From the NCBI GenBank assembly GCA_964517055.1, contig CAZFAQ010000002.1:24633-88632 (forward strand): a stretch of 64,000 nt of DNA. The letters are read 5' to 3'. Below the pieces are notes generated by a model, which had not been told where the DNA came from, searched no databases, and worked only from the letters and a program-made list of their open reading frames with translations. Within the stretch, counting starts at the first letter, position 1. Each line of letters opens with the position of its first letter. The DNA comes from an uncultured bacterium (GTDB taxonomy: Bacteria; Deinococcota; Deinococci; Deinococcales; Trueperaceae). The position numbers and the translations under genes are program-made. This document shows, piece after piece, positions 1 to 64,000 of the stretch.

Positions 1-193
1 CGCCAACGGCTACTACGACCTGGCGACCCCCTACTTCGCCACGCTCCACACCTTCGCGCACATGGGTCTGACGCCCGAGCAGCGCGCGAAAGTGAGCATG
101 AGCTTCTACGAGGCCGGTCACATGATGTACGTCCACATGGCATCGCTGAGGAAGCTGCGCGAGGAGCTCGCGGCTTTCATCGTGGCCAGCTAG
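1..193 (+). CDS. C-terminal fragment of a peptidase S10 (serine carboxypeptidase)-like protein; the 5' end lies outside the window
   Basis: Frame 2 reads ANGYYDLATPYF...SFYEAGHMMYVHMASLRKLREELAAFIVAS, then TAG at 191-193. The EAGHMMY block resembles the catalytic-His region of S10 carboxypeptidases. Confidence 0.5.
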   Translation, partial: ANGYYDLATPYFATLHTFAHMGLTPEQRAKVSMSFYEAGHMMYVHMASLRKLREELAAFIVAS

Positions 194-196
194 GGT
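191..196 (+). promoter_or_regulatory. -10-like box (TAGGGT) 8 nt upstream of the mqnD ATG
   Basis: TAnnnT hexamer with the same spacing as the other leaderless candidates; it overlaps the upstream stop codon. Confidence 0.3.
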
Positions 197-204
197 CTCC
201 ATAA

Positions 205-1092
205 ATGCGCCTCAAGCTCGGCTACTCCCCATGTCCCAACGACACCTTCATCTTCCACGCGCTGGCGGCGGGCCTCCTGGCGGGCACGAGCGACCAGGCC
301 GGTTCCGGTGACGAGCCACCGCTCGAGTTCGACGTGTCGCTCATGGACATAGACGCCCTCAACCAGGCCGCGCGTGCCGGCTCGCTCGACGTGGCGAAGG
401 TCAGTTACCACGCGTACGGCTACCTGGCTCAGGACTGGGTGCTACTGCGCTCGGGCGGCGCGCTGGGCCGCGGGGTTGGCCCGTTGGTGGTGGCGCGCGA
501 ACCGGGTATCGACCTCGTTGGCAAGCGGGTGGCTGTCCCCGGAGGGACCACGACGGCGAAGCTCCTGTTGTCGCTGTGGCGAGGCGACCTGACCACCGAG
601 GTCCTGCGTTACGACCGCATCATGCCTGCAGTCTCCGCCGGCGAGTTCGATGCCGGGCTGATCATCCACGAGAGCCGCTTCACCTACCGGGACCACGGGC
701 TACATGCCCTAGTCGACCTGGGGACCTGGTGGGAGAAGGAGGCCTCTCAGCTCGTGCCGCTGGGCGCGATCGCGGTGCGCAGGTCGCTAGGTGAGCGCGT
801 TCACCAGCGGCTCGACCGTTTGGTACGCGCGAGCCTTGGGCGCGCCTTCGCCGACCCGGGAGCCTCGCGGTCGTACGTCGCCGAGCACGCCCAGGAGATG
901 GACGCGGCCGTTCGGCAGCAGCACATCGACCTCTACGTCAACGAGTACTCGCTCGACGTCGGCGAACCCGGAGAGGCGGCCGCGTTGGAGCTGCTGCGCC
1001 GTGGCGAGAGCGGGGGCCTGTTCGCGCTGTCAGATGGACCGGTGTTCGTGGCCCGGCGGGGATGGTCGTCCCTCGCCGCCACGTCGTCATAG
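205..1092 (+). CDS. mqnD: 1,4-dihydroxy-6-naphthoate synthase (futalosine pathway of menaquinone synthesis)
   Basis: 295 aa. The N-terminus MRLKLGYSPCPNDTFIFHALA and overall length are typical of MqnD/VitK2_biosynth family proteins. Confidence 0.85.
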   Translation: MRLKLGYSPCPNDTFIFHALAAGLLAGTSDQAGSGDEPPLEFDVSLMDIDALNQAARAGSLDVAKVSYHAYGYLAQDWVLLRSGGALGRGVGPLVVAREPGIDLVGKRVAVPGGTTTAKLLLSLWRGDLTTEVLRYDRIMPAVSAGEFDAGLIIHESRFTYRDHGLHALVDLGTWWEKEASQLVPLGAIAVRRSLGERVHQRLDRLVRASLGRAFADPGASRSYVAEHAQEMDAAVRQQHIDLYVNEYSLDVGEPGEAAALELLRRGESGGLFALSDGPVFVARRGWSSLAATSS

Positions 1093-1095
1093 GGG

Positions 1096-1101
1096 TAACC
1101 T
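1096..1101 (+). promoter_or_regulatory. -10-like box (TAACCT) 6 nt upstream of ATG 1108
   Basis: TAnnnT hexamer at leaderless spacing. Confidence 0.3.
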
Positions 1102-1107
1102 CTCGGC

Positions 1108-1308
1108 ATGGCGACGTTCACGATCGGCGAAGAGGTGCTCTTGGAGGGCGAGCGCTTCGTCATCACGCTCAGGCAGCCGCTTCCTCCCTACCGCTATAGG
1201 TTGGTGAGGACCACCCCGACAGGCCCCGAGGTGACGTGGGCGGAGCTGGGCGACCTCGCCAAGATCGAGCGTTACACGACCCCGAGACAGGACACTCCGC
1301 CGGTCTGA
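1108..1308 (+). CDS. Small hypothetical protein (66 aa)
   Basis: ATG ORF with a TAACCT box 6 nt upstream (1096-1101), the same layout as other gene starts here. No recognisable family. Confidence 0.4.
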   Translation: MATFTIGEEVLLEGERFVITLRQPLPPYRYRLVRTTPTGPEVTWAELGDLAKIERYTTPRQDTPPV

Positions 1309-1348
1309 AGACGGCTGGTCCCGGGGGCGGCACCTCACCGAGCCGCTG

Positions 1349-2062
1349 TCACCAGGTGGCCGTGGCCAGTTGCTCCCCGAGCCGCATGCCTTCAGCGATG
1401 CAACGGCTGGTGCTCGGCGGCCAGTCCGGAACCGCCACGCACGCGCCGGCTGCCCGGATGCGCTCAAGCCGACCCAGGCCCAGGGTCCTCTGGTCCCACT
1501 CCTCGCCGGCCAGCACCAACGTGCGCACGACGTGGGGCAGCGACCCCGCCTGTGCCGGGCTCGGGAGTGACCTCTCGGTGAACCCGAAGCCACGCTCCTT
1601 CAGGTCGAGGTAGAGGTCGTCGTACGCCATCTCGGATAGCCGGCCCTGCTGCTCTACGACGGTCCCGATCTCCAGACGCGCCCTGAGGAAGGTGCCGACG
1701 CACAAAGCGACCTCGCCCGCGTGCCTCGGCACGCCCTCCCACGTCTCCACGCCTATCACCTGCGCGTCCTCGACCAGCAACGCGGACGCCGTCGACTGGA
1801 GCAGGTGCAGCCGCTCCTCTGCCTCAAGCGCGTACTTGGCCAGGCGGTGGGCGTCCCACCTGCTACTCGCGCCACGGCCCAGCACCTCGGCCATCAGGCT
1901 GCCGGGCACCGCCTCGACCACTCCTGGGTCCTCATCGAGTGCGTAGACGGTGTCGAGGCTCGTCGTGAGCAGGGTGACGCTCTGTCCAAGTCGCGCGGCG
2001 CGCCAGGCGGCCTCGCTGCCTGTGACGCCGCCTCCCACAACTAGCGCGGAGGGAACGCTCAG
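1349..2062 (-). CDS. Small-form GidA-like FAD-binding protein (truncated MnmG/TrmFO-like Rossmann protein)
   Basis: ALVVGGGVTGSEAAWRAARLGQSVTLLTT matches the MnmG/GidA N-terminal dinucleotide fold. The ORF-track start (GTG 2038) removes strand beta-1, so I extend to CTG 2062, which overlaps the upstream stop as CTGA (see finding). Confidence 0.7.
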   Translation of the reverse strand: MSVPSALVVGGGVTGSEAAWRAARLGQSVTLLTTSLDTVYALDEDPGVVEAVPGSLMAEVLGRGASSRWDAHRLAKYALEAEERLHLLQSTASALLVEDAQVIGVETWEGVPRHAGEVALCVGTFLRARLEIGTVVEQQGRLSEMAYDDLYLDLKERGFGFTERSLPSPAQAGSLPHVVRTLVLAGEEWDQRTLGLGRLERIRAAGACVAVPDWPPSTSRCIAEGMRLGEQLATATW

Positions 2063-2667
2063 CTGGTCAGGCCCCCGCGCAGCAGCGGCGCACGCCGTCC
2101 CGAGGCGCGTAGCAGCACATGTTGACCAGAATGCGTTCGTTGGTACACGAGGACGCCGCTACGGGCTCCGATGATCGGCACGACGTCGGCGGCCGAGAAG
2201 ATGACCCTCAGGTGAACAGGTAGGTCGGCCTTGAGCGTCCCGTACTCGTACTCGATGTCTGCCCTGGCCTTGTACCCGAGGAACACGTCGTCCGGGTCGT
2301 CTGCCGAGTAGACGCAGACGAGCGACTGGGCCTCGTCAGCACGGTAGTGAGCGACGGCCTCCCACACGATCGACCGAGCCTCGGCCTCGTCCACGACCCG
2401 CACGTCAGGCTTGGCCGAGTCGCCGAAGAACGCCAGAGGGAACCGCTTGGACTGCGTGTAGTAGCCGCCTCGCCCGACCCTGAGCGCCACCGAGTCGTTG
2501 TCGTATGCCCGGCCGCGCACCGCGTTCTTGAAGTGGCTGATGGCGAGGCCGAACCGGCGGTCGTGAGCGTCGAACATCTCGCTCCCTCCGCCCAGGCCAA
2601 GCAACGCGCCGTCCGTGTTGATCTCGATGTCGTTCGGCGCCTCGCGCACCGCCGCCTTACGTGTCAT
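2059..2667 (-). CDS. Hypothetical protein (202 aa), middle gene of the menG operon
   Basis: ORF 2059-2712 trimmed to the ATG at 2667 (MTRKAAV...), leaving an 11-nt overlap with the menG stop. No family recognised. Confidence 0.5.
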   Translation of the reverse strand: MTRKAAVREAPNDIEINTDGALLGLGGGSEMFDAHDRRFGLAISHFKNAVRGRAYDNDSVALRVGRGGYYTQSKRFPLAFFGDSAKPDVRVVDEAEARSIVWEAVAHYRADEAQSLVCVYSADDPDDVFLGYKARADIEYEYGTLKADLPVHLRVIFSAADVVPIIGARSGVLVYQRTHSGQHVLLRASGRRAPLLRGGLTS

Positions 2668-3454
2668 GCCTTCGAAGACCTCCAGCCGGCCCCATTGGAG
2701 CCCTGATACCAACGTGCAACGCCGAGACCCCGAACGTCTGCGTCCGATACCTCACGTCGACGAACCCGGCGCTCCTCATCAGCCCCGCCAGCGCCTCCGG
2801 CGTCAGGAACCCACTGACCGAGCGCGGCAGGTAGCTGTACGCCCCGCGCCTCCCGGACACCAGGCCCCCCACGAACGGCAGGACGCGCTCGAAATAGAGC
2901 CTGAACGCCGCGCCCAACGCTCCTCTCGGCGGCGGAGGGAACTCGAGCACCACGACCCGCCCTCCAGGGGTCAGGACGCGATGGAACTCGCGCAGGCCGG
3001 CCGCCGGGTCCGCGAAGTTGCGCAGGCCGTAGGCGATGGTGACCGCGTCGAAGCTCGCGTCCTCGAATGGCAGGGCCGCCCCGTCCGCGACCGAGAGGTC
3101 GACCGCGACCCCGGCGGCCTCCGCAGCCCTCGAAGCGATTGCGAGCATCTCCTCTGAGAAGTCGACCCCCGTCACGCGTGCATCGGGAGCGGAGCGCTTG
3201 ACCGCCAACGCCAGCTTGCCGGTGCCGGTCGCCACGTCTAGCACGCGTCCTGGTCGCGCCTCGACGGCGGCCCTGGCTGCCTCGCGGCGCCACCGAGCGT
3301 CGAGGCCCAGGCTGAGCAGGCTGTTGAGCAGGTCGTACGTCGGCGCGATCTCCGAGAACATGCGCCGTACGTCGCCGGCCACCGGCGACGCCACCTGTCT
3401 CGATCTCTTCTCGGTCTCGTCGCCCACGGCCGGGCCTGCCACCGCGCGCGACAT
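2657..3454 (-). CDS. menG: Demethylmenaquinone / ubiquinone C-methyltransferase
   Basis: [29 protein letters not shown] and [12 protein letters not shown] (SAM motif I) are the classic UbiE/MenG signature. Confidence 0.9.
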
Positions 3455-3460
3455 CGGCGG

Positions 3461-3469
3461 AGGTTACCA
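3461..3469 (-). promoter_or_regulatory. Extended -10 (TGgTAACCT) 6 nt upstream of the menG ATG
   Basis: The minus strand reads gTGgTAACCTccgccgATG. Confidence 0.4.
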
Positions 3470-3490
3470 CGGGCACACGGTCCCTACCGC

Positions 3491-3496
3491 TATACT
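3491..3496 (+). promoter_or_regulatory. -10-like box (TATACT) for typA, with a leader of about 50 nt
   Basis: TATACT lies in the 95-nt divergent menG/typA gap. typA has a clear AGGAG SD, so a leadered mRNA is expected. Confidence 0.3.
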
Positions 3497-3549
3497 CCCC
3501 CGTTGCGCCGGCGGCATGCACCACAGCGCCGCGGCCACACAGGAGTCAG

Positions 3550-5352
<1,803 letters not shown>

Positions 5353-5380
5353 CCCAGGCCCGCCACGAGATGCGGAGCCG

Positions 5381-6169
5381 GTGGCATCAGGCCGCGGTGG
5401 GCGCGAAGAGATCGCGGCCACGGATGGCCTCAGCGTCGTCGAGAGGATCGAACGGGCAGCGAGGCTCGCCGTACCGGCTCAAGAGAGCTGGACGGTGGGC
5501 GGCTGGCTGTGCTCGTCCGGCGCCGGTGGCCACGTCGGCCGGGTGAACTCGGCGTCTGTCGTGAGCCCCGTGCAGGCCCCGGACGCGCCCGCGACCCTGC
5601 GCGAGGTCGCGGCCAGCTTCACGAGCAGAGGGCTGGTGCCCCGCTTCCGGCTCACCCCGCTTTCGCCAGCGGGCACGGAGCGTGGGCTAGCGGCCGCAGG
5701 ATTCCAGTCGGGTCGACCGGTAGTGGTCATGACGTTGGGCCTCCTCGAGGTCGGCGACCTGGGTGCGAACCCGGAAGTCTTGTTGTCCAGCGAGGCGTCC
5801 GAAGCCTGGGAGGCCACGTACAAGTCGGCGTACGCGGAGGCGGAGGGACGCTCGAGGCTCGGGCTGGCGTTGGCCTCGCCGGCCCCCCGCCGGTTCGCGA
5901 GCCTGGTACGCGGCGATGAAGCGGTCGGGATCGGCCTCGGCGTGGCCGCCTTCGACACGCTCGGGATCTTCGACGTGATGACCGTCCGTGCGCATCGCCG
6001 CCGTGGCGTCGCGAACGACGTGGTGGGAGCGCTGCTCGCTTGGGGAGCGTCGACCGGTGCGGACCTGGCCTACCTACAGGTCAGCTCGGACAACGAGCCA
6101 GCCCTGAGCCTCTACCGACAGATAGGTTTCGAGACGGCGTACGACTATCGCTACGCGTCCCCGGGGTGA
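5381..6169 (+). CDS. GNAT family N-acetyltransferase
   Basis: C-terminal VRAHRRRGVANDVVGALLAWGASTGADLAYLQVSSDNEPALSLYRQIGFE is an acetyl-CoA-binding GNAT core. The N-terminal GGW...GRVNS block is typical of a two-lobed GNAT subgroup. Confidence 0.7.
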   Translation: MASGRGGREEIAATDGLSVVERIERAARLAVPAQESWTVGGWLCSSGAGGHVGRVNSASVVSPVQAPDAPATLREVAASFTSRGLVPRFRLTPLSPAGTERGLAAAGFQSGRPVVVMTLGLLEVGDLGANPEVLLSSEASEAWEATYKSAYAEAEGRSRLGLALASPAPRRFASLVRGDEAVGIGLGVAAFDTLGIFDVMTVRAHRRRGVANDVVGALLAWGASTGADLAYLQVSSDNEPALSLYRQIGFETAYDYRYASPG

Positions 6170-6936
6170 GGGTCGGCATCCCCACGGTGTGCCACCTCGA
6201 TGGGGCCGTACGCCTCGGACTGTGTGGCCGTTATGCGGCCCTCCTTGATCAGCTCCAGCATCGCGGCGAAAGACAGCGTCATAGCCGGCCAGTCCGTGAC
6301 CCCGAGCACCTTGAACAACAGTCCTCGGAACCCACGTCGAAGACGCCCTAGCAGCTCTGCGGACACCGACGCGACGGTCGCTCCCGACAACGGGACCTCG
6401 AAGTACCCACCTAGGCGGTAGCGGCCAGCCAGTCGCGCTAGGTCGTCCTTCGACGCGACCTGCGGGCGCGGCGGCCGGACGTACGGGGGCCTGGGAGCCC
6501 GTGCCCTGACCACGAGCCTGCGCTCCTGGCGCCTGCGCTTCAAGAAGTCGATGGCGTACTCGAGCTCCTCCAACAGCGCCACTGCCTCCAGAGCCTCCTC
6601 GAGGGCGACCACCTCCGCCTCCTCCGTGCTGACGTCTGTGGGTCGCGGGAGCAGAAGGCGCAGCTTGAGCTCTATGACCTGCGCCACCCGCGGTAGGGCC
6701 TCGGTCGCGAGCTCGAGGTCCACCGCTGCTGCCTCCTGGAAGTAGTCGAGGTAACCCCTGACCAGGCGGTACAGGTCCACGTCGGCCGGGGCGAGCGTTC
6801 GGGCCCTCAAGGCCGCGGCCAGTTCGGTCACGGTGCCGGAGAACGTTCCGATGTCGACGACGTAGCCAGCCTGTGTGTCGAAAGGGTCCTCGAACGCCGC
6901 GTCTGGCGCTGCCGGCACGCTGAGGACCGTGGCCAC
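6151..6936 (-). CDS. scpA: Segregation and condensation protein A
   Basis: 261 aa. The C-terminal FAAMLELIKEGRITATQSEAYGPIEV block and the length match ScpA. GTG start. Confidence 0.8.
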   Translation of the reverse strand: MATVLSVPAAPDAAFEDPFDTQAGYVVDIGTFSGTVTELAAALRARTLAPADVDLYRLVRGYLDYFQEAAAVDLELATEALPRVAQVIELKLRLLLPRPTDVSTEEAEVVALEEALEAVALLEELEYAIDFLKRRRQERRLVVRARAPRPPYVRPPRPQVASKDDLARLAGRYRLGGYFEVPLSGATVASVSAELLGRLRRGFRGLLFKVLGVTDWPAMTLSFAAMLELIKEGRITATQSEAYGPIEVAHRGDADPHPGDA

Positions 6937-6942
6937 GTGGCG

Positions 6943-6951
6943 AGCGTAACA
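6943..6951 (-). promoter_or_regulatory. Extended -10 (TGtTACGCT) 6 nt upstream of the scpA GTG
   Basis: The minus strand reads TGtTACGCTcgccacGTG. Confidence 0.35.
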
Positions 6952-7016
6952 CCGGATGTGAACGCGACTTCGCTGTGGCCCAACGGGGCCCGAATCGAGC
7001 TAGACCCGGCTGCCTG

Positions 7017-7640
7017 TCAGTCCAGGAACGGATCGGTGCCCTGGGTGACCAGATGCCTCGTGTCGTTGACGCGCTCGACGAGCATCTCTTCGCCCCTGAA
7101 CAGCACGCGGCTCACGCTGGCGTGACGCAGGTAGATGCGCTTGCGCCATCTGACCTTCTCGACGCCCAGCACGTGTGCCAGGAGCATCTGGATGGTCCCA
7201 GAGTGCGTGACGGTGACGACGTGCTGCACGTCTGAGGCGACGACCTCGTCCATCCAGGCAACAGCCCTGGTCCTCAGCATCGAGTAGCTCTCGCCGCCGG
7301 GCGCGACCAGGCCGTATGGGTCCTTGAACCAAGTCGCCCAACCGGGATGCAGCTCGTTCTCGGCCTGGGTCTTGCCCTCGAACTCGCCGAAGCTGAGCTC
7401 CTTGAGGCGTTCGTCGTACCTGACCTCGTGACCTGGGAAGGCTATCGCAGCTGTCTCCGCAGCGCGCTTGAGAGGGCTACTGAACACCTCTGCATCCGGC
7501 TCCAGCCTAGCGACGTAGTCGCGTAGGCGGCGCGCCTGTCCCCTACCTTCGTCGTTCAGCTCGACGTCCGCGACACCCTGAAACCTACCTGACGCGTTCC
7601 AGTCGGTGAGCGCATGGCGGATGAGCGTCAGGCGCAGCAC
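7017..7640 (-). CDS. Histidine phosphatase family protein (phosphoglycerate mutase / CobC-like)
   Basis: LTLIRHALTDWN (RHG-type catalytic motif) and the later THSGTI histidine block. Confidence 0.8.
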   Translation of the reverse strand: MLRLTLIRHALTDWNASGRFQGVADVELNDEGRGQARRLRDYVARLEPDAEVFSSPLKRAAETAAIAFPGHEVRYDERLKELSFGEFEGKTQAENELHPGWATWFKDPYGLVAPGGESYSMLRTRAVAWMDEVVASDVQHVVTVTHSGTIQMLLAHVLGVEKVRWRKRIYLRHASVSRVLFRGEEMLVERVNDTRHLVTQGTDPFLD

Positions 7641-7647
7641 GAAAGCG

Positions 7648-7656
7648 AGTCTAACA
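7648..7656 (-). promoter_or_regulatory. Extended -10 (TGtTAGACT) 7 nt upstream of the histidine-phosphatase GTG
   Basis: The minus strand reads cTGtTAGACTcgctttcGTG. Confidence 0.4.
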
Positions 7657-7662
7657 GGGCCG

Positions 7663-7671
7663 TGATAGCGT
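7663..7671 (+). promoter_or_regulatory. Extended -10 (TGaTAGCGT) 5 nt upstream of the SDR ATG at 7677
   Basis: The plus strand reads gTGaTAGCGTtcgacATG. Confidence 0.35.
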
Positions 7672-7676
7672 TCGAC

Positions 7677-8423
7677 ATGGCGCGTTCGTCGGCCGACACA
7701 GGCCTTGACACGGCGGCCGGATCGGTCGCGTTGGTAACAGGAGCGAGCCGAGGGATCGGCCTCGCGGTCGCAGAGTCGCTGCTCGCCGAGGGGTTCGCCG
7801 TCGCCCTCAACGGCCGGGACGAGGCGCGCTTGTCGGCGGTCGTACCTGGTCTAGAGGAGCGCTACCCCGGCCGTACCCTGGCTGTGCCGTTCGACGTCTC
7901 CGACCTGCGGGCGCAGCAGGACGCCGTCGCCAGGGTCCTTGACCGCTTCGGCCGCCTCGACCTCGTCGTCGCGAACGCCGGCGTCGGGGCCTTCGGCCCC
8001 GTCGACGAGTTGGACGAAGTCACCTGGCGGCGCGTCATCGATACGAACCTGACAGGCGTCTTCTTCACCGTGAAGGCCTCCGCGCCGGCGCTCAAGCAGA
8101 CCGGCGGCATGATCGTCACGGTCGCCAGCCTGGCGGGCGTCAACTTCTTCGCGGGTGGCGCGGCGTACAACGCCAGCAAGTTCGGGCTGGTGGGGTTCTC
8201 GCAGGCAGCTATGCTCGACCTGCGCGAGCAGGGCGTGCGCGTGACCACCATCCTGCCTGGCTCTGTCGCCACCTCGTTCAACGACCGCACCGTCTCTGAA
8301 GCGGACAGCTGGAAGATCCAGCCCGAGGACATCGCCGAGACGGTCCTCTACCTGTACCGGATGCCCGCCAGGACGCTGCCTAGCAAGGTCGAGATCCGGC
8401 CCACCAAGCCGCGCCGCGGCTAG
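7677..8423 (+). CDS. SDR family oxidoreductase
   Basis: VALVTGASRGIGLAVAESLLAEG (TGxxxGxG) and YNASK catalytic motif. The start is moved from 7614 to ATG 7677 because of the TGaTAGCGT box at 7663-7671 and to remove the overlap with the divergent gene. Confidence 0.8.
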   Translation: MARSSADTGLDTAAGSVALVTGASRGIGLAVAESLLAEGFAVALNGRDEARLSAVVPGLEERYPGRTLAVPFDVSDLRAQQDAVARVLDRFGRLDLVVANAGVGAFGPVDELDEVTWRRVIDTNLTGVFFTVKASAPALKQTGGMIVTVASLAGVNFFAGGAAYNASKFGLVGFSQAAMLDLREQGVRVTTILPGSVATSFNDRTVSEADSWKIQPEDIAETVLYLYRMPARTLPSKVEIRPTKPRRG

Positions 8424-8441
8424 CCGGGCGGGCGGCCACGA

Positions 8442-9464
8442 GTGGGCCTCTACGACCTCCTCAGGCCGGTCCTCTTCCGTCTAGACGCCGAGCGTGCGCA
8501 CGAGCTGACGCTGCGGGCGATGGCGTTGGCATCGCGGTCGCGGCTCGCACTCCGGACACTGCGATCGGTCTACGGCTCCCGCGCGACCACCCCCGGCCAG
8601 ACAGTGGAGGCGTTCGGCCTGCGCTTCCCCAACCGCGTTGGCCTGGCCGCGGGCCTCGACAAGGACGGCCTGGCGGTTCCCGCCCTGGCCGCGCTCGGCT
8701 TCGGTTTCATCGAGGTCGGCACGGTGACGGCCGTGCCCCAGCCGGGCAACGAGCGGCCGCGGCTGTTCCGCCTGGTGGAGGACGACGCGCTCGTCAACCG
8801 CATGGGCTTCAACAACCGTGGCGCGGCCGCGTTGGCGAGGCGCCTGGCACGAGTGAGGAGCGCTCACGGCGCCTGGCTCCCGCCCATAGGCGTCAACGTC
8901 GGGAAGTCGCGGGTCGTGGCTGCGGAGGATACCCCGGCCGACTACATGGCTGCCCTTGGCGCCGTTTGGGACGTCGCGGACTACCTGGCCTTGAACGTCT
9001 CGTCGCCGAACACGCCTGGCCTTAGGGACCTGCAGGCCGCCAATCCCTTGAGAGCCTTGCTGGCCTCGGCTCGGGCCGTCGCCGAGGAGCGCGGGTCGAA
9101 GCCAGTGCTGGTGAAGCTCTCTCCCGACCTGAGCGAGGGTGCCTTGCGAGAGGCGGCCCGAGTCGCCGAGGGCGAGGGCGCAGCGGGGATCATCGTCACC
9201 AACACGACGGTGACGCGTCCGCCGCTGGCTAGCGAGCATGGCGGGCTCGAGGGCGGTCTCTCCGGTCGGCCCCTGGCACCCCTCGCTCTCTCCGCGCTAA
9301 GGACTCTGGTCGGCGCCACCAGCCTGCCTGTCGTGTCCGTCGGAGGGATCTTCAGTGCAGAAGACGTCGCCGAGAGGTTGGCGGCCGGAGCGACGCTGGT
9401 GCAGGTCTACACGTCGTTCGTGTATGGGGGTCCGGGACTCCTCTCCGAGCTCGCCGGGCACTGA
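8442..9464 (+). CDS. pyrD: Dihydroorotate dehydrogenase (quinone), class 2
   Basis: 340 aa. GLRFPNRVGLAAGLDKDG, GFIEVGTVT and LALNVSSPNTPGLR are PyrD signatures. Confidence 0.9.
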   Translation: MGLYDLLRPVLFRLDAERAHELTLRAMALASRSRLALRTLRSVYGSRATTPGQTVEAFGLRFPNRVGLAAGLDKDGLAVPALAALGFGFIEVGTVTAVPQPGNERPRLFRLVEDDALVNRMGFNNRGAAALARRLARVRSAHGAWLPPIGVNVGKSRVVAAEDTPADYMAALGAVWDVADYLALNVSSPNTPGLRDLQAANPLRALLASARAVAEERGSKPVLVKLSPDLSEGALREAARVAEGEGAAGIIVTNTTVTRPPLASEHGGLEGGLSGRPLAPLALSALRTLVGATSLPVVSVGGIFSAEDVAERLAAGATLVQVYTSFVYGGPGLLSELAGH

Positions 9465-9532
9465 CCGCCGTCGGCACGTCCACGGTCCACGGTCGCCCGA
9501 CCCCACGCCCTCTGAGGCTCCCAGCGAACGGC

Positions 9533-9538
9533 TAGACT
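9533..9538 (+). promoter_or_regulatory. -10-like box (TAGACT) for the desaturase operon, with a short leader
   Basis: TAGACT lies 21 nt upstream of GTG 9560, with a G-rich SD in between. Confidence 0.3.
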
Positions 9539-9559
9539 CGCTGGCGAACCACAACGGGG

Positions 9560-10552
9560 GTGGGAGTCGTGTCGAGGCCACATGCGAACGTGACGACGCG
9601 TCTGCTGATCGAGACAGTCGTCCTGCTTACGGTGTGCGGGTGGTTGGCTGCCACGCTCGGAGGCGCCGTCCAGGCCAACGGCTGGTGGCTCGCCCTGTAC
9701 CTGCCCCTGCTCGCGTTCCAGGCCCTACTGTTCCAGCGGCTGTACATCATCGGACACGAGGCGTCCCACAGGAAGCTCGTCCCGAAACGACCGGCGCTAA
9801 ACGACCTCGTCGGACAGGCGATGCTCCTGCCCATCCTGATACCCGTCCGCATCTACCGTCAGGTGCACATGTTCCACCACGGCTTCAACAGGAAGGACCA
9901 CCACACTTCGGCTCTGGACGTGTTCGTGTCGCCGTGGCCGGTGACGCCGCTCGTCCGCGGGTACTACACGGTGCTCTGGTACCTGGGCGTGTTCGCCGGT
10001 GGGTACTTCCTGCACTCGGTGATCTCGGTGATCGTGTTCCTCTTCGTGCCGACGCGGCACGCCGTGAAGCTCTCGCCAGCGTTCAAGAAGTGGACCAACA
10101 AGGACCGCAGAGCGGCCTGGCTGCAGCTCCTGGCATGTGCCGCGTTCGTCGTCGGCATCGGGCTGGCGCTTGGCTGGGGCACGTGGCGACTCGTATGGCT
10201 GTACCCGTTCCTAGCGTTCGCGTGGGTGTGGTCGCTGCTGGTGTACGTGTTCCATTACCACACAACCATCGGCGAGCACACGCGCTACAACGTGCGGGCG
10301 CTACACCAGCAACCTTTCTTCTCGTGGCTGCTCCTCAACTTCAACCAGCATGCGAGCCACCACATGTACCCGAACATCCCGTGGTACCAGCTGCCGGAGC
10401 GCAGGCAGGAGCTGCCGGAGGTCTTCGCCGAGAAGAACCAGGTGACGGAGTCCTACTGGCGAGCCATCCTCTACCAGCTGAGAGGACCGACGGTGGTGTA
10501 CGCGGAGGACCGCGACCCCACGCCGCAGCTCTTCGTGCGCTGGGAGGACTGA
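9560..10552 (+). CDS. Membrane fatty-acid desaturase family protein
   Basis: Three histidine boxes (HEASH, HMFHH, HASHH) with hydrophobic segments between them. GTG start preceded by a G-rich SD. Confidence 0.85.
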   Translation: MGVVSRPHANVTTRLLIETVVLLTVCGWLAATLGGAVQANGWWLALYLPLLAFQALLFQRLYIIGHEASHRKLVPKRPALNDLVGQAMLLPILIPVRIYRQVHMFHHGFNRKDHHTSALDVFVSPWPVTPLVRGYYTVLWYLGVFAGGYFLHSVISVIVFLFVPTRHAVKLSPAFKKWTNKDRRAAWLQLLACAAFVVGIGLALGWGTWRLVWLYPFLAFAWVWSLLVYVFHYHTTIGEHTRYNVRALHQQPFFSWLLLNFNQHASHHMYPNIPWYQLPERRQELPEVFAEKNQVTESYWRAILYQLRGPTVVYAEDRDPTPQLFVRWED

Positions 10553-11283
10553 TGGCCAGCAGCGTGCGACCCGCTGACCTCGGCGACGTCGCCGCGCTTA
10601 TGTCGATACGTTCCGCCCTGACGCCGCGCTGGCACGAGGCCTTCGTCCCAGCGGCCGGCGGTTTCCTGCTCGGGTCGAGCGACGACGCCTACCGAGCGCT
10701 CGTATCGAACGGCTGCGTCATGCTCGCCGAGACGGCCGGGAAGGTGACGGCGTTCTCGGTCGTCCTGCCAGACAGCGTCCTGCGATCGAGCGAGGTGTAC
10801 GGCAAGCGCCACGACGCTGGCATCGCCCCGGAGTCAGTCGCACGCCTGGAGGGCGCACGGGTTGCGTACTTCGATCAACTCGCGGCCGTTCCCGGGCACG
10901 GTCCTGCCGCGACGATGCTGGCCTACCTCCACCTTCTCGACACGTGCAAGACGCACGACGCGGTCCTCGCAACGACGGTCATCGAGCCGGTCGTGAACCG
11001 CGCGGCGGTCCCGCTGCTCGAGGCCGTTGGGTTCAGGGCGGTCGGTTCCATCGCCGAGCACTATCCGGACGTCGGCCCGATCATGTCGCGGGTTCACCTG
11101 GTGGAGTCCGGCGCGGTGGCCGCCGCGGCCGCCAGTACGCGGGGTATGCGCTTTCAGCGGTGGGCGGCAGCCAGTCGGCGCGGAGACCTGAGTCGTCTAG
11201 CACCGGTCAGCGTCGGTAAGGTCCTCGAACCTCTGCGGCACGAGGAGAACCTGCTCGGCGAGATGCTCGATCCTGCTCGGTGA
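10552..11283 (+). CDS. GNAT-like acetyltransferase, translationally coupled to the desaturase
   Basis: The ATG at 10552 overlaps the desaturase stop (TGATG). IRPADLGDVAAL... and NRAAVPLLEAVGFRAVG resemble GNAT ends. This is the downstream part of track ORF 9355-11283, whose upstream part is an alternate-frame artefact. Confidence 0.55.
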   Translation: MASSVRPADLGDVAALMSIRSALTPRWHEAFVPAAGGFLLGSSDDAYRALVSNGCVMLAETAGKVTAFSVVLPDSVLRSSEVYGKRHDAGIAPESVARLEGARVAYFDQLAAVPGHGPAATMLAYLHLLDTCKTHDAVLATTVIEPVVNRAAVPLLEAVGFRAVGSIAEHYPDVGPIMSRVHLVESGAVAAAAASTRGMRFQRWAAASRRGDLSRLAPVSVGKVLEPLRHEENLLGEMLDPAR

Positions 11284-11306
11284 TCGGGCGGGCCAAGCTC
11301 ACCGAC

Positions 11307-11660
11307 CTAGAGCCTAGTCCCGAGATGGTCGGACAGCCACTTGAGTATCTCCGCCACGGTTTCGACGTCGACGCTACCTGCTACCCCCTTGATCCTGCGC
11401 CTGTCGACCGTTCTCAACTGCTCGGTCATGGCGAAGCTCACGCGGTCGAGGGCCAGGTCTCCTCCCGATAGGCGCACGTGGTTTGGGAGGCCCCTGTCGC
11501 GGGTCGTCACGGGGACGACCATGATCACGTTGGGGATCACGGAGTTGTACAGACCGGATGACACGACCACGGCGGGGCGGCGCCCGGCTTGCTCGCTTCC
11601 CACAGACGGGTCTAGGTCGACCCATACCACCGCTCCTTGCGCGGTGAATACTTCAGTCAT
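11307..11660 (-). CDS. mazF: Type II toxin, PemK/MazF family endoribonuclease
   Basis: VVWVDLDPSVGSEQAGRRPAVVVS...VVPVTT is the PemK/MazF core. The start is set to ATG 11660, 8 nt inside the upstream antitoxin gene. Confidence 0.85.
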   Translation of the reverse strand: MTEVFTAQGAVVWVDLDPSVGSEQAGRRPAVVVSSGLYNSVIPNVIMVVPVTTRDRGLPNHVRLSGGDLALDRVSFAMTEQLRTVDRRRIKGVAGSVDVETVAEILKWLSDHLGTRL

Positions 11661-11889
11661 CAGTGAGGCCGTCACCCACGGTGGCGTCCCACGCTGCGAT
11701 CTCGTCCAAGTAGTCGTCGTCCGATGCCAGCGACGCGTACGCCTCACGCACGCGCTCCCACCTCTGCCGCTTCTCGAGCTCGTCGAGGGCCTCGGCTAAC
11801 AGCGCAGCCGACGTCACGCCTCTACGCTTGGCGGCCCGGCTGATCCGGTCGCGAAGGCCGATAGGCACCTTGATGGTCGTCACGGACAT
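11653..11889 (-). CDS. Ribbon-helix-helix (CopG-like) antitoxin
   Basis: 78 aa. The N-terminal TIKVPIGLRDRISRAAKRRGVTSAALLAEAL is an RHH motif. It lies directly upstream of and overlapping mazF. Confidence 0.7.
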   Translation of the reverse strand: MSVTTIKVPIGLRDRISRAAKRRGVTSAALLAEALDELEKRQRWERVREAYASLASDDDYLDEIAAWDATVGDGLTDD

Positions 11890-11898
11890 GCCGCGAGG

Positions 11899-11904
11899 AT
11901 ACTA
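11899..11904 (-). promoter_or_regulatory. -10-like box (TAGTAT) 9 nt upstream of the RHH antitoxin ATG
   Basis: The minus strand reads TAGTATcctcgcggcATG. Flanking short ATACT/AGTAT inverted repeats could be the operator. Confidence 0.3.
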
Positions 11905-11967
11905 CAGGTATGACGGGGAGTATGCCACTTCAGCGGGCACGGGCCCTGCGGGAGCCTCGCGTCCCTA

Positions 11968-12693
11968 TCAGTTGACGACCCGCCCGTCCGCCAGCTCGAT
12001 CCGCCGACCCGCCCGCCCCGCCACGTACGGATCGTGCGTGATCAGCACCACGGTCACGCCCTCTTCGTTGGCCCGGTCGAACAACGCCAGTACCTCGTCG
12101 CGGCTGTTCGAGTCGAGGTTGCCCGTCGGCTCGTCCGCCAGTATCACGCTGGGGTTCGTGACTAGCGCTCGCGCTATGGCGACCCTCTGCTCCTGGCCAC
12201 CTGAGAGCTCTCGCGGCAGGTGCTCCGCGTGCTCGAGCATGCCTACGGTGTCGAGAGCGGCGAGCGCCCGTTCGCGGCGGACAGGCGCGGGCACGGTCCT
12301 CTCGCCCCTGGCGTAGGCCAGCGGCAGCGCGACGTTCCGCCACGCAGGCAGGTGAGGGATCAGGTGGAAGCCCTGGAAGACGAAGCCGATGACCTCGTTG
12401 CGGATCGCGGACGCCGCGCGGTCGCTCAGGCTAGCCGCCTCGTGGCCCCCCAAGCGGTACGAGCCGGCCGTCGGACGGTCAAGCAGGCCGAGCAGGCTCA
12501 GGAGCGTCGACTTCCCAGAGCCGGACGGTCCGGTGATCGCGACGTACTCGCCCCTTCGTATCGTCAGGTCCGCGTCCACGAGGGCGCGGACCTGCCTCGC
12601 GCCCTTGCGGTGCATGCGCGTCAGGCCCGCGGTGCTTAGCAGCACGTCCGCGCCGCCGTTCGGTTCGACTGTCGCTACCTGATCTGCATGCAT
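11968..12693 (-). CDS. ABC transporter ATP-binding protein (MacB/LolD/FtsE-like)
   Basis: Walker A GPSGSGKST, ABC signature LSGGQEQR and Walker B ILADEPTGNLD. Confidence 0.9.
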   Translation of the reverse strand: MHADQVATVEPNGGADVLLSTAGLTRMHRKGARQVRALVDADLTIRRGEYVAITGPSGSGKSTLLSLLGLLDRPTAGSYRLGGHEAASLSDRAASAIRNEVIGFVFQGFHLIPHLPAWRNVALPLAYARGERTVPAPVRRERALAALDTVGMLEHAEHLPRELSGGQEQRVAIARALVTNPSVILADEPTGNLDSNSRDEVLALFDRANEEGVTVVLITHDPYVAGRAGRRIELADGRVVN

Positions 12694-12743
12694 GCGTGCC
12701 CCTCTCCGTACGTCCCCCTGAGGGAGTCCTCCGACCGGTCCAC

Positions 12744-13883
12744 CTAGAACAGCCCGAAGCGAAGCAGGCCCTGCATCAGGGTGGCCTGGCTCGCCAGGTT
12801 GCTGGGTGACGCCGCGTAGGCGCCGACCGGAGCGCCGCTGTCGTCGAAGAGGACGAGGATCGTCGCGGCGTGCCTGACGAAGCCCTTCACCCAGTCCGGT
12901 ATGGCCGCGCTCAACTCCGCGTCCGCCTCGACGCCCTTCGCCGCCAAAGCGGCCGCGTGCTCCTCGCTCGTCACGTACTCGGCACCGTCCGCCGTGACCG
13001 TGTCGCTCGCGATAACAAGCAGAGGGACCTCGGTGTTCGCCCTGCCGAGGATCGCCAGCGCCTGCGTCACGGCCGCGTCGACGGGCACTGGCTCGCGGAA
13101 CGCGTACGGCATCAGCACAGCGAAGTACCTGCCTGACAGGCCGTTCGCCTCCAAGATCCCTTCCGGCATGACCATCGTCTGGGGTTCGTCGATGTCGCCT
13201 GCGAGGCAGGCCCGCGTGAAGCGCCCGAGCGACGCGTCTGTCGGCTCGAAGTCGCGCCTGCCCCGCGCCCAGCCCAGGATCCTCTCGTCGTTCGCGCAGA
13301 GGATGATCTCGACGGGGCTGATGAACTCGGTGCCGAAGATCGTCTGCCTGCTGGCCGCGAACTGGGGGATGATGGCTTCGAGGTCCCAGCGCAGGACGAT
13401 CCCCTCAGGGTCGACGAGGAAGTCGTAGCCGGTGGCGATCAGCTCCTCGGTCGTCGTCGGGAAGATGGGCACCTCGGCCCACCCCATGTTCCTGGCATCG
13501 ATGATGCGCGTCTCCGGCGTGCCCCACTGAGTCGCGACGAAGATCGGTGTCGGGCCGCCCACCTCCGCAGCCGCCTTGGCGATCACCTCGAACCGCTCCC
13601 GGTACATCGAGGTGTCGCTCGAGTAGTACTCGTTGTTGATCGTGTAGTTCGAGTCGATGCTCTGAACGTAGACAACGGTCGGCTGACTGCCCGCGGGAAG
13701 CGCGTCCAACGCGCCGAGCGCCGCCATCATCTGGCCGGGCTCACCGAGCATCCCGCGATGTACGCCCAACGTGTCGACGTACACCACGGCTTGGGCCAGG
13801 GCGGGCTGGACTGCCAAGATCGTGACCGACAGGAGCGCCGAGAGGACGACGCGGCGTGCGGGCCTGTGGCGGGACATGTTCAC
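12744..13883 (-). CDS. Secreted protein of unknown function (P1), paralogue of 17369-18502
   Basis: Sec signal peptide (...AVQPALA/QA). Shares conserved blocks with P2. Its start overlaps the permease stop (GTGA). Confidence 0.75.
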   Translation of the reverse strand: MNMSRHRPARRVVLSALLSVTILAVQPALAQAVVYVDTLGVHRGMLGEPGQMMAALGALDALPAGSQPTVVYVQSIDSNYTINNEYYSSDTSMYRERFEVIAKAAAEVGGPTPIFVATQWGTPETRIIDARNMGWAEVPIFPTTTEELIATGYDFLVDPEGIVLRWDLEAIIPQFAASRQTIFGTEFISPVEIILCANDERILGWARGRRDFEPTDASLGRFTRACLAGDIDEPQTMVMPEGILEANGLSGRYFAVLMPYAFREPVPVDAAVTQALAILGRANTEVPLLVIASDTVTADGAEYVTSEEHAAALAAKGVEADAELSAAIPDWVKGFVRHAATILVLFDDSGAPVGAYAASPSNLASQATLMQGLLRFGLF

Positions 13884-16243
13884 TCCTCCTTGAGCACGCT
13901 CCAGGGAGGCGAGCGGCTGAAAGTGGTGACGGGAACGGCGACGGCGAGGAGGGCGGCCGCGATGGCGACGGCCAGCACGAGCACCGCGCGACCTAGCGGC
14001 ATCACGAAGTCCCAGGGCGCCAACGTCGAGACCCAGTAGACGGTCGCGACTGCCAGCACGAGCCCGACCAGAGCCGCGTACGTCGCGATCTTGAGTGCTG
14101 CCGCCGTCGAGACGGCCGCGAGCCGCGCCACCGTGGCCCCGAGCGCCCGTTTCAGGGCGAGCTCAGGCCGCGCCCTCACGAGGCGCACCGTGACGATCGA
14201 GGCCAGCCCGGCGGCGCCGACGATCAGGGACAACCAGGCCACCGTGCTCCAGGCCGCGGCGACGTCGGCCATGGTCGATCTGACCTGGCTCAGGTCGCCC
14301 GCCGGCTCGTACACGACTGCGGGAGCGTACTGCCCCTGGTAGCGCTCGTCGATCACCTTCCGTATCTGCGCGACGACCGCCTCGCGGTCAGCGGCGGGGT
14401 CCAGCCTCACGTGGAAGTCGCGCACCAGGGCGCCGGCCATCGGCGGCGGGTCCGGCGGCCGCAACCTCACGATCATCCCGTCCGTCAGGTCGCCCATGGA
14501 CGTGAACGGCTGGCTGGCGTAAACGCCGACGACCGTCACCTCCTGCGCGTTGGGGTCGACCTCGCCTATGCCCACCGGCCGGCCGAGCGTGATGGTTCGC
14601 CCCACGACCTCTTCCAAAGGCACGCCCGGGTAGACCAGCTCCGCGATCGACGTCCCGATGATCGTCTCGTTCTGAGCCACTGGCGTGCGGCCGTGCGCGA
14701 TAGGCCTCGGGAAGGTCTCGAAGAACCCAGGGTCAACGCGCGCGCCCGCAGTCGGCCTGGCGGTCTGGCCCTCCGGACCGACTAAGACAAGCGACGTGTT
14801 CTCGGTTATGGACAGGACAAGCTCCTCGACGCCGGGCACCGCCGCGACCGCCGCCGCGTCCTGTTCGTCGATGGGCGGTGGCGGGTAGATCGACGCCCTG
14901 CTGCCGGGCGGCTGCTGGTTGCTTAGCACCAATCGGTCGCCGCCTATCTCGTGGAGGCGCTGCTGGAACCAGGTGTTGGTACCTGCCCCTATCGAGGTAG
15001 CCACCATGAGTGCCAGCACGCCGGCCGCCATGCCGGTCAGCGCGACGCCCTCCCACACCGGCGGCGACAGCTCCTCGCGCAACGCCCGGTAGATGGGCAG
15101 CCGCAACGTCCATGCCGCAGGGACGGCCGCCGAGAGGAGCGTGACGACGAGCCCCGCGCCGACGCCGTAGAGAAGCGCCTCCGGCGTGAACGGCACCCCT
15201 TCGCCGCCAACGCGCACGAACCGGTCGGCCACCGGCCACAGCGCCAGGCCGAGCGCCGTGCCGACGCCGCCGACGAGCAGCCCGTCGGCCGCGACCTCTA
15301 GCGCGATGCGCGCACGCGTGGCACCGAGCGCCCTGCGCACCGCGAGTGGCCGAGCCCGGTCCGCGGCGCGCAACCCGAGGGCGTTCGCCAGGTTCCCGAC
15401 CGTCGCCACCAGCGCCAGCACGACGATCCACGTCGAGCCGCGTGTCAGCTCGTCCGCTACCTCGCTTCTGAACCTGTACTGCGAACCGAGCCACTCCCCT
15501 GCGGTGACGACCTCGTTGACTTGACCGATGGGCAGGCTGTCCAAGGCTGCCCGAACCTCGCGAAGCGCCGTGGCGCCCTCTCCGGGCTCATGTCTCACGA
15601 ACGCGTAGGTACCAACAGGCCGCCCGAAGGGCGAGCCGCCGACCATCGTTCCGGAGTCCGGGACCAACGCCGAGACGGGTAGCCTCGAGACCGGGAACTC
15701 GACGACCCCTTCGGGCAACGGTCCCACCACCCCGACGACCCTCGCCACGATCCCGAACCCGAGGTCCACCACCTGACCGACGGCTGCTTCGGCTCCGCCG
15801 TACAGCTCCGTGGCGATCGTAGAACCTAGGACGGTGACCGGCAGGCCGAGCTCCCTGTCGTCGACCGTCAGCGCGCGGCCGGCGCTGAGTTCGAGGCCGA
15901 GCACGTCGAAGACCTGCTCGGTGACGGCGGTCCGCGTGATCCGCACGTTGCCGTCAAGCGCGGTAGAACTCTCACCGAAGTAAGCGACGTCCGCAACGCC
16001 CGGCAGGCCGAGGAAGGAGGCTGCCTCCTCGCGTGTGATGCCCCCGTTCTCCTGCCCCGGCTCGAGGATCGAGTCGTCGCCACCGGTGCCCAGGTACCGG
16101 ACCACCAGAACGTCGGGAGCGAAGGTGGCGGCCAACTGATCTATCTGCTGGCGCTGCCACTCGCGGATGGCCATCACGGTCGTGAACGCCGCGACGCCGA
16201 GAGCGACCGATAGGACCGCGATGATCGTCTGCGTGCGTCTCAT
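13880..16243 (-). CDS. ABC transporter permease, fused double MacB_PCD + FtsX unit
   Basis: 787 aa. Two repeats of TM1, a large extracytoplasmic domain and three TM helices. RRALGATRARI and KRALGATVARL mark the FtsX segments. Confidence 0.85.
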   Translation of the reverse strand: MRRTQTIIAVLSVALGVAAFTTVMAIREWQRQQIDQLAATFAPDVLVVRYLGTGGDDSILEPGQENGGITREEAASFLGLPGVADVAYFGESSTALDGNVRITRTAVTEQVFDVLGLELSAGRALTVDDRELGLPVTVLGSTIATELYGGAEAAVGQVVDLGFGIVARVVGVVGPLPEGVVEFPVSRLPVSALVPDSGTMVGGSPFGRPVGTYAFVRHEPGEGATALREVRAALDSLPIGQVNEVVTAGEWLGSQYRFRSEVADELTRGSTWIVVLALVATVGNLANALGLRAADRARPLAVRRALGATRARIALEVAADGLLVGGVGTALGLALWPVADRFVRVGGEGVPFTPEALLYGVGAGLVVTLLSAAVPAAWTLRLPIYRALREELSPPVWEGVALTGMAAGVLALMVATSIGAGTNTWFQQRLHEIGGDRLVLSNQQPPGSRASIYPPPPIDEQDAAAVAAVPGVEELVLSITENTSLVLVGPEGQTARPTAGARVDPGFFETFPRPIAHGRTPVAQNETIIGTSIAELVYPGVPLEEVVGRTITLGRPVGIGEVDPNAQEVTVVGVYASQPFTSMGDLTDGMIVRLRPPDPPPMAGALVRDFHVRLDPAADREAVVAQIRKVIDERYQGQYAPAVVYEPAGDLSQVRSTMADVAAAWSTVAWLSLIVGAAGLASIVTVRLVRARPELALKRALGATVARLAAVSTAAALKIATYAALVGLVLAVATVYWVSTLAPWDFVMPLGRAVLVLAVAIAAALLAVAVPVTTFSRSPPWSVLKEE

Positions 16244-16473
16244 TCGGGTTGCCGTTCCGTCCAGGCGCCCGTGCTGAAGAGTTCCTCATCGGTGGCGGCG
16301 CATTCGGCCAACCCTTCCAACACGCCGCGCCAGTGCTTCTGGCCGCCCGCAGGGACCATCCTCGCGACCACATTGCCGTGCCGTGTCATTTCCCCTTTCC
16401 GACCCGCTGCGACCTCATCCAGGAGGGCGAACCGTCGCGCCTCGACCTTTGCGGCCGTGATCGGCTTGGTCAC
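16240..16473 (-). CDS. Phd/YefM (VapB-type)-like antitoxin-family protein
   Basis: ITAAKVEARRFALLDEVAAGRKGEMTRHGNVVARMVPA fits the Phd/YefM N-terminal fold. Its stop overlaps the permease ATG (ATGA). Confidence 0.65.
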   Translation of the reverse strand: MTKPITAAKVEARRFALLDEVAAGRKGEMTRHGNVVARMVPAGGQKHWRGVLEGLAECAATDEELFSTGAWTERQPE

Positions 16474-16479
16474 CAGGTC

Positions 16480-16485
16480 ATCCTA
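16480..16485 (-). promoter_or_regulatory. -10-like box (TAGGAT) 6 nt upstream of the Phd-like GTG
   Basis: The minus strand reads aTAGGATgacctgGTG. The TAG is the stop codon of the NTase gene. Confidence 0.35.
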
Positions 16486-17055
16486 TCTGCCTCTGGCGCG
16501 AGCCAGCAGGTCGGAAAGCTGCAAGCGGCCTGCCCACTTATCGAGGTAGGCGTCATCGAGGAGCGCTCCCTGAACCTTCACGAGACCGGTGATGTCACCC
16601 CATTGACGGTCCGAGGTCTCGTCACCGAGCCGGTACCAGAGCAGCTTGTGGAGCAGCGTGTCTTCGGCGCTGGCGAACCTGAGCTCGAAAGGACCGCCTG
16701 GTCTCTCGATCGTGACAGCTTGTGCACGCCGCATCTCTTCGGCTGACCATTCGTCGTCCGACATGATGAACACGTCGAGCTTGAACATGCTCTCACGGTG
16801 AAATACGTTGAAGGTCCCACGCCTCTGCGCGGCCTCGCGGGCCATGCTGATGTCCACATAGAAGTCACTGGCGAGTCGTCGTATGAACTCTTCGGCACGC
16901 GCGACGTCCAGGTCCGCCACGATGTCGGCATCCAAGGTCGCCCTTGGGATCCCGTACTTGGAGCTAGCCAACGAGCCGCCCACCAGGTAGTCGATGCCCA
17001 GCTCATCCAGTACCTGCGCGACCGCGGCGACCACTTCGAGCGGGTCCGTGAGCAT
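16483..17055 (-). CDS. Pol-beta-superfamily nucleotidyltransferase-like protein
   Basis: GGSLASSKYGIPRATLDADIV fits the hG[GS]-x(9-13)-DxD minimal NTase motif. 190 aa. Codon third positions are visibly less G/C than in neighbouring genes. Confidence 0.55.
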   Translation of the reverse strand: MLTDPLEVVAAVAQVLDELGIDYLVGGSLASSKYGIPRATLDADIVADLDVARAEEFIRRLASDFYVDISMAREAAQRRGTFNVFHRESMFKLDVFIMSDDEWSAEEMRRAQAVTIERPGGPFELRFASAEDTLLHKLLWYRLGDETSDRQWGDITGLVKVQGALLDDAYLDKWAGRLQLSDLLARARGR

Positions 17056-17318
17056 CAGAAACCGTGCTGCTCGACGTCCCAGTCGAAGCCGCGCTTCATC
17101 ACGGCCGGTGGGGTCCAGCGTGAAGCAGCCCGCATGAGATGCTCGCGCTCGCTGTCTCCCGGGTACCGAGCGCGAACGTCAGACAGGGCGAGTTCCCTGA
17201 CGGCGGAGGACAGCGCGCCGGCGAGCATCAGCTTCTGGCTAGAAGACATGGCACGGAAGCCTTCGATGAGTAGTGCCTCGCTCCTGGGGTCGGTGTCGTT
17301 CGGTGGGGCTCGGCGCAT
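17055..17318 (-). CDS. Small helical protein (87 aa), partner of the nucleotidyltransferase
   Basis: Its stop and the NTase start share one base (TGATG). The start is moved from 17342 to ATG 17318 because a TAGACT box lies 7 nt upstream. Confidence 0.5.
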   Translation of the reverse strand: MRRAPPNDTDPRSEALLIEGFRAMSSSQKLMLAGALSSAVRELALSDVRARYPGDSEREHLMRAASRWTPPAVMKRGFDWDVEQHGF

Positions 17319-17325
17319 CTCGTGC

Positions 17326-17331
17326 AGTCTA
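17326..17331 (-). promoter_or_regulatory. -10-like box (TAGACT) 7 nt upstream of ATG 17318
   Basis: The minus strand reads cggTAGACTgcacgagATG. Confidence 0.4.
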
Positions 17332-17355
17332 CCGACGTCCATAAAGCCATTGGTT

Positions 17356-17361
17356 TAGGCT
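17356..17361 (+). promoter_or_regulatory. -10-like box (TAGGCT) 7 nt upstream of the P2 ATG at 17369
   Basis: The plus strand reads TAGGCTcgactcaATG. Confidence 0.4.
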
Positions 17362-17368
17362 CGACTCA

Positions 17369-18502
17369 ATGGCACCCGGCTCTTGGATGATCATCAGGGC
17401 AACGACAGTGCTCGTCGCGCTCTTCGCGGCGTTGGCACACGCACAGGAGAGCCAACCGACGAGCCCGAGCGTCTTCCTGTCGACGGACGCACTGTTTCGC
17501 TCGAAAGGTGAGGTCCAAGACCAGGTCGCGCTGCACGAGGTTCTATCCGACGTCGGCGCCCTTCCCGACCACGACGAACCGACTGTCATCCTCATCCGCA
17601 GCGTCGACGCGTACTGGGGCGACCTCAGGTGGGCGGAAGACGTCCGCGAGCGCGAGCTGGCCCGCTTGGCGACGATCCGTACGAACACCGCCGTGAACGA
17701 TGGCGCGATGCCCATCCTCGTACTCGCTCCTGACGGCACTCCCGAGAACATGGAGCAGCGCGTCAGCATGTTCGGCTACCAGCAGAGCGCGTTCCCGTCC
17801 ACGCCGGGCGAGTTAGTGGAGGCTGGGCTCGACTGGCTTGCTGACCCGGAGGGCTTCGACCTCCGCTGGGACCGTGAGGGCCTCATCGCGAACCACGTCT
17901 CGCAGCGCTGGACCCTGTTCGGGGTCGAGCACGTCGGCGCCCTCGACATGGTGATCTGCTCGGACCGCACGGAGGTCCGCGGTTGGGCGCGCGGTTATCA
18001 AGACACTCAGGCTTCGGACGCGTCGCTCGGCAGGTTCGTGCAGCGTTGCGTGAACCACGAGTTGGCGCTCCCAGCCGACCGCAAGCTCGCACCGGAGCTC
18101 ACGGCGGAGCTCGGTCCAGATGGGTCGTGGTTCGCCCTCCTCCTCCCCCGCTACACGTACCCATGGCTGGAGGAGGCCGTCGCCCTCGCCGAGAGGTCCC
18201 TGGCGATCGCTGACCCGTCGGTGCCGCTACACGTGATCGCCACCGAATCCATCACCCCAGAGCACGACCGCATCGTCCCAGCGGACGAGCACAGCGCGCT
18301 GCTCGAGGAACGCGGCGTCCCCGTGGATATCGAGCTTAGCCGTAGGCTCCCCGCTTGGATCGCCGACTACACTACCGGCGGCGCCTCGCTACTGCTGTTC
18401 GACCCGAACGGCCGACTCGTCGAGTCGTTCTTCGCGACGAACGCGACCATCGACGGCATCAAGACGTTGACAACCACGCTCGTCGAGGCTGGGTTGTTCT
18501 AA
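17369..18502 (+). CDS. Secreted protein of unknown function (P2), paralogue of 12744-13883
   Basis: Signal peptide (...FAALAHA/QE). Shared blocks are DPEGxxLRWD, GWARG...DASLGRFxxxC, LxLFDxxG and a C-terminal GLF. Confidence 0.75.
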   Translation: MAPGSWMIIRATTVLVALFAALAHAQESQPTSPSVFLSTDALFRSKGEVQDQVALHEVLSDVGALPDHDEPTVILIRSVDAYWGDLRWAEDVRERELARLATIRTNTAVNDGAMPILVLAPDGTPENMEQRVSMFGYQQSAFPSTPGELVEAGLDWLADPEGFDLRWDREGLIANHVSQRWTLFGVEHVGALDMVICSDRTEVRGWARGYQDTQASDASLGRFVQRCVNHELALPADRKLAPELTAELGPDGSWFALLLPRYTYPWLEEAVALAERSLAIADPSVPLHVIATESITPEHDRIVPADEHSALLEERGVPVDIELSRRLPAWIADYTTGGASLLLFDPNGRLVESFFATNATIDGIKTLTTTLVEAGLF

Positions 18503-18530
18503 TCCGGATCTCTGCGCGGGTCCCCTGGCG

Positions 18531-19103
18531 CTACCTGCGCGGCGTCCACTTCACCTCGTCCACCCCGGCCCGCACGTTCGCGACGCGGGCGAGAGTGAAG
18601 AGCAGGTCGGAGAGCCGGTTGAGCACGATCAGGACCTGGGGGTTGATGTCCGCCTCACGCGAGAGCGTAAGGGTCTCGCGCTCCGCCCGGCGCACCGTGG
18701 CGCGGGCGAGCTGCAGCGCCGCCGATGCCTGGGCACCGGCCGGCAGAACGAAGTTGGTGATGGGCGGCAGCTCCTCGGTGAGCTCGTCGATCAGTCGCTC
18801 TAGGCGCTCCACGTCCCCCTCGTCGACCGGCGTCACGTACGAGCGGGTCTTGACGTCAAGTGGCGTCGCGAGGTCGGCGCCCAGGTCGAAGAGCAGCGAC
18901 TGAAGCGCCTGAAGCTCGTCGTCCAGGACGCGCAGGGGCGAGCCATCCGGCTCCGTCAGCAGCGCCGCTCTAGCCAGGCCGAGCGCCGAGTTCGCCTCGT
19001 CCACCGCCCCGTACGCTGCCACGCGGGCGTCGTCCTTCTGCACGCGGCCGCCGCCGAACAGGGCCGTCGTGCCGTCGTCGCCGGTGCGGGTGTAGACCTT
19101 CAT
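18531..19103 (-). CDS. ATP:cob(I)alamin adenosyltransferase, PduO type
   Basis: [18 protein letters not shown]...[16 protein letters not shown] is the PduO-type N-terminal signature. Confidence 0.9.
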
Positions 19104-20356
19104 GCCTCTGTCGCCTCCACTGGTGGACCACTCGCGTCGCCCGCCCCGAAGCGCCGCGCCACGTACTCATCGAGCATCGCGTTGAACCGCGGCACGATGT
19201 CGTCGCCCTGCAACGTCGTGACCAGCTTGCCATCCTGGTAGACGGGTGCCCGCGGCGACTCGCCCGTGCCAGGCAGGCTGATGCCGATGTCGGCGTGCTT
19301 TGACTCGCCCGGTCCGTTCACGACGCAGCCCATGACTGCGACCTTGAGGTGCTCCACGCCCGGGTAGCGCTGTTGCCAGACGGGCATCTGGGCCTTGAGG
19401 TAGGCCTGCACGTCGCGTGCCATCTCCTGGAACAGGGTGCTCGTGGTGCGGCCGCAGCCGGGGCACGCCGTGACGCTGGGAGCGTAGCGGCGGATATCGA
19501 GCGACTGGAGGATCTCCTGCGCGATCTCGACCTCGCGCTCGCGCGGCGCGCCCGGGTCGGGGGTGAGCGAGACGCGGATGGTGTCGCCGATGCCCTCGGT
19601 GAGCAGCGGCGAGAGCGCCGCCGTGCTGGCGACCGCGCCGCGCACGCCCATGCCGGCCTCCGTCAGGCCCAGGTGCAGCGGGTAGTCGCACCTCGCGGCG
19701 AGGCGGCGGTAGACGTCCCATAGGTCGCGCACGCCGGAGACCTTGGCGCTGATGATGATGTGGTCGTGCGACAGGCCACGCTGCTCCGCCAGCTCCGCGG
19801 AGTCGAGGGCGCTCCTGAGCATCGCCTCTACGAGCACCTCGCGCGCGTCCTGCGGCTCGGCCAGGCGCGCGTTCTCGTCCATCAGCGCGGTCAGCAGGTC
19901 CTGGTCGAGAGAGCCCCAGTTGACCCCGATGCGCACGGGCTTGTCATTCGCTATCGCCACGTCGATGATCGTCAGGAAGTTCTCGTCGTGGCGCTTTCTG
20001 GGGCCCACGTTGCCCGGATTTATCCGGTACTTGTCGAGCGTCCGGGCGGCATCCGGATGGTCGACGAGCAGCTTGTGTCCGTTGAAGTGGAAGTCGCCGA
20101 CCAGGGGCACGTGCGCTCCCATGTCGAGGAGCCTGGCGCGGATCTCAGGCACTGCCCTGGCTGCGGCGTCGTTGTTGACAGTCACACGCACGATCTCGCT
20201 GCCGGCCGTCCAGAGGTCGTAGACCTGGGCGGCCGTGCCGGCCGCGTCCGCCGTGTCCGTGTTGGTCATGCTCTGCACGACGACCGGGTGGCCGCTGCCT
20301 ACCGGTACGCCACCGACCCAGGTCGTCGGGGTGCTGCGTCTGAGGGTCAGTTCCAC
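19100..20356 (-). CDS. ispG: 4-hydroxy-3-methylbut-2-enyl diphosphate synthase
   Basis: [28 protein letters not shown] plus the C-terminal CPGCGRT cluster. The start is moved from 20383 to GTG 20356 (a TATCCT box lies 7 nt upstream). Orthologues begin only a few residues before the RRxTP block. Confidence 0.9.
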
Positions 20357-20363
20357 GTGCCGC

Positions 20364-20369
20364 AGGATA
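20364..20369 (-). promoter_or_regulatory. -10-like box (TATCCT) 7 nt upstream of the ispG GTG at 20356
   Basis: The minus strand reads TATCCTgcggcacGTG. The resulting N-terminus matches where IspG orthologues begin. Confidence 0.4.
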
Positions 20370-20413
20370 CCTGTGCCGCGCACCCCTACCGGTTCGCGAA
20401 GACCAGTGCGGGA

Positions 20414-21181
20414 CTAAGGTCCGTTGAGCAGCCGGAGGACATCAGGCAGTAGTTCTCGGTTGCAGCTTATGCCGGAGCCGCCATGGATGCCCGGTCTCCC
20501 CTGCAGGTCGCCGAACCAGCCGCCGGCCTCCTCCAGGACCACCCCGAACGGGCCGGCGTCGTGCGGGGCCAGGAAAGGGTCGATCATCACCTCTACCCGC
20601 CCGGTCGCAACGCAGGCGTGTCCGTAGGCGTCTGACCAGCCGGGGCGGTGGTACGTGGCGTCCATAAGTCGCTGCCAACCTGCCGTCATGCCGGCCTTCT
20701 CGAACGAGGCCGCGTCGGTGAACGCGACCATCGCCTGCGTCAGGTCTGTCGTCTCGCGCACCCGCACGGGGCGGCCGTTCAGGAACGCTCCCCCACCGCG
20801 CGCCGCGTAGACGATCTCACCGAGGGCTGGGAAGTTGGCGGCGCCGACGACGACCTCGCCGTCCACCTCGAGCGCCAGCAGGTTGGCGTACAGGGGCACC
20901 CCTCGCATGAAGCTCTTCGTGCCGTCTATCGGGTCTATGTACCAGCGGGCGCCGGCTCCCTCGTTCGAGAGGCCGTGCTCCTCGCCCTGTACGCCGTGGT
21001 CGGGGAACGCCGCCTCCAGCCGAGAGCGGATCAGCTCCTCCGCCCGGACATCGGCCTCGGTGACAGGCGACGCATCGTCCTTCTCACGCACGTCGAGCGC
21101 CCTCCCGAAGTAGCCGAGGGTGAGACGACCCGCGTCGTGGACGGCCTCCAGGCATACGGCCAGCGCTTTATCCAGGTCCAT
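20414..21181 (-). CDS. Inositol monophosphatase family protein (possibly histidinol-phosphatase-like)
   Basis: WYIDPIDGTKSFMRGVPLYA and WSDAYG motifs of the IMPase/FBPase fold. Confidence 0.8.
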   Translation of the reverse strand: MDLDKALAVCLEAVHDAGRLTLGYFGRALDVREKDDASPVTEADVRAEELIRSRLEAAFPDHGVQGEEHGLSNEGAGARWYIDPIDGTKSFMRGVPLYANLLALEVDGEVVVGAANFPALGEIVYAARGGGAFLNGRPVRVRETTDLTQAMVAFTDAASFEKAGMTAGWQRLMDATYHRPGWSDAYGHACVATGRVEVMIDPFLAPHDAGPFGVVLEEAGGWFGDLQGRPGIHGGSGISCNRELLPDVLRLLNGP

Positions 21182-21188
21182 GCGGTGC

Positions 21189-21195
21189 TACCATA
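21189..21195. promoter_or_regulatory. Shared back-to-back -10 element for the divergent leaderless genes dgt (+) and the IMPase-family gene (-)
   Basis: TACCATA reads TACCAT on the + strand, 8 nt before ATG 21203. It reads TATGGT on the - strand, 8 nt before ATG 21181. The whole intergenic gap is 21 nt. Confidence 0.45.
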
Positions 21196-21202
21196 CAGCG
21201 CC

Positions 21203-22351
21203 ATGTTGAAGACCAGGGAGCAGCTCGAGAACGACGAACGGCAGGCGTTGGCACCGTACGCCTGCCTGGCGGCGGGCTCCCGTGGCCGCATCCACGAGGA
21301 GAGCGAGAGCTCCCACCGCACGGCCTTCCAGAAGGACCGGGACAGGGTGCTTCATACGAGCGCGTTCCGGCGGCTGGAGTACAAGACCCAGGTCTTCGTC
21401 AACTACGAGGGCGACTACTACCGCACCCGCCTGACTCACACGCTGGAGGTCGCGCAGGTGGCGACCAGCATCGCACGGGCGCTGGGCCTCAACGAGGACC
21501 TCGCCGAGACCATCGCTCTGGCCCACGACCTCGGGCACCCTCCGTTCGGGCACTCAGGCGAGAAGGCCCTCAACGAGCTGACCAAGCCCATCGGCGGGTT
21601 CGACCACAACCGCCAGAGCCTACGCATCGTGACGCAGCTCGAGCGCCGCTACCCGAACTTCGCAGGTCTCAACCTCACGTGGGAGACCCTCGAGGGGATC
21701 ATGAAGCACGAGACCGAGTACGACGTGCCTGATCCCGACTGGGAGCCGGACGCCCAGCCCTCGCTCGAGGCCCAGGTCGTCAACGTCGCGGACGAGGTGG
21801 CGTACAACGCGCACGACCTGGACGACGGGCTGAGGTCAGGGCACCTGACTCCCCGGCAGGTGTACGAAGTGCCGGTCATCGGCGAGCTGATGCGCCGGCT
21901 AGGCATCGACCCGAACACCTTCGACAAGTACGACCGCTACACGCTCATCCGAGAGCTGCTGGGCGACGTGATCACCGACGTCGTGGTCGCGACCGACGCA
22001 CGTCTGAAGGACGTCGGCATCCAGAGCCTCGAGGACGTGAGGGCCCACGACAGCAAGCTCCTGTCGGCCTCAGAGGCGATGGCGACGCGGTTGAAGAACC
22101 TCAAGTCGTTCCTTTACGAGAACTTCTACTTCCACTTCCGGCTGATCCGCATGTCACGAAAGGCGCACCTGGTGTTGGAGAGGCTCTACGGGGCCTACGT
22201 ACAGACGCCCACGATGCTGCCGCCCGACGTCCAAAGCGAGGCCGAGGAGGAGGGCATCGAGAGGGCCCTAAGCGACTACCTGTCTGGCATGACAGATCGC
22301 TACGCGAACGAGGAGTACCGCAAGCTGTTCATCCCGTCTGAACTGACCTGA
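21203..22351 (+). CDS. dgt: dGTPase-like (deoxyguanosinetriphosphate triphosphohydrolase-like) HD protein
   Basis: RTAFQKDRDRVLHTSAFRRLEYKTQVF, HTLEV and AHDLGHPPFGH. The start is set to ATG 21203; the upstream part of track ORF 20648-22351 is antisense to the IMPase gene. Confidence 0.85.
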   Translation: MLKTREQLENDERQALAPYACLAAGSRGRIHEESESSHRTAFQKDRDRVLHTSAFRRLEYKTQVFVNYEGDYYRTRLTHTLEVAQVATSIARALGLNEDLAETIALAHDLGHPPFGHSGEKALNELTKPIGGFDHNRQSLRIVTQLERRYPNFAGLNLTWETLEGIMKHETEYDVPDPDWEPDAQPSLEAQVVNVADEVAYNAHDLDDGLRSGHLTPRQVYEVPVIGELMRRLGIDPNTFDKYDRYTLIRELLGDVITDVVVATDARLKDVGIQSLEDVRAHDSKLLSASEAMATRLKNLKSFLYENFYFHFRLIRMSRKAHLVLERLYGAYVQTPTMLPPDVQSEAEEEGIERALSDYLSGMTDRYANEEYRKLFIPSELT

Positions 22352-22395
22352 ATACCGCGCCAGCTAGACCTGTCTGTCCGATGCCCAGCGCCGGT

Positions 22396-23475
22396 TCACT
22401 CCGTCCGGCGCGCAACCCCTATCAGCGTGCCGTCTTGGACGTCGCGTACCCACGCCACTCCGTACCCGCTGCGCAGGACCCTGACGAGCGTCCACGGGCT
22501 CGTCAGCGCCTGGGTCGTCATGGCACCATCGGAGGGCTCGGTGAACGCGACGTCGACGTAGAGCTCGCCCCTCTCCTCCACCACCCTGCGGGCCTGTACC
22601 GCGTGACCGCCGGTCGTCTGCTGGCCCTGGAAGATGGCGATCAGGGTCTCGCGCTCGAAGTCCACAGCCGGCAGCAGAGGTGCCTGCAGCTGTGTCGCGT
22701 GAACCCGCGTCCAGAACGACACGAGCTGCTGCTGGTTGGTGATGAGCTCGAAGCGCGGCGCCGAGACTCCCGTCGCCTGGCTGCCGCTGGCGACCGTCTC
22801 CCACGTCAGCTGTTCTGGGGACGGCCTGAACGCGCCCTCATCGGTAGCGATCTCGTGCTGGACGTACAGCCCGGTGCGCCTATGCTCCGTCAGGCCATCG
22901 ATGGCGTGCGCCGGCAGCGACTCCTCAGGCAGTTCGACCAGCACGAACGGTCCACCGGCTTCGAGCGCCGCCGCGAGAGCGTCGGCCTCGTCGTTGGTCA
23001 GCTGACCGATCCCCCTCATCGCGTTCAGCCTGGGACGCGGGACCACACGTTGCGTCACGCCCGGAGCACCGTCCTGGACGAGTGAGAGGTAGCTGCCGCC
23101 GTCGTAGTAGACGACCTCGCCGACGTCGGCGTTGATCGTCAGCTGCATGTCGGTCGTCAGGGGGATGCGGCTCACCGTGGCCGGAACGGCGTCGAGCGGC
23201 TCCGCAGACACCCTGGCGTACGGCCGCCCGTCCACCAGGAGCGCGCCCGGCACCGCGAACTCGCCGGAGCGCCTATCGTCGGAGCCTGGCGCGTCATCCA
23301 GCTGCACGGTCCCTCCGTCGTATGAGAACTGCCCAGGGCCGCCGTAGAAGTACGTGAGGCGGACCGACTCGTCGCCGTAGATGAAGACGTCGGAGGCGCT
23401 CCTGTCAGCCTCGGGCTCGCAGGCGGCCAACAGCATGACGATCAGCACAGTGCCGACGAACGAGGCTGCGCGCAT
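22396..23475 (-). CDS. Lipoprotein with a C-terminal PrcB_C-like domain
   Basis: MRAASFVGTVLIVMLLAAC lipobox. The C-terminal VDFERETLIAIFQGQQTTGGHAV...TSPWTLVRV resembles the PrcB C-terminal domain. The start is set to ATG 23475 (TGaTAGCAT lies 7 nt upstream). Confidence 0.6.
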   Translation of the reverse strand: MRAASFVGTVLIVMLLAACEPEADRSASDVFIYGDESVRLTYFYGGPGQFSYDGGTVQLDDAPGSDDRRSGEFAVPGALLVDGRPYARVSAEPLDAVPATVSRIPLTTDMQLTINADVGEVVYYDGGSYLSLVQDGAPGVTQRVVPRPRLNAMRGIGQLTNDEADALAAALEAGGPFVLVELPEESLPAHAIDGLTEHRRTGLYVQHEIATDEGAFRPSPEQLTWETVASGSQATGVSAPRFELITNQQQLVSFWTRVHATQLQAPLLPAVDFERETLIAIFQGQQTTGGHAVQARRVVEERGELYVDVAFTEPSDGAMTTQALTSPWTLVRVLRSGYGVAWVRDVQDGTLIGVARRTE

Positions 23476-23482
23476 GGGGCGC

Positions 23483-23491
23483 ATGCTATCA
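23483..23491 (-). promoter_or_regulatory. Extended -10 (TGaTAGCAT) 7 nt upstream of the lipoprotein ATG at 23475
   Basis: The minus strand reads gTGaTAGCATgcgccccATG. Confidence 0.4.
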
Positions 23492-23517
23492 CCGGCCGTC
23501 TGAGAGCCCGCTGAAGC

Positions 23518-23523
23518 TATGCT
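23518..23523 (+). promoter_or_regulatory. -10-like box (TATGCT) 6 nt upstream of the glycosyltransferase GTG at 23530
   Basis: The plus strand reads TATGCTggccgaGTG. Confidence 0.35.
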
Positions 23524-23529
23524 GGCCGA

Positions 23530-24693
23530 GTGGCACGCGCGGCGGAACGCGTCCTGATCCTCTCCGCATCCATCGGTGGGGGTCACGTAGCGGCCGCCAA
23601 GGCGCTCGTCGCGGCCTTCGCGGAGCTGGGCGCCGAGGCACGCCACGTCGACCTCCTCGAGCACACGGCCGCGCCCTTCAGGCGGCTCTACCGTCAGGCG
23701 TACTTCGACCTGGTCAGGAACGTGCCTGACCTGGTCGAGTGGTTGGGCCGTCGCCTAGACAGGCGCCCTACCGAGGCGCTCTCCGTGCAGCGCAAGCTGC
23801 GTGCGAGGGTGGTGAGGATGCTGTCCTACGAGATGCCACGGATCATCGACCGGTTCGCACCCGCCGCCCTGCTCCACACGCACTTCCTAGGGCCAGAGGT
23901 CATGGCCGGCCGGATGCGCCGTCGTGCTCCGCTACCGCAGGCCGAGGTCATCACCGACTACTTCGCCCATAGCCTCTGGCTGCAACCAGGCATCGCGCGC
24001 TACTACGTCGCCGCCCCGGAGGTGAAGGCGCACCTGGAGTCCACGGGGGTCGACTCCGGTCGCATAGAGGTGACCGGGATCCCGATCGACCCGAGGTTCG
24101 CGAGGTTGCCCACCAAGCAGGACGCCAGGCACCAGTTGGGCCTCGATGCCGACAGGCACGTGCTGCTGCTCATGGCTGGCGGGCTGCCCGAGGGAGACCT
24201 GAGGGCGATCCTCAAGCAGCTGAGTGCCCTGAGATGGCCGCTCCATGTCGAGGTGGTGACGGGCCGCAGCGAACGGCTGACGCGGTCAGCCCAGGAGGCG
24301 ACTGCCGATCACACCAGCCCCGTGCGGTTCCGGGTGCACGGCGTCGTAGACGACGTGCCCGTGCGGATGGCAGCGGCCGACCTGGCGCTGACCAAGCCGG
24401 GTGGTCTCACCACCACCGAGGCCCTGGCCGCGCATCTCCCACTGCTGCTCATGAGCCCCTACCCGCTTCAGGAGGAGGCGAACGCGGACTTCCTGCTCGA
24501 GAACGGCGCAGCGGCCCGCGTAGAGCCGCTCTCGACCTTCACGTTCAAGCTCAGGCGTCTGCTCGATGAGCCCGAGCGTCTGGGCGCGATGCGAACGGCC
24601 GCAGCCAGGCTGGCACGGCCGGACGCCGCGCACCGGGTCGCCAGTTCCGTCTTCACCGAGCTGATCGACATCGGAGCGGATAGGCGAGGGTGA
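23530..24693 (+). CDS. Glycosyltransferase, MGDG-synthase / GT28-like (glycolipid synthase family)
   Basis: RVLILSASIGGGHVAAAKALVAAF N-terminal motif and the C-terminal KPGGLTTTEALA block. Confidence 0.75.
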   Translation: MARAAERVLILSASIGGGHVAAAKALVAAFAELGAEARHVDLLEHTAAPFRRLYRQAYFDLVRNVPDLVEWLGRRLDRRPTEALSVQRKLRARVVRMLSYEMPRIIDRFAPAALLHTHFLGPEVMAGRMRRRAPLPQAEVITDYFAHSLWLQPGIARYYVAAPEVKAHLESTGVDSGRIEVTGIPIDPRFARLPTKQDARHQLGLDADRHVLLLMAGGLPEGDLRAILKQLSALRWPLHVEVVTGRSERLTRSAQEATADHTSPVRFRVHGVVDDVPVRMAAADLALTKPGGLTTTEALAAHLPLLLMSPYPLQEEANADFLLENGAAARVEPLSTFTFKLRRLLDEPERLGAMRTAAARLARPDAAHRVASSVFTELIDIGADRRG

Positions 24694-26606
24694 GGCGCAT
24701 GCACGCCTCGACCTGCACCGACGCCGTCGCCACGACGACACGGCGGCGGGACGGCGCGCGCTCGCCAGTCGTCGCTCTGGCGACGCTGCTGCTCCTGGTC
24801 ACGGTGTCGATGGCGATAGCCGCGCCGCCTATGGGCACAAGCCAGGTCTCCGCCGAAGAGCGTCCCACCGACCCCGGCGGACCGACCCGCGTACAGGTCG
24901 ACGTCCTCGTCTACGGCAGCGAGCCCGAGGCCATCATCGCAGCCGTCGCCGCCACCGAGGAGGGCGCCGAGACACTGTTGGTGACCCCAGACGACCGCTT
25001 GGGTGGGCTCTTCGTGCTCGGAGAGCTCAACGTCCTCGACCTCAAGACACAGCCGCACGACTACCAGCGGGGCCTGTTCGAGCGCTGGTGGCGGATGGTG
25101 GGCCGCGGAGAATCGTTCGACGTCGAAGACGCCGAGAGGGCCTTCACGGAGCTGTTGGCCACGGCCGGCGTCAGGGTGGTGCGGTCAGTCACGGACGTCA
25201 GTCCCGTGACCGACGCTCCCGGCGTGCTCTCTGGCATCGACTTCGAGGCAGGTGAGGGCCGGCGGTTCGAGGTTCGCGCGGCCCACGTCATCGACGGCAC
25301 GGCCGACGCCGACCTCGCGGCGGCAGCGGGCGCCGGCTTCGACGTGGGTTGGCGGGCGTTCGGCGTCGACATCCGCCAGGCGGACACGCTGGTGCTGCGC
25401 GTCGCAGGCGTCGACTGGCAGGCCCTGACCCAGGGCGTGAGGTCTCGCGGTCGCGACTATGCGGTCGCCAAGGACGACGTCGTCTGGGGCCACTTCGGCT
25501 CGGTGCCGGCCCGGTACGAACCGAGTCGTTCGGGCCTGAGGCTAAGGGGCCTCAACCTGGGCCTGCAGGACGACGGCACCGTGCTGGTCAACGCCCTGCT
25601 GATCTACGGCATCGACCCGCTCAGGCCCGAGAGCCTGGCGGAGGGGCGCGACCGTGCCGTGGCCGAGGGACCGAGCATCGTCGCCTACCTCGCGCAGCAC
25701 GTGCCCGGGTTCGAGGACGCGGTCTTCGCCGGCGGCGCCGAGAGGCTGTACGTGAGGGAGAGCCGTCACCTGCATGCCCGTTGCGTGCTGTCGGCAGCCG
25801 ACGTCTTCGACAACCGCGTGACACCCCAGGACGTTGCGGCCGGCGGCTACCCCCTCGACGCGCAGTCGATGACGCCATCAGACACCGGTTTCGTGTGGGG
25901 CAACCCCGAGATGTACGGGGGCAGGCTTTGCATGCTGGTGCCGCTCGGTGGGCCGTCTGGACTGTGGGTCGTGGGCCGCAGCGCGGGCTACGACCCGGTC
26001 GCGTTCGCCAGCGCGCGCGTCGTCCCGTTCGGCATGGCCATGGCGGAGGCGGCAGGCGTGGCGGCGAGCGTCGCAGTGAGTCGCGGCGTGAGCGCCCAGA
26101 CCGCGGCGCTCGACTCCGTACTGATAGCGGCGGTCCGCGAGCGCCTTTCCGAGCGCGGGGCCTACCTGCCCGCGGTGCGACCCCGTCCACCGCTAGGGCC
26201 GTTCGAACACGACCACTACGACGCGTTCCGCGTGATGGTAGGTCGTGGCCTGGCCGTTGGCGGCTACGAGAACGACCCCCGCCTGGACAGGGCAGCTACG
26301 ACGCTCTCCTTCACGTACCTGCTGGCCAACGTCGCGACGAGGTTCCACTTCCAGGCTGCGGTGGCCCAGCAGCTGGTAGACGTGGCGCCCGAGATCGCCC
26401 CACTCGACGCCGCCTTGACGCCCGAGGTGGCCGCGGCACTCATGAGTGAGGCCGCCTGCCTGCTGGGGGCCTGCCCTGCGCAGGCAGGCTGGGAGGGGCT
26501 ACACGCGGCCGGGCTGGCGTGGAGCGAGTCGCCGCCACACGGCACGCTTGCCCAGGGTCAGGCGTACGAGCTCGCGGCTGCCCTGGCGAGGGCCGCCGGG
26601 CGCTGA
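24690..26606 (+). CDS. Exported or membrane-anchored FAD-dependent-oxidoreductase-like protein with a degenerate dinucleotide motif
   Basis: An N-terminal hydrophobic anchor, then VDVLVYGSEPEAIIAAVAATEEGAETLLV where GxGxxG is expected, and DGTADADLAAAAG later. The GTG start overlaps the GT stop (GTGA); an alternative ATG is at 24699. Confidence 0.6.
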   Translation: MRRMHASTCTDAVATTTRRRDGARSPVVALATLLLLVTVSMAIAAPPMGTSQVSAEERPTDPGGPTRVQVDVLVYGSEPEAIIAAVAATEEGAETLLVTPDDRLGGLFVLGELNVLDLKTQPHDYQRGLFERWWRMVGRGESFDVEDAERAFTELLATAGVRVVRSVTDVSPVTDAPGVLSGIDFEAGEGRRFEVRAAHVIDGTADADLAAAAGAGFDVGWRAFGVDIRQADTLVLRVAGVDWQALTQGVRSRGRDYAVAKDDVVWGHFGSVPARYEPSRSGLRLRGLNLGLQDDGTVLVNALLIYGIDPLRPESLAEGRDRAVAEGPSIVAYLAQHVPGFEDAVFAGGAERLYVRESRHLHARCVLSAADVFDNRVTPQDVAAGGYPLDAQSMTPSDTGFVWGNPEMYGGRLCMLVPLGGPSGLWVVGRSAGYDPVAFASARVVPFGMAMAEAAGVAASVAVSRGVSAQTAALDSVLIAAVRERLSERGAYLPAVRPRPPLGPFEHDHYDAFRVMVGRGLAVGGYENDPRLDRAATTLSFTYLLANVATRFHFQAAVAQQLVDVAPEIAPLDAALTPEVAAALMSEAACLLGACPAQAGWEGLHAAGLAWSESPPHGTLAQGQAYELAAALARAAGR

Positions 26607-26607
26607 C

Positions 26608-27831
26608 CTATCGGTCCTGCCTGAGTTGGTCGACGAACTGTCTGGCTGTCCGCCCCGAGTAGCCGTTGCCCCTGTCGGCGAAGCGCAGCGCCGCTTCGTC
26701 CAGCACCTCCGACTCCACGGCGTGCTTCCCGGCGAGGGCGTGAACCAGCTCGAGGTAGCGCCTCTGCGTCGCGTCCGGGAAGGTCACGACGAGCCCGAAC
26801 CTGTCCGACAGCGCCAGCCTCTCGTGCTGAGTGTCCCAGCGACTGACGTCCTCGTCCTCCGGGCTCGGCCTGTCTGCGAAGCGCTCGCGTAGCAGGTGGC
26901 GCCTGTTGCTGGTCGCGTACACCACGACGTTGTCAGGGCGCGCGGCGAGGCCCCCCTCTAGCAGCGACTTGAGCGGCCGGTAGGCAGGGTCACCGTCCTC
27001 GAACGACAGGTCGTCGACGTAGACGACGAACCCCTGAGGCTTGCCTCTCAACAGCTCTAGTAGTTCTGGCAGACCGCCGAGCGCGGCGGTCCTCACCTCG
27101 ACGAGCCTCAGACCCCGTTGCGCGTACCGGGTAAGCAGCCCGCGGACGGCGGTCGACTTGCCGCTGCCGCGCGCACCGTAGAGGAGGACGTCGTGAGCGG
27201 GCGCGCCGGCCAGTAGCGCCTCGGTGTTCGACGCCAGCCGGCCAAGCTGGGAATCGAGGCCGAACAGGCCGGACCAGTCCGGAAGGTCAGGAACGGGCAC
27301 GGGCGATAGGCGCGCGCCGTCCCACGTGAGGGCAGGGTGCAACGCGCCCGGCCCTCCCCCGAGCTCGCGAACGGCGCCCAAGTAGCCACCCATCAGTCGC
27401 TCCACGTCGCCCGACAGGAGGGCGGCGACCATGGTCCGAACGACCGGGTGGTCGCTCCGTACGCCGATGTCGGTAATCGTTGGCGCGTCGAACCCGACCG
27501 CGGATGCCTCTGCAACGAGGTCGCGTCGCGCGAGCCGGGTCAAGGTCGCTAGGTCGCGGCGCAGCAACTCCAAGGCTCCATCGCCGTGTCCGTCGCCGCG
27601 TGCGCCCCCCGCCGCCAGCGCTCGTGGCGGCTCGCTGCTTAGGAGGTCGATGGCGATGGCTTCAGCCACGGACGGCGCGCCCCGAGCGACAAGGCGCCTG
27701 GTCACCCGGGCGTACTTGCGCTCTACGACCCTGAAGTCAGGGGCATCCTCGGTCAACGCCCTGTCCAGCGATAGCAGGGCCCGCCACCAGTCGGCGACGA
27801 GGAAGGAGAACGGTAAGTAGAGCACCGTCAT
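26608..27831 (-). CDS. DUF815-type AAA ATPase
   Basis: Walker A GARGSGKST and Walker B FVVYVDDLSFE. The C-terminal half resembles DUF815; about 190 aa of extra N-terminal sequence are present. Confidence 0.7.
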   Translation of the reverse strand: MTVLYLPFSFLVADWWRALLSLDRALTEDAPDFRVVERKYARVTRRLVARGAPSVAEAIAIDLLSSEPPRALAAGGARGDGHGDGALELLRRDLATLTRLARRDLVAEASAVGFDAPTITDIGVRSDHPVVRTMVAALLSGDVERLMGGYLGAVRELGGGPGALHPALTWDGARLSPVPVPDLPDWSGLFGLDSQLGRLASNTEALLAGAPAHDVLLYGARGSGKSTAVRGLLTRYAQRGLRLVEVRTAALGGLPELLELLRGKPQGFVVYVDDLSFEDGDPAYRPLKSLLEGGLAARPDNVVVYATSNRRHLLRERFADRPSPEDEDVSRWDTQHERLALSDRFGLVVTFPDATQRRYLELVHALAGKHAVESEVLDEAALRFADRGNGYSGRTARQFVDQLRQDR

Positions 27832-28742
27832 GCCAGCGGTCTGGCCGGACTTTCCACGGCCCGCGGAGCTACCTCACCGCTAGCTATGAGTGTCTCAAGC
27901 AGCCGTGCCATGGCGGCCGCTCCGGCCGCCAGTGACTGGGGCGAGCGGTGGAAGTCCCACCAGGCGACGCCCGGGTCGACCGAGACCAGGTACGCCCCCC
28001 GCGGCACCTTCACGGGCCGGCTGTAAGAGCGGGCCGAGATGGCCAGGCCTCGCAACAGCCGACGCACCGCGCCGACCGGCGGCAGTCGTCCCGTGCGGCG
28101 GTAGTGTGCCCTGCCAGCGCGCGAAGCGGCGTACCGCCTCACGGCCCTTACGAACCGTGACCCCTCCACCGACACGCCGGCGTGCACCCCGACCATCAAC
28201 GGCACTCCCAGGGTCGAGAGCGCCCTGAACGGGACGGTCTCGACGAGACCGCCGTCTATCAACACCTCGCCGCCGATGGTCACCGGAGCGAACACGCCTG
28301 GCAGGGCGCAGGACGCACGCACCGCTTCGGCGATCGACCCGCTCCTCAGCACGCGAAGGCGCCCAGATGCTAGGTCGGTGCAGGCTATGGCGAGCGGCAA
28401 CCTGACGTCGTCGAACGTTGCGCCCATGAAGAACTTGCGGTCCAGCCACCGTGCCAGCCGCTTCCCGCTCATCAGCCCGCCCTCGTGCCAGCCGAAGTCG
28501 ATGCCCTGCAGCCACAGCTCGGTGAGGTCCTGCGCCCTCACGACCCTCTCGATCTCGAGCGCCGGGCCGCCCAGCGCGTAGAGGGCCGCGATCACGGCAC
28601 CGTAGCTGGTACCGGCGACACCCGCGACCCTGAGACCCGCAGCCTCGACGGCCTTGAGCGCGCCGACGTGCGCGACACCCCTGGCAGCACCACCGCCTAG
28701 CGCGATGCCGACCGATCGGTGCGTGACCGACGCCTGTGACAT
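27828..28742 (-). CDS. Patatin-like phospholipase
   Basis: GGGAARG oxyanion motif, GTSYG nucleophile elbow and the DGG catalytic Asp motif. The start is set to ATG 28742 (TACCAT lies 7 nt upstream). The stop overlaps the ATPase ATG (ATGA). Confidence 0.85.
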   Translation of the reverse strand: MSQASVTHRSVGIALGGGAARGVAHVGALKAVEAAGLRVAGVAGTSYGAVIAALYALGGPALEIERVVRAQDLTELWLQGIDFGWHEGGLMSGKRLARWLDRKFFMGATFDDVRLPLAIACTDLASGRLRVLRSGSIAEAVRASCALPGVFAPVTIGGEVLIDGGLVETVPFRALSTLGVPLMVGVHAGVSVEGSRFVRAVRRYAASRAGRAHYRRTGRLPPVGAVRRLLRGLAISARSYSRPVKVPRGAYLVSVDPGVAWWDFHRSPQSLAAGAAAMARLLETLIASGEVAPRAVESPARPLA

Positions 28743-28749
28743 ACGCAAG

Positions 28750-28755
28750 ATGGTA
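28750..28755 (-). promoter_or_regulatory. -10-like box (TACCAT) 7 nt upstream of the patatin ATG at 28742
   Basis: The minus strand reads TACCATcttgcgtATG. Confidence 0.4.
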
Positions 28756-28853
28756 CACCGCGAGGCTCGAGAAGCCGAGTGTCGAACTTCGAAGAAAGCC
28801 CGACCAGGACGCGAACTAGCGTCGTGGGCGCCCACCCTGGACGAGGTGTGCGG

Positions 28854-28862
28854 TGGTACACT
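28854..28862 (+). promoter_or_regulatory. Extended -10 (TGgTACACT) 8 nt upstream of the dnaX ATG at 28871
   Basis: The plus strand reads gTGgTACACTcccgcaagATG. Confidence 0.4.
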
Positions 28863-28870
28863 CCCGCAAG

Positions 28871-30850
28871 ATGTCCGCCCTGTACCAGCGTGCCCGCCCC
28901 TTCACCTTCGACCAGGTCGTGGGGCAGGAACACGTCAAGGACGTCCTTGGTTCGGCCGTCGCACGTGGCATGACAGGGCACGCTTACCTCTTCTCGGGCC
29001 CGCGCGGCGTCGGCAAGACGACCACGGCGCGGCTGATGGCCATGGCGGTCAACTGCGAGCGGGAGGACCCTGCCCAGAGGCCGTGCGGCGAGTGCGAGTC
29101 CTGCCGCCTGGTGAGGAACGGGTCTCACCCAGACGTCGTCGAGCTCGACGCCGCCTCCAACAACTCCGTGGATGACGTCCGCGCGTTGCGGGAGCAGGTC
29201 GGCCTCGCCAGCCTGCGCGGCGGCACGCGCGTCTGGATCCTCGACGAGGCGCACATGCTCAGCCGGGCCGCGGCCAACGCCCTGCTCAAGACCCTCGAAG
29301 AACCACCCTCCGGCCTGATGTTCGTGCTAGCGACCACAGAGCCGGAGAAGCTACCGCCGACGATCCTGTCCCGGTGCCAGCACTTCCGTTTCAGACGTCT
29401 AACGGATGCCGAGATCCTCGGCAAGCTCGTCCGACTCTGCCAGGACGCCGGCGTTGCTGTCGAAGAGGAGGCGCTATCGCTGGTGGCGCGCGCAGCAGAC
29501 GGCGCCATGCGGGACGCCGAGTCACTCCTCGAACGCCTGCTGGTGTCTGGCCGGCCGGTGACCGCAGCCGACGCCGAGGACGCGCTTGGCCTGCCACCGC
29601 AAGAACGCCTCGCGGCCCTCGCCCAGGCACTCCTCGCAGGTGACCTGACTCTCACACTGCCAGCTGCAGCCGACCTCTACCGCGCCGGGTACGCCCCACG
29701 CACCGTCGCCGAGCAGCTGGGCCGTACCCTCAGGGACCTGCTGCACGAGGCTCTCGGGTCCGGGGCGAGCAGCGAGCGCGACCGGCTCGTGCGCCTGATA
29801 CACGCTCTCGACGACGAGCAGGAGCGGTTCGTGAGGCGCGACGACCTCTACGCCCTCGAGGTCGCCATCATCAAGGCGAACAACGCCGTGTCCTTCCAAG
29901 GTTCGGAGCCACACGCCGGGGCCGCCGAGGCCAACGCCGTGGACCGCGCACCTGTGGAAAGTACTGGAAGCACCGCGGACGACAAGCGAGCTGTCACCTC
30001 AGGAGGCGCCGCGGGGCGCGCGCCCGCTGCCAGGCCGGGGAGCGCAGCGGACGGCGCCCGCGAGGACGCGGCCAGCAGCGCACCGACCCCGGCGAGGTCG
30101 CCTGGGGTGGATCCAGACACACGGTCACCGAAGGGAAGAGCCGGCGCGGGAGGGCCGCCGGCAACTGGCAAGGCGTTCTCCTGGCATGCCGTGAGAAGTG
30201 CGGCTGCCCCTCAACTGAAGGCCTTCCTACAGCCCGCCCAGGTGAGCGAGGAGGGCGGCGTGGTGACCATCGAGTACGGCGACGACTGGCGGTTCCACTT
30301 CGATCAGGTGGTGGCCCGCCGTGAGGAGCTCGAGACGCTCATCGAGAAGGTCGCCGGAGCCGGCTTCCAGTTGGACCTGCAGGGGCCGAGAGGCTCTCAT
30401 GGCGGCGGGCGCCGGGGTCGCGGCGGGCGTGGCGGAGGTGGCGGAGACAGCAGCGCAGCATCGCAAGAACCCTCGGCCCGGCCGGCGCCCCGGGAACACG
30501 AGGCCAGCGCGGTCAGCGAGGAGAGCGCATCACCCTTCGGCGACCTGTCTGAAGACTTCTGGAGCACGCCGGCCGAGCCGGGTGGGGACGACGCACTCGG
30601 CCAAGCCGACGTGGATGAACCGCTCGCCTCGACGTCTACCGAGACGGCCGAGGATGCGGGCGACGGCACGTCTCTGGCCAGGCTCCAGGCGCTCTTCCCG
30701 GGCCGCGTCGTGGAGTTCGTGCCCACCGAAACAGCAGATGCAGCAGAAGACGTCGAGGCCGCCCCGGCTCCGGTGGAGGAAGGCGAAGGCTACGATGACG
30801 ACGCGCAGGACCGCCTGGGCTTCGGCGTACCCGCTCGGAGCGACGGGTAG
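28871..30850 (+). CDS. dnaX: DNA polymerase III subunit gamma/tau
   Basis: FDQVVGQEHV, GPRGVGKTTTARL, zinc module CGECESC and DEAHML. The start is set to ATG 28871 (TGgTACACT lies 8 nt upstream). Confidence 0.9.
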   Translation: MSALYQRARPFTFDQVVGQEHVKDVLGSAVARGMTGHAYLFSGPRGVGKTTTARLMAMAVNCEREDPAQRPCGECESCRLVRNGSHPDVVELDAASNNSVDDVRALREQVGLASLRGGTRVWILDEAHMLSRAAANALLKTLEEPPSGLMFVLATTEPEKLPPTILSRCQHFRFRRLTDAEILGKLVRLCQDAGVAVEEEALSLVARAADGAMRDAESLLERLLVSGRPVTAADAEDALGLPPQERLAALAQALLAGDLTLTLPAAADLYRAGYAPRTVAEQLGRTLRDLLHEALGSGASSERDRLVRLIHALDDEQERFVRRDDLYALEVAIIKANNAVSFQGSEPHAGAAEANAVDRAPVESTGSTADDKRAVTSGGAAGRAPAARPGSAADGAREDAASSAPTPARSPGVDPDTRSPKGRAGAGGPPATGKAFSWHAVRSAAAPQLKAFLQPAQVSEEGGVVTIEYGDDWRFHFDQVVARREELETLIEKVAGAGFQLDLQGPRGSHGGGRRGRGGRGGGGGDSSAASQEPSARPAPREHEASAVSEESASPFGDLSEDFWSTPAEPGGDDALGQADVDEPLASTSTETAEDAGDGTSLARLQALFPGRVVEFVPTETADAAEDVEAAPAPVEEGEGYDDDAQDRLGFGVPARSDG

Positions 30851-30932
30851 GGCTGCGCAGAGCTGTGCCGAGCGACGATTCGAGAGCCGTGGTCATGAGA
30901 GACAGTAGGACGTACGGCGACGGGAGACCGGA

Positions 30933-31253
30933 ATGAACATCCAGAAGCTTATGAAGGAGGCCCAGAAGGCCCAGCGCAAGATGGCTGAGGCCCAGGACCG
31001 CCTGGCCGAGCAGACGGTGCAGGGCAGCGCAGGGGCCGGCATGGTGACTGCCACGGCGAAGGGTGACGGCACGCTGGTGTCGGTCCGCATCGACAAGAGC
31101 GTGGTGGACCCCGACGATGTCGAGATGCTCGAGGACCTGGTCGCGGCTGCCGTAGCCGACGCCCAGCGGCAGGCGAAGGACCTTCAGGAGCGCGAGATGG
31201 GCTCCGCCATGGGAGGGCTGGGCGGCCTCGGAGGTCTGGGAGGACCTTTCTGA
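30933..31253 (+). CDS. ybaB: Nucleoid-associated protein YbaB/EbfC
   Basis: 106 aa. MNIQKLMKEAQKAQRKMAEAQDRL... In the conserved dnaX-ybaB-recR order. Confidence 0.9.
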   Translation: MNIQKLMKEAQKAQRKMAEAQDRLAEQTVQGSAGAGMVTATAKGDGTLVSVRIDKSVVDPDDVEMLEDLVAAAVADAQRQAKDLQEREMGSAMGGLGGLGGLGGPF

Positions 31254-31278
31254 CGGCCGTCGGGGCGGGCGCCAAGGC

Positions 31279-31875
<597 letters not shown>

Positions 31876-31975
31876 CCTTCCCGGCGATGACGCGCTGGCG
31901 GGCGGGCGCATAGCTCGCGTCGACTCGCGTTTAGTCACGTTCTGAAGGGCGATATCTAGCCTCCGTCACGGCCAC

Positions 31976-32003
31976 TTGACGGCGCGGAGGTCGCCCGTAT
32001 AAT
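31976..32003 (+). promoter_or_regulatory. Sigma-70-type promoter of topA
   Basis: TTGACG (31976-31981), a 16-nt spacer and TATAAT (31998-32003). An AGGAGG SD and the TTG start follow about 30 nt downstream. Confidence 0.55.
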
Positions 32004-32035
32004 GTCCGCGCTTTCTAGGAGGGGACCAAGCCCAC

Positions 32036-34762
32036 TTGTCAGAACCCAGCCCCAAGACCCGCCTGGTCATCGTGGAGTCGCCCACGAAGGCACGCACCAT
32101 CAGCCGCTTCCTTCCGCCCGGGTACCAGGTGGAGGCCAGCATGGGTCACGTCAGAGACCTGCCTTCTTCCGCCGCCGAGATACCCGACGCCGTCCGCAAG
32201 GAGAAGTGGTCGAGGCTAGGCGTCAACGTCGAGGACGGCTTCACGCCGCTCTACATCGTCGCACCAGGCAAGCGGGACGTCGTCAAGAGGCTGCGCTCCG
32301 CTCTCAAGGGTGCAGACGAGGTCTACATCGCGACGGACGAGGACCGCGAGGGCGAGTCCATAGGCTGGCACCTCGTCGAGGTGCTGTCCCCCAAGGTGCC
32401 CGTGAGGCGCATGGTCTTCCACGAGATAACCGAGCAGGCGATACAGGAGGCGCTCGAGAACACGCGCCAGATAGACCTGGACCTCGTCGACGCTCAGGAG
32501 ACCAGGCGGGTTCTAGACAGGCTCGTCGGGTACGAGATCAGCCCCCTGTTGTGGCGCAAGATCGCACCCCGCCTGTCCGCGGGTCGCGTTCAGAGCGTGG
32601 CCGTGCGCCTACTCGTCATGCGCGAGCGCGAACGGCTCGACTTCGTGGCTGGGAGCTACTGGGACCTGCTCGCCTCGCTGGCTGCGGGTGAGGCAGGCTT
32701 CAACGCCGACCTCACCCACGTAGGGGGCAGCCGGGTGGCGCAGGGTCGCGATTTCGACCCGGACACTGGTCACCTGAAGACCAACGTTAAGGACGTCATC
32801 CAGCTGGACGAGGCCACGGCCACCGACCTCGCGGAGGCAGCCCGTGCCGGCGCATGGCGGGTGGCACAGGTGGACGAGAAGGAGCAGTCCCGCTCCCCTG
32901 CTCCCCCGTTCACGACGTCCACCCTCCAGCAGGAGTCGAGCCGCAAGCTCGGTCTCTCGGCTCGCGACACCATGCGCGTCGCGCAGGCGCTGTACGAGAA
33001 CGGCTACATCACCTACATGCGCACAGACTCCGTCAACCTCTCGAGCGAGGCGCTGCAGGCCGCGCGCGGCGCCATCCTGCGGCGGTACGGCCAGGACTAC
33101 CTGCGTGAGGAGCCGCGCCTCTACCGGCAACGCTCGCGGGGCGCGCAGGAGGCGCACGAGGCCATCAGGCCAGCAGGCACGGAGATGCGCACGGCAGAGG
33201 AGCACGGCCTGCGGGGCATGGAAGCGCGCCTCTACGACCTGATCTGGAAGCGCACCGTCGCCACCCAGATGAAGGAGGCCAGGCTCAAGACCGTCACGGC
33301 TCGGATCGAGGTGACGGCGCTCGATGCCGCTGCGCTCTCGCACGTGACGGGCGAGGCTGACCAGCGCGTGATGTCGTTCAGGGCCAGCGGGCGGACGGTC
33401 CTCTTCCCTGGGTACTTCAGGGCGTACGTCGAGGGCAGCGACGACCCAGACGCGGCGCTCGACGACAGGGAACAGCCTCTGCCTCCGCTGACGGTCGGGC
33501 TCGAGCTGGAACCCCGAGGCGTCGAGCCGAGGGGCCACGAGACGAAGCCGCCTGCGCGGTTCACGGACGCGTCGCTCGTGAAGGTCCTCGAGTCCGAGGG
33601 CATCGGCCGGCCCAGCACATACGCGTCGATCATCGAGACGATCCTCTCCCGGGGCTACGCCCGCAAGGTCGGTCAACAGCTCGTGCCTACGTTCACGGCT
33701 TTCGCGACGACCGCCCTGCTCGAGAAGCAGTTCAGGCGCCTCGTCGACACCGAGTTCACGGCCGGCATGGAGACGGTGCTCGACGACATCGCAGCAGGCG
33801 AGCGGCCGAGCGCCACCTACCTGAGCGACTTCTACTTCGGCGACGAGGGGATCGTGCGCCGCGTCGAGCACGCCATGGAGGCGATCGACGGCCGCGAGAT
33901 CTCGACGATCACCGCAGCCAGATGGGACCCGTACCTCGTCAGGGTGGGACGCTACGGACCGTACGTCGAGGGTGAGCTTGACGGTGAGGTCAAGACCGCC
34001 TCGTTACCGGCCGACGCTGCGCCCGCCGACCTGAGCGCCGAGGACCTGGGGCGTTTCCTCAGCGAGGGCAACATGGGTGACGTCGCCGTGGCCACCGAGC
34101 CCGAATCGGGCGACCCTGTGCTTCTCAAGAGCGGACCGTTCGGCCCGTACCTGCAGCTCGGCGAAGCGGAAGGCGGTAGCAAGCCCAAGCGCGTCTCGCT
34201 CCCTCCCGGGCTCTCGCCGCACGACGTGACGGAGACGATAGCTCTCGACCTCATCGCCCTGCCGAAGAGCCTAGGAGAGCACCCAGACGGCGGCAACATC
34301 GACCTCGGCATCGGGCGCTACGGGCCCTACGTGCGACACGACCGCACCTACGCCTCGGTGCCCAAGGACACGTTCCTGTTGGACGTGACGCTCGACCAGG
34401 CCATCGAGCTGATCAGGAAGAAGGCATCGCGCGGTGGCGGAGCCCTGCGCGAGCTCGGCGTCGACGAGAGCACGGGTGAGACGGTTGACGTACGCGACGG
34501 TCGGTTCGGGCCGTACGTCAAGCGGGGCAAGCTCAACGCGTCTCTACCCAAGGACCTCTCGCCAGACGAGGTCACCCTCGAACAAGCGGTGGCACTGCTC
34601 GATGCCCGCGCCGTACAGGCGGCGGCAAAGGGGGGCGCGGGCGCGAAGCGTACCGCCAAGCGCGCGGGCGCCAAGAAGGCGACCACCAAGAAGGCGCCCG
34701 CGAAGAGAGCGACCGCCAAGAAGACGTCGGCCAAGAAGGCTACGAAGAGCACTTCCAAGTAA
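32036..34762 (+). CDS. topA: DNA topoisomerase I
   Basis: TTG start after an AGGAGG SD. LVIVESPTKARTI Toprim and YITYMRTDS active-site Tyr. Four Cys-free C-terminal GxxGPY repeats and a Lys/Ala-rich tail. Confidence 0.95.
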   Translation: MSEPSPKTRLVIVESPTKARTISRFLPPGYQVEASMGHVRDLPSSAAEIPDAVRKEKWSRLGVNVEDGFTPLYIVAPGKRDVVKRLRSALKGADEVYIATDEDREGESIGWHLVEVLSPKVPVRRMVFHEITEQAIQEALENTRQIDLDLVDAQETRRVLDRLVGYEISPLLWRKIAPRLSAGRVQSVAVRLLVMRERERLDFVAGSYWDLLASLAAGEAGFNADLTHVGGSRVAQGRDFDPDTGHLKTNVKDVIQLDEATATDLAEAARAGAWRVAQVDEKEQSRSPAPPFTTSTLQQESSRKLGLSARDTMRVAQALYENGYITYMRTDSVNLSSEALQAARGAILRRYGQDYLREEPRLYRQRSRGAQEAHEAIRPAGTEMRTAEEHGLRGMEARLYDLIWKRTVATQMKEARLKTVTARIEVTALDAAALSHVTGEADQRVMSFRASGRTVLFPGYFRAYVEGSDDPDAALDDREQPLPPLTVGLELEPRGVEPRGHETKPPARFTDASLVKVLESEGIGRPSTYASIIETILSRGYARKVGQQLVPTFTAFATTALLEKQFRRLVDTEFTAGMETVLDDIAAGERPSATYLSDFYFGDEGIVRRVEHAMEAIDGREISTITAARWDPYLVRVGRYGPYVEGELDGEVKTASLPADAAPADLSAEDLGRFLSEGNMGDVAVATEPESGDPVLLKSGPFGPYLQLGEAEGGSKPKRVSLPPGLSPHDVTETIALDLIALPKSLGEHPDGGNIDLGIGRYGPYVRHDRTYASVPKDTFLLDVTLDQAIELIRKKASRGGGALRELGVDESTGETVDVRDGRFGPYVKRGKLNASLPKDLSPDEVTLEQAVALLDARAVQAAAKGGAGAKRTAKRAGAKKATTKKAPAKRATAKKTSAKKATKSTSK

Positions 34763-34871
34763 GGGCGGGCGAGGGCGGCCGGCGCCAAGCGACCCAAGGA
34801 GCGACACACGCCCCTGGTACGCGACACGCGGCCGCGCTCCGGGCGCCACCTGGTTCCTCGTGCCCAGAACG

Positions 34872-34877
34872 TAGACT
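34872..34877 (+). promoter_or_regulatory. -10-like box (TAGACT) 8 nt upstream of the recO GTG
   Basis: The plus strand reads TAGACTctctagtcGTG. Confidence 0.35.
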
Positions 34878-34885
34878 CTCTAGTC

Positions 34886-35668
34886 GTGCGCCGCTACACG
34901 CTCAGCGATGGGATCGTCATCAGGAGGAAGCCGCTACCGAGTGGCGACCTGGTGGTCACGCTGCTGAGCGTCGACGGGAAGTGGCGGGGCGTCGCCCGCA
35001 AGGGCAAGCTGCCGGGTGGGAACCTGGGCAAGCTCAGCCTCTTCCACGACGTCACGGTCCAGCACTACCGTCGGCGTGAGGACGACCTGGCGCTCATCAC
35101 GCAGGTCCAGCTGGCGGGCGCGCTGCCGAGGCTGAGCGGCCCCGACGTCTACCCGTACGCGAACCTGCTGGCCGAGCTGGTCGACGCCCTGACCGTCGAC
35201 GTCCACCTGGGCGAGCAGCTCTACGAGTACCTGACGAGCGGACTACGGGGCCTCTCGAGCCACGACGACCCCGAGCACGTCGCTCTCATCTATGCCTGGC
35301 GCCTCCTGCGTCTGGCCGGCCTCGCTCCCACCGTCACCGCCTGCGCAAGCTGCGGCAGGGCCGGCGACCTCACCACGTTCGACCCCGCAGCCGGCGGACT
35401 GACGTGCGAGACCTGCGGTACCGGCACCGGCCCGGAGCCAGGCTGGGGCGTCGTGCCTGTCGGTAGCACCGGCTCTGCCGAGCTGTTCGACCTCGTCGAG
35501 GCGCCTATGCGCGACGCGCTCTCCAGACCGCCGGCGCAGCGCGGCCTACAGCGGCGCCTGTTGGCCATGCACGTCGCCTATCACGTTCGCGAGCTGAACA
35601 GCCTCGCGTGCCTACCGCCGTCACGACCCATGGCGACGAGATCCACCGCGGGGCCAGGACCGACGTGA
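34886..35668 (+). CDS. recO: DNA repair protein RecO
   Basis: 260 aa. N-terminal OB-fold-like sequence and CASCGR...CETCG zinc motif. Confidence 0.85.
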   Translation: MRRYTLSDGIVIRRKPLPSGDLVVTLLSVDGKWRGVARKGKLPGGNLGKLSLFHDVTVQHYRRREDDLALITQVQLAGALPRLSGPDVYPYANLLAELVDALTVDVHLGEQLYEYLTSGLRGLSSHDDPEHVALIYAWRLLRLAGLAPTVTACASCGRAGDLTTFDPAAGGLTCETCGTGTGPEPGWGVVPVGSTGSAELFDLVEAPMRDALSRPPAQRGLQRRLLAMHVAYHVRELNSLACLPPSRPMATRSTAGPGPT

Positions 35669-36336
35669 GCACGGCCCTGGTCGCGCTCGCGGCGGGCTAC
35701 CTGCTGGGAGCGTTGCCGACCGCGTACCTGGTCGCCAGAGCGAAAGGCGTCGACGTGTTCGCAGTCGGCTCCGGGTCCATGGGCGCCATGAACGCGACCC
35801 GGAGCCTGGGGCTGGCCGCCGGGCTGCTGGTGCTCGCTGTCGACGTCGGCAAGGGCGCCCTGGCTACGTACCTTGGAAGCCTCTTCGTGGACCTGGCGGG
35901 CGTGCCTGGAGGTCCGTTCAGCTTCGACGTCCTGCTCCCTCCACTGCTCGCAGGCATGGGCGCCGTGACCGGACACTGTTTCTCGGCGTACGTCGGGTTC
36001 AGGGGCGGCCAGGGACTGGCGACCGCGCTGGGCGCTGCGCTGCCGCTCTACCCCTACCCGGCCCTGTACACGCTCGTACTCATCGTCGCGTTGGTGCTCA
36101 TCACGCGACGGAGCCGGTCATCGATACTGCTCACGCTCGCTCTCTACCCGGTCGTTACCTTCTTCGCGCTGGAGCGTCACCTCTGGCCCCGCGACGCGAC
36201 GTTCCTCGTCACCACCGTCGTGGTCCTGATGTGCCTGATAGGGCTGGTGAGACAGGTAGCGCTCGGTAGGCGCAGGCCGCAGGGACGAGGGGCGACGGCT
36301 GGAGGCGGGACGGGCAGCCCAGGCGCGGCGGGATGA
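35665..36336 (+). CDS. plsY: Glycerol-3-phosphate acyltransferase PlsY
   Basis: YLLGALPTAYLVARAKGVDVFAVGSGSMGAMNATR and GHCFSAYVGFRGGQG. The GTG start overlaps the recO stop (GTGA). Confidence 0.85.
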   Translation: MSTALVALAAGYLLGALPTAYLVARAKGVDVFAVGSGSMGAMNATRSLGLAAGLLVLAVDVGKGALATYLGSLFVDLAGVPGGPFSFDVLLPPLLAGMGAVTGHCFSAYVGFRGGQGLATALGAALPLYPYPALYTLVLIVALVLITRRSRSSILLTLALYPVVTFFALERHLWPRDATFLVTTVVVLMCLIGLVRQVALGRRRPQGRGATAGGGTGSPGAAG

Positions 36337-36391
36337 TGGCTGGTCAACCCGCTACAGGCCAGACCTGACCACTAACGGCAACTGCCGGCGG

Positions 36392-37711
36392 TCACTGCCA
36401 GCGCTCCCTGGCTGCGGGAGTGCCGCCCCGCAGAAGCGTTCGCACCTCTCCGATCAGGAACAACGAGCCGGCTACCAGCACCAGGTCGCCTGCGGACGTC
36501 AGGTCGCGCGCTGCCGCCAACGCCGCAGGCGGTGTGTCCGCCTCGTGGACCTCGTTCGCGCCGAGAGCCCGCGCCACGTCGGCTACCACCTTGGGCTTCA
36601 GCGCCCGAGGCGAGTGCGCCGCGCTCGTCACCACGACACGCTGGCCGAGGTCGATGATTGGCGCCAGGACGCCGGCGACGTCCTTGTCGGCCGACACCCC
36701 AAGCACCACGGCGGCGGGCGGCGGCCCGAGGTCGGCCATCGACCGCGCCAAGGCCGCAGACGCCTGGCGGTTGTGGGCTCCGTCGAGGACCCATGCCCTG
36801 TCGAGGTCGAAGCGCTCGAGCCTGCCCGGCCACCGCGTGTCTGCCACGGCGTCCAGGACCTCCAGTGGCCCCACGCCGAGCCGCAGCGCGGCGACCGTGG
36901 CCATGGCGAGGTTGTCCGCCTGATGCCTGCCGACGAGCGGGGAGACGACCGTGAGCGGCAGGTGGTCGAGGTCTGTACCCGAGCTCGTGACGGTGATGCG
37001 TAGACCGTCCCAGCCTGAGTGGTGCACATCGACCGAGAAATCGCTACCCAGGACGGCCAGCGGAGACCCCAGATCGCTGGCGATCGAGAGGATCACGTCG
37101 AGGGGCTCGCCGCTGGCGCCCGTGACCGCCGGCACCCCAGCCCGCAGGACGCCGGCCTTGTCGGTCGCGATCTCGGCGAGCGTCGCTCCGAGCACGGCCT
37201 GATGGTCGAGCGCAACGCCTGTGATCACGGACAGCGCGGGCTCGAGGGCGTTCGTCGCGTCGAACCGTCCACCCATGCCGCACTCCATGACGACCCAGGT
37301 CGCGGAGGCCTCCCTGAAACGGTGTAAGGCCACGGCCACTACCGCTTCGAAGAACGTGCAACGCAGCTCGTGCGCCACCGGACGGACCGCGGCGGCGGCG
37401 CTCTCCATGTCGGCGGTCGTCGAGTCGACCCCGTCGATCCTCGCCCGCTCCCCTACACTCTCCAGGTGAGGACTGAAGAACGACCCGGTGACGTGACCCG
37501 CCGCGCTGAGCGCCGCCGACACGAGCCTCGTCACGGTGCCCTTGCCGTTGGTCCCGGCCACCAGCACGACCTTCGTGCCTGGAGCCGGCAGCTCGAGCGC
37601 CTCCAACAACGCCCGCGTGCGCTCCAGCCCGGGCTTGACCCCGAAGCGCTGGAGGCCGAACAGCCAGTCGAGAGCCGGCGTGGCGGACGGACGCGTCTCC
37701 CCTGAAGTCAC
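36392..37711 (-). CDS. folC: Bifunctional folylpolyglutamate synthase / dihydrofolate synthase
   Basis: VVLVAGTNGKGTV P-loop and Mur-ligase layout. The start is taken as GTG 37711 in a GTGA overlap with the HD gene stop; the alternative GTG at 37726 is equally possible. Confidence 0.85.
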   Translation of the reverse strand: MTSGETRPSATPALDWLFGLQRFGVKPGLERTRALLEALELPAPGTKVVLVAGTNGKGTVTRLVSAALSAAGHVTGSFFSPHLESVGERARIDGVDSTTADMESAAAAVRPVAHELRCTFFEAVVAVALHRFREASATWVVMECGMGGRFDATNALEPALSVITGVALDHQAVLGATLAEIATDKAGVLRAGVPAVTGASGEPLDVILSIASDLGSPLAVLGSDFSVDVHHSGWDGLRITVTSSGTDLDHLPLTVVSPLVGRHQADNLAMATVAALRLGVGPLEVLDAVADTRWPGRLERFDLDRAWVLDGAHNRQASAALARSMADLGPPPAAVVLGVSADKDVAGVLAPIIDLGQRVVVTSAAHSPRALKPKVVADVARALGANEVHEADTPPAALAAARDLTSAGDLVLVAGSLFLIGEVRTLLRGGTPAARERWQ

Positions 37712-38208
37712 GTCGCCTCGTCGCACTCCCGCAGGAGCCTGGCCCAGCGGTCCTCGCCGGGTTGGTGGTGGTGCCTGATCAGCCAGGCGACCCGCGTGTC
37801 GCCTGAGCTCTTGAGGACCATCAGCGCGCCGTACGCTGGATGATGCTGCTTGGCCTGCCTGGTGCCCGCGAACCCATTCAGCCTCGGCTCGGCCGTCACC
37901 CGCGGCTCCGGAAGCAGGTGAGCCAGGACCCTGTGAACGACCCCACTACTGCTCCCCAGCTTCCCGACGTCGTGCAGTAGCGCCGCCCTGAGCACCTCGT
38001 GTGGCACCTCGGGCACGCGCTGCTCGGCGCAGCGGGCCACCTTGACGGCGTGGGCCCTCTCGGCGGGCGCCAACGAGAGGTAGAGCTCGTACTCTGTCGG
38101 CTCGAGCACCAGCCTCGCCCACTCGTCGTCCGGCGCCGCCAGACGTGGGAACGTCGTCTGGAACGTCCTGGTGACCGCGTTCAGCAGCCAGGCGGCGGTC
38201 CTCCTCAT
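37708..38208 (-). CDS. HD domain-containing protein
   Basis: ALLHDVGK HD motif. The start is moved from 38253 to ATG 38208 (TAGACT lies 8 nt upstream). Confidence 0.7.
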   Translation of the reverse strand: MRRTAAWLLNAVTRTFQTTFPRLAAPDDEWARLVLEPTEYELYLSLAPAERAHAVKVARCAEQRVPEVPHEVLRAALLHDVGKLGSSSGVVHRVLAHLLPEPRVTAEPRLNGFAGTRQAKQHHPAYGALMVLKSSGDTRVAWLIRHHHQPGEDRWARLLRECDEAT

Positions 38209-38216
38209 GGCCGGGT

Positions 38217-38222
38217 AGTCTA
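38217..38222 (-). promoter_or_regulatory. -10-like box (TAGACT) 8 nt upstream of the HD-protein ATG at 38208
   Basis: The minus strand reads TAGACTacccggccATG. Confidence 0.4.
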
Positions 38223-38315
38223 GCGCGGCCCGGGACCTCGGCCGGAAGTCCACACGCCAGGGGCGACCTGTATGCTGACCGGCGGCGGGACCCCGCCACG
38301 GAGGCCGCTAGAACC

Positions 38316-39524
38316 ATGACCCTTCGCGCCCTTGCCACACCGGCCATCCTCAAGCACGTTTCGGCGTTCGTGTGCTTGTGTGCCTGCCTGTTCATGCTCT
38401 CCCCCGCTCACGCTGCGGCGCCGGTAGGCGACCCTGCCGAGCCTGCGAGCCCAGGGGCGTTGGGTCCTGACCAAGCTGTGGACGCCCCGAGCGAGGAACC
38501 GATCAGGGTGAGCGCCGAGGAGGCCGCAGACGCGGCCGTCCGGGACTGGCTGGCGCGGCGGCCCATCTCGTTCGACAGGCTGTCCGGCCTGAGCGCGGAG
38601 GACCTGTGCCAGGAGCTGCCGGGCATCGTGACCGAGCCACCTCCGCCTGCCGGCACTGACGTCAACCTCGACGACCGGGTCGAGCGCACGACAGCGGAGG
38701 ACGGTGAGGAGCGCGTCTTCACCTACGCGGCGTCGCTGCCGGCCGACCAGCTCGATGTCGTCGAGGTGCGCCTGCGCCCGGCGGACGACGGCTGGGAGGT
38801 CGTCAGGGTCGGGTTCCGTCGCGACACCTCGCTCACCGGCGTCCGGGCCTGGCTGCAGACGCCCGCCGCCTCTTGGGCGTTCATCGTCTTCTCGGCCGTC
38901 GTGGCGTACATGCTCGTGACCCGCGGCTCGCTGTTACGCCGCTGGCTGGGCCGCACGCGCGAGGCGGTGAAGGAGCACAGGCGGCTCGTCATCGGCACCA
39001 TCCTCGCGTTCTACGGCCTGTTCGGCCTCGGCGTGCTCAGCGGGACGACGCTGCCCGAGACGTGCGACGTCGCGGTCGTACAGATCGTCGAGGGCGCCAT
39101 CACGTCGCTCGGCGCGACCGCCGCGTACGGCAGCGGCGACGTCCCCCGGGCCGCGGCCGTCACCTTCTACCAGAACTTCGTGGTCGTGACGGTCTCGGTC
39201 ACGTTCACGCTGGCCGCCATCCTCGGCGTTCCCGCCTACATCTACGCTGCCTTCTCGTTCTTCGTGCAGGGCGTCCCGTTCGGTCTCATCGGCGGCGGCG
39301 ACGTCATGCAGATCCTGACCCTCCTGGTCGTGATCGTCCTCGAGCTGACCGCGTACTTCTTCGTGGTCTCGGGGGGCGGGATGCTCCTCTCAACGGTCTG
39401 GAGGGGCGGCTTCGGCAGGCTGCCTGATGGCTTCCGCAAGCTGCTATCGACGCTGCCCGTCGCCATGATCTTGCTGCTCGCTGGCGCTTGGTTCGAGGCC
39501 GCCGCGCTGATCCTAGGCTTCTAG
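38316..39524 (+). CDS. Membrane protein, SpoIIM/DUF95-like C-terminal domain with an N-terminal extracytoplasmic extension
   Basis: A signal-like N-terminus, about 170 aa of soluble sequence, then about 6 hydrophobic helices. The family call rests on overall resemblance only. Confidence 0.45.
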   Translation: MTLRALATPAILKHVSAFVCLCACLFMLSPAHAAAPVGDPAEPASPGALGPDQAVDAPSEEPIRVSAEEAADAAVRDWLARRPISFDRLSGLSAEDLCQELPGIVTEPPPPAGTDVNLDDRVERTTAEDGEERVFTYAASLPADQLDVVEVRLRPADDGWEVVRVGFRRDTSLTGVRAWLQTPAASWAFIVFSAVVAYMLVTRGSLLRRWLGRTREAVKEHRRLVIGTILAFYGLFGLGVLSGTTLPETCDVAVVQIVEGAITSLGATAAYGSGDVPRAAAVTFYQNFVVVTVSVTFTLAAILGVPAYIYAAFSFFVQGVPFGLIGGGDVMQILTLLVVIVLELTAYFFVVSGGGMLLSTVWRGGFGRLPDGFRKLLSTLPVAMILLLAGAWFEAAALILGF

Positions 39525-39531
39525 CCCCTAC

Positions 39532-40443
39532 TCACTGTCCCAACGCGACCCGCACTGCCGGGGCGACGTCGAGGAGGTCCGACGCCGCTGCGAACGCCCC
39601 CGCCCAGGGGCCGACGGCGTAAAGCGGCACAGCGTTGCGTGTGTGGGTAGGAACTGTGACGTCCTCGAGGTTCCCGTGGTCCGACGTGATGACGAGGGTG
39701 ACCCCGCGCGCGACGGCCCCGGAGGCGTCGTTCACCAGGTGAGCCACGACCTGGTCGATGCGCTCGACTAGCTCACTACCGCGCTCCACGTCGCGGGCGT
39801 GACCGAAGGAGTCTGTCAGCCAGACGTCTAGAAGTGTGAACGCGTTGGTGGCGGCGAGCTCGCTCAGGACCCGCGCGGAGCCCGTGGTGCCGAGCGGAGG
39901 CCCAGCCCGTGTCAGGTGCTCACCCATGAGGTCGGACGGCACCGCGCGCCCCGCGGCGTAGTCCTCGGCTCCCAGCTGGCGCACACCCGCCGCCACGGCC
40001 CCGTAGGCCATCGCGTTGAGCCGGAACCTGCGCCCGCGGCGCGCCTCGAAGTAGCCGGGCGGGTAGGCGTTGGCCAGGCAGGCACCACCGGCCCTGACGC
40101 CGTCGTGGAACAGGTTGCCTGCGTCGAGCAGACGCTGGAGCGTGGGACCTGGCCACGGCCCGTAGTGCCCGTTCATCGCGTCGGCGCCGTTCACGCCGGT
40201 GATCAGCGTGGTCTGTCCAGTGGCCGACTGCGGCAGGCCAGGGTGCCCGAGCGTGGCGTCGAGCTCGCGGTAGACCACCGATCCAGAGGGCTCGTGGGGA
40301 GCCGGCTCGCCGGCGCCCCGACGTTCCAGGTCGTCGAGGGCCGGCGTGTGTGCCGTGCTCATGGGACCTTTAGGGCCATCCACGTCCTCGGCGGCGGCCA
40401 CGCCGAACCCGTCGAGGAACAGGAAGAGGACGCTACCCGTCAG
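39532..40443 (-). CDS. Alkaline-phosphatase-superfamily metalloenzyme (short cofactor-independent phosphoglycerate mutase / phosphopentomutase-like)
   Basis: ITSDHGN motif. The in-frame sequence upstream of the track start encodes SVLFLFLDGFG (the metal-site Asp strand), so I extend to CTG 40443, which overlaps the trpS stop as CTGA (see finding). Confidence 0.65.
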   Translation of the reverse strand: MTGSVLFLFLDGFGVAAAEDVDGPKGPMSTAHTPALDDLERRGAGEPAPHEPSGSVVYRELDATLGHPGLPQSATGQTTLITGVNGADAMNGHYGPWPGPTLQRLLDAGNLFHDGVRAGGACLANAYPPGYFEARRGRRFRLNAMAYGAVAAGVRQLGAEDYAAGRAVPSDLMGEHLTRAGPPLGTTGSARVLSELAATNAFTLLDVWLTDSFGHARDVERGSELVERIDQVVAHLVNDASGAVARGVTLVITSDHGNLEDVTVPTHTRNAVPLYAVGPWAGAFAAASDLLDVAPAVRVALGQ

Positions 40444-41447
40444 CCGACCCCCATGGCTCTCTGGGCCCTGGACAGCGTGCGCGCGGCGATCTCCCTGGCG
40501 CGCTCCGCGCCCCGCTCCAGGATGGCGTCGAGCCCGTCCCTATCGTCCATGTAGGCGCGGTAGCGCTCCTGGAACGGTCGCAGCATGTCGTTGACGGCCT
40601 GAACCGTGAGCTTCTTGAGCGTGCCGTAACCGCCGCCCTCCAGCTCGCCCTCGATGTCCTCGAGGCTGCGCCCAGACACCACGTGGGCGATGGTCATGAG
40701 GTTCCTGACGCCCGCGGAGGCCTGCTCGAAGCGCAACTCGCGGCCCGAGTCCGTGACGGCAGACATCAGCTTCTTCTTGACCGTCGCCTCGTCGTCTAGC
40801 AGGTTGATCAGGTGACCGGGCCTGTCCGCGCCGAGGCTCTTTGACATCTTCACCTCGGGGTCGTCCAGGCCCATAAGCCTCGCGCCCGCCTTGGGAAGCT
40901 CGACGTCGGGCAGCACGAACGTCTCGCCGAAGAGGTGGTTGAACCGCTCGGCGATGTCCCTGGTGATCTCGATGTGCTGCTTCTGGTCCTCGCCGACCGG
41001 CACCACGTCGGTGTCGTAGAGCAGGATGTCGGCGGCCTGCAGGACCGGGTAGACCAGGAGACCGGAGCCGACGCTCTCCCTGCCCTCGGACTTCGACTTG
41101 AACTGCGTCATCCGGTAGAGCCAGCCTAGAGGGGTCACGCATGAGAGCAGCCACGAGAGCTCGGAGTGCTCGCGCACGTGCGACTGAACGAAGATGATGC
41201 TGCGTTCCGGGTCCACGCCGGCAGCCAGGAACTGCGCGGCGGTCGAGCGGACCCTCTCCTTGAGACGGTCGGGGTCGACGGCCTCGGGGACGGTGAGGGC
41301 GTGCAGGTCGACGACGCAGAAGACGTTCTCCCTGGTGTCCTGGCCAGCTACCCACTGCCTCAGGGCCCCGATGTAGTTGCCTAGGTGAAGGTCGCCGGTC
41401 GGCTGCACCCCTGAGAAGACGCGTGCCCTGGCGGTGTCTTTGTCCAT
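40440..41447 (-). CDS. trpS: Tryptophan--tRNA ligase
   Basis: VFSGVQPTGDLHLGNYIGAL (HIGH-type) and KMSKS. The start is set to ATG 41447 (TATACT lies 8 nt upstream). Confidence 0.95.
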   Translation of the reverse strand: MDKDTARARVFSGVQPTGDLHLGNYIGALRQWVAGQDTRENVFCVVDLHALTVPEAVDPDRLKERVRSTAAQFLAAGVDPERSIIFVQSHVREHSELSWLLSCVTPLGWLYRMTQFKSKSEGRESVGSGLLVYPVLQAADILLYDTDVVPVGEDQKQHIEITRDIAERFNHLFGETFVLPDVELPKAGARLMGLDDPEVKMSKSLGADRPGHLINLLDDEATVKKKLMSAVTDSGRELRFEQASAGVRNLMTIAHVVSGRSLEDIEGELEGGGYGTLKKLTVQAVNDMLRPFQERYRAYMDDRDGLDAILERGAERAREIAARTLSRAQRAMGVG

Positions 41448-41455
41448 GACGGGCA

Positions 41456-41461
41456 AGTATA
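41456..41461 (-). promoter_or_regulatory. -10-like box (TATACT) 8 nt upstream of the trpS ATG at 41447
   Basis: The minus strand reads TATACTtgcccgtcATG. Confidence 0.4.
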
Positions 41462-41471
41462 AGCGGGCATC

Positions 41472-41491
41472 GCCGGGGCCCGGGCTCCGGC
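41472..41491 (-). terminator. GC-rich hairpin after the GH13 gene
   Basis: The minus strand reads GCCGGAGCC-CG-GGCCCCGGC, a near-perfect inverted repeat between the amylase-family stop and the trpS -10 box. Confidence 0.3.
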
Positions 41492-41511
41492 CCTTCGCGC
41501 CGCGTGCGACC

Positions 41512-43080
41512 CTACTCCGGGTCCAGGACGAGCACGCTTAGCCCCGGCACGACGCCGGTGAAGGACTCGCCGCTCAGCAGGTCGGTCAGGCTGCCGTCCG
41601 GGAGCACGCCGTCACCTAGCTCGACGGCGCGCGCGCTCAGGTTGGCAAGCACGTACAGCGTCTCGCCCGCTGCGCTCCTCGCCAACACCAGCAGCTCGAC
41701 GTGCCCGCTCTCCAGGACGGTCGTCGCGCCGCGGTTCAGCGCGGGACGGGCGTTGCGGAGCTGGATGAGGGCCCGGTAGTGCTCGAGCACCGAGCTGGCT
41801 TCACCAGACTGCGTCCGGACGTTGACGCCGGGCGTTGCGGGGCCCGGGTCGGTCCAGGGCGTCCCGGTCGTGAAGCCGAGGTCCGGCGCCTCCTCCCACC
41901 GCATGGGGGTGCGCTTCTCGACGTCGTGGCTGCCGGCGCCGTCGACCATGCCGATCTCCTCGCCGTAGTAGACGAAAGGTGTGCCGGGCAGGGTGAGGAG
42001 CAGCGAGGCCGCCAGCTTGATGCGCCTCTCGTCACGCCGGGGGACGGAGAGCTGGGTCGCCAACCGCGCCTGGTCGTGGTTGCTCGTGAACGTGGCGCGC
42101 ACGGCGCCTTCCGGGTAGAGGGCGAGCTCCTGCTCGAGGACGAACCCGAGGTCCGAGGCGCTGCGCCGCGCTATGGCGCCCGTCAGCTCGCTCCACAGCG
42201 GGTAGTCGAAAGACATGTGGAGACCGGCTTCGCGGTGGTACCTGACGATCGCCGGCATCACCGTCCAGGTCTCGCCGAGCACGACCGCGTCCGGCGCGAC
42301 CTCGCGCACGAAGCTCTGGAACGCCTTGACCCAGGCGTAGTTCTCCGGGGAGTTGGCGATCAGGCCCTCCTCCGACTCGATGACGTGCTGTATACCGTCG
42401 ACCCTGAACCCGTCGACCCCGAGCTCGAGCCAGTAGCGCGCTACGTCGAAGACCTCCGCCATCACGGCGGGGTTCCTGTGGTTCAGGTCAGGCATGCGGG
42501 GCGAGAACAGCCCGAGGTAGTGCGTGTCGCCCGCCTCGTGCCAGGCGCCCGAACCTAGTGCGCCCTGCCAGTCGGGCGGGTCGTCAGCCCAGACGTAGTA
42601 GTCGCGGTACACGGGGTCGCCGCCTAGGGCAGCCACGAACCACGGATGCTGGTCCGAGGTGTGGTTGGGCACGAGGTCGATGATCACGCGCATGCCGAGC
42701 TCGTGCGCCGCGCCAAGCAGCTCGGTCAGGTCATCTAGCGTGCCGTAGTCGGGGTTGACGGCCCGGTAGTCGGTCACGTCGTAGCCGTGGTAGCTGGGGC
42801 TCGGGTGGATGGGCATGAGCCAGAGGCCGCCTATCCCCAGCTCCGCCAGGTACTCGAGCCGCTGCGTGACCCCACGCAGGTCGCCGATACCGTCGCCGTC
42901 CGAGTCCTGGAAGCTTCGTACGAACACCTCGTACCAGACGACCTGGTCGGCGGCGGGGGCGTTGGCGGGGGACGCGGCGGCGCCCTCCTCCGCCATGGCT
43001 ACGACCGCCGCCAGCAACAGGCCAGCCGCCGCCACCAGCCTGGTCGCGAGAGCTGTCACGGCCAGGTCTTGTCGGCCCAT
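41512..43080 (-). CDS. GH13 alpha-amylase-family glycoside hydrolase (secreted)
   Basis: DGDGIGDL, DLVPNHTS, GFRVDGIQH, LGETW and FTSNHDQ are conserved regions I-IV. Signal-like N-terminus. Start at ATG 43080, or at GTG 43059 (GTGA overlap with the M23 gene stop). Confidence 0.85.
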   Translation of the reverse strand: MGRQDLAVTALATRLVAAAGLLLAAVVAMAEEGAAASPANAPAADQVVWYEVFVRSFQDSDGDGIGDLRGVTQRLEYLAELGIGGLWLMPIHPSPSYHGYDVTDYRAVNPDYGTLDDLTELLGAAHELGMRVIIDLVPNHTSDQHPWFVAALGGDPVYRDYYVWADDPPDWQGALGSGAWHEAGDTHYLGLFSPRMPDLNHRNPAVMAEVFDVARYWLELGVDGFRVDGIQHVIESEEGLIANSPENYAWVKAFQSFVREVAPDAVVLGETWTVMPAIVRYHREAGLHMSFDYPLWSELTGAIARRSASDLGFVLEQELALYPEGAVRATFTSNHDQARLATQLSVPRRDERRIKLAASLLLTLPGTPFVYYGEEIGMVDGAGSHDVEKRTPMRWEEAPDLGFTTGTPWTDPGPATPGVNVRTQSGEASSVLEHYRALIQLRNARPALNRGATTVLESGHVELLVLARSAAGETLYVLANLSARAVELGDGVLPDGSLTDLLSGESFTGVVPGLSVLVLDPE

Positions 43081-44201
43081 AGCAGAGGGTTGCTGGGAGA
43101 GAGGTCGAGCCGCATCTCCCAGTGCAGGTGGGGGCCCGTCGAGAGGCCCGTGCTGCCGACCAGGCCGATGACGTCCCCACGGGTCACTTGCTGACCGACC
43201 TCGACGCCGACGCTGCTCATATGGAAGTAGTGGCTGTAGACCCCCAGGCCGTGATCGATCATCACCCAACCGCCCTTGACAGCGTACTGGCCGGCCACCA
43301 CGACGACGCCATCGTTGGTGGCGTGTACGGGGGTCCCGGTGGGAGCGGCGATGTCGAGGCCGTTGTGGTACGACACCGGACCGCCTTGAGCGTAGCGTCG
43401 GGCGTCGGCGAAGCCACTCGTCTCGCGGCCAGAGACAGGCAGGAGGAAGCTCTCGGTCCAGCGTGGTGACCCGCCGCCGGCCGCGACCGCGTCGGCCATG
43501 AGCTGCCGCTCAAGCGCCTGCGCCTCGGGGGTCACGGCGGCAAGCACGCCGCTCGGGATGACTAGCTGCTCGACGCTTACAGGCAGCGCCTCAAGGAGGA
43601 CCGTGTGGATGGTCGTGACGTGGCGGCCGAACTCGTCGATGGCCTCCGCGTGGACCTCTAGCGTCTGGTCCTCCACCCCGAACGGTGTCGGCAGCACACC
43701 GCGGTACCCGGCCGGCGTCTCATGCAGCCGTGCCGCGAGCTCTCCTGCCGTGGCCGAGAGCCCCAGGATGGCGGCGCCGTTGTCCTCGAGCTCGATCAGC
43801 ACGCCGAGGGGGTCGCCCGCGCGAAGCCGTTCCGGTGCCGTCACGCTGACCTCTGGCGCCTCGACGCCCGTGATGGGTGCCCTGACGACCGTCTCGTTGC
43901 CGGCCGCGTCGGTGGCCGTCACGACAGCGTCGTTGACGCCAGGGACCACGCTGAGGACGAACGTGTGGTCCTGGTCGACCTCCGTCTGCTCGGTGCCGGC
44001 GTACCTGACGACGTAAGTGACGGGCTCGTTGGCGCTCACGAAGAGCAACGCGCTGGCGCCCACCGGGTGCCTGGCCTGCACCTCGTGGTAGAGCCTAGGC
44101 GGGTCGACGTCCCTGAGCGCCGCCGAGACCGAGAGCGTGGCGAGCGCCAAGGCCAGCAGAGCGAGCACCATCAGGGCCAGACGGCGCGACCTGTACCTCA
44201 A
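43056..44201 (-). CDS. M23 family metallopeptidase
   Basis: HNGLDIAAPTGTPV and GSTGLSTGPHLHWEM (HxxxD / HxH motifs). TTG start after a GGGAGG SD. N-terminal anchor. Confidence 0.85.
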   Translation of the reverse strand: MRYRSRRLALMVLALLALALATLSVSAALRDVDPPRLYHEVQARHPVGASALLFVSANEPVTYVVRYAGTEQTEVDQDHTFVLSVVPGVNDAVVTATDAAGNETVVRAPITGVEAPEVSVTAPERLRAGDPLGVLIELEDNGAAILGLSATAGELAARLHETPAGYRGVLPTPFGVEDQTLEVHAEAIDEFGRHVTTIHTVLLEALPVSVEQLVIPSGVLAAVTPEAQALERQLMADAVAAGGGSPRWTESFLLPVSGRETSGFADARRYAQGGPVSYHNGLDIAAPTGTPVHATNDGVVVVAGQYAVKGGWVMIDHGLGVYSHYFHMSSVGVEVGQQVTRGDVIGLVGSTGLSTGPHLHWEMRLDLSPSNPLLWADKTWP

Positions 44202-44220
44202 CGTCCTCCCACCGCCCGGC

Positions 44221-44763
44221 TCAGCCCTCCTGGCTCGTCACGAACGGCAGGTTGCGGAACTGGTGGTCGACGTCCAGACCGTAGCCGTACACGAAGGCGT
44301 CGTCGATCGTGAAGCCTAGGTAATCGACGGGCACCTCGACCTGACGCCGTGACGGCTTCGAGAGCAGCGCCGCGACCTTGACGCTCGCCGGCTGGTGGTT
44401 CTGCAGGTAGCGCAGCAGGTAGTCCATGGTTATGCCGGTGTCGACGATGTCCTCGACGAGGATCACGTGCTTGCCTGCGATGGGTAGGTCGAGGTCCTTG
44501 ATGAGCTTCACTCGGCCCGAGGTCTTCGTGCCGGAGCCGTAGCTGGAGACGGAAAGGAAGTCGACGGAGAGGGGCATGTCGATCGCCCTGACCAGGTCGG
44601 CCATGAATATGAACGCGCCGTTGAGCACCGCGATGAGGTGCAGCGGTTGCCCATCGTGGTCCTCGCGGATGGCGGCGCCCAGCTCGGCGACGCGCCTGGA
44701 TATGTCGTCTCTGGTTATCTGGACTAGGCCGGGACCCGGCCTGAAGTGGCTGCCGTCTGTCAT
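44221..44763 (-). CDS. hpt: Hypoxanthine phosphoribosyltransferase
   Basis: 180 aa. VILVEDIVDTGITM PRPP-binding motif. Confidence 0.9.
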   Translation of the reverse strand: MTDGSHFRPGPGLVQITRDDISRRVAELGAAIREDHDGQPLHLIAVLNGAFIFMADLVRAIDMPLSVDFLSVSSYGSGTKTSGRVKLIKDLDLPIAGKHVILVEDIVDTGITMDYLLRYLQNHQPASVKVAALLSKPSRRQVEVPVDYLGFTIDDAFVYGYGLDVDHQFRNLPFVTSQEG

Positions 44764-44816
44764 CTGTCGCTCCGGGGGACCAGCCGTGACGCCTTCGCTC
44801 TCACGCGGCCGCGCCG

Positions 44817-44825
44817 ATCATACCA
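44817..44825 (-). promoter_or_regulatory. Extended -10 (TGgTATGAT) for the hpt-M23-GH13 operon, with a leader of about 45 nt
   Basis: The minus strand reads cTGgTATGAT immediately after the rluB-like stop. A GGAG SD precedes the hpt ATG. Confidence 0.35.
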
Positions 44826-44829
44826 GGGG

Positions 44830-45528
44830 TCACGACGCGGTCAGTCTCCTGACCTCGTCGGGCCGCAGCGCCCTGTGCTCGCCGACGGCGAGGTCACCGA
44901 GCAGCAGGCCACCGACCCTCGTTCGCACCAGCCGCACGGTGTCGTAGCCGACCTCGGCGAGCATCCGCCTCACCTGGCGCTTGCGACCCTCGGTGAGGAC
45001 GATGACGGCTCCCCCGGGCACGCGCGTCGCCCCGACCGCCCTGGCCGGCCCGTCCTCGAGCGTCAGGCCCCCCGTCAGGCGCGCCAGGGCTGCGTCTGTG
45101 ACCTCGGCCGGTGCAGTCAGCACCAGGTACTCCTTCTCGTGCTCGAAACGCGGGTGGGTGAGGCTCAGCGTCAGCGCGCCGTCGGTCGTCAGCAGCAGCA
45201 GCCCCTCTGACTCCTTGTCTAGACGCCCCACAGGGTGAAGCCCCGGGTGTGGCGGCACCAGCTCCATCACCGTCGACCTGCCGTGCTCGTCGCTGACCGT
45301 CGTCACGTAGCCGGCCGGCTTGTGAAGCAGGTACGTGACGTGCTCCGTTGGCCTGGAGAGAGCCGCGCCGTCGACGCGGACGTCGTCGGACCACGAGGCC
45401 CTGTCTCCCAGGCCAGCGACCCTGCCGTTCACCGTGACGCGGCCCGACTCGATCAGCTCCTCGGCCCTGCGCCGGCTAGCAACGCCGGCCCGAGCGAGGA
45501 GCTTCTGCAGGCGCTCTTCGGGCTCCAC
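44830..45528 (-). CDS. Pseudouridine synthase, RsuA/RluB family
   Basis: S4 domain LQKLLARAGVASRRRAEELI and catalytic GRLDKESEGLLLLT. Confidence 0.85.
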   Translation of the reverse strand: MEPEERLQKLLARAGVASRRRAEELIESGRVTVNGRVAGLGDRASWSDDVRVDGAALSRPTEHVTYLLHKPAGYVTTVSDEHGRSTVMELVPPHPGLHPVGRLDKESEGLLLLTTDGALTLSLTHPRFEHEKEYLVLTAPAEVTDAALARLTGGLTLEDGPARAVGATRVPGGAVIVLTEGRKRQVRRMLAEVGYDTVRLVRTRVGGLLLGDLAVGEHRALRPDEVRRLTAS

Positions 45529-45534
45529 CGCGGC

Positions 45535-45540
45535 ATGATA
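45535..45540 (-). promoter_or_regulatory. -10-like box (TATCAT) 6 nt upstream of the pseudouridine synthase GTG
   Basis: The minus strand reads TATCATgccgcgGTG. Confidence 0.35.
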
Positions 45541-45547
45541 GGCCGGT

Positions 45548-45553
45548 TACCAT
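45548..45553 (+). promoter_or_regulatory. -10-like box (TACCAT) for the thioesterase/aminopeptidase operon, with a short leader
   Basis: TACCAT, then an AGGAG SD about 13 nt before GTG 45584. Confidence 0.3.
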
Positions 45554-45583
45554 CGTGGACGTGATCCAGGAGCCGTACCCCTC

Positions 45584-46051
45584 GTGAGCCAGGAGACGGG
45601 CACCTTCGACCTCAAGCAGCTGATCGAGGAAGTGATCCCGTTCAACCGGGCGCTCGGCGTCGAGCTCCGCGTCTACGACCCGGAGGACGGCAGCGTGACG
45701 CTCGCGCTCCCGTTGCGTGAAGAGCACATCGGCAACGTCGTCAGGCGCGCCCCGCACGGTGGGGTCATCGCAGCGCTCGTCGACGCCGCCTCCGGCGCGG
45801 CCGCTGCGCTGCAGGTCGACGCGGAGGCGGTCGCCACGGTCGCCACTATCGACATGCGGGTCGACTACCTAGAGCCTGCCGAGGGCGACGTGCTGCTCGC
45901 AGAGACGAGCGTCGCGCGCTCGGGAGCCCGGGTCGTCGTCGTGCGCACCGACGTCCGCGATGGCGCCGGCACCCTCGTCGCCATAGGCACCAGCGCCTTC
46001 CGCGTCGACAGGTCCGCAGGCAAGGGCCGCGTCGGGGAGGACCGCGCATGA
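45584..46051 (+). CDS. PaaI-family hotdog-fold thioesterase
   Basis: HGGVIAALVDAASGAAA motif. 155 aa. Confidence 0.75.
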   Translation: MSQETGTFDLKQLIEEVIPFNRALGVELRVYDPEDGSVTLALPLREEHIGNVVRRAPHGGVIAALVDAASGAAAALQVDAEAVATVATIDMRVDYLEPAEGDVLLAETSVARSGARVVVVRTDVRDGAGTLVAIGTSAFRVDRSAGKGRVGEDRA

Positions 46052-47148
46052 CGATCCCCGTGACGGTCTTGGACCGCTACGCCTCGCTGCTCACCGGCTA
46101 CTGCACGAGGGTCGGTCCGGGCGACAAGGTCCTGCTCAACGTCGACCTCGCGGCCGCCGACATGGCGCGCCCCCTGGCTCGCGCCGTGTTGACCGCGGGC
46201 GGCGAGCCGTTCCTGCGCCTCAACTACCCACAGGCCCTGCCCGACCTGCTGGAGCTGGCGAGTGACGACCTGCTGGCGTCGGAGGCGAGCGTGCAGCTCA
46301 GAGAGATGCAGGCGATGGACGTGTTCGTCAACGTGTCTGCGCAGACGAACTCACGTGAGATGCAGGGGATCGACAGGCGCAGGCTGGCGGTGCTCGACAG
46401 GCGCATGGCGCCCGTCGGTCGGCAACGCGTCGACCACACGCGCTGGGTGACTACGCTCTTCCCGACAGCCGCTGCTGCCCAGGAAGCGAGCATGCCTACC
46501 GACGCTTTCGAGCGCTTCGTGTTCGACGCGATGTTCCTCTACGACGACGACCCTGCCGCACGCTGGCTGGAGCTTGGTAGGCGCCAGCAGTCGCTCGTCG
46601 ATCGCCTGGCGAGCGCCGACGTGATCAGGATCCAGGGGCCGGGCACCGACCTCACGCTCAGAGTGAGAGGTCGACCATGGGCCAACTCGGACGGCAGGCG
46701 CAACATGCCTTCCGGTGAGGTGTTCACGAGCCCGCTCGAGGACAGCGCCGACGGCGTCATCACGTTCTCGGTGCCCAGCGGGATCCGAGGGTCGGTCGTC
46801 GAGGGGGTCAGGCTGCGCTTCGAGTCCGGGAAGGTCGTCGAGGCCACGGCGACACGGGGTCAAGACACGCTGGAAGCGCAGCTCGCCACGGACGGCGGCG
46901 CCAGGTACCTGGGTGAGATCGGCATCGGCACGAACCCTCACATCAGGGTGCCCACGCTGAAGACGCTCTACGACGAGAAGATCCTCGGCACCGTGCACCT
47001 GGCGTTAGGCAACTCGTACTCCTCGACGGGCGGAAGCAACGAGAGCGCCATCCATTGGGACCTCGTCTGCGACCTGCGTGACGGCGGAGAGGTGTCCGTG
47101 GACGGAGAGCGGTTCCTCGCTGGCGGACGACTGCTCTGGCTCGACTGA
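46048..47148 (+). CDS. Aminopeptidase, M29 (AmpS/PepS) family
   Basis: 366 aa. NMPSGEVFTSP and HLALGNSY blocks. ATGA overlap with the thioesterase gene. Confidence 0.85.
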   Translation: MTIPVTVLDRYASLLTGYCTRVGPGDKVLLNVDLAAADMARPLARAVLTAGGEPFLRLNYPQALPDLLELASDDLLASEASVQLREMQAMDVFVNVSAQTNSREMQGIDRRRLAVLDRRMAPVGRQRVDHTRWVTTLFPTAAAAQEASMPTDAFERFVFDAMFLYDDDPAARWLELGRRQQSLVDRLASADVIRIQGPGTDLTLRVRGRPWANSDGRRNMPSGEVFTSPLEDSADGVITFSVPSGIRGSVVEGVRLRFESGKVVEATATRGQDTLEAQLATDGGARYLGEIGIGTNPHIRVPTLKTLYDEKILGTVHLALGNSYSSTGGSNESAIHWDLVCDLRDGGEVSVDGERFLAGGRLLWLD

Positions 47149-47169
47149 CAGGGCCCAGCTTGGCCCCGG

Positions 47170-47973
47170 CTAGCTGGCCGTCCAACCGAGGTCGATGCTG
47201 TGGACCGTGCCGGTGACGCCCCACGCCTCCTCGCTCACCAGGTAGGAGACGAGGCCGGCAACGTCGGAAGGCTCGAGCATCCGCTTGATGGCCACCCCGC
47301 CGAGGAACACCTGCGCCTCTACCTCCGCCTCGCTGATCCCCCGGGTCCTCGCCTGGTCGGCCACCTGAGCCGAGACGAGCGGCGTGCGCGTGTAGGCGGG
47401 CGCCACCACGTTGCATGTCAAGCCGAACGGCCCGCCTTCCAGCGCCGTGGTGCGTGCCAGCCCCACGAGACCGTGCTTGGCGCTCACATAGGCGGCCTTG
47501 TACGAGCTGGCCGTGAGGCTGTGGGCGCTGCCGATGTGGACGACCCGCCCCCTGTCGCTAGCGGTCAGGTAGGGCCAGGCGTGCTTCGTCAGCAGGAAAG
47601 GCGCCGTGAGCATCAGCTCGAGCATGTGCCGCCAGCGCGCGGCCGGGAACTCGGGCAACGGGCTTATGTGCTGGTAGCCCGCGCAGTTCACCAGCACGTC
47701 GAGCCGACCGATCTGGCCCGTGGCGGCGTCCACGACCCGCTCGCAAGCGCCCTCTGTCGTCAGGTCGGCGCCCACGAAGGAGGCGCCAGCTGAGCCGGCC
47801 GCTCGCTCCCTATCGGCGCCTGGCAGGTCGGCCGCGACGACGTCGAAACCGTCCGCCACGAGCCTGTCGACGATCGCCAGGCCGATGCCGCTGGCACCAC
47901 CCGTCACCAACGCCGCAGGCGAACCCCCAGCGACGTCCCCGTCTCCTCCATCTCTCGTCCCTCGTGCGCTCAT
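47170..47973 (-). CDS. SDR family oxidoreductase (3-hydroxybutyrate-dehydrogenase-like)
   Basis: ALVTGGASGIGLAIV and YVSAKHG. The start is set to ATG 47973 (TATCCT lies 6 nt upstream). Confidence 0.8.
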   Translation of the reverse strand: MSARGTRDGGDGDVAGGSPAALVTGGASGIGLAIVDRLVADGFDVVAADLPGADRERAAGSAGASFVGADLTTEGACERVVDAATGQIGRLDVLVNCAGYQHISPLPEFPAARWRHMLELMLTAPFLLTKHAWPYLTASDRGRVVHIGSAHSLTASSYKAAYVSAKHGLVGLARTTALEGGPFGLTCNVVAPAYTRTPLVSAQVADQARTRGISEAEVEAQVFLGGVAIKRMLEPSDVAGLVSYLVSEEAWGVTGTVHSIDLGWTAS

Positions 47974-47979
47974 ATCGCG

Positions 47980-47985
47980 AGGATA
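47980..47985 (-). promoter_or_regulatory. -10-like box (TATCCT) 6 nt upstream of the SDR ATG at 47973
   Basis: The minus strand reads TATCCTcgcgatATG. Confidence 0.4.
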
Positions 47986-48125
47986 AGACGCGCTGGAACC
48001 ACGCAGCACGAGGGACCCAGCGTGTTAGACTCCGAACTTGCCGACGCGGCGGGTATCGCCTGCCGAGGCGGCGGAGAAGCCGAGCAGGCGTCTGGCGCCT
48101 GGTCTGGAGCAACGACTGTGTGCCT

Positions 48126-48212
48126 GCCGAAGTGGCGGAACTGGTAGACGCGTACGATTCAGGGTCGTATGTCCGCGAGGACGTGTGGGTTCAAGTCCCA
48201 CCTTCGGCACCA
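48126..48212 (+). tRNA. tRNA-Leu (anticodon CAG)
   Basis: The GCCGAAG/CTTCGGC acceptor stem, anticodon loop TTCAGGG, long variable arm, T-arm GTGGG-TTCAAGT-CCCAC, discriminator A and an encoded CCA fold by eye. Confidence 0.9.
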
Positions 48213-48216
48213 ACTA

Positions 48217-48250
48217 GAGAGCGCCCTGGGTCCAGGCCCGGGGCGCTCTC
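48217..48250. terminator. GC-rich hairpin between convergent tRNA-Leu and glyS (possible bidirectional terminator)
   Basis: GAGAGCGCCC (48217-48226) pairs perfectly with GGGCGCTCTC (48241-48250) around a 14-nt loop. There is no U-tract. Confidence 0.45.
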
Positions 48251-48274
48251 GTCACTAGAGTGACGTCGAGTCGC

Positions 48275-50427
48275 TCAGCCGGTCAGGTGCTCGAGCGCGC
48301 CCAACCGCCGCAGCGGGTGCACCACGGCAGCGAGCAGCGCCAGCCGGTTGCGGCGGACGCGCTCGTCTTCGGCCATCACCAGGACCCCGTCGAGGAAGTC
48401 ATCTAGTGGAGCCTTGAGCTCGAGCAGCCGCGTCAGGCCGGCTTCGTGGCCCACTTCCGCCCCCACGACGTCGTGCCGGCCGGCCGCCGGGTCGTGGGGC
48501 GGGATGGCACTGACCGCTGCGGCCAACAGCTCGGCAGCCGCGTCCTTGCCGCTCCCCAGCGCCTCATGTAGCGCGGCCTCCTGAGGCTCGCTGAACAGGC
48601 TCGGGTCGACGGCGTCCAGCGGCTCCTCGTCGACGGAGCCCGGCTCGTACTGCTCGGCGAGGTTCGCGGCGCGCTTGTAGAGGGCCATGAGGTCGGCGAA
48701 CCCCGGAGCGGCGACGAGCTGGGTCAGCAACGCGGCGCGCCTGAAGCTGCCGAGCACGGTGAAGCTGCCTTCGACGGCGGCTCTCGTGACCTGGGTCGAC
48801 ACGCCGCGCTCGCTTAGCAACGCCGATACGCGGTCCCAGACGAAGCCCTCGACCTCTGTAAGCGTGCCGGCATCTATCTGGACGGGGCCGCTGCGGTACG
48901 CCGACGCTGCCGCCTCTACCAGGGCACCGAGCGAAGCCCGCCAACCTCGCGCCGCCAAGACCCTGACGACCGCGTGGGCGTCCCTGCGTAGTCCGAACGG
49001 GTCGGCCGAGCCGGTGGGACGCTTGCCGAGAGCGAAGAAGCCGACCAGTGTGTCGAGGCGGTCTGCGACCGCGAGCACCGCTCCGGCCTCTGTCTGCGGC
49101 AGCGGTTGGTCCGTGCCCTTGGGCATGACGCCGCCCATGAGGGCATCGGCGACCGGCTCTGGCTGGCCCTCGGCCAGCGCGTAGGCGTGAGCCATGACGC
49201 CCTCCAGCTCCGGGAACTCGTAGACCATCTGGGTGGCCAGGTCGGCCCTGAAGAGGGGGGTGGCCCCCGCGAGGGCCTCCCTCTCCTCCGCCCCGAGGTC
49301 CACGGCGTCAGCCACCGCCTGCGTGGCGCCGGCCACCCTGGCCACCTTGTCGGCCATCGAGCCGAGGTCCCGCTGGAAGGCGATACCCGATAGCGCCCAG
49401 GCGTGCTGAGAGAGCGACCGGTCGCGGTCGGCATGCCAGAAGAAGCGGGCGTCGTATAGCCGGCCGGCCAGCACGTCCTCGTAGCCTCGTCTGACGACCG
49501 ACTCGTCCTGAACACGGTTGTTCGAGATCCCGACGAAGGCTGGCGCCAGGCGGCCGCCCTCGCCCTTGAGCGGGAAGAAGCGCTGGTGCTTGATCATGAC
49601 GGCCAGGAGGACGGCGTCGGGCAGCACCAGGTAGTCGTCGGCGAAACGCCCCAGGATCGGGAACGGCCACTCGATGAGGTTGGACACCTCGGCGAGCAGG
49701 CTGTCGTCGTCGATCGGGGCCAAGCCTTCGCTCGCCGCTAGCTGGGTGACAGCCGACAGCGTCGAGGCCCGCCTATCGGCCTCGTCGGCCATGACCCATG
49801 CGGACCGTAGGTCCTCGGCGTACTCACTTGGCGACCCGATCGTCGCTTCGCCTGGGGCCAGGAACCTGTGACCACGAGAGGCCGCGCCGGACACCACGCC
49901 GGCAGCCGAGACGCCTAGGTCCTCTTCGCCGTAGCGCGCGAGCAGCCAGGCAACGGGCCGTACGAACGGTGTCTCGACGTCGGCCCACCGCATCTTCCTC
50001 GGCGCAGGCAGGTCGCCGACCAGTCCGGCGAGCAGCTCGGGTAGCAGGTCGACGGCCGCGACGCCTCCCGACCTCACGAGCGCGTACACGTACTCACCTC
50101 GCTCGGTTTCGCGCCTGACGAGGTCGGCCGTCGTCACTCCGGCCGAGCGCGCGAAGGCCTCGCCCGCCTTCGTCGGCGCGCCGGCCTCGTCGAAGGCGAC
50201 CTGTGCGGAGGGCCCGCGTCGCTCCGTGACGCGCTCCTCGCTCGACTCCGGCACGCCAGAGGCGAGCGCTGCGAGGCGCCGTGGCGTGGCGTAGGTGGTG
50301 ACCTCGCCCGGCTCGAGCCCGGCGGCGGCGAGACGCTCTCGCAGCAGCGCGCCTAGGGCTCTGGACCCCTCGGTCACGTACCAGGCCGGGAGCTCCTCGG
50401 TGCCGATCTCGAACAGCAGGTCGCGGC

Positions 50428-50431
<4 letters not shown>
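48275..50431 (-). CDS. glyS: Glycine--tRNA ligase beta subunit
   Basis: 718 aa. [19 protein letters not shown]-terminus. Overlaps the glyQ stop by 4 nt. Confidence 0.95.
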
Positions 50432-51291
<860 letters not shown>

Positions 51292-51386
51292 CCGTGCCCC
51301 TGTACGTACGCCCGACGATTAGGTCTCGCTTAAAGCCGGCAGCGCAATCGTAATGAATGTCGTGCCCGGCGCTCGGGCAGACGGGT

Positions 51387-51395
51387 ACTATAGCA
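51387..51395 (-). promoter_or_regulatory. Extended -10 (TGcTATAGT) for glyQS, with a leader of about 90 nt
   Basis: The minus strand reads aTGcTATAGTacc. An AGGGG SD lies before the glyQ ATG. Confidence 0.3.
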
Positions 51396-51474
51396 TCAGG
51401 CCCGGAAGGCGCTTCTAGCGCCGTGGAGTAACGTCCTCGCCCTCTAGGTCGCGCCCGCCAGCGCGGAGGATCGC

Positions 51475-53682
51475 TTGAACCGCTACGACGACAGAGCCCG
51501 GCTCGTCTTCCACTTCGCTCGCGAAGAGGGCAGCAAGCTGGGTCACGCCATGATCGGACCCGAGCACCTGCTGCTTGGCCTCATGCGCGAGGGCGGCACG
51601 GCCAGCAAGGTGCTTGCGGAGTTCGGCGGTACGCTCGACGGCTTCCGCACGCAGGTCGAGAGCATGGTCGGCAGGGGCGACGGCCTGCCCCGCAACGAGG
51701 CTGCCTCGATAACGCCGCGGGCGCGCCGCGTCATGGAGCTGGCAGGCAGCGAGGCCCGGAGCCTCGGCTCGAACGTGATCGCGACGGAGCACATCCTGCT
51801 GGGCATCATCCGCGAGGGTGACGGCGTCGCCTACCGCATCCTGCAGGAGCTCACCCGCGACGTCGACACCGTCAGGTGGCGCATCCTGGCAGCAGCGGAC
51901 CCGAAGAACCAGGCCGAGTCCGTCAACACACCGTTCTTAGACGAGTACGCCCGCGACCTCACGAAAGCTGCCCAGGACGGCAAGCTCGACCCGGTCATCG
52001 GCCGCACCGAGGAGATAAGGCGCGTCATCCAGATCCTCAGTCGCCGCACCAAGAACAACCCGGTGCTCATCGGCGAGCCCGGCGTCGGCAAGACCGCGAT
52101 CGTCGAGGGGCTCGCCCAGGCGATCGTCGAGGGTCGCGTCCCGCCCAACCTCGGCGGCGTGCGCGTCCTCTCCATAGACCTGTCCAACGTGGTGGCTGGC
52201 ACCAAGTACCGCGGCGAGTTCGAGGAGCGTCTGCGCCAGATCATCGAGGAGCTGCGCAGCGCCCGCGTCGTCGCTTTCATCGACGAGCTGCACACACTCG
52301 TCGGCGCCGGCGGCGCCGAGGGCACGCTGGACGCCGCCAACATCCTGAAGCCGCCGCTCTCGCGCGGCGAGATCCAGGTCATCGGCGCCACCACGACGGG
52401 CGAGTACCACCGCTACATCGAGAAGGACGCGGCGCTGGAGCGCCGGTTCCAGCCGGTGATCGTGCTCGAGCCGTCGCCAGAGGAGTCGCTCGAGATACTC
52501 GTCGGGCTGCGCGAGAAGTACGAGGCGCACCACGGCGTCGTGATCCCGCACGAGATGCTGCAGATGGCCGTGCGCTACGGCGAGCGCAGCCTGCCCGGCC
52601 GCAACTTCCCAGACAAGGCCATCGACCTCATCGACGAGGCCGCGTCCCGCACGCGCCTCAACAAGTCGCTCGGGTTCCCGGTCATCGAGGAGGAGGACGG
52701 CACGCCGATAGTCGGCCGCGCCGACCTCGAGGCCGTCGTCGACTCCTGGGGCGGCATATACGTCGACGACCAGGACGACAGCAAGCTCGCCAGCATCGAG
52801 GAGGACCTGAAGGGTCGCGTGGTCGGCCAGGACCGGGCCATCCGCGCGCTCGGGGCCGCCCTCAGGCGCTCGCGCGTCGGCCTCGGCGGCCGGACGCGGG
52901 TCGCCGCCTCCTTCCTTTTCGTCGGTCCGTCCGGCATCGGCAAGACGTTCCTGGCCAAGCAGCTCGCCGCCCTGCTCTTCGGCAGCGAGCGGTCGCTCGT
53001 CCGCCTCGACATGAGCGAGTTCCAGGAGGCGCACTCGATAAGCAAGCTCATCGGTGCTCCTCCCGGCTACGTAGGTCACGAGCAGGGCGGCCGCCTCACC
53101 GAGGCGGTGCGGCGTCAGCCTTTCAGCGTCGTGCTCCTCGACGAGATCGAGAAGGCGCACCCCGACATCTACAACACTTTCCTGCAGGTCCTCGACGACG
53201 GCAGGTTGACGGACGGCCTGGGCCGCACCGTCGACTTCAGGCGCGTCATCCTGATCATGACCAGCAACACCGGCTTCAACAAGGGCGGGACCGTCGGCTT
53301 CCAGGAGGACGGCGGGCAGGGTCACGACATGCCACTCAAGAACCTGTTCACGGCCGAGTTCCTCGACCGCCTCGACGAGGTCATCGCCTTCGACACCTTC
53401 GGCCGCGACCACATCGTCGAGATCGCCAGGCAGGCGCTCGATGACATCCGCAGCGAGCTGGCTGGCCGCGACATCGAGGTCACGTTCGCCAAGGAGGTCG
53501 CCGAGTTCCTCGTCGACAAGCTGCCGGCCGGCGAGAGCGCCAGGCCGTTGCGCTCCGTTATGCGCGAGTTCATCGAGGACCCGCTGTCGCTCGAGATCCT
53601 GGCGCACGGCGCCGAGGAGCCACTCCTCGTCACGATCGAGGAGGGCAAGCCCGTCTTCGCCCGCCCGGTCCCGTTGGTCTAG
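51475..53682 (+). CDS. clpC: Clp/Hsp100 ATPase, ClpC-like N-domain but without a middle (M/UVR) domain
   Basis: TTG start after a GGAGGA SD. Two Clp_N repeats. Walker A1 GEPGVGKT at about residue 200 and Walker A2 GPSGIGKT at about 484. VGF ClpP-docking tripeptide. Confidence 0.9.
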
Positions 53683-53693
53683 CGCCCCGTCTC

Positions 53694-53716
53694 GGCGCAG
53701 CCTGCGAGCGCCTTTT
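53694..53716 (+). terminator. Intrinsic-terminator-like hairpin after clpC
   Basis: GGCGC, a 9-nt loop and GCGCC, followed by TTTT. It starts 12 nt after the clpC stop. The stem is short (5 bp). Confidence 0.35.
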
Positions 53717-53790
53717 GCCGTCTTCGCCACGCCTAGGCGTCTCCCCGTTCGGTACGCTGCTCCAATGTCGAGGAACGCAGGGCCCAGACC

Positions 53791-55113
53791 GTGGCCCGCG
53801 TAGCCACCGCTTACGTCTGCGAGGAGTGCGGGGCGAAGAGCCCCGCCCCGCTCGGACGCTGCCCGCGCTGCGGCGCCTGGGGCAGCATGGTGGCCGAGGA
53901 GCAGCCGGTTCGGACGTCTGGCAAGGGCGCCGCCAAGGCGGCCACCAGCTTCGAGCTGACGAGGGTCGTCGGCGACGAGCCTCAACGCCTGGCGACCGGC
54001 TCCGAGGAGGTCGACCGCGTCTTGGGCGGCGGCCTCGTCGAGGGCTCGGCCGTGCTGCTGACAGGTGAACCGGGCATCGGCAAGTCGACCCTCCTCCTGC
54101 AGCTGGCGGCACACGTCGCGACAGCAGGCAAGGACGTCCTCTACGTCGCCGGTGAGGAGTCACCGCTCCAGGTGCGCCTGCGGGCGGACCGCCTCAGCGT
54201 GGGCGACGGCCTCTTCCTCACGCGCCAAACGGACGCGGTCGCGGTGGCCGAGTACCTACGGGAACGGGCGCCCCGGCTCGCCATCGTCGACTCGATCCAG
54301 ACGCTCACCTCCGGCGACGACGGCGTGCCAGGCAGCCTCACGCAGGTCCGCGACTCGACGGCGCTCATCGTGTCGGCAGCGAAGGAGTCAGGCACGGCGC
54401 TCGTCCTCATCGGCCACGTCACCAAGCAGGGCACTGTGGCCGGGCCCAAGGTGGTCGAGCACATCGTCGACGCCACGCTCTCGCTCGAGTCGGCGGGCGA
54501 CCTGCGCGTGCTGCGCTCACTCAAGAACCGCTTCGGCGCCACAGGCGAGGTGGGCGTGTTCGAGATGACGTCCGCCGGCCTGAGCGACGTGCCCAACCCG
54601 TCTGCGGCGTTCCTGGCCGAGCGCCCGATTGGGGTGCCCGGCTCTGTCGTGGCGGCCGTGCTCGAAGGCCAGAGGCCGCTGCTCCTCGAGGTGCAGGCTC
54701 TCGCATCCAAGAGCCCGTACTCGGCGCCCCGCCGCGTAGTGCAGGGCCTCGACCAGCGCCGCGTAGACGTTGTGCTGGCGGTGCTCGAACGCCGGCTCGG
54801 CCTGCCGCTGGAGGGTCTGGACGTGTTCGTCAACGTCGCGGGTGGCCTCCGCGTGACCGACCCTGGCGCCGACCTAGCGGTCGCCGTCGCCGTCTACTCG
54901 GCGGTCACGAACCGCCCGGTGCCCGAGGGGACCGCGCTCGTCGGCGAGGTGGGGCTGGCCGGCGAGCTACGCAGCGCCAGCCAGATCGGGAGGCGCGTGC
55001 AGGAGGCGCAGCGCGCCGGGCTCGAGCGGGTCATCGGCCCACGCTCCTCCGAGCCTGTGCTGCCAGCCGGCACGCTCAGCGAAGCCCTGACTGCCGTCTG
55101 GGAGGGGGCGTGA
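53791..55113 (+). CDS. radA: DNA repair protein RadA/Sms
   Basis: Zinc finger CEECG...CPRCG, Walker [15 protein letters not shown] motif and a Lon-like C-terminus. Confidence 0.95.
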
Positions 55114-56234
55114 ACGGGGCGGCCTCCGATCAGCACCACGGTGACCACGCCAAGCGCCACGACGCCAAGCCAGGTGGCTCCGACGAGCGACTGGGGACCA
55201 CGCTCGCCAGCGGGCTGTTCACGTTGGCGGGGGCCGCTGCCGCCTACTTCCTGAGTCTCAGCCTACTGGAGCCCCGCGGCCTGCTGGCGGGGCCGAACAA
55301 CCTCTTCTACCTGACGGTCGTCGGTGGCCTAACTGCGCTGCTGCTCACGCGCGGCCCGGCGCGGCGTGCCGGCCGCCTCTGGGCGCGTGGGATGGACAGC
55401 GTCACCTCGGTCGGGCCGGACGCCGTGGTGGCCGTGCTCGTCGGCGCAACGGTCGGCCTCGTCCTGACGATCCTCGTCAACACCGTGCTGGCCGACATCC
55501 CAGGTTTCACCTGGTACTGGTCCGTGCTGATCGCCGTCATCGCGGTCGTCGGCTGCGCCGGTTTCTTCGTCGTCAACCGGCGCGTGCTGCCAGGCCTGCG
55601 CACCACCGGCACGGCTGTCGTCTCGACCGGCCCGTGGCACGACAAGGTGCTCGACAGCTCAGCGATCATCGACGGTCGGGTGCTCGACGTCGCCGAGGCC
55701 AACTTCGTCGACGGCCGGCTCCTGGTGCCTCACTTCGTGCTCGCCGAGCTGCAACGCCTCGCGGACTCAGAGGACCCGCTCAGGCGACAGAGAGGGCGGC
55801 GCGGGCTGGAGATGGTCGATCGGCTCGTCTCGCACAGGGAGCTGCCAGCGGAGGTCGTCACCGTGGCCGACGACGCCAAGGTGCCGGTCGACGCACGACT
55901 GGTTCGTTACTGCCTGGAGACCGGCTTCGACCTCGTCACCACCGACTACAACCTCAGCCGGGTGGCCGCCCTTCAGGGCGTAAGGGTGCTCAACCTCAAC
56001 CAGCTCGCCAACGGCGTCAAGGTCACGTACATGCCAGGCGAGCGGCTCACCCTCAACGTCGTCAAGCCAGGCAGGGAGTCAGGTCAGGGTCTCGCCTACC
56101 TCGAGGACGGCACGATGGTCGTCGTCGAGGACGCCGCCGAGCTCGTGGGACACAGCGTCGACGCCGTCGTCACGTCAAGCCTGCAGACGAGCATGGGGAG
56201 GATGATCTTCGCGCGCCTGGCGAACGGCGAGTGA
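55110..56234 (+). CDS. PIN/TRAM domain-containing membrane protein (YacL-like)
   Basis: N-terminal TM helices, a PIN segment [11 protein letters not shown]...LAELQ and a C-terminal TRAM-like segment. GTGA overlap with radA. Confidence 0.8.
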
Positions 56235-56250
56235 CGTGCAGCGTGTCGCG

Positions 56251-56279
56251 TTGACACCCCGCCGCGCCGGCCATAAGCT
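56251..56279 (+). promoter_or_regulatory. Sigma-70-type promoter upstream of tRNA-Ala
   Basis: TTGACA (56251-56256), a 17-nt spacer and TAAGCT (56274-56279), about 50 nt upstream of the tRNA 5' end. Confidence 0.5.
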
Positions 56280-56328
56280 CTTCGAGGTGCCCGTCCCCGT
56301 TGGAACGGGCGCCGAGGGAAGCGATCTA

Positions 56329-56404
56329 GGGGCCTTAGCTCAGTTGGGAGAGCGTTCGCTTTGCAAGCGAAATGTCGCCGGTTCGAGTCCGGCAGGCTCC
56401 ACCA
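56329..56404 (+). tRNA. tRNA-Ala (anticodon TGC)
   Basis: GGGGCCT/AGGCTCC acceptor stem with the G3:U70 pair, anticodon loop TTTGCAA, T-arm GCCGG-TTCGAGT-CCGGC and an encoded CCA. Confidence 0.9.
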
Positions 56405-56415
56405 CCCACGTACGC

Positions 56416-56469
56416 GCGCGACCGAAACGTCCGGACCAGGGCAGATGTCCCGGTCAGGCTCGGTCGCGC
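56416..56469 (+). terminator. Long hairpin downstream of tRNA-Ala
   Basis: GCGCGACCGA (56416-56425) pairs perfectly with TCGGTCGCGC (56460-56469). The 34-nt interior has further self-complementarity. There is no U-tract. Confidence 0.35.
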
Positions 56470-56473
56470 CTCA

Positions 56474-56482
56474 TGCTAGATT
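56474..56482 (+). promoter_or_regulatory. Extended -10 (TGcTAGATT), candidate act operon promoter with a leader of about 200 nt
   Basis: The plus strand reads aTGcTAGATT just downstream of the tRNA-Ala hairpin. I see no convincing -35. Confidence 0.25.
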
Positions 56483-56695
56483 GGGCGAAGTTTTCACGCC
56501 TGGCGCGGAGAAACACCGCGCAGGACGAGCGTACGGAGCGTCCCACCGGCCCGGTTCGCCGCGGCCGGCTAGTTCGAGGAGGTAGTCCGCCTAGCATGAT
56601 GTCGACCACTTCGCGCCCCCTTGACTTCGCCGGAGCGACCGAGCCACCGCCACATGCGGCTTCGCTCGCCATCGGCAGGTGGGCCGCCTAGAGAC

Positions 56696-57358
56696 ATGCC
56701 GCAGTTCTTCCCTCCCAACACCAACGCGCTGATCAAGTGGTCCATGTGGGGCGGCGGTGTGTTCTTCGTGCTGCTCATCGGCGCCATGACGTTCTACGCC
56801 CGCGCCACCAACAACGCCGTCGGCGTTCCCGTCCCGCAGCCCGTCGACTTCCCGCACAACACACACGTCGTCCAGGTCGGGCTCGACTGCCGCTACTGCC
56901 ACACGACCGTCGAGACCTCCAACACGGCCTCCGTGCCCGCTACCGAGACCTGCATGACATGCCACTCGCAGATCCGCACTGCAACGCCGCAGCTCCAGGC
57001 GGTCTTCGATAGCTGGGAGACCGGTGTCCCCATCCAGTGGAACCGCGTCCACGACCTGCCGGACTACGTCTACTTCGATCACAGCGTTCACGTGAACAAC
57101 GGCGTGGGCTGCTCCAGCTGCCACGGTCGCGTCGACCAGATGACGACCGTCTTCAAGGCCGAGCCGATGACCATGGGTTGGTGCCTCGAGTGCCACCGCG
57201 ACCCAGCGACGCAGCTCAGGCCCCGCAGCGAGGTCCTCAACATCGAGTACAGCTTCCCCTCCTCACCGGAGGAGCAGCGTGCCATCGGAACGGAGCTGAT
57301 CGAGGCGTACCACATAGACACGGATAGGCTCATCCAATGCTCGACCTGCCACAGATGA
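56696..57358 (+). CDS. actA: Alternative complex III subunit ActA (pentahaem cytochrome c)
   Basis: One N-terminal TM helix and five CxxCH motifs (CRYCH, CMTCH, CSSCH, CLECH, CSTCH). The start is set to ATG 56696. Confidence 0.85.
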   Translation: MPQFFPPNTNALIKWSMWGGGVFFVLLIGAMTFYARATNNAVGVPVPQPVDFPHNTHVVQVGLDCRYCHTTVETSNTASVPATETCMTCHSQIRTATPQLQAVFDSWETGVPIQWNRVHDLPDYVYFDHSVHVNNGVGCSSCHGRVDQMTTVFKAEPMTMGWCLECHRDPATQLRPRSEVLNIEYSFPSSPEEQRAIGTELIEAYHIDTDRLIQCSTCHR

Positions 57359-60336
57359 ACGCGACCGGAGGAGAAGACAGGGGCGACTTCTCGCACCTGC
57401 GAGAGAAGCTCTCTGGCCAGGAGGGCCCTGCCTACTGGCGCAGCCTGGGTGAGCTGACCCAGACGGACGAGTTCAGGGAGTTCCTGCACAAGGAGTTCCC
57501 GCGGCAGGCGGCTCCCCTGGACAACGGCCTTCACCGCCGCGACTTCCTCAAGCTGCTCGGCGCCAGCATGGCGTTGGCCGGCCTCTCCGCCTGCGCAAGG
57601 CCGCCCCTTCCGCACGAGAAGATCGTGCCGTACGTCAGGGCCCCACAGGAGATCACGCCTGGCAAGCCGCTCTTCTACGCCACCGCCGTCACCTACGGCG
57701 GCTACGCCGAAGGCGTGCTCGCCGAGAGCCACCAGGGCAGGCCGACCAAGCTCGAGGGCAACCCCGACCACCCGGCCAGCCGCGGTGCGACCGGCGCCGT
57801 CACCCAGGCAGAGGTGCTCGGCGTCTACGACCCCGACCGGTCAGGCGACGTCCTAGAGGGCGGCGAGGAGCGGCTGTGGGAAGACTTCGCCACGGCCCTC
57901 AACGAGACCGTCGCGGCGCTGCCCGGGGGGCAGGGCCTTGCGATCCTCACGGAGAACGTCACCTCACCAACCATGGGGTCTCAGCTCCAGCAGGTGCTCA
58001 CGGCGTTTCCTGAGGCGGCCTGGTACCAGTGGGACCCGCTACACCCGGACAACGAGGTAGCCGGGGCGCGCATGGCGTTCGGGGCCGACGTGCGGCCCGT
58101 CTACGACCTGACCCAGGCCGACGTGATCGTCTCTCTGGGCGCAGACTTCCTCGACAGCGGCCCCGGCCGGTTGGCGTACGCGCGTGACTTCGCGCAGCGC
58201 CGGCGCGTCCTGAGCGCCGAGGACACCATGAACCGCCTGTACCAGCTGGAGAGCAGCCCGTCTCCTACGGGGGTAGTAGCCGACCACAGGGTGGCGCTCA
58301 AGCCATCGGACATCGCCGCCACGGCCGCGGTGCTGGCCGCCCGCCTGGGCGTTCAGGCGCCCGACGCCGCACTCCCGGCCGGCCTCTCCCAGGCCCTCCT
58401 TGACGCGATGGTCGCGGACCTGGAGGGCGGCTCCGCCGTCGTCATCGCAGGCGACGAGCAGCCCCCGGTCGTGCACGCGCTGGCCGCGGCCATCAACGAC
58501 GCGATCGGCGCCATCGGAACCACGGTCACGTACGTGAGCAGCCCGGCCGTGCGCCCGGCCGTTCACGGCGAGGAGATCGCCAGTCTCACAGCGGCCATGC
58601 GCGCCGGCGAGGTGCATGCCCTGCTCGTGCTCGGCGGCAACCCTGTCTACTCGGCGCCGGTCGACCTGGGCTTCGCCGAGGCCCTGGCTCAGGTTCCGTT
58701 CAGCGCTCACCTCGGGCTCTACCGAGACGAGACGGCTGCCGGATGCACCTGGCACGTACCGCAGGCGCACCTGCTAGAGGCCTGGGGCGACGCGCGCGCG
58801 TTCGACGGCACCGTGTCCATCCAACAGCCGCTGATCCTCCCGTTCTACGGCGGGAAGACCGCCCACGAGGTCCTCTCCGTCCTACTGGGCGAAGACGACG
58901 CGAGCTCGTACGACGCCGTTCGTGGCTACTGGCAAGGGCGGGTCAGCGGCGACTTCGACGACTTCTGGCGCGAGAGCGTCTTCCGGGGTGTCGTGGCCGG
59001 CACCGCTGCCGCCGCAGAACAGGTGAGCGCGGCGGCGGTCGACGAGCCACTGCCGACCAGCGCAGACGTCGAGCTCGCCCTCTTCCTCGACCACGCGCTC
59101 CTCGACGGCCGGTACGCGAACAACGGCTGGCTACAGGAGCTGCCGCGGCCGATCTCGAAGCTGACATGGGACAACGCGGCCCTCGTGGCGCCGCGCCTGG
59201 CCGAGAGCCTGGGTGTCGATACGGGCGACGTCATCACCCTCACGGTAGGTAGCCGGAGCGTAGACGCTCCGGTGTTCGTCCAGCCAGGCCAAGCGGAGGG
59301 CGCCATCAGCCTGGCTCTCGGCTTCGGCCGCACCGCCGCGGGAGCGGTGGGTAACGGCGTCGGCGTGAACGCCTACGCCGTGCGCACGCAGGCCGAGCCC
59401 TGGTCGGCGCCGGTGCAGGTCTCGCGCGCGGGCCGCCGCTACAAGCTCGCCACCACCCAGGACCATCACGCCCTAGAGGGCACGGGTGAGGCGCGGCACA
59501 TCGTCCGCGCAGGCACGCTGACCGAGTTCAGGAACGAACCAGACCACCCGCACTTCGCCCACCCGCTCGCCCACCACGACGAGGACCTGTACCCCGACTT
59601 CACGTACGAGGGCTACAAGTGGGGGATGGTCATCGACCAGACGGTCTGCACCGGCTGCAACGCCTGCGTGGTGGCCTGTCAGGCGGAGAACAACGTGCCC
59701 ATCGTCGGCAAGGACCAGGTCGCTATCGGGCGCGAGATGCACTGGCTGCGCGTCGACAGTTACTACGGTGGCTCGCTCGACGACCCAACCTTCTTCGCTC
59801 AGCCGATGCCGTGCCAGCAGTGCGAGAAGGCTCCGTGTGAGCCCGTCTGCCCTGTCGGCGCCACCGTGCACGACTCCGAGGGCCTGAACGTGATGGTCTA
59901 CAACCGATGCGTCGGGACCCGCTACTGCTCGAACAACTGCCCTTACAAGGTGCGCCGGTTCAACTACCTTCAGTACGCGGAGCTCGACACCGCGGCCACC
60001 CCGCTCACCCTCGCCAACAACCCTGACGTGACGGTCCGCAGCCGTGGCGTTATGGAGAAGTGCACGTACTGCACGCAGCGCATCTCCAAGGCGCGCATCG
60101 AGGCCGCCAACGAGGACAGGCGCATACAGGACCTCGAGGTCGTCACCGCCTGTCAGGCAGCCTGCCCGACCGAGGCGATCGTCTTCGGTGACCTCAACCT
60201 TCAGGGAAGTGCCGTGAACCGCCTCAAGGCCTCACCGCTCAACCACACGTTGCTCGAAGAGCTCCAGACCTTCCCGCGCACCAGCTACCTCGCGAAGGTG
60301 ACGAACCCGAGTCCGAGCATCGAAGGGAACGCCTGA
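57355..60336 (+). CDS. actB: Alternative complex III subunit ActB (fused molybdopterin-oxidoreductase-like and 4Fe-4S modules)
   Basis: Tat-like RRDFLKLLGASMALAGLSAC. C-terminal Cys clusters CTGCNACVVAC, CQQCEKAPCEPVCP and CSNNCPYKVRRFN. The start is taken as ATG 57355 in an ATGA overlap; the alternative is ATG 57337. Confidence 0.85.
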   Translation: MNATGGEDRGDFSHLREKLSGQEGPAYWRSLGELTQTDEFREFLHKEFPRQAAPLDNGLHRRDFLKLLGASMALAGLSACARPPLPHEKIVPYVRAPQEITPGKPLFYATAVTYGGYAEGVLAESHQGRPTKLEGNPDHPASRGATGAVTQAEVLGVYDPDRSGDVLEGGEERLWEDFATALNETVAALPGGQGLAILTENVTSPTMGSQLQQVLTAFPEAAWYQWDPLHPDNEVAGARMAFGADVRPVYDLTQADVIVSLGADFLDSGPGRLAYARDFAQRRRVLSAEDTMNRLYQLESSPSPTGVVADHRVALKPSDIAATAAVLAARLGVQAPDAALPAGLSQALLDAMVADLEGGSAVVIAGDEQPPVVHALAAAINDAIGAIGTTVTYVSSPAVRPAVHGEEIASLTAAMRAGEVHALLVLGGNPVYSAPVDLGFAEALAQVPFSAHLGLYRDETAAGCTWHVPQAHLLEAWGDARAFDGTVSIQQPLILPFYGGKTAHEVLSVLLGEDDASSYDAVRGYWQGRVSGDFDDFWRESVFRGVVAGTAAAAEQVSAAAVDEPLPTSADVELALFLDHALLDGRYANNGWLQELPRPISKLTWDNAALVAPRLAESLGVDTGDVITLTVGSRSVDAPVFVQPGQAEGAISLALGFGRTAAGAVGNGVGVNAYAVRTQAEPWSAPVQVSRAGRRYKLATTQDHHALEGTGEARHIVRAGTLTEFRNEPDHPHFAHPLAHHDEDLYPDFTYEGYKWGMVIDQTVCTGCNACVVACQAENNVPIVGKDQVAIGREMHWLRVDSYYGGSLDDPTFFAQPMPCQQCEKAPCEPVCPVGATVHDSEGLNVMVYNRCVGTRYCSNNCPYKVRRFNYLQYAELDTAATPLTLANNPDVTVRSRGVMEKCTYCTQRISKARIEAANEDRRIQDLEVVTACQAACPTEAIVFGDLNLQGSAVNRLKASPLNHTLLEELQTFPRTSYLAKVTNPSPSIEGNA

Positions 60337-61766
60337 TGGCCGTCACAACGGGCAAGGGACCGTTCGTGGAGACGAACCGCGTCATCGGCCCCGGACAGTC
60401 TTACGGCACCATCGACGACACCGTGCTGGCGCCGGTCCTCGTCGACGTCCAGAGGACCCCCCGCTGGTGGTGGATAGGGTTCGCCATCTCGCTGGCGTTC
60501 CTGGCCATGTACCTGACCTCGGTCGTGCACCTGATCACGACTGGCATCGGGATCTTCGGCAACAACATCCCGGTCGCATGGGGGATGCCGATCATCAACT
60601 TCGTCTGGTGGATCGGTATCGGTCACGCCGGCACGCTCATCTCGGCGGCGCTGCTGCTCTTCAGGCAGCCGTGGCGCACCACGATCAACCGCTTCGCCGA
60701 GGCCATGACGATCTTCGCCGTCGTGTGCGCCGGCCTCTACCCCATCCTCCACCTCGGCAGGCCGTGGGTCTTCTACTGGCTGCTGCCGTACCCGAACACG
60801 TTCGGGCTGTTCCCGCAGTTCCGCAGCCCGCTCGACTGGGACCTCTTCGCGATCGGCACCTACGCGAGCGTCTCGGTCCTGTTCTGGTTCATCGGCCTCA
60901 TCCCCGACCTGGCGAGCCTGCGCGACCGCGCCAAGGTGCCGTTCCAGCGCTTCCTGTACGGCATGCTCAGCCTCGGCTGGAACGGATCGGCGAAGGCGTG
61001 GCAGCGCTACCAGCGTGCTTACCTGCTCATCGCGGCGCTCTCGTTCCCGCTCGTGCTCTCGGTCCACAGCACGATCGCCATGGACTTCGCTGTGGCCCAG
61101 GTGCCCGGGTGGAACAACACGATAATGCCGCCGTACTTCGTTGCAGGCGCCGTGTTCGCCGGCTTCGCCATGGTGCTGATCCTGGCCATCCCGCTGCGGC
61201 GCGCGTACGGCCTAGGCAACCTCATCACGATGAGGCACCTCGACAACTCGGCGAAGCTCATGCTCGCGACCGGGATGATCGTCGTGTACGGGTACCTGAT
61301 CGAGATCTTCATCGCCTGGTACTCGGGCGTCGAGTTCGAGCGGTACATGATCTGGAACCGCATGTTCGGCGACCACGCTCAGTTCTTCTGGGCGCTGATC
61401 CTGTGCAACTTCGTTGCCATCCAACCGCTGTGGTTCAGGGGCGTCAGACAGAGTCCCATGGCGCTCTTCGTGATCTCGATAATCGTGTCCATAGGGATGT
61501 GGCTCGAGCGCTTCGTGATCATCGCAATCTCCATGACCAAGGACTTCCTGCTGTCATCGTGGGGCGACTACATCAGCACCTTCTGGGACTGGGCGCTCTA
61601 CCTCGGTAGCTTCGGGCTCTTCTCCACCCTGTTCTTCCTGTTCATCCGGCTACTGCCGTCCATCGCGACGGCCGAGACAAAGGAGACCGCCTACCACTAC
61701 AGCCACCAGAAGGTGGACCCTTACGAGGACGTCAGGGCACAGGTGTACCCGGAGGTGAGCGCGTGA
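60336..61766 (+). CDS. actC: Alternative complex III subunit ActC (NrfD/PsrC-like membrane quinol-interacting subunit)
   Basis: 476 aa polytopic membrane protein directly after actB (TGATG overlap). Confidence 0.8.
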   Translation: MAVTTGKGPFVETNRVIGPGQSYGTIDDTVLAPVLVDVQRTPRWWWIGFAISLAFLAMYLTSVVHLITTGIGIFGNNIPVAWGMPIINFVWWIGIGHAGTLISAALLLFRQPWRTTINRFAEAMTIFAVVCAGLYPILHLGRPWVFYWLLPYPNTFGLFPQFRSPLDWDLFAIGTYASVSVLFWFIGLIPDLASLRDRAKVPFQRFLYGMLSLGWNGSAKAWQRYQRAYLLIAALSFPLVLSVHSTIAMDFAVAQVPGWNNTIMPPYFVAGAVFAGFAMVLILAIPLRRAYGLGNLITMRHLDNSAKLMLATGMIVVYGYLIEIFIAWYSGVEFERYMIWNRMFGDHAQFFWALILCNFVAIQPLWFRGVRQSPMALFVISIIVSIGMWLERFVIIAISMTKDFLLSSWGDYISTFWDWALYLGSFGLFSTLFFLFIRLLPSIATAETKETAYHYSHQKVDPYEDVRAQVYPEVSA

Positions 61767-62335
61767 GCATCCTGTCTGTCAGGGACGGCGGCCGCGTGGC
61801 GCACCCTGAGAAGGTCCACGGCGTCGCCGCCCAGTTCGGGACCGTCGACGACCTGATGGCCGCGGCCGAGCGCGTGCGTGACGCCGGCTACACGAAGACG
61901 GACGCCTACACACCGTTCCCGGTCGAGGACTTAGACGAGGCCCTCGGCATGAAGCCGACGCGCATCGGCTGGATCGTTCTCGCGGCGGGCGTGCTCGGTG
62001 GCCTCGGAGGCTTCTTCATGCAGTGGTGGGCGAACACCACCTACTACCCGCTGGTCATCGGCGGCAAGCCGCTGAACAGCTGGCCGAACTGGATCGTCAT
62101 CATGTACGAGCTGACGATCCTCTCTGCCGCGTTCACGGCCGGCATCGGCATGATCCTGCGCAACGGCCTGCCGCGTGGCTACCACTCGATCTTCAACACC
62201 CCAGGGTTCGAGAACGCCAGCCGCGACAAGTTCTTCATCGCCATCGAGGCGAGGGACCCGCAGTTCGACCTGCGCCAGACCACGGCGTTCCTCGAGAGCC
62301 TCGGGCCGGAGCGCGTGAGCGAGGTGGAGGCGTGA
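61763..62335 (+). CDS. actD: Alternative complex III subunit ActD (DUF3341)
   Basis: 190 aa with two central TM helices. GTGA overlap with actC. The position in the operon fits ActD. Confidence 0.75.
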   Translation: MSILSVRDGGRVAHPEKVHGVAAQFGTVDDLMAAAERVRDAGYTKTDAYTPFPVEDLDEALGMKPTRIGWIVLAAGVLGGLGGFFMQWWANTTYYPLVIGGKPLNSWPNWIVIMYELTILSAAFTAGIGMILRNGLPRGYHSIFNTPGFENASRDKFFIAIEARDPQFDLRQTTAFLESLGPERVSEVEA

Positions 62336-62349
62336 GCGCCCAAGCTACG

Positions 62350-62943
62350 ATGACGCGTCGCGGTCGCGCGCTCCTGCTGCTCACGGCGTGCCTCACGCTC
62401 CTGCTCACGGCCTGCGGCCGCAACATGTTCGACCAGCCCAAGGTAGAACCGTTCGAGGCCTCCGCGTTCTTCGAGGACGGCGCAGGCATGCGCCTCCCGC
62501 CACCCAACGCTGTCTCACGAGAGGTCGGTGCCCTCGACCCTTCGTTCCTATCTGGGCAAGGCGACCAGGGCATGCTGACCGAGCTTCCCATAGCCCTCAC
62601 CATCGACGTTCTGCAGCGTGGCCAACAGCGTTTCGACATCTACTGTGCGCCGTGCCACAACTACAACGGCGACGGCACCGGCGCGGTCGTGCGCAAGGGC
62701 TTCCCGCAGCCGGCCTCGTTCGTCCACGAGCCCAGGCTCCTAACGGCGCCGGTCGGCTACTTCTACAACGCGATCACCAACGGCTTCGGCCGGATGCTCC
62801 CGTACGCCTCACGCATCGCGCCCGAGGACAGGTGGGCGATCTCGGCCTACGTGAAGGCGCTGCAGCTCTCGCAGAACGCCGATCCGGCCGACATCCCAGC
62901 GGGCGCCGAGGTGACCATGCCGAACACGGAGGCGGCCAGATGA
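62350..62943 (+). CDS. actE: Alternative complex III subunit ActE (monohaem cytochrome c lipoprotein)
   Basis: MTRRGRALLLLTACLTLLLTAC lipobox and a single CAPCH haem motif. An alternative GTG start at 62332 overlaps the actD stop. Confidence 0.8.
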   Translation: MTRRGRALLLLTACLTLLLTACGRNMFDQPKVEPFEASAFFEDGAGMRLPPPNAVSREVGALDPSFLSGQGDQGMLTELPIALTIDVLQRGQQRFDIYCAPCHNYNGDGTGAVVRKGFPQPASFVHEPRLLTAPVGYFYNAITNGFGRMLPYASRIAPEDRWAISAYVKALQLSQNADPADIPAGAEVTMPNTEAAR

Positions 62944-64000
62944 GCCTAGACGCTCACGACCACGCTCACGCCCGTACCGCCCTCGAGGCGCCCGCCCCCG
63001 ACACCGCCAAGCTGCAGACGATCGCTCTCGGCGTAGGTGTCATCGCGGTCATAGGCGGCGCGGTGCTTGGCTTCTTCGGCCAGGGCGGAGCCGCCGGCTT
63101 CTTCCAGTCGTACCTGATGGCCTACGTGTTCTGGCTGGGGATCTCGCTCGGCGCGCTGGTCCTGCTGTTCACGCAGCACCTAGCCGGCGGGCCGTGGGGG
63201 CCCCTGATCGCCAGGCCGCTCGAGTCGGCCACGACCGTCATCCCGCTGATGGCGCTACTCTTCGTGCCGGTGCTGCTCGGCGCGAGCGACCTGTACCCCT
63301 GGACGAACGCGGCGTACGTCGCCGAGAACCCGACCGTCGCTGCCAAGCAGGAGTACCTCAACCTGCCTTGGTTCATCGTGCGCAGCGTCGCCTACTTCGC
63401 CGTCTGGATCGGCGCCGCGATGCTCTACCGGCGTAGTTCTCTCGACCAGGACAAGTCCGCCGACACCGCCGGAACCATCGGCTACCGTCTGCGCAGCGCG
63501 GCTGGCTTGTGGTTCGTGTTCTACGTCCTCACGATGACCTTCGCCGCTTTCGACTGGGCGATGTCGCTGACGCCGCTGTGGTTCTCCGGGATCTACCCGA
63601 CGATCATCATGACCAGCCAGGCGATCACCGGGATCGCCTTCATGATCCTGATCATCACCTGGATCGCCAGCCGCAACGCCACCGTCGACGCCTTGCTCAC
63701 GCCCAGGCGCCTGCAGGACCTCGGCAACTTCCTGATGGCGTTCACGATGTTCTGGGCCTACGTCCAGGTGTCCCAGCTCATCATCCAGTGGAGCAACAAC
63801 GTCGCGGAGACAGCGAGCTGGTACGTCACGCGCTTCAGCCCAGAGTGGCTAGGTGTCTCGGCGTTCCTCCTGTTCTTCGGGTTCTTCGCTCCGTTCTTCA
63901 TCCTCTTCTCGCGCTGGGTCAAGCGGAAGAGGAGGGCGCTCGTGATGGTGGCCATATGGTCCCTTCTGATGCAGGCCCTCAACTACTTCTGGTTCCTCGC
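62940..64000 (+). CDS. actF: Alternative complex III subunit ActF (membrane subunit); the 3' end lies outside the window
   Basis: The ATG at 62940 overlaps the actE stop (ATGA). The frame stays open to the window end and encodes a polytopic membrane protein (MSLDAHDHAH...FVFYVLTMTFAAFDW...). It is not in the ORF track because no stop is reached. Confidence 0.75.
   Translation, partial: MSLDAHDHAHARTALEAPAPDTAKLQTIALGVGVIAVIGGAVLGFFGQGGAAGFFQSYLMAYVFWLGISLGALVLLFTQHLAGGPWGPLIARPLESATTVIPLMALLFVPVLLGASDLYPWTNAAYVAENPTVAAKQEYLNLPWFIVRSVAYFAVWIGAAMLYRRSSLDQDKSADTAGTIGYRLRSAAGLWFVFYVLTMTFAAFDWAMSLTPLWFSGIYPTIIMTSQAITGIAFMILIITWIASRNATVDALLTPRRLQDLGNFLMAFTMFWAYVQVSQLIIQWSNNVAETASWYVTRFSPEWLGVSAFLLFFGFFAPFFILFSRWVKRKRRALVMVAIWSLLMQALNYFWFL

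Follow-up and report, generated by a model that had tools for sequence, protein, structure and literature searches.

A very rare family of predicted secreted proteins linked to a fused MacB/FtsX-type ABC transporter and, in related loci, to six-cysteine peptides

We describe a very rare, unnamed family of predicted secreted proteins (hereafter P), two full-length paralogues of which, P1 and P2, bracket a fused, duplicated MacB/FtsX-type ABC permease and its ATPase in a 64-kb stretch of DNA from an uncultured bacterium (hereafter the window). The linkage of P to this permease is conserved in other genomes, and models of both paralogues consistently, albeit weakly, resemble thioredoxin-fold proteins. 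In a subset of related loci the P gene is preceded by genes for a CxxC oxidoreductase and a small six-Cys peptide. Our best explanation, which we hold tentatively, casts the P proteins as periplasmic, redox-dead partners in a type VII ABC machine dealing with a disulfide-rich peptide, with the window carrying what may be a stand-alone immunity or resistance module.

Organization of the locus

All four principal open reading frames were recovered where the initial annotation had placed them. Three are on the minus strand, in the order permease (13880-16243, 787 aa), P1 (12744-13883, 379 aa when read from a GTG) and ATPase (11968-12693, 241 aa), and P2 (17369-18502, 377 aa) is on the plus strand. 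The start of P1 had been described as overlapping the stop of the permease; this is true of the GTG at 13883, but the ATG at 13877 is the likelier start, being preceded by an AAGGAGG Shine-Dalgarno sequence 7 nt upstream and giving a product of 377 aa, in agreement with a database copy of P1. With this start, the permease and P1 genes are probably separated by 2 nt, the ribosome-binding site falling inside the permease gene, and their coupling is still tight. The ATPase gene lies downstream of P1 across a gap that we checked in the sequence and that is indeed 50 nt long, with no terminator-like site found in it. This gene spacing argues for co-transcription of the permease, P1 and the ATPase. 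A sigma-70 promoter scan of the locus returned no site and a terminator scan only two plus-strand sites, at or below the level of shuffled sequence, neither method being informative for the host organism.

P2 is divergent from the same locus, as had been noted, but not directly from the permease: a cassette of three minus-strand ORFs intervenes (16240-17342). These comprise a 95-aa ORF (17055-17342), a 190-aa AbiEii-like nucleotidyltransferase (16483-17055) whose Pfam match falls slightly below the cut-off (E=1.5e-4, 22.3 bits), and a 77-aa ORF (16240-16473) that resembles the Phd/YefM antitoxins by eye, with no profile match, and whose stop and the start of the permease overlap (ATGA). The cassette lies outside the conserved module and has a GC3 of 0.77 versus 0.85-0.92 in the neighboring genes. 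It is missing from the orthologous and most closely related locus (L008), where 87-105 bp separate the P2 orthologue from the permease, which diverges from it directly. As read from sequence, it is a toxin-antitoxin-like cassette whose insertion would have split P2 from the operon.

The permease contains two stretches each of the MacB_PCD (E=8e-39) and FtsX (E=1.5e-15) domains, and its hydropathy profile predicts 8 TM segments (4+4) with large loops following TM1 and TM5. The two halves are 30% identical to each other and the nearest solved sequences are those of MacB (E=1e-8). Residues 5-787 also align with positions 18-803 of the TIGR03434 ADOP model, with a score of 130.4 bits as against a cut-off of 622.3; therefore, the permease is not a member of that family. 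The ATPase (Pfam ABC_tran, E=6e-31) has the MacB NBD (E=5e-66), LolD (3e-59) and FtsE (1e-56) as its best NCBIfam matches, all under their equivalog cut-offs, with DarD and the lactococcin-972-type exporter NBD also among the best. The FtsX-type 4-TM units, the MacB-like periplasmic domain between TM1 and TM2 and an NBD of the MacB/LolD/FtsE subgroup, all of them present here, are hallmarks of type VII transporters. A membrane-fusion protein had been reported as missing from the locus, and this can be extended to its relatives: no HlyD/MFP-type gene occurs at the window locus or at any annotated related locus, nor is an outer-membrane factor encoded near any of these. Consequently, the loci offer no evident route of export across an outer layer, which counts against our best explanation.

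P1 and P2 define a rare family with conserved synteny

P1 and P2 are 32% identical over 357 columns (BLASTP, E=2e-55), far above chance, which bears out their designation as full-length paralogues; the shared sequence blocks and the C-terminal GLF reported for them are present in both. Each begins with a single hydrophobic, signal-like segment (13794-13883, minus strand, in P1; 17369-17443, plus strand, in P2) followed by ALA/QA in P1 or AHA/QE in P2, which points to export by Sec to the periplasm. The sole cysteines of each protein form a pair with 29 residues in between, as originally observed: C196 and C226 in P1 (codons 13296-13298 and 13206-13208, minus strand) and C197 and C227 in P2 (17957-17959 and 18047-18049, plus strand). 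Both positions are invariant in all 28 aligned members of the family.

The initial failure to assign these proteins to a characterized family withstood wider searches, with no confident match in Pfam, NCBIfam or the PDB sequences. No match to Pfam or NCBIfam was accepted, and none of their thioredoxin-like models was recovered at E≤1; the family profile run against the PDB sequences retrieved chance-level AAA matches only. A solute-binding family or fold was likewise found neither in these three collections nor with Foldseek, and Pfam, NCBIfam and Foldseek gave no match to a catalytic family or fold, hydrolases included. The P family amounts to 24 clusters among 1.84 billion representatives, and its tree resolves into clade I, which holds P1, clade II, which holds P2, and an outgroup.

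The proposed association with FtsX-type permeases proved to be conserved: the P gene has the same fused permease as its neighbor at 18 of 20 independent loci, the two reading frames often abutting or overlapping, and 12 loci have a MacB-type ATPase gene alongside. The order permease-P-ATPase seen for P1 is repeated in L001, L008, L020 and L023, and in L004, L006, L011, L024-L028, L030 and L032 the fused permease gene directly follows a clade II homologue. Two paralogues are found around one transporter also in L008 and L014; in the latter, both copies belong to clade I, and the two-paralogue state is independent of that in the window.

The P proteins resemble thioredoxin-fold proteins

The initial annotation had offered, as a guess, a TlpA/redoxin-like fold lacking the CxxC motif. 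The AlphaFold2 models of P1 (pLDDT 79.8) and P2 (pLDDT 89.9, pTM 0.85) favor this guess in that they match thioredoxin-fold structures only: among the best 50 PDB matches listed by Foldseek for each, all are thioredoxin-fold proteins or chains of complexes that contain one. These include PrxQ, Sco1, a thioredoxin-like protein (3eyt, 20% identity), the TlpA-like 4grf and ERp57, the last of which is among the long alignments of P1. The probabilities reach 0.99, but the E-values (4e-3 to 9e-3) and target TM-scores (0.47-0.49) are weak; hence, what these matches suggest, weakly but consistently, is the fold class alone. By DSSP, the C-terminal domain of P shows the strand-helix order b-a-b-a-b-b-a of the textbook thioredoxin fold, and the N-terminal domain fits the same order with insertions. 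At the level of sequence profiles, neither the descent of P from the double-CxxC protein encoded beside it in some loci (see below) nor an internal duplication relating its two halves was borne out (hhalign probability about 0.2 in each case), and these ideas survive at the level of the fold only. The lack of a profile-profile relation to the CxxC protein or between the two halves of P and the weak Foldseek E-values count against our best explanation.

The CxxC motif, a CxxS motif or peroxidatic Cys and the PxxxTxxC motif are all absent from P1 and P2. The site equivalent to the active site is occupied by S-x-D-S/A in the N-terminal domain and by P259 in the C-terminal domain. Of the conserved Cys pair, one residue sits in a beta-hairpin insertion and its counterpart, 30 residues later, where a helix ends; the pair is thus away from the canonical active-site position of thioredoxins and peroxiredoxins. 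The pair probably forms a structural disulfide; that it could instead be redox-active is a further point counting against the redox-dead role that we prefer.

Linkage to an oxidoreductase and a six-Cys peptide

In seven loci, the P gene is preceded on the same strand by two further genes in the order Trx2, peptide, P. Trx2 is a predicted oxidoreductase, anchored in the membrane, that has two CxxC thioredoxin domains. The peptides are Sec-type, 44-50 aa long, with six Cys residues and a Cys cap at the C-terminus, and follow the pattern C-x(3-7)-C-x2-C-x(24-26)-C-x4-C-x4-C-COOH. The seven loci are distributed across clade I, clade II and the outgroup. Since the link thus spans the whole family tree, we argue that it is ancestral. 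In four loci (L004, L029, L031 and L033), these three genes and those for the permease and the ATPase form one co-oriented cluster, which in L033 has the order permease-Trx2-peptide-P-ATPase. A 380-aa protein encoded upstream in L004 was considered as a further P paralogue and rejected by BLASTP, being the CxxC oxidoreductase. Likewise, the peptides were considered as lipoproteins and rejected: position +1 is not in every case taken by the first Cys, and the residues before it suit AxA cleavage, not a lipobox. The peptides are anionic, with a net charge of -1 to -3, unlike most membrane-active bacteriocins, and this counts against our best explanation. A literature search for a similar peptide cluster surfaced only papers on glycocins.

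At least eight loci, the window included, have no peptide gene nearby while their P and transporter genes are intact, and loci without any CxxC partner are common. Within the 64-kb window, neither the peptide nor the oxidoreductase gene was found by tblastn, HMMs, two composition scans or a regular expression that retrieves all known copies free of false positives. Hence, the window is tied to these components by homology of context only, a further point against our best explanation. P1 had originally been proposed as either a partner or a cargo of the transporter. In light of the ancestral link to the oxidoreductase and the peptide, a partner is much likelier than a cargo, and the range of possible functions is narrower.

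A proposed mechanism and its alternatives

In the explanation that we tentatively prefer, P1 and P2 would be exported by Sec to the periplasm, each as two thioredoxin-like domains without a CxxC motif, and serve the fused 8-TM permease as periplasmic partners dedicated to it; the permease would draw its power from a dimer of the 241-aa ATPase and work by mechanotransmission in the type VII manner. We infer the docking of P to the permease, its binding of peptide and the direction and purpose of transport from the combined contexts, as follows. The ancestral task of the machine would be the handling of the Sec-exported six-Cys peptide of 44-50 residues, which the co-encoded membrane-anchored oxidoreductase would oxidize. 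P might then bind the peptide, in the manner of the non-catalytic b/b' domains of protein disulfide isomerase (PDI), and hand it to, or take it from, the periplasmic domains of the permease, whose ATP-driven movements would expel it or hold it off the membrane. The genes for the peptide and the oxidoreductase would either have been lost from the window locus or never have been there, and the locus would possess two diverged partners, which may serve the two non-equivalent periplasmic domains of the permease; most likely, it would confer immunity or resistance to such peptides as a module on its own. The peptide-less loci fit an immunity module able to stand alone.

A bolder proposal, which we regard as doubtful, is that the permease, ATPase, P, oxidoreductase and peptide make up a self-contained five-part envelope system representing an unrecognized class of type VII machine, in which a thioredoxin-fold P replaces the membrane-fusion adaptor as the subunit that presents the substrate, the peptide-less copies with two partners being transferable immunity cassettes in which each paralogue docks on one of the two non-equivalent periplasmic domains. 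To our knowledge, few types of type VII partners are known, namely membrane-fusion adaptors, EnvC/PcsB-type activators, LolA, BceS and TesA, and a literature search for a thioredoxin-type partner of these systems found none. If our explanation is true, a thioredoxin-fold protein would be a new partner type, and MacB-type mechanotransmission would be linked with an enzyme dedicated to disulfide formation and with a new family of small peptides, rich in disulfides, with possible antimicrobial, signaling or metal-binding activities. The P family would also offer a compact model, of at most five genes, for the use of the two domains in fused pseudo-heterodimeric MacB-type permeases.

The same five components might instead constitute a machine for peptide secretion and maturation, in which the transporter and P fold, release and expel the six-Cys peptide, while the window serves a peptide encoded elsewhere or is a decaying remnant. 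The single co-oriented cluster of all five genes in four loci is what one would expect of such a machine, and there is a precedent in MacAB-TolC, which exports the Sec-exported, Dsb-oxidized enterotoxin STII (PMC5985334). However, none of the loci encodes a membrane-fusion protein or an outer-membrane factor, and the retention of intact P and transporter genes in the peptide-less loci also speaks against this reading. The GC3 of P1 (0.92) and P2 (0.85) are normal coding values; therefore, the genes are not decaying. We consider this alternative unlikely, although immunity and secretion are inseparable on present data.

That P is an enzyme or activator acting on the cell wall or lipids under the control of the transporter, after the manner of FtsEX-EnvC/PcsB or YbbAP-TesA, with the peptide and oxidoreductase being an add-on in some lineages, is quite unlikely. 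Partner proteins do set the function of type VII systems and define them, and in YbbAP a single periplasmic enzyme is bound to each fused permease (PMC12646458); further, P has a few conserved polar residues (D167, E186, H309 and D347). However, most of its conserved residues fall on positions that are structural in the thioredoxin fold, its only structural matches are to that fold rather than to any catalytic family, and the span of the peptide/oxidoreductase link across the P tree argues for an ancestral connection instead of an add-on.

Even less probable is that C196 and C226 of P1 are redox-active and that P and the CxxC protein form a thiol-disulfide relay, of isomerase or reductase type, whose targets are the peptide or the substrates of the permease. 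The invariance of these sole two Cys residues, the peroxiredoxins, TlpA and Sco among the structural neighbors and the co-encoded oxidoreductase are compatible with a relay, whereas the position of the pair off the canonical active site, the lack of CxxC or PxxxTxxC motifs in P and the many loci without a CxxC partner are not readily accommodated by it. Finally, it is scarcely credible that the transporter and P sense an extracellular peptide, as BceAB-type relatives of MacB do (PMC5985334, PMC12646458), and relay its presence to regulators in the manner of BceAB with BceRS: genes for GerE/LuxR-type, BTAD/TPR and AAA_16-TPR regulators do lie beside several loci, but neither a histidine kinase nor a response regulator is a conserved neighbor of the module and the window has no regulator save the small ORF that is Phd-like by eye.

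Comparison with known systems

A close parallel in architecture is YbbAP-TesA, which shares a single fused, duplicated MacB-type permease with two periplasmic domains, a separate ATPase acting as a dimer and a soluble Sec-exported partner from the same locus that defines the function. It differs in that YbbP has 10 TM helices including a TM5-6 linker hairpin, whereas the present permease has 8, with no linker pair between residues 375 and 400, and no PDB-sequence match to YbbP at E≤1e-3. Further, TesA has an SGNH esterase fold as opposed to the thioredoxin fold of P, which sometimes comes as two paralogous partners. A possible working analogy for P is provided by LolCDE-LolA, where a soluble carrier in the periplasm receives an envelope molecule from a type VII machine; however, the fold of LolA is unrelated to P, LolC and LolE are separate 4-TM proteins and the cargo is a lipoprotein. 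The TIGR03434 ADOP proteins are similar to the present permease in being full-length MacB_PCD+FtsX duplications of about 800 aa, and the ATPase gene is sometimes not adjacent (as in L006 and L010), but the permease scores far below their cut-off (130 versus 622 bits).

Peptide gene clusters that encode their own thiol-disulfide oxidoreductases offer a different parallel. The sublancin cluster has the dedicated oxidoreductases BdbA/BdbB. A similar arrangement with PedC/PapC is described for the pediocin cluster (PMC4919988). In contrast to the present systems, these clusters use leader peptides and peptidase-containing ABC exporters rather than Sec and a MacB-type permease, and they have no P-like protein. 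The b/b' domains of PDI, like P, are thioredoxin-like folds without CxxC, and they bind client polypeptides. P differs in lacking sequence homology to them, in its weak structural scores and in an extra beta-hairpin and helix stapled by the conserved Cys pair, and its client binding is putative.

In terms of what is handled, close parallels are MacAB-TolC and YknXYZ, the latter of which protects against the disulfide peptide SDP (PMC5985334). Both are MacB-type systems that act from the periplasmic side on small Sec-exported, disulfide-bonded peptides, either secreting them or protecting against them. They employ a membrane-fusion adaptor, and MacAB also TolC, whereas the present system has neither and P takes the position of the partner.

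The window operon and its divergent paralogue

The four ORFs proposed in the initial annotation are all present in the ORF table: the fused permease (13880-16243, 787 aa), P1 (12744-13883, 379 aa) and the ATPase (11968-12693, 241 aa) on the minus strand, and P2 (17369-18502, 377 aa) on the plus strand. The overlap described between the start of P1 and the stop of the permease holds for the GTG start of P1; however, an ATG six bases downstream is better supported, as it is served by a good ribosome-binding site (AAGGAGG) and fits a 377-aa database entry. Whichever start is used, the permease and P1 genes are tightly coupled. The gap of 50 nt between P1 and the ATPase was confirmed from its sequence, which contains no terminator-like hairpin. 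The GC3 values of P1 (0.92) and P2 (0.85) are typical for genuine genes in this window (GC content 69%).

A domain scan of the permease recovered two MacB_PCD and two FtsX domains, with eight hydrophobic transmembrane (TM) segments in a 4+4 arrangement and 30% identity between the two halves. Its only matches among solved structures are MacB-type permeases, all of them distant and the best being MacB itself (E=1e-8), and Pfam and NCBIfam profiles identify the ATPase as a MacB/LolD/FtsE-type NBD. The transporter thus displays those defining features of type VII (mechanotransmission) ABC transporters that were tested.

P2 does lie on the opposite strand, but the proposed divergence from the transporter locus is interrupted in the window by three minus-strand ORFs (16240-17342). 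These code for a 95-aa protein, a 190-aa AbiEii-like nucleotidyltransferase with a Pfam score just under the AbiEii threshold, and a 77-aa protein that is Phd/YefM-like by eye and found no match in an NCBIfam scan. Since the stop of the 77-aa ORF overlaps the permease start (ATGA), it may be co-transcribed with the permease operon or regulate it. The cassette has a GC3 of 0.77, below that of the neighboring genes, and is missing from the closest orthologous locus (L008), whose P proteins are 73-75% identical to those of the window. L008 shares the order permease-P1-ATPase, and its P2 orthologue and permease are directly divergent with 87-105 bp between them. The ancestral layout is thus a divergent pair around one short common control region, and P2 in the window is cut off from the operon by an insertion.

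On the minus strand, 78 nt downstream of the ATPase, a 78-aa ORF resembling a ribbon-helix-helix antitoxin by eye precedes a PemK/MazF-type toxin gene (Pfam E=8e-26; 11307-11889 for the pair). With the AbiEii-like cassette at its other end, the transporter operon thus has toxin-antitoxin-like genes on either side. The minus-strand gene at 19100-20383 encodes IspG/GcpE, which is very close to the Thermus thermophilus GcpE of PDB 4S38/2Y0F (554 bits, 400 residues aligned). Combined with the GC content and with a homologous locus from a Trueperaceae MAG, this similarity makes Deinococcota the probable group of the host.

The P family and its predicted fold

P1 and P2 define a real, tiny and unnamed family. 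Their end-to-end paralogy is borne out (32% identity, E=2e-55). In both proteins a single N-terminal hydrophobic segment leads into an AxA site, and the only two cysteines are separated by the reported 29 residues. Neither matched Pfam or NCBIfam, in keeping with the earlier failure to place them. A word-indexed search of 5.8 billion proteins returned five relatives of P1 and eight of P2, while an exhaustive search with a profile, covering 1.84 billion cluster representatives, yielded only 24 proteins at E<=1e-3 (17 of them at E<=1e-30). A neighbor-joining tree resolves the family into clade I (P1-like), clade II (P2-like) and a deep outgroup.

Full-length members span 354-438 aa and all possess N-terminal signal-like segments, both cysteines, an FP motif, the block C-x8-GWAR-x(3)-D-x(3)-TDASLGRF-x(3)-C and the motif LLFD-x2-G. 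In all members a conserved T-L-x3-L precedes a G-L-(F/Y/L) situated at the C-terminus or one residue away from it (12744-12755 and 18491-18502 in the window); this conserved residue at the free end of the chain, aromatic or hydrophobic, is a possible docking motif. In one 292-aa database protein (P0031) the N-terminal ~170 residues of a P-family member run into a MacB-type ATPase, of which the C-terminal half is present, probably as the result of a deletion or assembly artefact spanning adjacent P and ATPase genes.

AlphaFold2 produced a fair model for P1 (pLDDT 79.8, pTM 0.75) and a good one for P2 (pLDDT 89.9, pTM 0.85; 28-sequence alignment). Foldseek searches of the PDB with both recovered nothing at E<=1e-3; nevertheless, the best 50 matches of each are all thioredoxin-fold proteins or complex chains containing one, including PrxQ/BCP, 2-Cys peroxiredoxins, Sco1, a TlpA-like domain, the thioredoxin-like protein 3eyt (20% identity, probability 0.99) and the multi-thioredoxin protein ERp57 (~300 aligned columns). 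In the models, residues ~250-375 follow the canonical b-a-b-a-b-b-a order, as do residues ~65-230, with an added beta-meander and a helix bearing both cysteines. From this uniformity and the order of secondary-structure elements we interpret P as a pair of thioredoxin-like domains lacking CxxC, a statement of fold class in line with the earlier guess of such a fold. The resemblance to the thioredoxin superfamily is a weak one of fold, the active site being absent, and profile-profile comparison detected no sequence homology of P to thioredoxins or to the neighboring CxxC protein described below, nor between its own two halves.

Conserved gene neighborhoods

The survey took in 33 loci carrying P-family genes (L001-L033, one from a Trueperaceae MAG), equivalent to 20 independent loci; HMMs for P, for the transporter's permease and ATPase, and for two additional families were run across them. 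The postulated linkage to FtsX-type permeases proved robust: a fused permease adjoins P in 18 of the 20, the exceptions (L009 and L018) being short contigs, and in L009 a MacB-type ATPase comes after P. Overlapping or abutting P and permease reading frames are frequent (L006, L012, L014, L031). Twelve loci include an adjoining MacB-type ATPase; L006 and L010 are among those with an 'orphan' permease. As a rule, clade I genes lie between the permease (before) and the ATPase (after), and those of clade II ahead of the permease. Two paralogues surround one transporter both in the window and in L008; L014 shows this independently (P-ATPase-permease-P), with both copies of clade I and 40% identical.

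Toxin-antitoxin genes (Xre_MbcA_ParS_C, Fic/MazE, a HigB-like ORF and an MqsA-like HTH) or surrounding transposases are found in L001 (1754-2519), L014 (5900-6509), L030 (2840-3118, 7595-7828) and L031 (1173-5652, 12406-15130), which suggests that the P module resides in variable or mobile regions. Regulators also recur, with BTAD/TPR, AAA_16-TPR or GerE/LuxR-type HTH domains (L004 4913-7489, 18471-21179; L014 6920-7363; L012 7931-8377; L029 5589-6161), the GerE gene immediately preceding the oxidoreductase gene described below in L012 and L029. Upstream in these last two loci are alginate-O-acetylation-like genes (AlgX, MBOAT, AlgF) and secreted lipases (L012 1661-7385, L029 1-5223), and an esterase adjoins L010 (11156-12103). 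They deserve mention as YbbAP works with an esterase, but are probably incidental since they are not conserved across the P family.

A linked oxidoreductase and six-cysteine peptide

In seven independent loci (L004, L009, L012/L013, L018, L029, L031, L033) two extra genes directly precede P on the same strand. The first product is an oxidoreductase of ~380-396 aa: its N-terminal membrane anchor is directly followed by a CxxC, and each of its two thioredoxin-like domains contains a further CxxC. Its Pfam matches, Thioredoxin_2 (26.9 bits against a cut-off of 27) and Redoxin, are both just sub-threshold, and NCBIfam gives a weak DsbE match. The other is a 67-87 aa precursor with a Sec-type signal and a predicted mature peptide of 44-50 aa with the pattern C-x(3-7)-C-x2-C-x(24-26)-C-x4-C-x4-C-COOH, often ending in GPCxPFTC and carrying a net charge of -1 to -3. 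No NCBIfam model matched it, and one copy compared with Pfam gave no real match. When a regular expression for the cysteine pattern was run over the loci (about 300 kb) and the window, it recovered all of these genes and no others.

L018 has two peptide genes, one on either side of P (617-865, 2335-2586), about 48% identical overall and 67% across the C-terminal 45 residues; no permease follows P within that contig. L033 (permease-oxidoreductase-peptide-P-ATPase) is the window operon with the two additional genes at the P1 position. As the seven loci are spread over both clades and the outgroup, the association of P, peptide and oxidoreductase is most simply regarded as ancestral. The window lacks both genes, and so do at least seven further loci whose flanks are long enough (L001, L006, L010, L014, L023, L024, L030).

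A proposed model for peptide handling

MacB-type transporters do their work on the periplasmic side, with partner proteins defining function, and YbbAP is a case of a fused permease able to bind one soluble partner through its periplasmic domains (PMC12646458). The STII peptide, Sec-exported and oxidised by DsbA, leaves via MacAB-TolC, and YknXYZ shields Bacillus from the disulfide peptide SDP (PMC5985334). Taken with the conserved neighborhoods and the predicted fold, these precedents make a four-step scheme the most economical model: after export by Sec, the peptide would be oxidised by its dedicated CxxC protein, pass to P, whose thioredoxin fold is redox-dead, for binding, and then be handled by the ATP-driven permease. 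P would thereby act as a periplasmic partner of the transporter, one of the two roles initially proposed.

Such handling could serve self-protection or secretion. Self-protection or resistance appears somewhat more likely, because no adaptor or outer-membrane duct gene is encoded in any locus and intact peptide-less copies are common, amid toxin-antitoxin and transposase genes. Secretion of the peptide by the transporter and P would have its parallel in STII; the same two observations count against it. The anionic nature of the peptides also cautions against assuming a classical cationic bacteriocin. Less probable readings are enzyme activation, a redox role for the conserved cysteine pair of P, and sensing.

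Comparison with known transporters

The searchable literature yielded no description of such a partner or such a peptide cluster. The permease aligns along its full length with the duplicated-permease model ADOP (TIGR03434), but at 130 bits falls far below the family cut-off of 622 and thus lies outside that family. It differs from the YbbAP type in both TM number and partner, and unlike the tripartite pumps the window transporter comes without an adaptor. We regard the finding as a type VII ABC machine whose partner family is new, as is its putative substrate family, and whose function is a predicted one.

Follow-up and report, generated by a model that had tools for sequence, protein, structure and literature searches.

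A metalloenzyme gene without a normal start codon most likely begins at a CTG over the trpS stop codon in a Trueperaceae genome

The junction between trpS and the metalloenzyme gene

The window (the whole 64,000-nt stretch of Trueperaceae DNA that was analysed) carries trpS and, immediately downstream of it on the reverse strand, a gene for a metalloenzyme of the alkaline phosphatase superfamily. The features on which the analysis turns, all on the minus strand, are as follows.

41456-41461, minus strand: TATACT, a -10-like box read from the sequence, 8 nt before the trpS ATG
40440-41447, minus strand: trpS, tryptophanyl-tRNA synthetase (Pfam PF00579 tRNA-synt_1b, E 3.2e-70); start probably the ATG at 41447
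40540-40542, minus strand: in-frame TAG read from the sequence, closing the metalloenzyme frame upstream
40448-40452, minus strand: GGGGG run in the trpS 3' end, 4 nt upstream of the CTG
40441-40443, minus strand: proposed CTG initiation codon, forming CTGA with the trpS stop, in the -1 frame relative to trpS
40402-40440, minus strand: codons +1 to +13 (TGSVLFLFLDGFG), N-terminal β-strand and Asp11 (GAC 40413-40411), a predicted metal ligand
40399-40401, minus strand: GTG, first canonical start of the frame and start in the ORF track; starting here deletes the strand and the Asp
40360-40362, minus strand: ATG of the public gene call (P0001, 276 aa, MSTAHTP...), later than GTG 40401
39532-40443, minus strand: complete extent of the proposed metalloenzyme gene, 303 codons and a TGA stop, with the alkaline-phosphatase-superfamily core PF01676
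2060-2062, minus strand: CTG of a GidA-like Rossmann protein at a CTGA junction, the first example given by the first-pass annotation

The ORF list opens trpS at TTG 41456. The 3' end of the gene reads ATG GGG GTC GGC TGA, with the stop at 40442-40440 and the C-terminus AMGVG*; both this C-terminus and the trpS/metalloenzyme synteny are kept family-wide. From the junction, the metalloenzyme frame reads CTG ACG GGT AGC GTC CTC TTC CTG TTC CTC GAC GGG TTC GGC GTG, which translates from the CTG as L-T-G-S-V-L-F-L-F-L-D-G-F-G-V; the order is thus CTG (40443-40441), TGSVLFLFLDGFG and GTG (40401). As the first-pass annotation had noted, the frame contains no ATG, GTG or TTG between the TAG at 40542-40540 and GTG 40401, the CTG overlaps the trpS TGA as CTGA and the G-run lies 4 nt upstream.

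A 46-codon stretch without a canonical start has a chance probability of ~6% in this 68% GC genome, where ATG, GTG and TTG together make up ~5.8% of codons. It is conservation that takes the run beyond chance: the CTGA is present in 10/10 congeners, and no canonical start precedes the Asp in 9/10. A coding score blind to start codons places the onset of coding precisely at CTG 40443-40441. Codons +1 to +13 are left out of all public gene calls for the metalloenzyme. The source genome is a metagenome-assembled genome, 79% complete, of 2.6 Mb in 159 contigs.

The N-terminal strand and its conservation

The metalloenzyme matches PF01676 with 66.9 bits against a cut-off of 24.3 (E 2.6e-18), over residues 195-295. 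Pfam and NCBIfam local matches are confined to this C-terminal half and leave the N-terminus outside the matched region, which was examined instead by family alignment and by profile-versus-PDB alignment. The protein carries the motifs D11, S73/T75, D211-x3-H215, D255-H256 and H267. Across 20 aligned homologues F9, D11, G12 and G14 are invariant, as are S73, T75, D211, H215, D255, H256 and H267. In cofactor-independent phosphoglycerate mutase (iPGM), the N-terminal strand carries an Asp metal ligand. The PDB profile alignment places the N-terminal strand of the metalloenzyme on iPGM VLVIMDGVG / LIVIDGWG, and its D-x3-H, DHG and H motifs on the iPGM metal motifs GDMVGH, TADHGN and HT. The family-like character that had been proposed for the hydrophobic strand and its Asp is thereby borne out. 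This hhhhhDGxG strand, with its predicted metal-ligand Asp, would be missing from the protein unless translation began at the CTG or close to it.

The AlphaFold model of the 303-aa protein reaches a pLDDT of 90.5 and a pTM of 0.92, and residues 4-10 form a confidently modelled β-strand (first-block pLDDT 90). Its top Foldseek matches are aPGM 2zkt, TAB5 alkaline phosphatase, iPGM and phosphopentomutase. With iPGM and phosphopentomutase (PF01676; PDB 1ejj, 5vpu, 2zkt, 3m7v) the metalloenzyme has in common the strand with the predicted Asp ligand, the Ser/Thr nucleophile loop and the D-x3-H, DHG and H motifs, and the folds agree with a Foldseek TM of 0.5-0.58, although the TM to the targets is only 0.27-0.51. 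In contrast to those enzymes, which span ~400-510 aa, it is 303 aa long and is without a transferase or cap domain. It is not a member of GpmI (iPGM) or DeoB (phosphopentomutase), as the NCBIfam equivalog models score 19-42 bits against cut-offs of 254-862. The metalloenzyme is a separate Deinococcota-wide subfamily, kept beside trpS; the homologue listing holds at least 120 proteins of 241-343 aa, from candidates admitted at ~170-530 aa, and the gene is intact in 55/61 related genomes.

The alignment of orthologues called for by the first-pass annotation retains the strand and its Asp-Gly throughout, with CTG at the junction in the ten congeners and TTG in two relatives. The GG-CTG-ACG / CTGA junction is found in 10/10 congeneric genomes. 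One relative, L094, retains the CTGA and has acquired a GTG at codon +4, a point that counts against the CTG reading. Representatives of two sister genera, L016 and L025, have TTGA at the homologous junction. Ten species-level genomes and one independent ENA assembly share the junction sequence. Codons after the CTG vary synonymously among congeners (GTA/GTC/GTT, CGA/CGC/CGG, CTC/CTG/TTG), and pN/pS for codons +1 to +13 is 0.20 in this frame versus 0.87 and 10.9 in the other two. Judged by its pattern of substitution, the N-terminal stretch is under purifying selection in the metalloenzyme frame only. In Trueperaceae, the N-termini of full-length homologues follow the pattern M-x(5-11)-D (MLFLFLDGVG is one of them); a CTG start gives M-x9-D, within this range, in agreement with the earlier claim of a family-typical N-terminus, and the CTG is the sole start-like codon at the family-typical distance from the Asp. 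GTG 40401 is GTC in the congener L006 and so is not conserved as a start. At the sequence level, these comparisons show that the N-terminal strand and its Asp are coding and conserved, and that the CTG is conserved.

In other genera trpS and the metalloenzyme gene are spaced 23-90 nt apart, in varying relative frames. In three of these genera (represented by L011, L018 and L020) the metalloenzyme gene has no canonical start and carries a CTG that follows the end of trpS by 23-60 nt, without an obvious Shine-Dalgarno sequence. In G033, a genome of one contig (3,260,398 bp), the orthologue carries a canonical GTG.

Non-canonical starts elsewhere in the genome

A genome-wide scan for CTGA junctions, a check also proposed by the first-pass annotation, yielded four CTGA cases and one ATAA case beyond the GidA-like gene. 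Five further genes thus have a CTG at CTGA as their only plausible start: those for YjeF, the GidA-like protein, PxpB, HtpX and a small membrane protein. Among congeners, the homologous start codon of the GidA-like gene is CTG in 5 and a canonical one (ATG, GTG or TTG) in 6; when the protein is translated from the CTG, its matches to Pfam Rossmann models begin at residues 5-7. For PxpB, the CTGA here corresponds to GTGA in congeners at the exactly homologous codon, and for YjeF the CTGA is found in 10/12 congeners, the remaining two having ATG or GTG one codon off. For HtpX and the small membrane protein, canonical starts are found in congeners only. The ATAA case is PhoH, with ATA at the start in 10/11. 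In rpsL a CTG occupies the Met position without overlapping (GAGGGAG-8 nt-CTG CCA ACG GTT AAC CAA), and infC has its ATA arrangement here too. Codon +1 of the remaining validated junctions is AGG, AGA, AGC, ACC or AAC.

The genome holds 349 canonical -4 junctions (GTGA 209, ATGA 110, TTGA 30). Among junctions followed by at least 8 codons without a canonical start, a coding signal of at least 6 bits is seen at 4/22 CTGA versus 0/87 offset-2 junctions (Fisher test ~0.001, with the 6-bit threshold picked post hoc). The screen was composition-based and used a crude home-made gene finder, which serves to nominate candidates but picks up many spurious antisense and shadow frames; candidates were counted only after checking in congeners. 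A comparison with other scanned stretches of DNA gave no look-alike.

A single initiator tRNA was found, of the normal kind (CAU, C1:A72), along with a single tRNA-Leu (CAG) of ordinary type-II form. A special CUG-reading initiator tRNA was considered and rejected, as only these two were found in the 79%-complete genome. From the sequence comparisons, CTG tolerance looks like a property of the lineage that is not tied to overlaps, because the orthologues in L011, L018 and L020 appear to use a non-overlapping CTG, and rpsL uses one too. The same non-overlapping cases divide the earlier proposal that CTG initiation by termination-reinitiation is a feature of this organism: the wider use of CTG stands, and re-initiation is a plausible, not a required, basis for it.

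Initiation at the junction codon and its relation to known systems

The metalloenzyme gene, having no normal start, most likely begins at the CTG over the trpS stop, and we hold with good though incomplete confidence that its translation starts at CTG 40443-40441, probably by in-place re-initiation coupled to trpS. Ribosomes finishing trpS would re-initiate in place on the CTG, which the ordinary initiator tRNA would read as fMet, possibly aided by the G-rich Shine-Dalgarno-like run just upstream; the outcome would be a low metalloenzyme output coupled to that of trpS. Two elements of this reading are inferences: the choice of the CTG over the neighbouring ACG as start codon, and a dependence of initiation on termination at trpS. 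On the comparative evidence coupling to trpS is plausible, yet not required, and the overlap itself is probably dispensable, as L011, L018 and L020 appear to use a CTG lying 23-60 nt past the trpS stop.

Several features of the junction bear on this mechanism. The GGGGG run could pair with CCUCC via a central G.U wobble and is not a strict Shine-Dalgarno match; the anti-Shine-Dalgarno sequence was assumed to be the standard CCUCC, as the 16S 3' end was not found in this assembly. The run is GGGGGT in 8/10 congeners and GGGAGT in 2 (L003, L004), and it also encodes the conserved trpS M-G-V, so its conservation alone is no proof of a Shine-Dalgarno role. A strict Shine-Dalgarno match of at least 4 nt occurs at only 3/6 validated CTG sites. 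The first base of the CTG doubles as the third, synonymous base of the final Gly codon of trpS (GGC gives CTG, GGT gives TTG), and this C is also under trpS coding and GC3 codon bias (GGC 5.7% versus GGT 1.2%). Passages in two reports (PMC4007540, PMC12340547) describe the -10-like box and leaderless pattern for Deinococcus-Thermus. The TATACT box suggests that the trpS mRNA is probably leaderless, in which case the metalloenzyme gene would depend on internal or coupled initiation. Counting against the CTG reading, CUG initiation in E. coli reaches ~0.02-3% of AUG (Hecht et al., 10.1101/063800).

That translation starts ahead of the Asp but at another non-canonical codon, either the ACG at 40440-40438 or the second CTG at 40422-40420, is unlikely, although this reading merits more weight than the remaining alternatives. 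The adjacent ACG is a near-cognate and is invariant in 10/10 congeners and L011, the second CTG is found in most congeners, and L011, L018 and L020 offer a usable CTG nearer the Asp that gives M-x5/7-D. However, codon +1 at the other validated junctions is not consistently near-cognate, the CTG being what they have in common; the second CTG reads CTC in L006 and L008, and a start there would reduce the N-terminus to M-F-L-D, below the length seen in any homologue; and the sister genera have a canonical TTG exactly at the junction codon. It is very improbable that GTG 40401 or ATG 40362 is the real start, with the LFLFLDG stretch untranslated and the enzyme truncated or degenerate. These codons are the sole canonical starts in the frame and are used by the public gene calls, but the stretch that they omit evolves as coding in this frame only (pN/pS 0.20) and holds four residues that never vary in the family, the predicted metal-ligand Asp among them. 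Moreover, residues 4-10 are modelled as a β-strand that the iPGM alignment makes the first strand of the phosphatase core, GTG 40401 is replaced by GTC in L006, and the gene is intact in 55/61 related genomes.

Slightly less probable again is a -1 ribosomal frameshift at G GGG G near the end of trpS, producing a TrpRS-metalloenzyme fusion. The metalloenzyme frame is indeed -1 relative to trpS, slippage of tRNA-Gly from GGG to GGG is conceivable on ATGGGGGTC, and in 5 congeners the -1 frame is open through the whole of trpS, giving open frames of 640-660 aa. Such long open -1 frames are, however, expected in high-GC3 genes, where T is rare at codon position 3, and in this window the -1 frame closes 32 codons upstream. 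We rejected the fusion since the slippery G-run is not conserved, being broken (GGGAGT) in L003 and L004, and since the two genes lie 23-90 nt apart in variable relative frames in other genera. No full-length fusion is among the homologues listed (at least 120, of 241-343 aa), in a search whose admission range of ~170-530 aa lies below the 640 aa of such a fusion. That an assembly or sequencing error, or recent pseudogene formation, removed a canonical start deserves almost no credence: the source is a 79%-complete MAG in 159 contigs, but the same junction occurs in ten species-level genomes and an independent ENA assembly, and the metalloenzyme frame is intact and under purifying selection.

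Initiation at the CTG bears directly on annotation. Standard gene finders allow only ATG, GTG and TTG, so the metalloenzyme and its closest relatives have been deposited without the first β-strand and the predicted metal ligand, and the expectation that gene callers would miss such starts is confirmed by the public calls, all of which are truncated. At least 6 other genes of this 2.6-Mb genome are truncated or mis-started likewise, and truncated models spread to protein databases, structure predictions and metabolic reconstructions. The CTGA context also suggests a simple way in which such starts could evolve, by synonymous substitution at a third codon position of the gene upstream, and a mechanism, re-initiation tolerant of a weak codon. 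At the metalloenzyme and YjeF junctions the C is invariant in 10/10 species, and a different base at that position would leave the protein of the upstream gene unchanged. We tentatively propose, as a possibility that we regard as somewhat doubtful, that all four NUGA junctions are functional coupled starts in Trueperaceae and possibly in high-GC prokaryotes: GC pressure would make CTGA from TTGA, ATGA or GTGA, CUG re-initiation would suffice for housekeeping enzymes, and the C would be selected for low output tied to the upstream gene. If this is true, a few tenths of a percent of the genes in such genomes would be truncated in public annotation.

Near-cognate initiation and -4 coupling are each already well known, and no new field is opened here. 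The closest precedents are the Deinococcus non-canonical starts established by N-terminal proteomics and comparative alignment, namely rpsL CTG, folK/Deide_03051 CTG, dnaA ATC and infC ATA (Baudet et al. 2010, PMC2830850). Phylum and codon are alike, and this genome shares the arrangements of rpsL (CTG) and infC (ATA). The argument for Deide_03051 was the same as ours: conserved fold elements upstream of any canonical start, with the CTG kept in relatives. By contrast, our cases concern other genes (metalloenzyme, YjeF, GidA-like, PxpB, HtpX, PhoH) and the family Trueperaceae, and are known from sequence, not proteomics; the 4-nt stop/start overlap of the CTG is a feature here that is not described in that study. 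CTG starts in Deinococcota, earlier documented for two Deinococcus genes, are thus extended to Trueperaceae and to the CTGA overlap context.

Termination-reinitiation coupling is known at -4 overlaps such as ATGA and GTGA (Huber et al. 2019, PMC6728339; PMC10666635; review PMC12548453). The geometry at our junction is identical, with TG common to the start and the TGA, the same strand and no gap, and the overlap is conserved in 10/10 congeners; the difference is that the start codon here is CTG. Our literature search found no publication on CTGA overlaps, and word searches found neither CTGA nor CTG in the text of PMC6728339 and neither CUG nor near-cognate in PMC12548453. CUG, AUA, AUC and AUU are weak but measurable starts in E. 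coli (Hecht et al., bioRxiv 10.1101/063800), the same codon class as here (CTG, ATA, ATC). Whereas near-cognates are almost never found on housekeeping genes in E. coli, several enzyme genes here have kept them across species.

The trpS–metalloenzyme junction

The 3′ end of trpS reads ...GCC ATG GGG GTC GGC TGA, and the metalloenzyme frame runs from the proposed start as CTG ACG GGT AGC GTC CTC TTC CTG TTC CTC GAC GGG TTC GGC GTG, translated as L-T-G-S-V-L-F-L-F-L-D-G-F-G-V. The elements that the first-pass annotation had read here, namely a CTGA overlap, GGGGG 4 nt upstream and no canonical start before 40401, are all correct.

Features of the junction
40542-40540, minus strand: in-frame TAG closing the metalloenzyme frame upstream (sequence)
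40452-40448, minus strand: G-run GGGGG, 4 nt upstream of the CTG
40443-40441, minus strand: proposed start CTG, in the -1 frame relative to trpS, one base before TGA; CTGA with the trpS stop
40442-40440, minus strand: trpS stop TGA (335/338 codons; Pfam tRNA-synt_1b, E 3e-70)
40401, minus strand: GTG, first ATG/GTG/TTG of the metalloenzyme frame (ORF list)
40362, minus strand: ATG, start in the public gene call P0001 (276 aa), further downstream than GTG 40401

A -10-like box, TATACT (41456-41461, minus strand), precedes the trpS ATG (41447) by 8 nt, with no space for a Shine-Dalgarno sequence, and the ORF-list start of trpS, TTG 41456, falls inside it. Judged from this box and from PMC4007540 and PMC12340547, trpS is probably leaderless, which would make the second cistron depend on ribosomes already on the message.

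Coding sequence upstream of GTG 40401

The CTG-started product (303 aa) scores 66.9 bits against PF01676 (Metalloenzyme superfamily) and falls far under the cut-off of every iPGM and phosphopentomutase equivalog model against which it was scored. Residues F9, D11, G12, G14, S73, T75, D211, H215, D255, H256 and H267 are invariant when the product is aligned to 19 full-length homologues. When a profile of the family alignment is compared with PDB sequences, LFLFLDGVG matches the iPGM N-terminus (VLVIMDGVG, LIVIDGWG), while D-x3-H, TSDHGN and HT match the iPGM motifs GDMVGH, TADHGN and HT, which we take to be the two-metal site of the B. stearothermophilus iPGM structure, with the N-terminal Asp as one ligand. 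The invariant D11 and this alignment bear out the proposal that the N-terminal strand and Asp form an iPGM-type metal-site motif. In the AlphaFold model (pLDDT 90.5, pTM 0.92) residues 4-10 form a β-strand, and Foldseek matches only alkaline-phosphatase-superfamily cores (TM 0.5-0.58), by name archaeal aPGM 2zkt, TAB5 alkaline phosphatase, iPGM and phosphopentomutase. The PF01676 match, sub-cut-off equivalog scores, motif alignment and structural comparisons thus identify the predicted protein as a small cap-less alkaline-phosphatase-superfamily member, whose gene adjoins trpS across the whole family Trueperaceae. Deprived of residues 1-14, it would miss the confidently modelled N-terminal β-strand and the predicted metal ligand.

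Homologues with canonical starts begin MLFLFLDG, MVLLFLDG, MKLLFVFLDG, MNRLLFLFLDG or similar, with 5-11 residues from Met to Asp; starting at the CTG yields M-TGSVLFLFL-D, with nine residues between the two and, as had been supposed, a family-typical N-terminus. The sequence ...GG CTG ACG GGC CGN GTN CTN TTC CTN TTC CTC GAC GG is kept in 10/10 species-level genomes of the genus, with synonymous variation behind the CTG (GTA/GTC/GTT, CGA/CGC/CGG, CTC/CTG/TTG, GGC/GGG). In nine of these genomes the stretch from the in-frame stop to the Asp is free of ATG, GTG and TTG; the remaining one carries a TTG three codons ahead of the Asp. Pooled pN/pS over codons +1 (the ACG following the CTG) to +13 is 0.20 in the metalloenzyme frame, and the two alternative frames give 0.87 and 10.9; a variable loop follows from codon +15 on, and GTG 40401 is GTC in one congener. 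The family N-termini, congener conservation, pN/pS and non-conserved GTG together show that the stretch upstream of GTG 40401 is coding, and that the gene must start at a non-canonical codon no later than codon +3.

The source organism is an uncultured member of Trueperaceae, the label that relatives at 76% identity carry. A relative at 66% identity (L094, an ENA contig, 1181-1215) keeps the CTGA junction, with GTG replacing GTC at codon +4, from which its gene call begins MLFLFLDG, showing that a single synonymous change can restore a predicted canonical start.

Starting at the annotated GTG or ATG is contradicted by the invariant metal-site residues, the modelled strand, the pN/pS of 0.20 and the conserved junction. 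Fusion by a -1 frameshift at G GGG G was likewise rejected, the run being broken in two congeners and the gene arrangement differing in other genera; long open frames across trpS in some relatives are shadow frames. Assembly error or a pseudogene is excluded by ten species and the independent ENA contig.

Start codon and likely coupling to trpS

Initiation at another near-cognate, ACG or a second CTG, would fit the invariance of the ACG, which in the congeners equals that of the CTG, but seems improbable. The trpS ...GVG-TGA junction is GGT TGA in L016 and L025, which belong to two other genera, so that a canonical TTG takes exactly the CTG position; CTG and TTG differ here by a silent third-position base in the final glycine codon of trpS. 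At other junctions in the source genome CTG is common to all whereas codon +1 is not consistently near-cognate. A codon-usage score blind to start codons puts the coding onset exactly at 40443. CUG, AUA, AUC and AUU are weak but measurable starts in E. coli, at about 0.02-3% of AUG (10.1101/063800), and rpsL and folK of Deinococcus, in the same phylum, have CTG starts that were either demonstrated or inferred (PMC2830850). CTG is therefore preferred over ACG, and on these sequence comparisons CTG initiation of the metalloenzyme is very likely. The tRNA genes found in the source assembly include a normal initiator (CAU, C1:A72) and an ordinary tRNA-Leu(CAG), with no exotic tRNA for a CUG start among them.

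The 4-nt CTGA overlap is conserved within the genus, and metalloenzyme initiation is likely to be coupled through it to trpS termination. The overlap does not appear strictly necessary, since in three other Trueperaceae genera (L011, L018 and L020, from genomes G008, G014 and G027) orthologues lacking a canonical start have a CTG where the family has its Met, 23-60 nt past the trpS stop, with no clear Shine-Dalgarno sequence before it; the rpsL CTG is also non-overlapping, and strict Shine-Dalgarno matches of at least 4 nt occur at 3/6 validated CTG sites versus 57-72% of canonical NTGA starts and a 31% background. The GGGGG could pair with CCUCC through G.U wobble. In our reading, CUG tolerance is a property of the lineage. 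In trpS, the C of this CTG falls on a fourfold-synonymous site, where any other base would create a canonical start, and it is C in 10/10 species at both the metalloenzyme and YjeF; selection for a weak start could account for this, as could GGC/GCC codon bias alone, and the point is suggestive only.

Recurrence in the genome and relation to known systems

The genome-wide CTGA scan recommended by the first-pass annotation was run on the whole assembly (2.57 Mb, 68% GC) with a crude codon-usage gene finder (2164 genes called), classifying all same-strand stop/start junctions.

Junctions with a -4 overlap in the source genome
GTGA: 209
ATGA: 110
TTGA: 30
CTGA: 98

No canonical start occurs in the next 8 codons at 30 of the 98 CTGA junctions. 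Where such a gap is present and no canonical start lies close upstream, a coding signal of at least 6 bits fills the gap at 4/22 CTGA junctions versus 0/87 in the other overlap register (Fisher test, about 0.001, with the 6-bit threshold picked post hoc). Candidates were checked in 11 congeners, adding YjeF, PxpB, HtpX and a 101-aa membrane protein as CTGA genes. YjeF (NnrE/D) has CTGA in 10/12, the other two having ATG or GTG one codon downstream (MRLYTAAQM), and the PxpB codon is GTGA in a related genome (G001). For HtpX the source genome offers CTG(A) only; every congener in the comparison carries ATG, GTG or TTG, placed 7-18 codons ahead of the conserved RLPDVFTDPASGQ. In the membrane protein an in-frame TGA immediately precedes cGGAGGtga-CTG-A and the next canonical start is reached only after 39 codons; GTG or ATG is present in congeners. 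The earlier example, a GidA-like Rossmann protein (CTG at 2062-2060, minus strand), has CTG in five genomes; in six others the corresponding NTGA codon is ATG, GTG or TTG.

PhoH (contig C37:14951, plus strand; loci L043-L053) has ATA, as ATAA/ATAG overlapping the upstream stop, behind GGAGGGGAAG in 10/11 and ATC in one; an in-frame TAG four codons upstream leaves it without an alternative start in four genomes. Outside the window, rpsL (contig C124:2653, minus strand) reads GAGGGAG-8 nt-CTG CCA ACG GTT AAC CAA, the CTG occupying the place of the conserved Met; a GTG in the same frame, three codons further upstream and right next to the Shine-Dalgarno sequence, is less probable as the start. 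The infC gene of the source genome has GGAGGTGGAGTTC-ATA.

A pfkB-family kinase (contig C88:1526, plus strand; loci L095-L106) has no ATG/GTG/TTG/CTG/ATH from the in-frame stop to its conserved strand PLVVVGDYAWD in the source genome and G009; in congeners the Pro is immediately preceded by GTG (by CTG in G008 and G010), and the sole start-like feature in the source genome is GGAGG-7 nt-GTA overlapping the upstream TAG. A FabH-like gene (contig C13, minus strand, strand coordinate 19559) has the conserved N-terminus GVTLLGAYAPPNV upstream of its first canonical start, the ATG in ...ERMMD; about 20 codons before that ATG, an ATA accompanied by a Shine-Dalgarno-like motif is a possible further near-cognate start, away from any gene junction.

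With the candidates compared in congeners and rpsL and infC agreeing with Deinococcus, the suggestion that CTG initiation is a real, recurrent feature of this organism is well supported on comparative grounds. Coupling at -4 overlaps is textbook knowledge; the literature searched yielded no paper in which CTGA junctions are considered as start sites. The main practical consequence would be systematic N-terminal truncation in annotations. CTG starts have already been published for this phylum, in the Deinococcus report that the rpsL CTG and infC ATA match (PMC2830850), and the CTGA at the trpS end has the same geometry as the ATGA and TGATG overlaps for which PMC6728339 and PMC10666635 describe termination-reinitiation coupling as shown.
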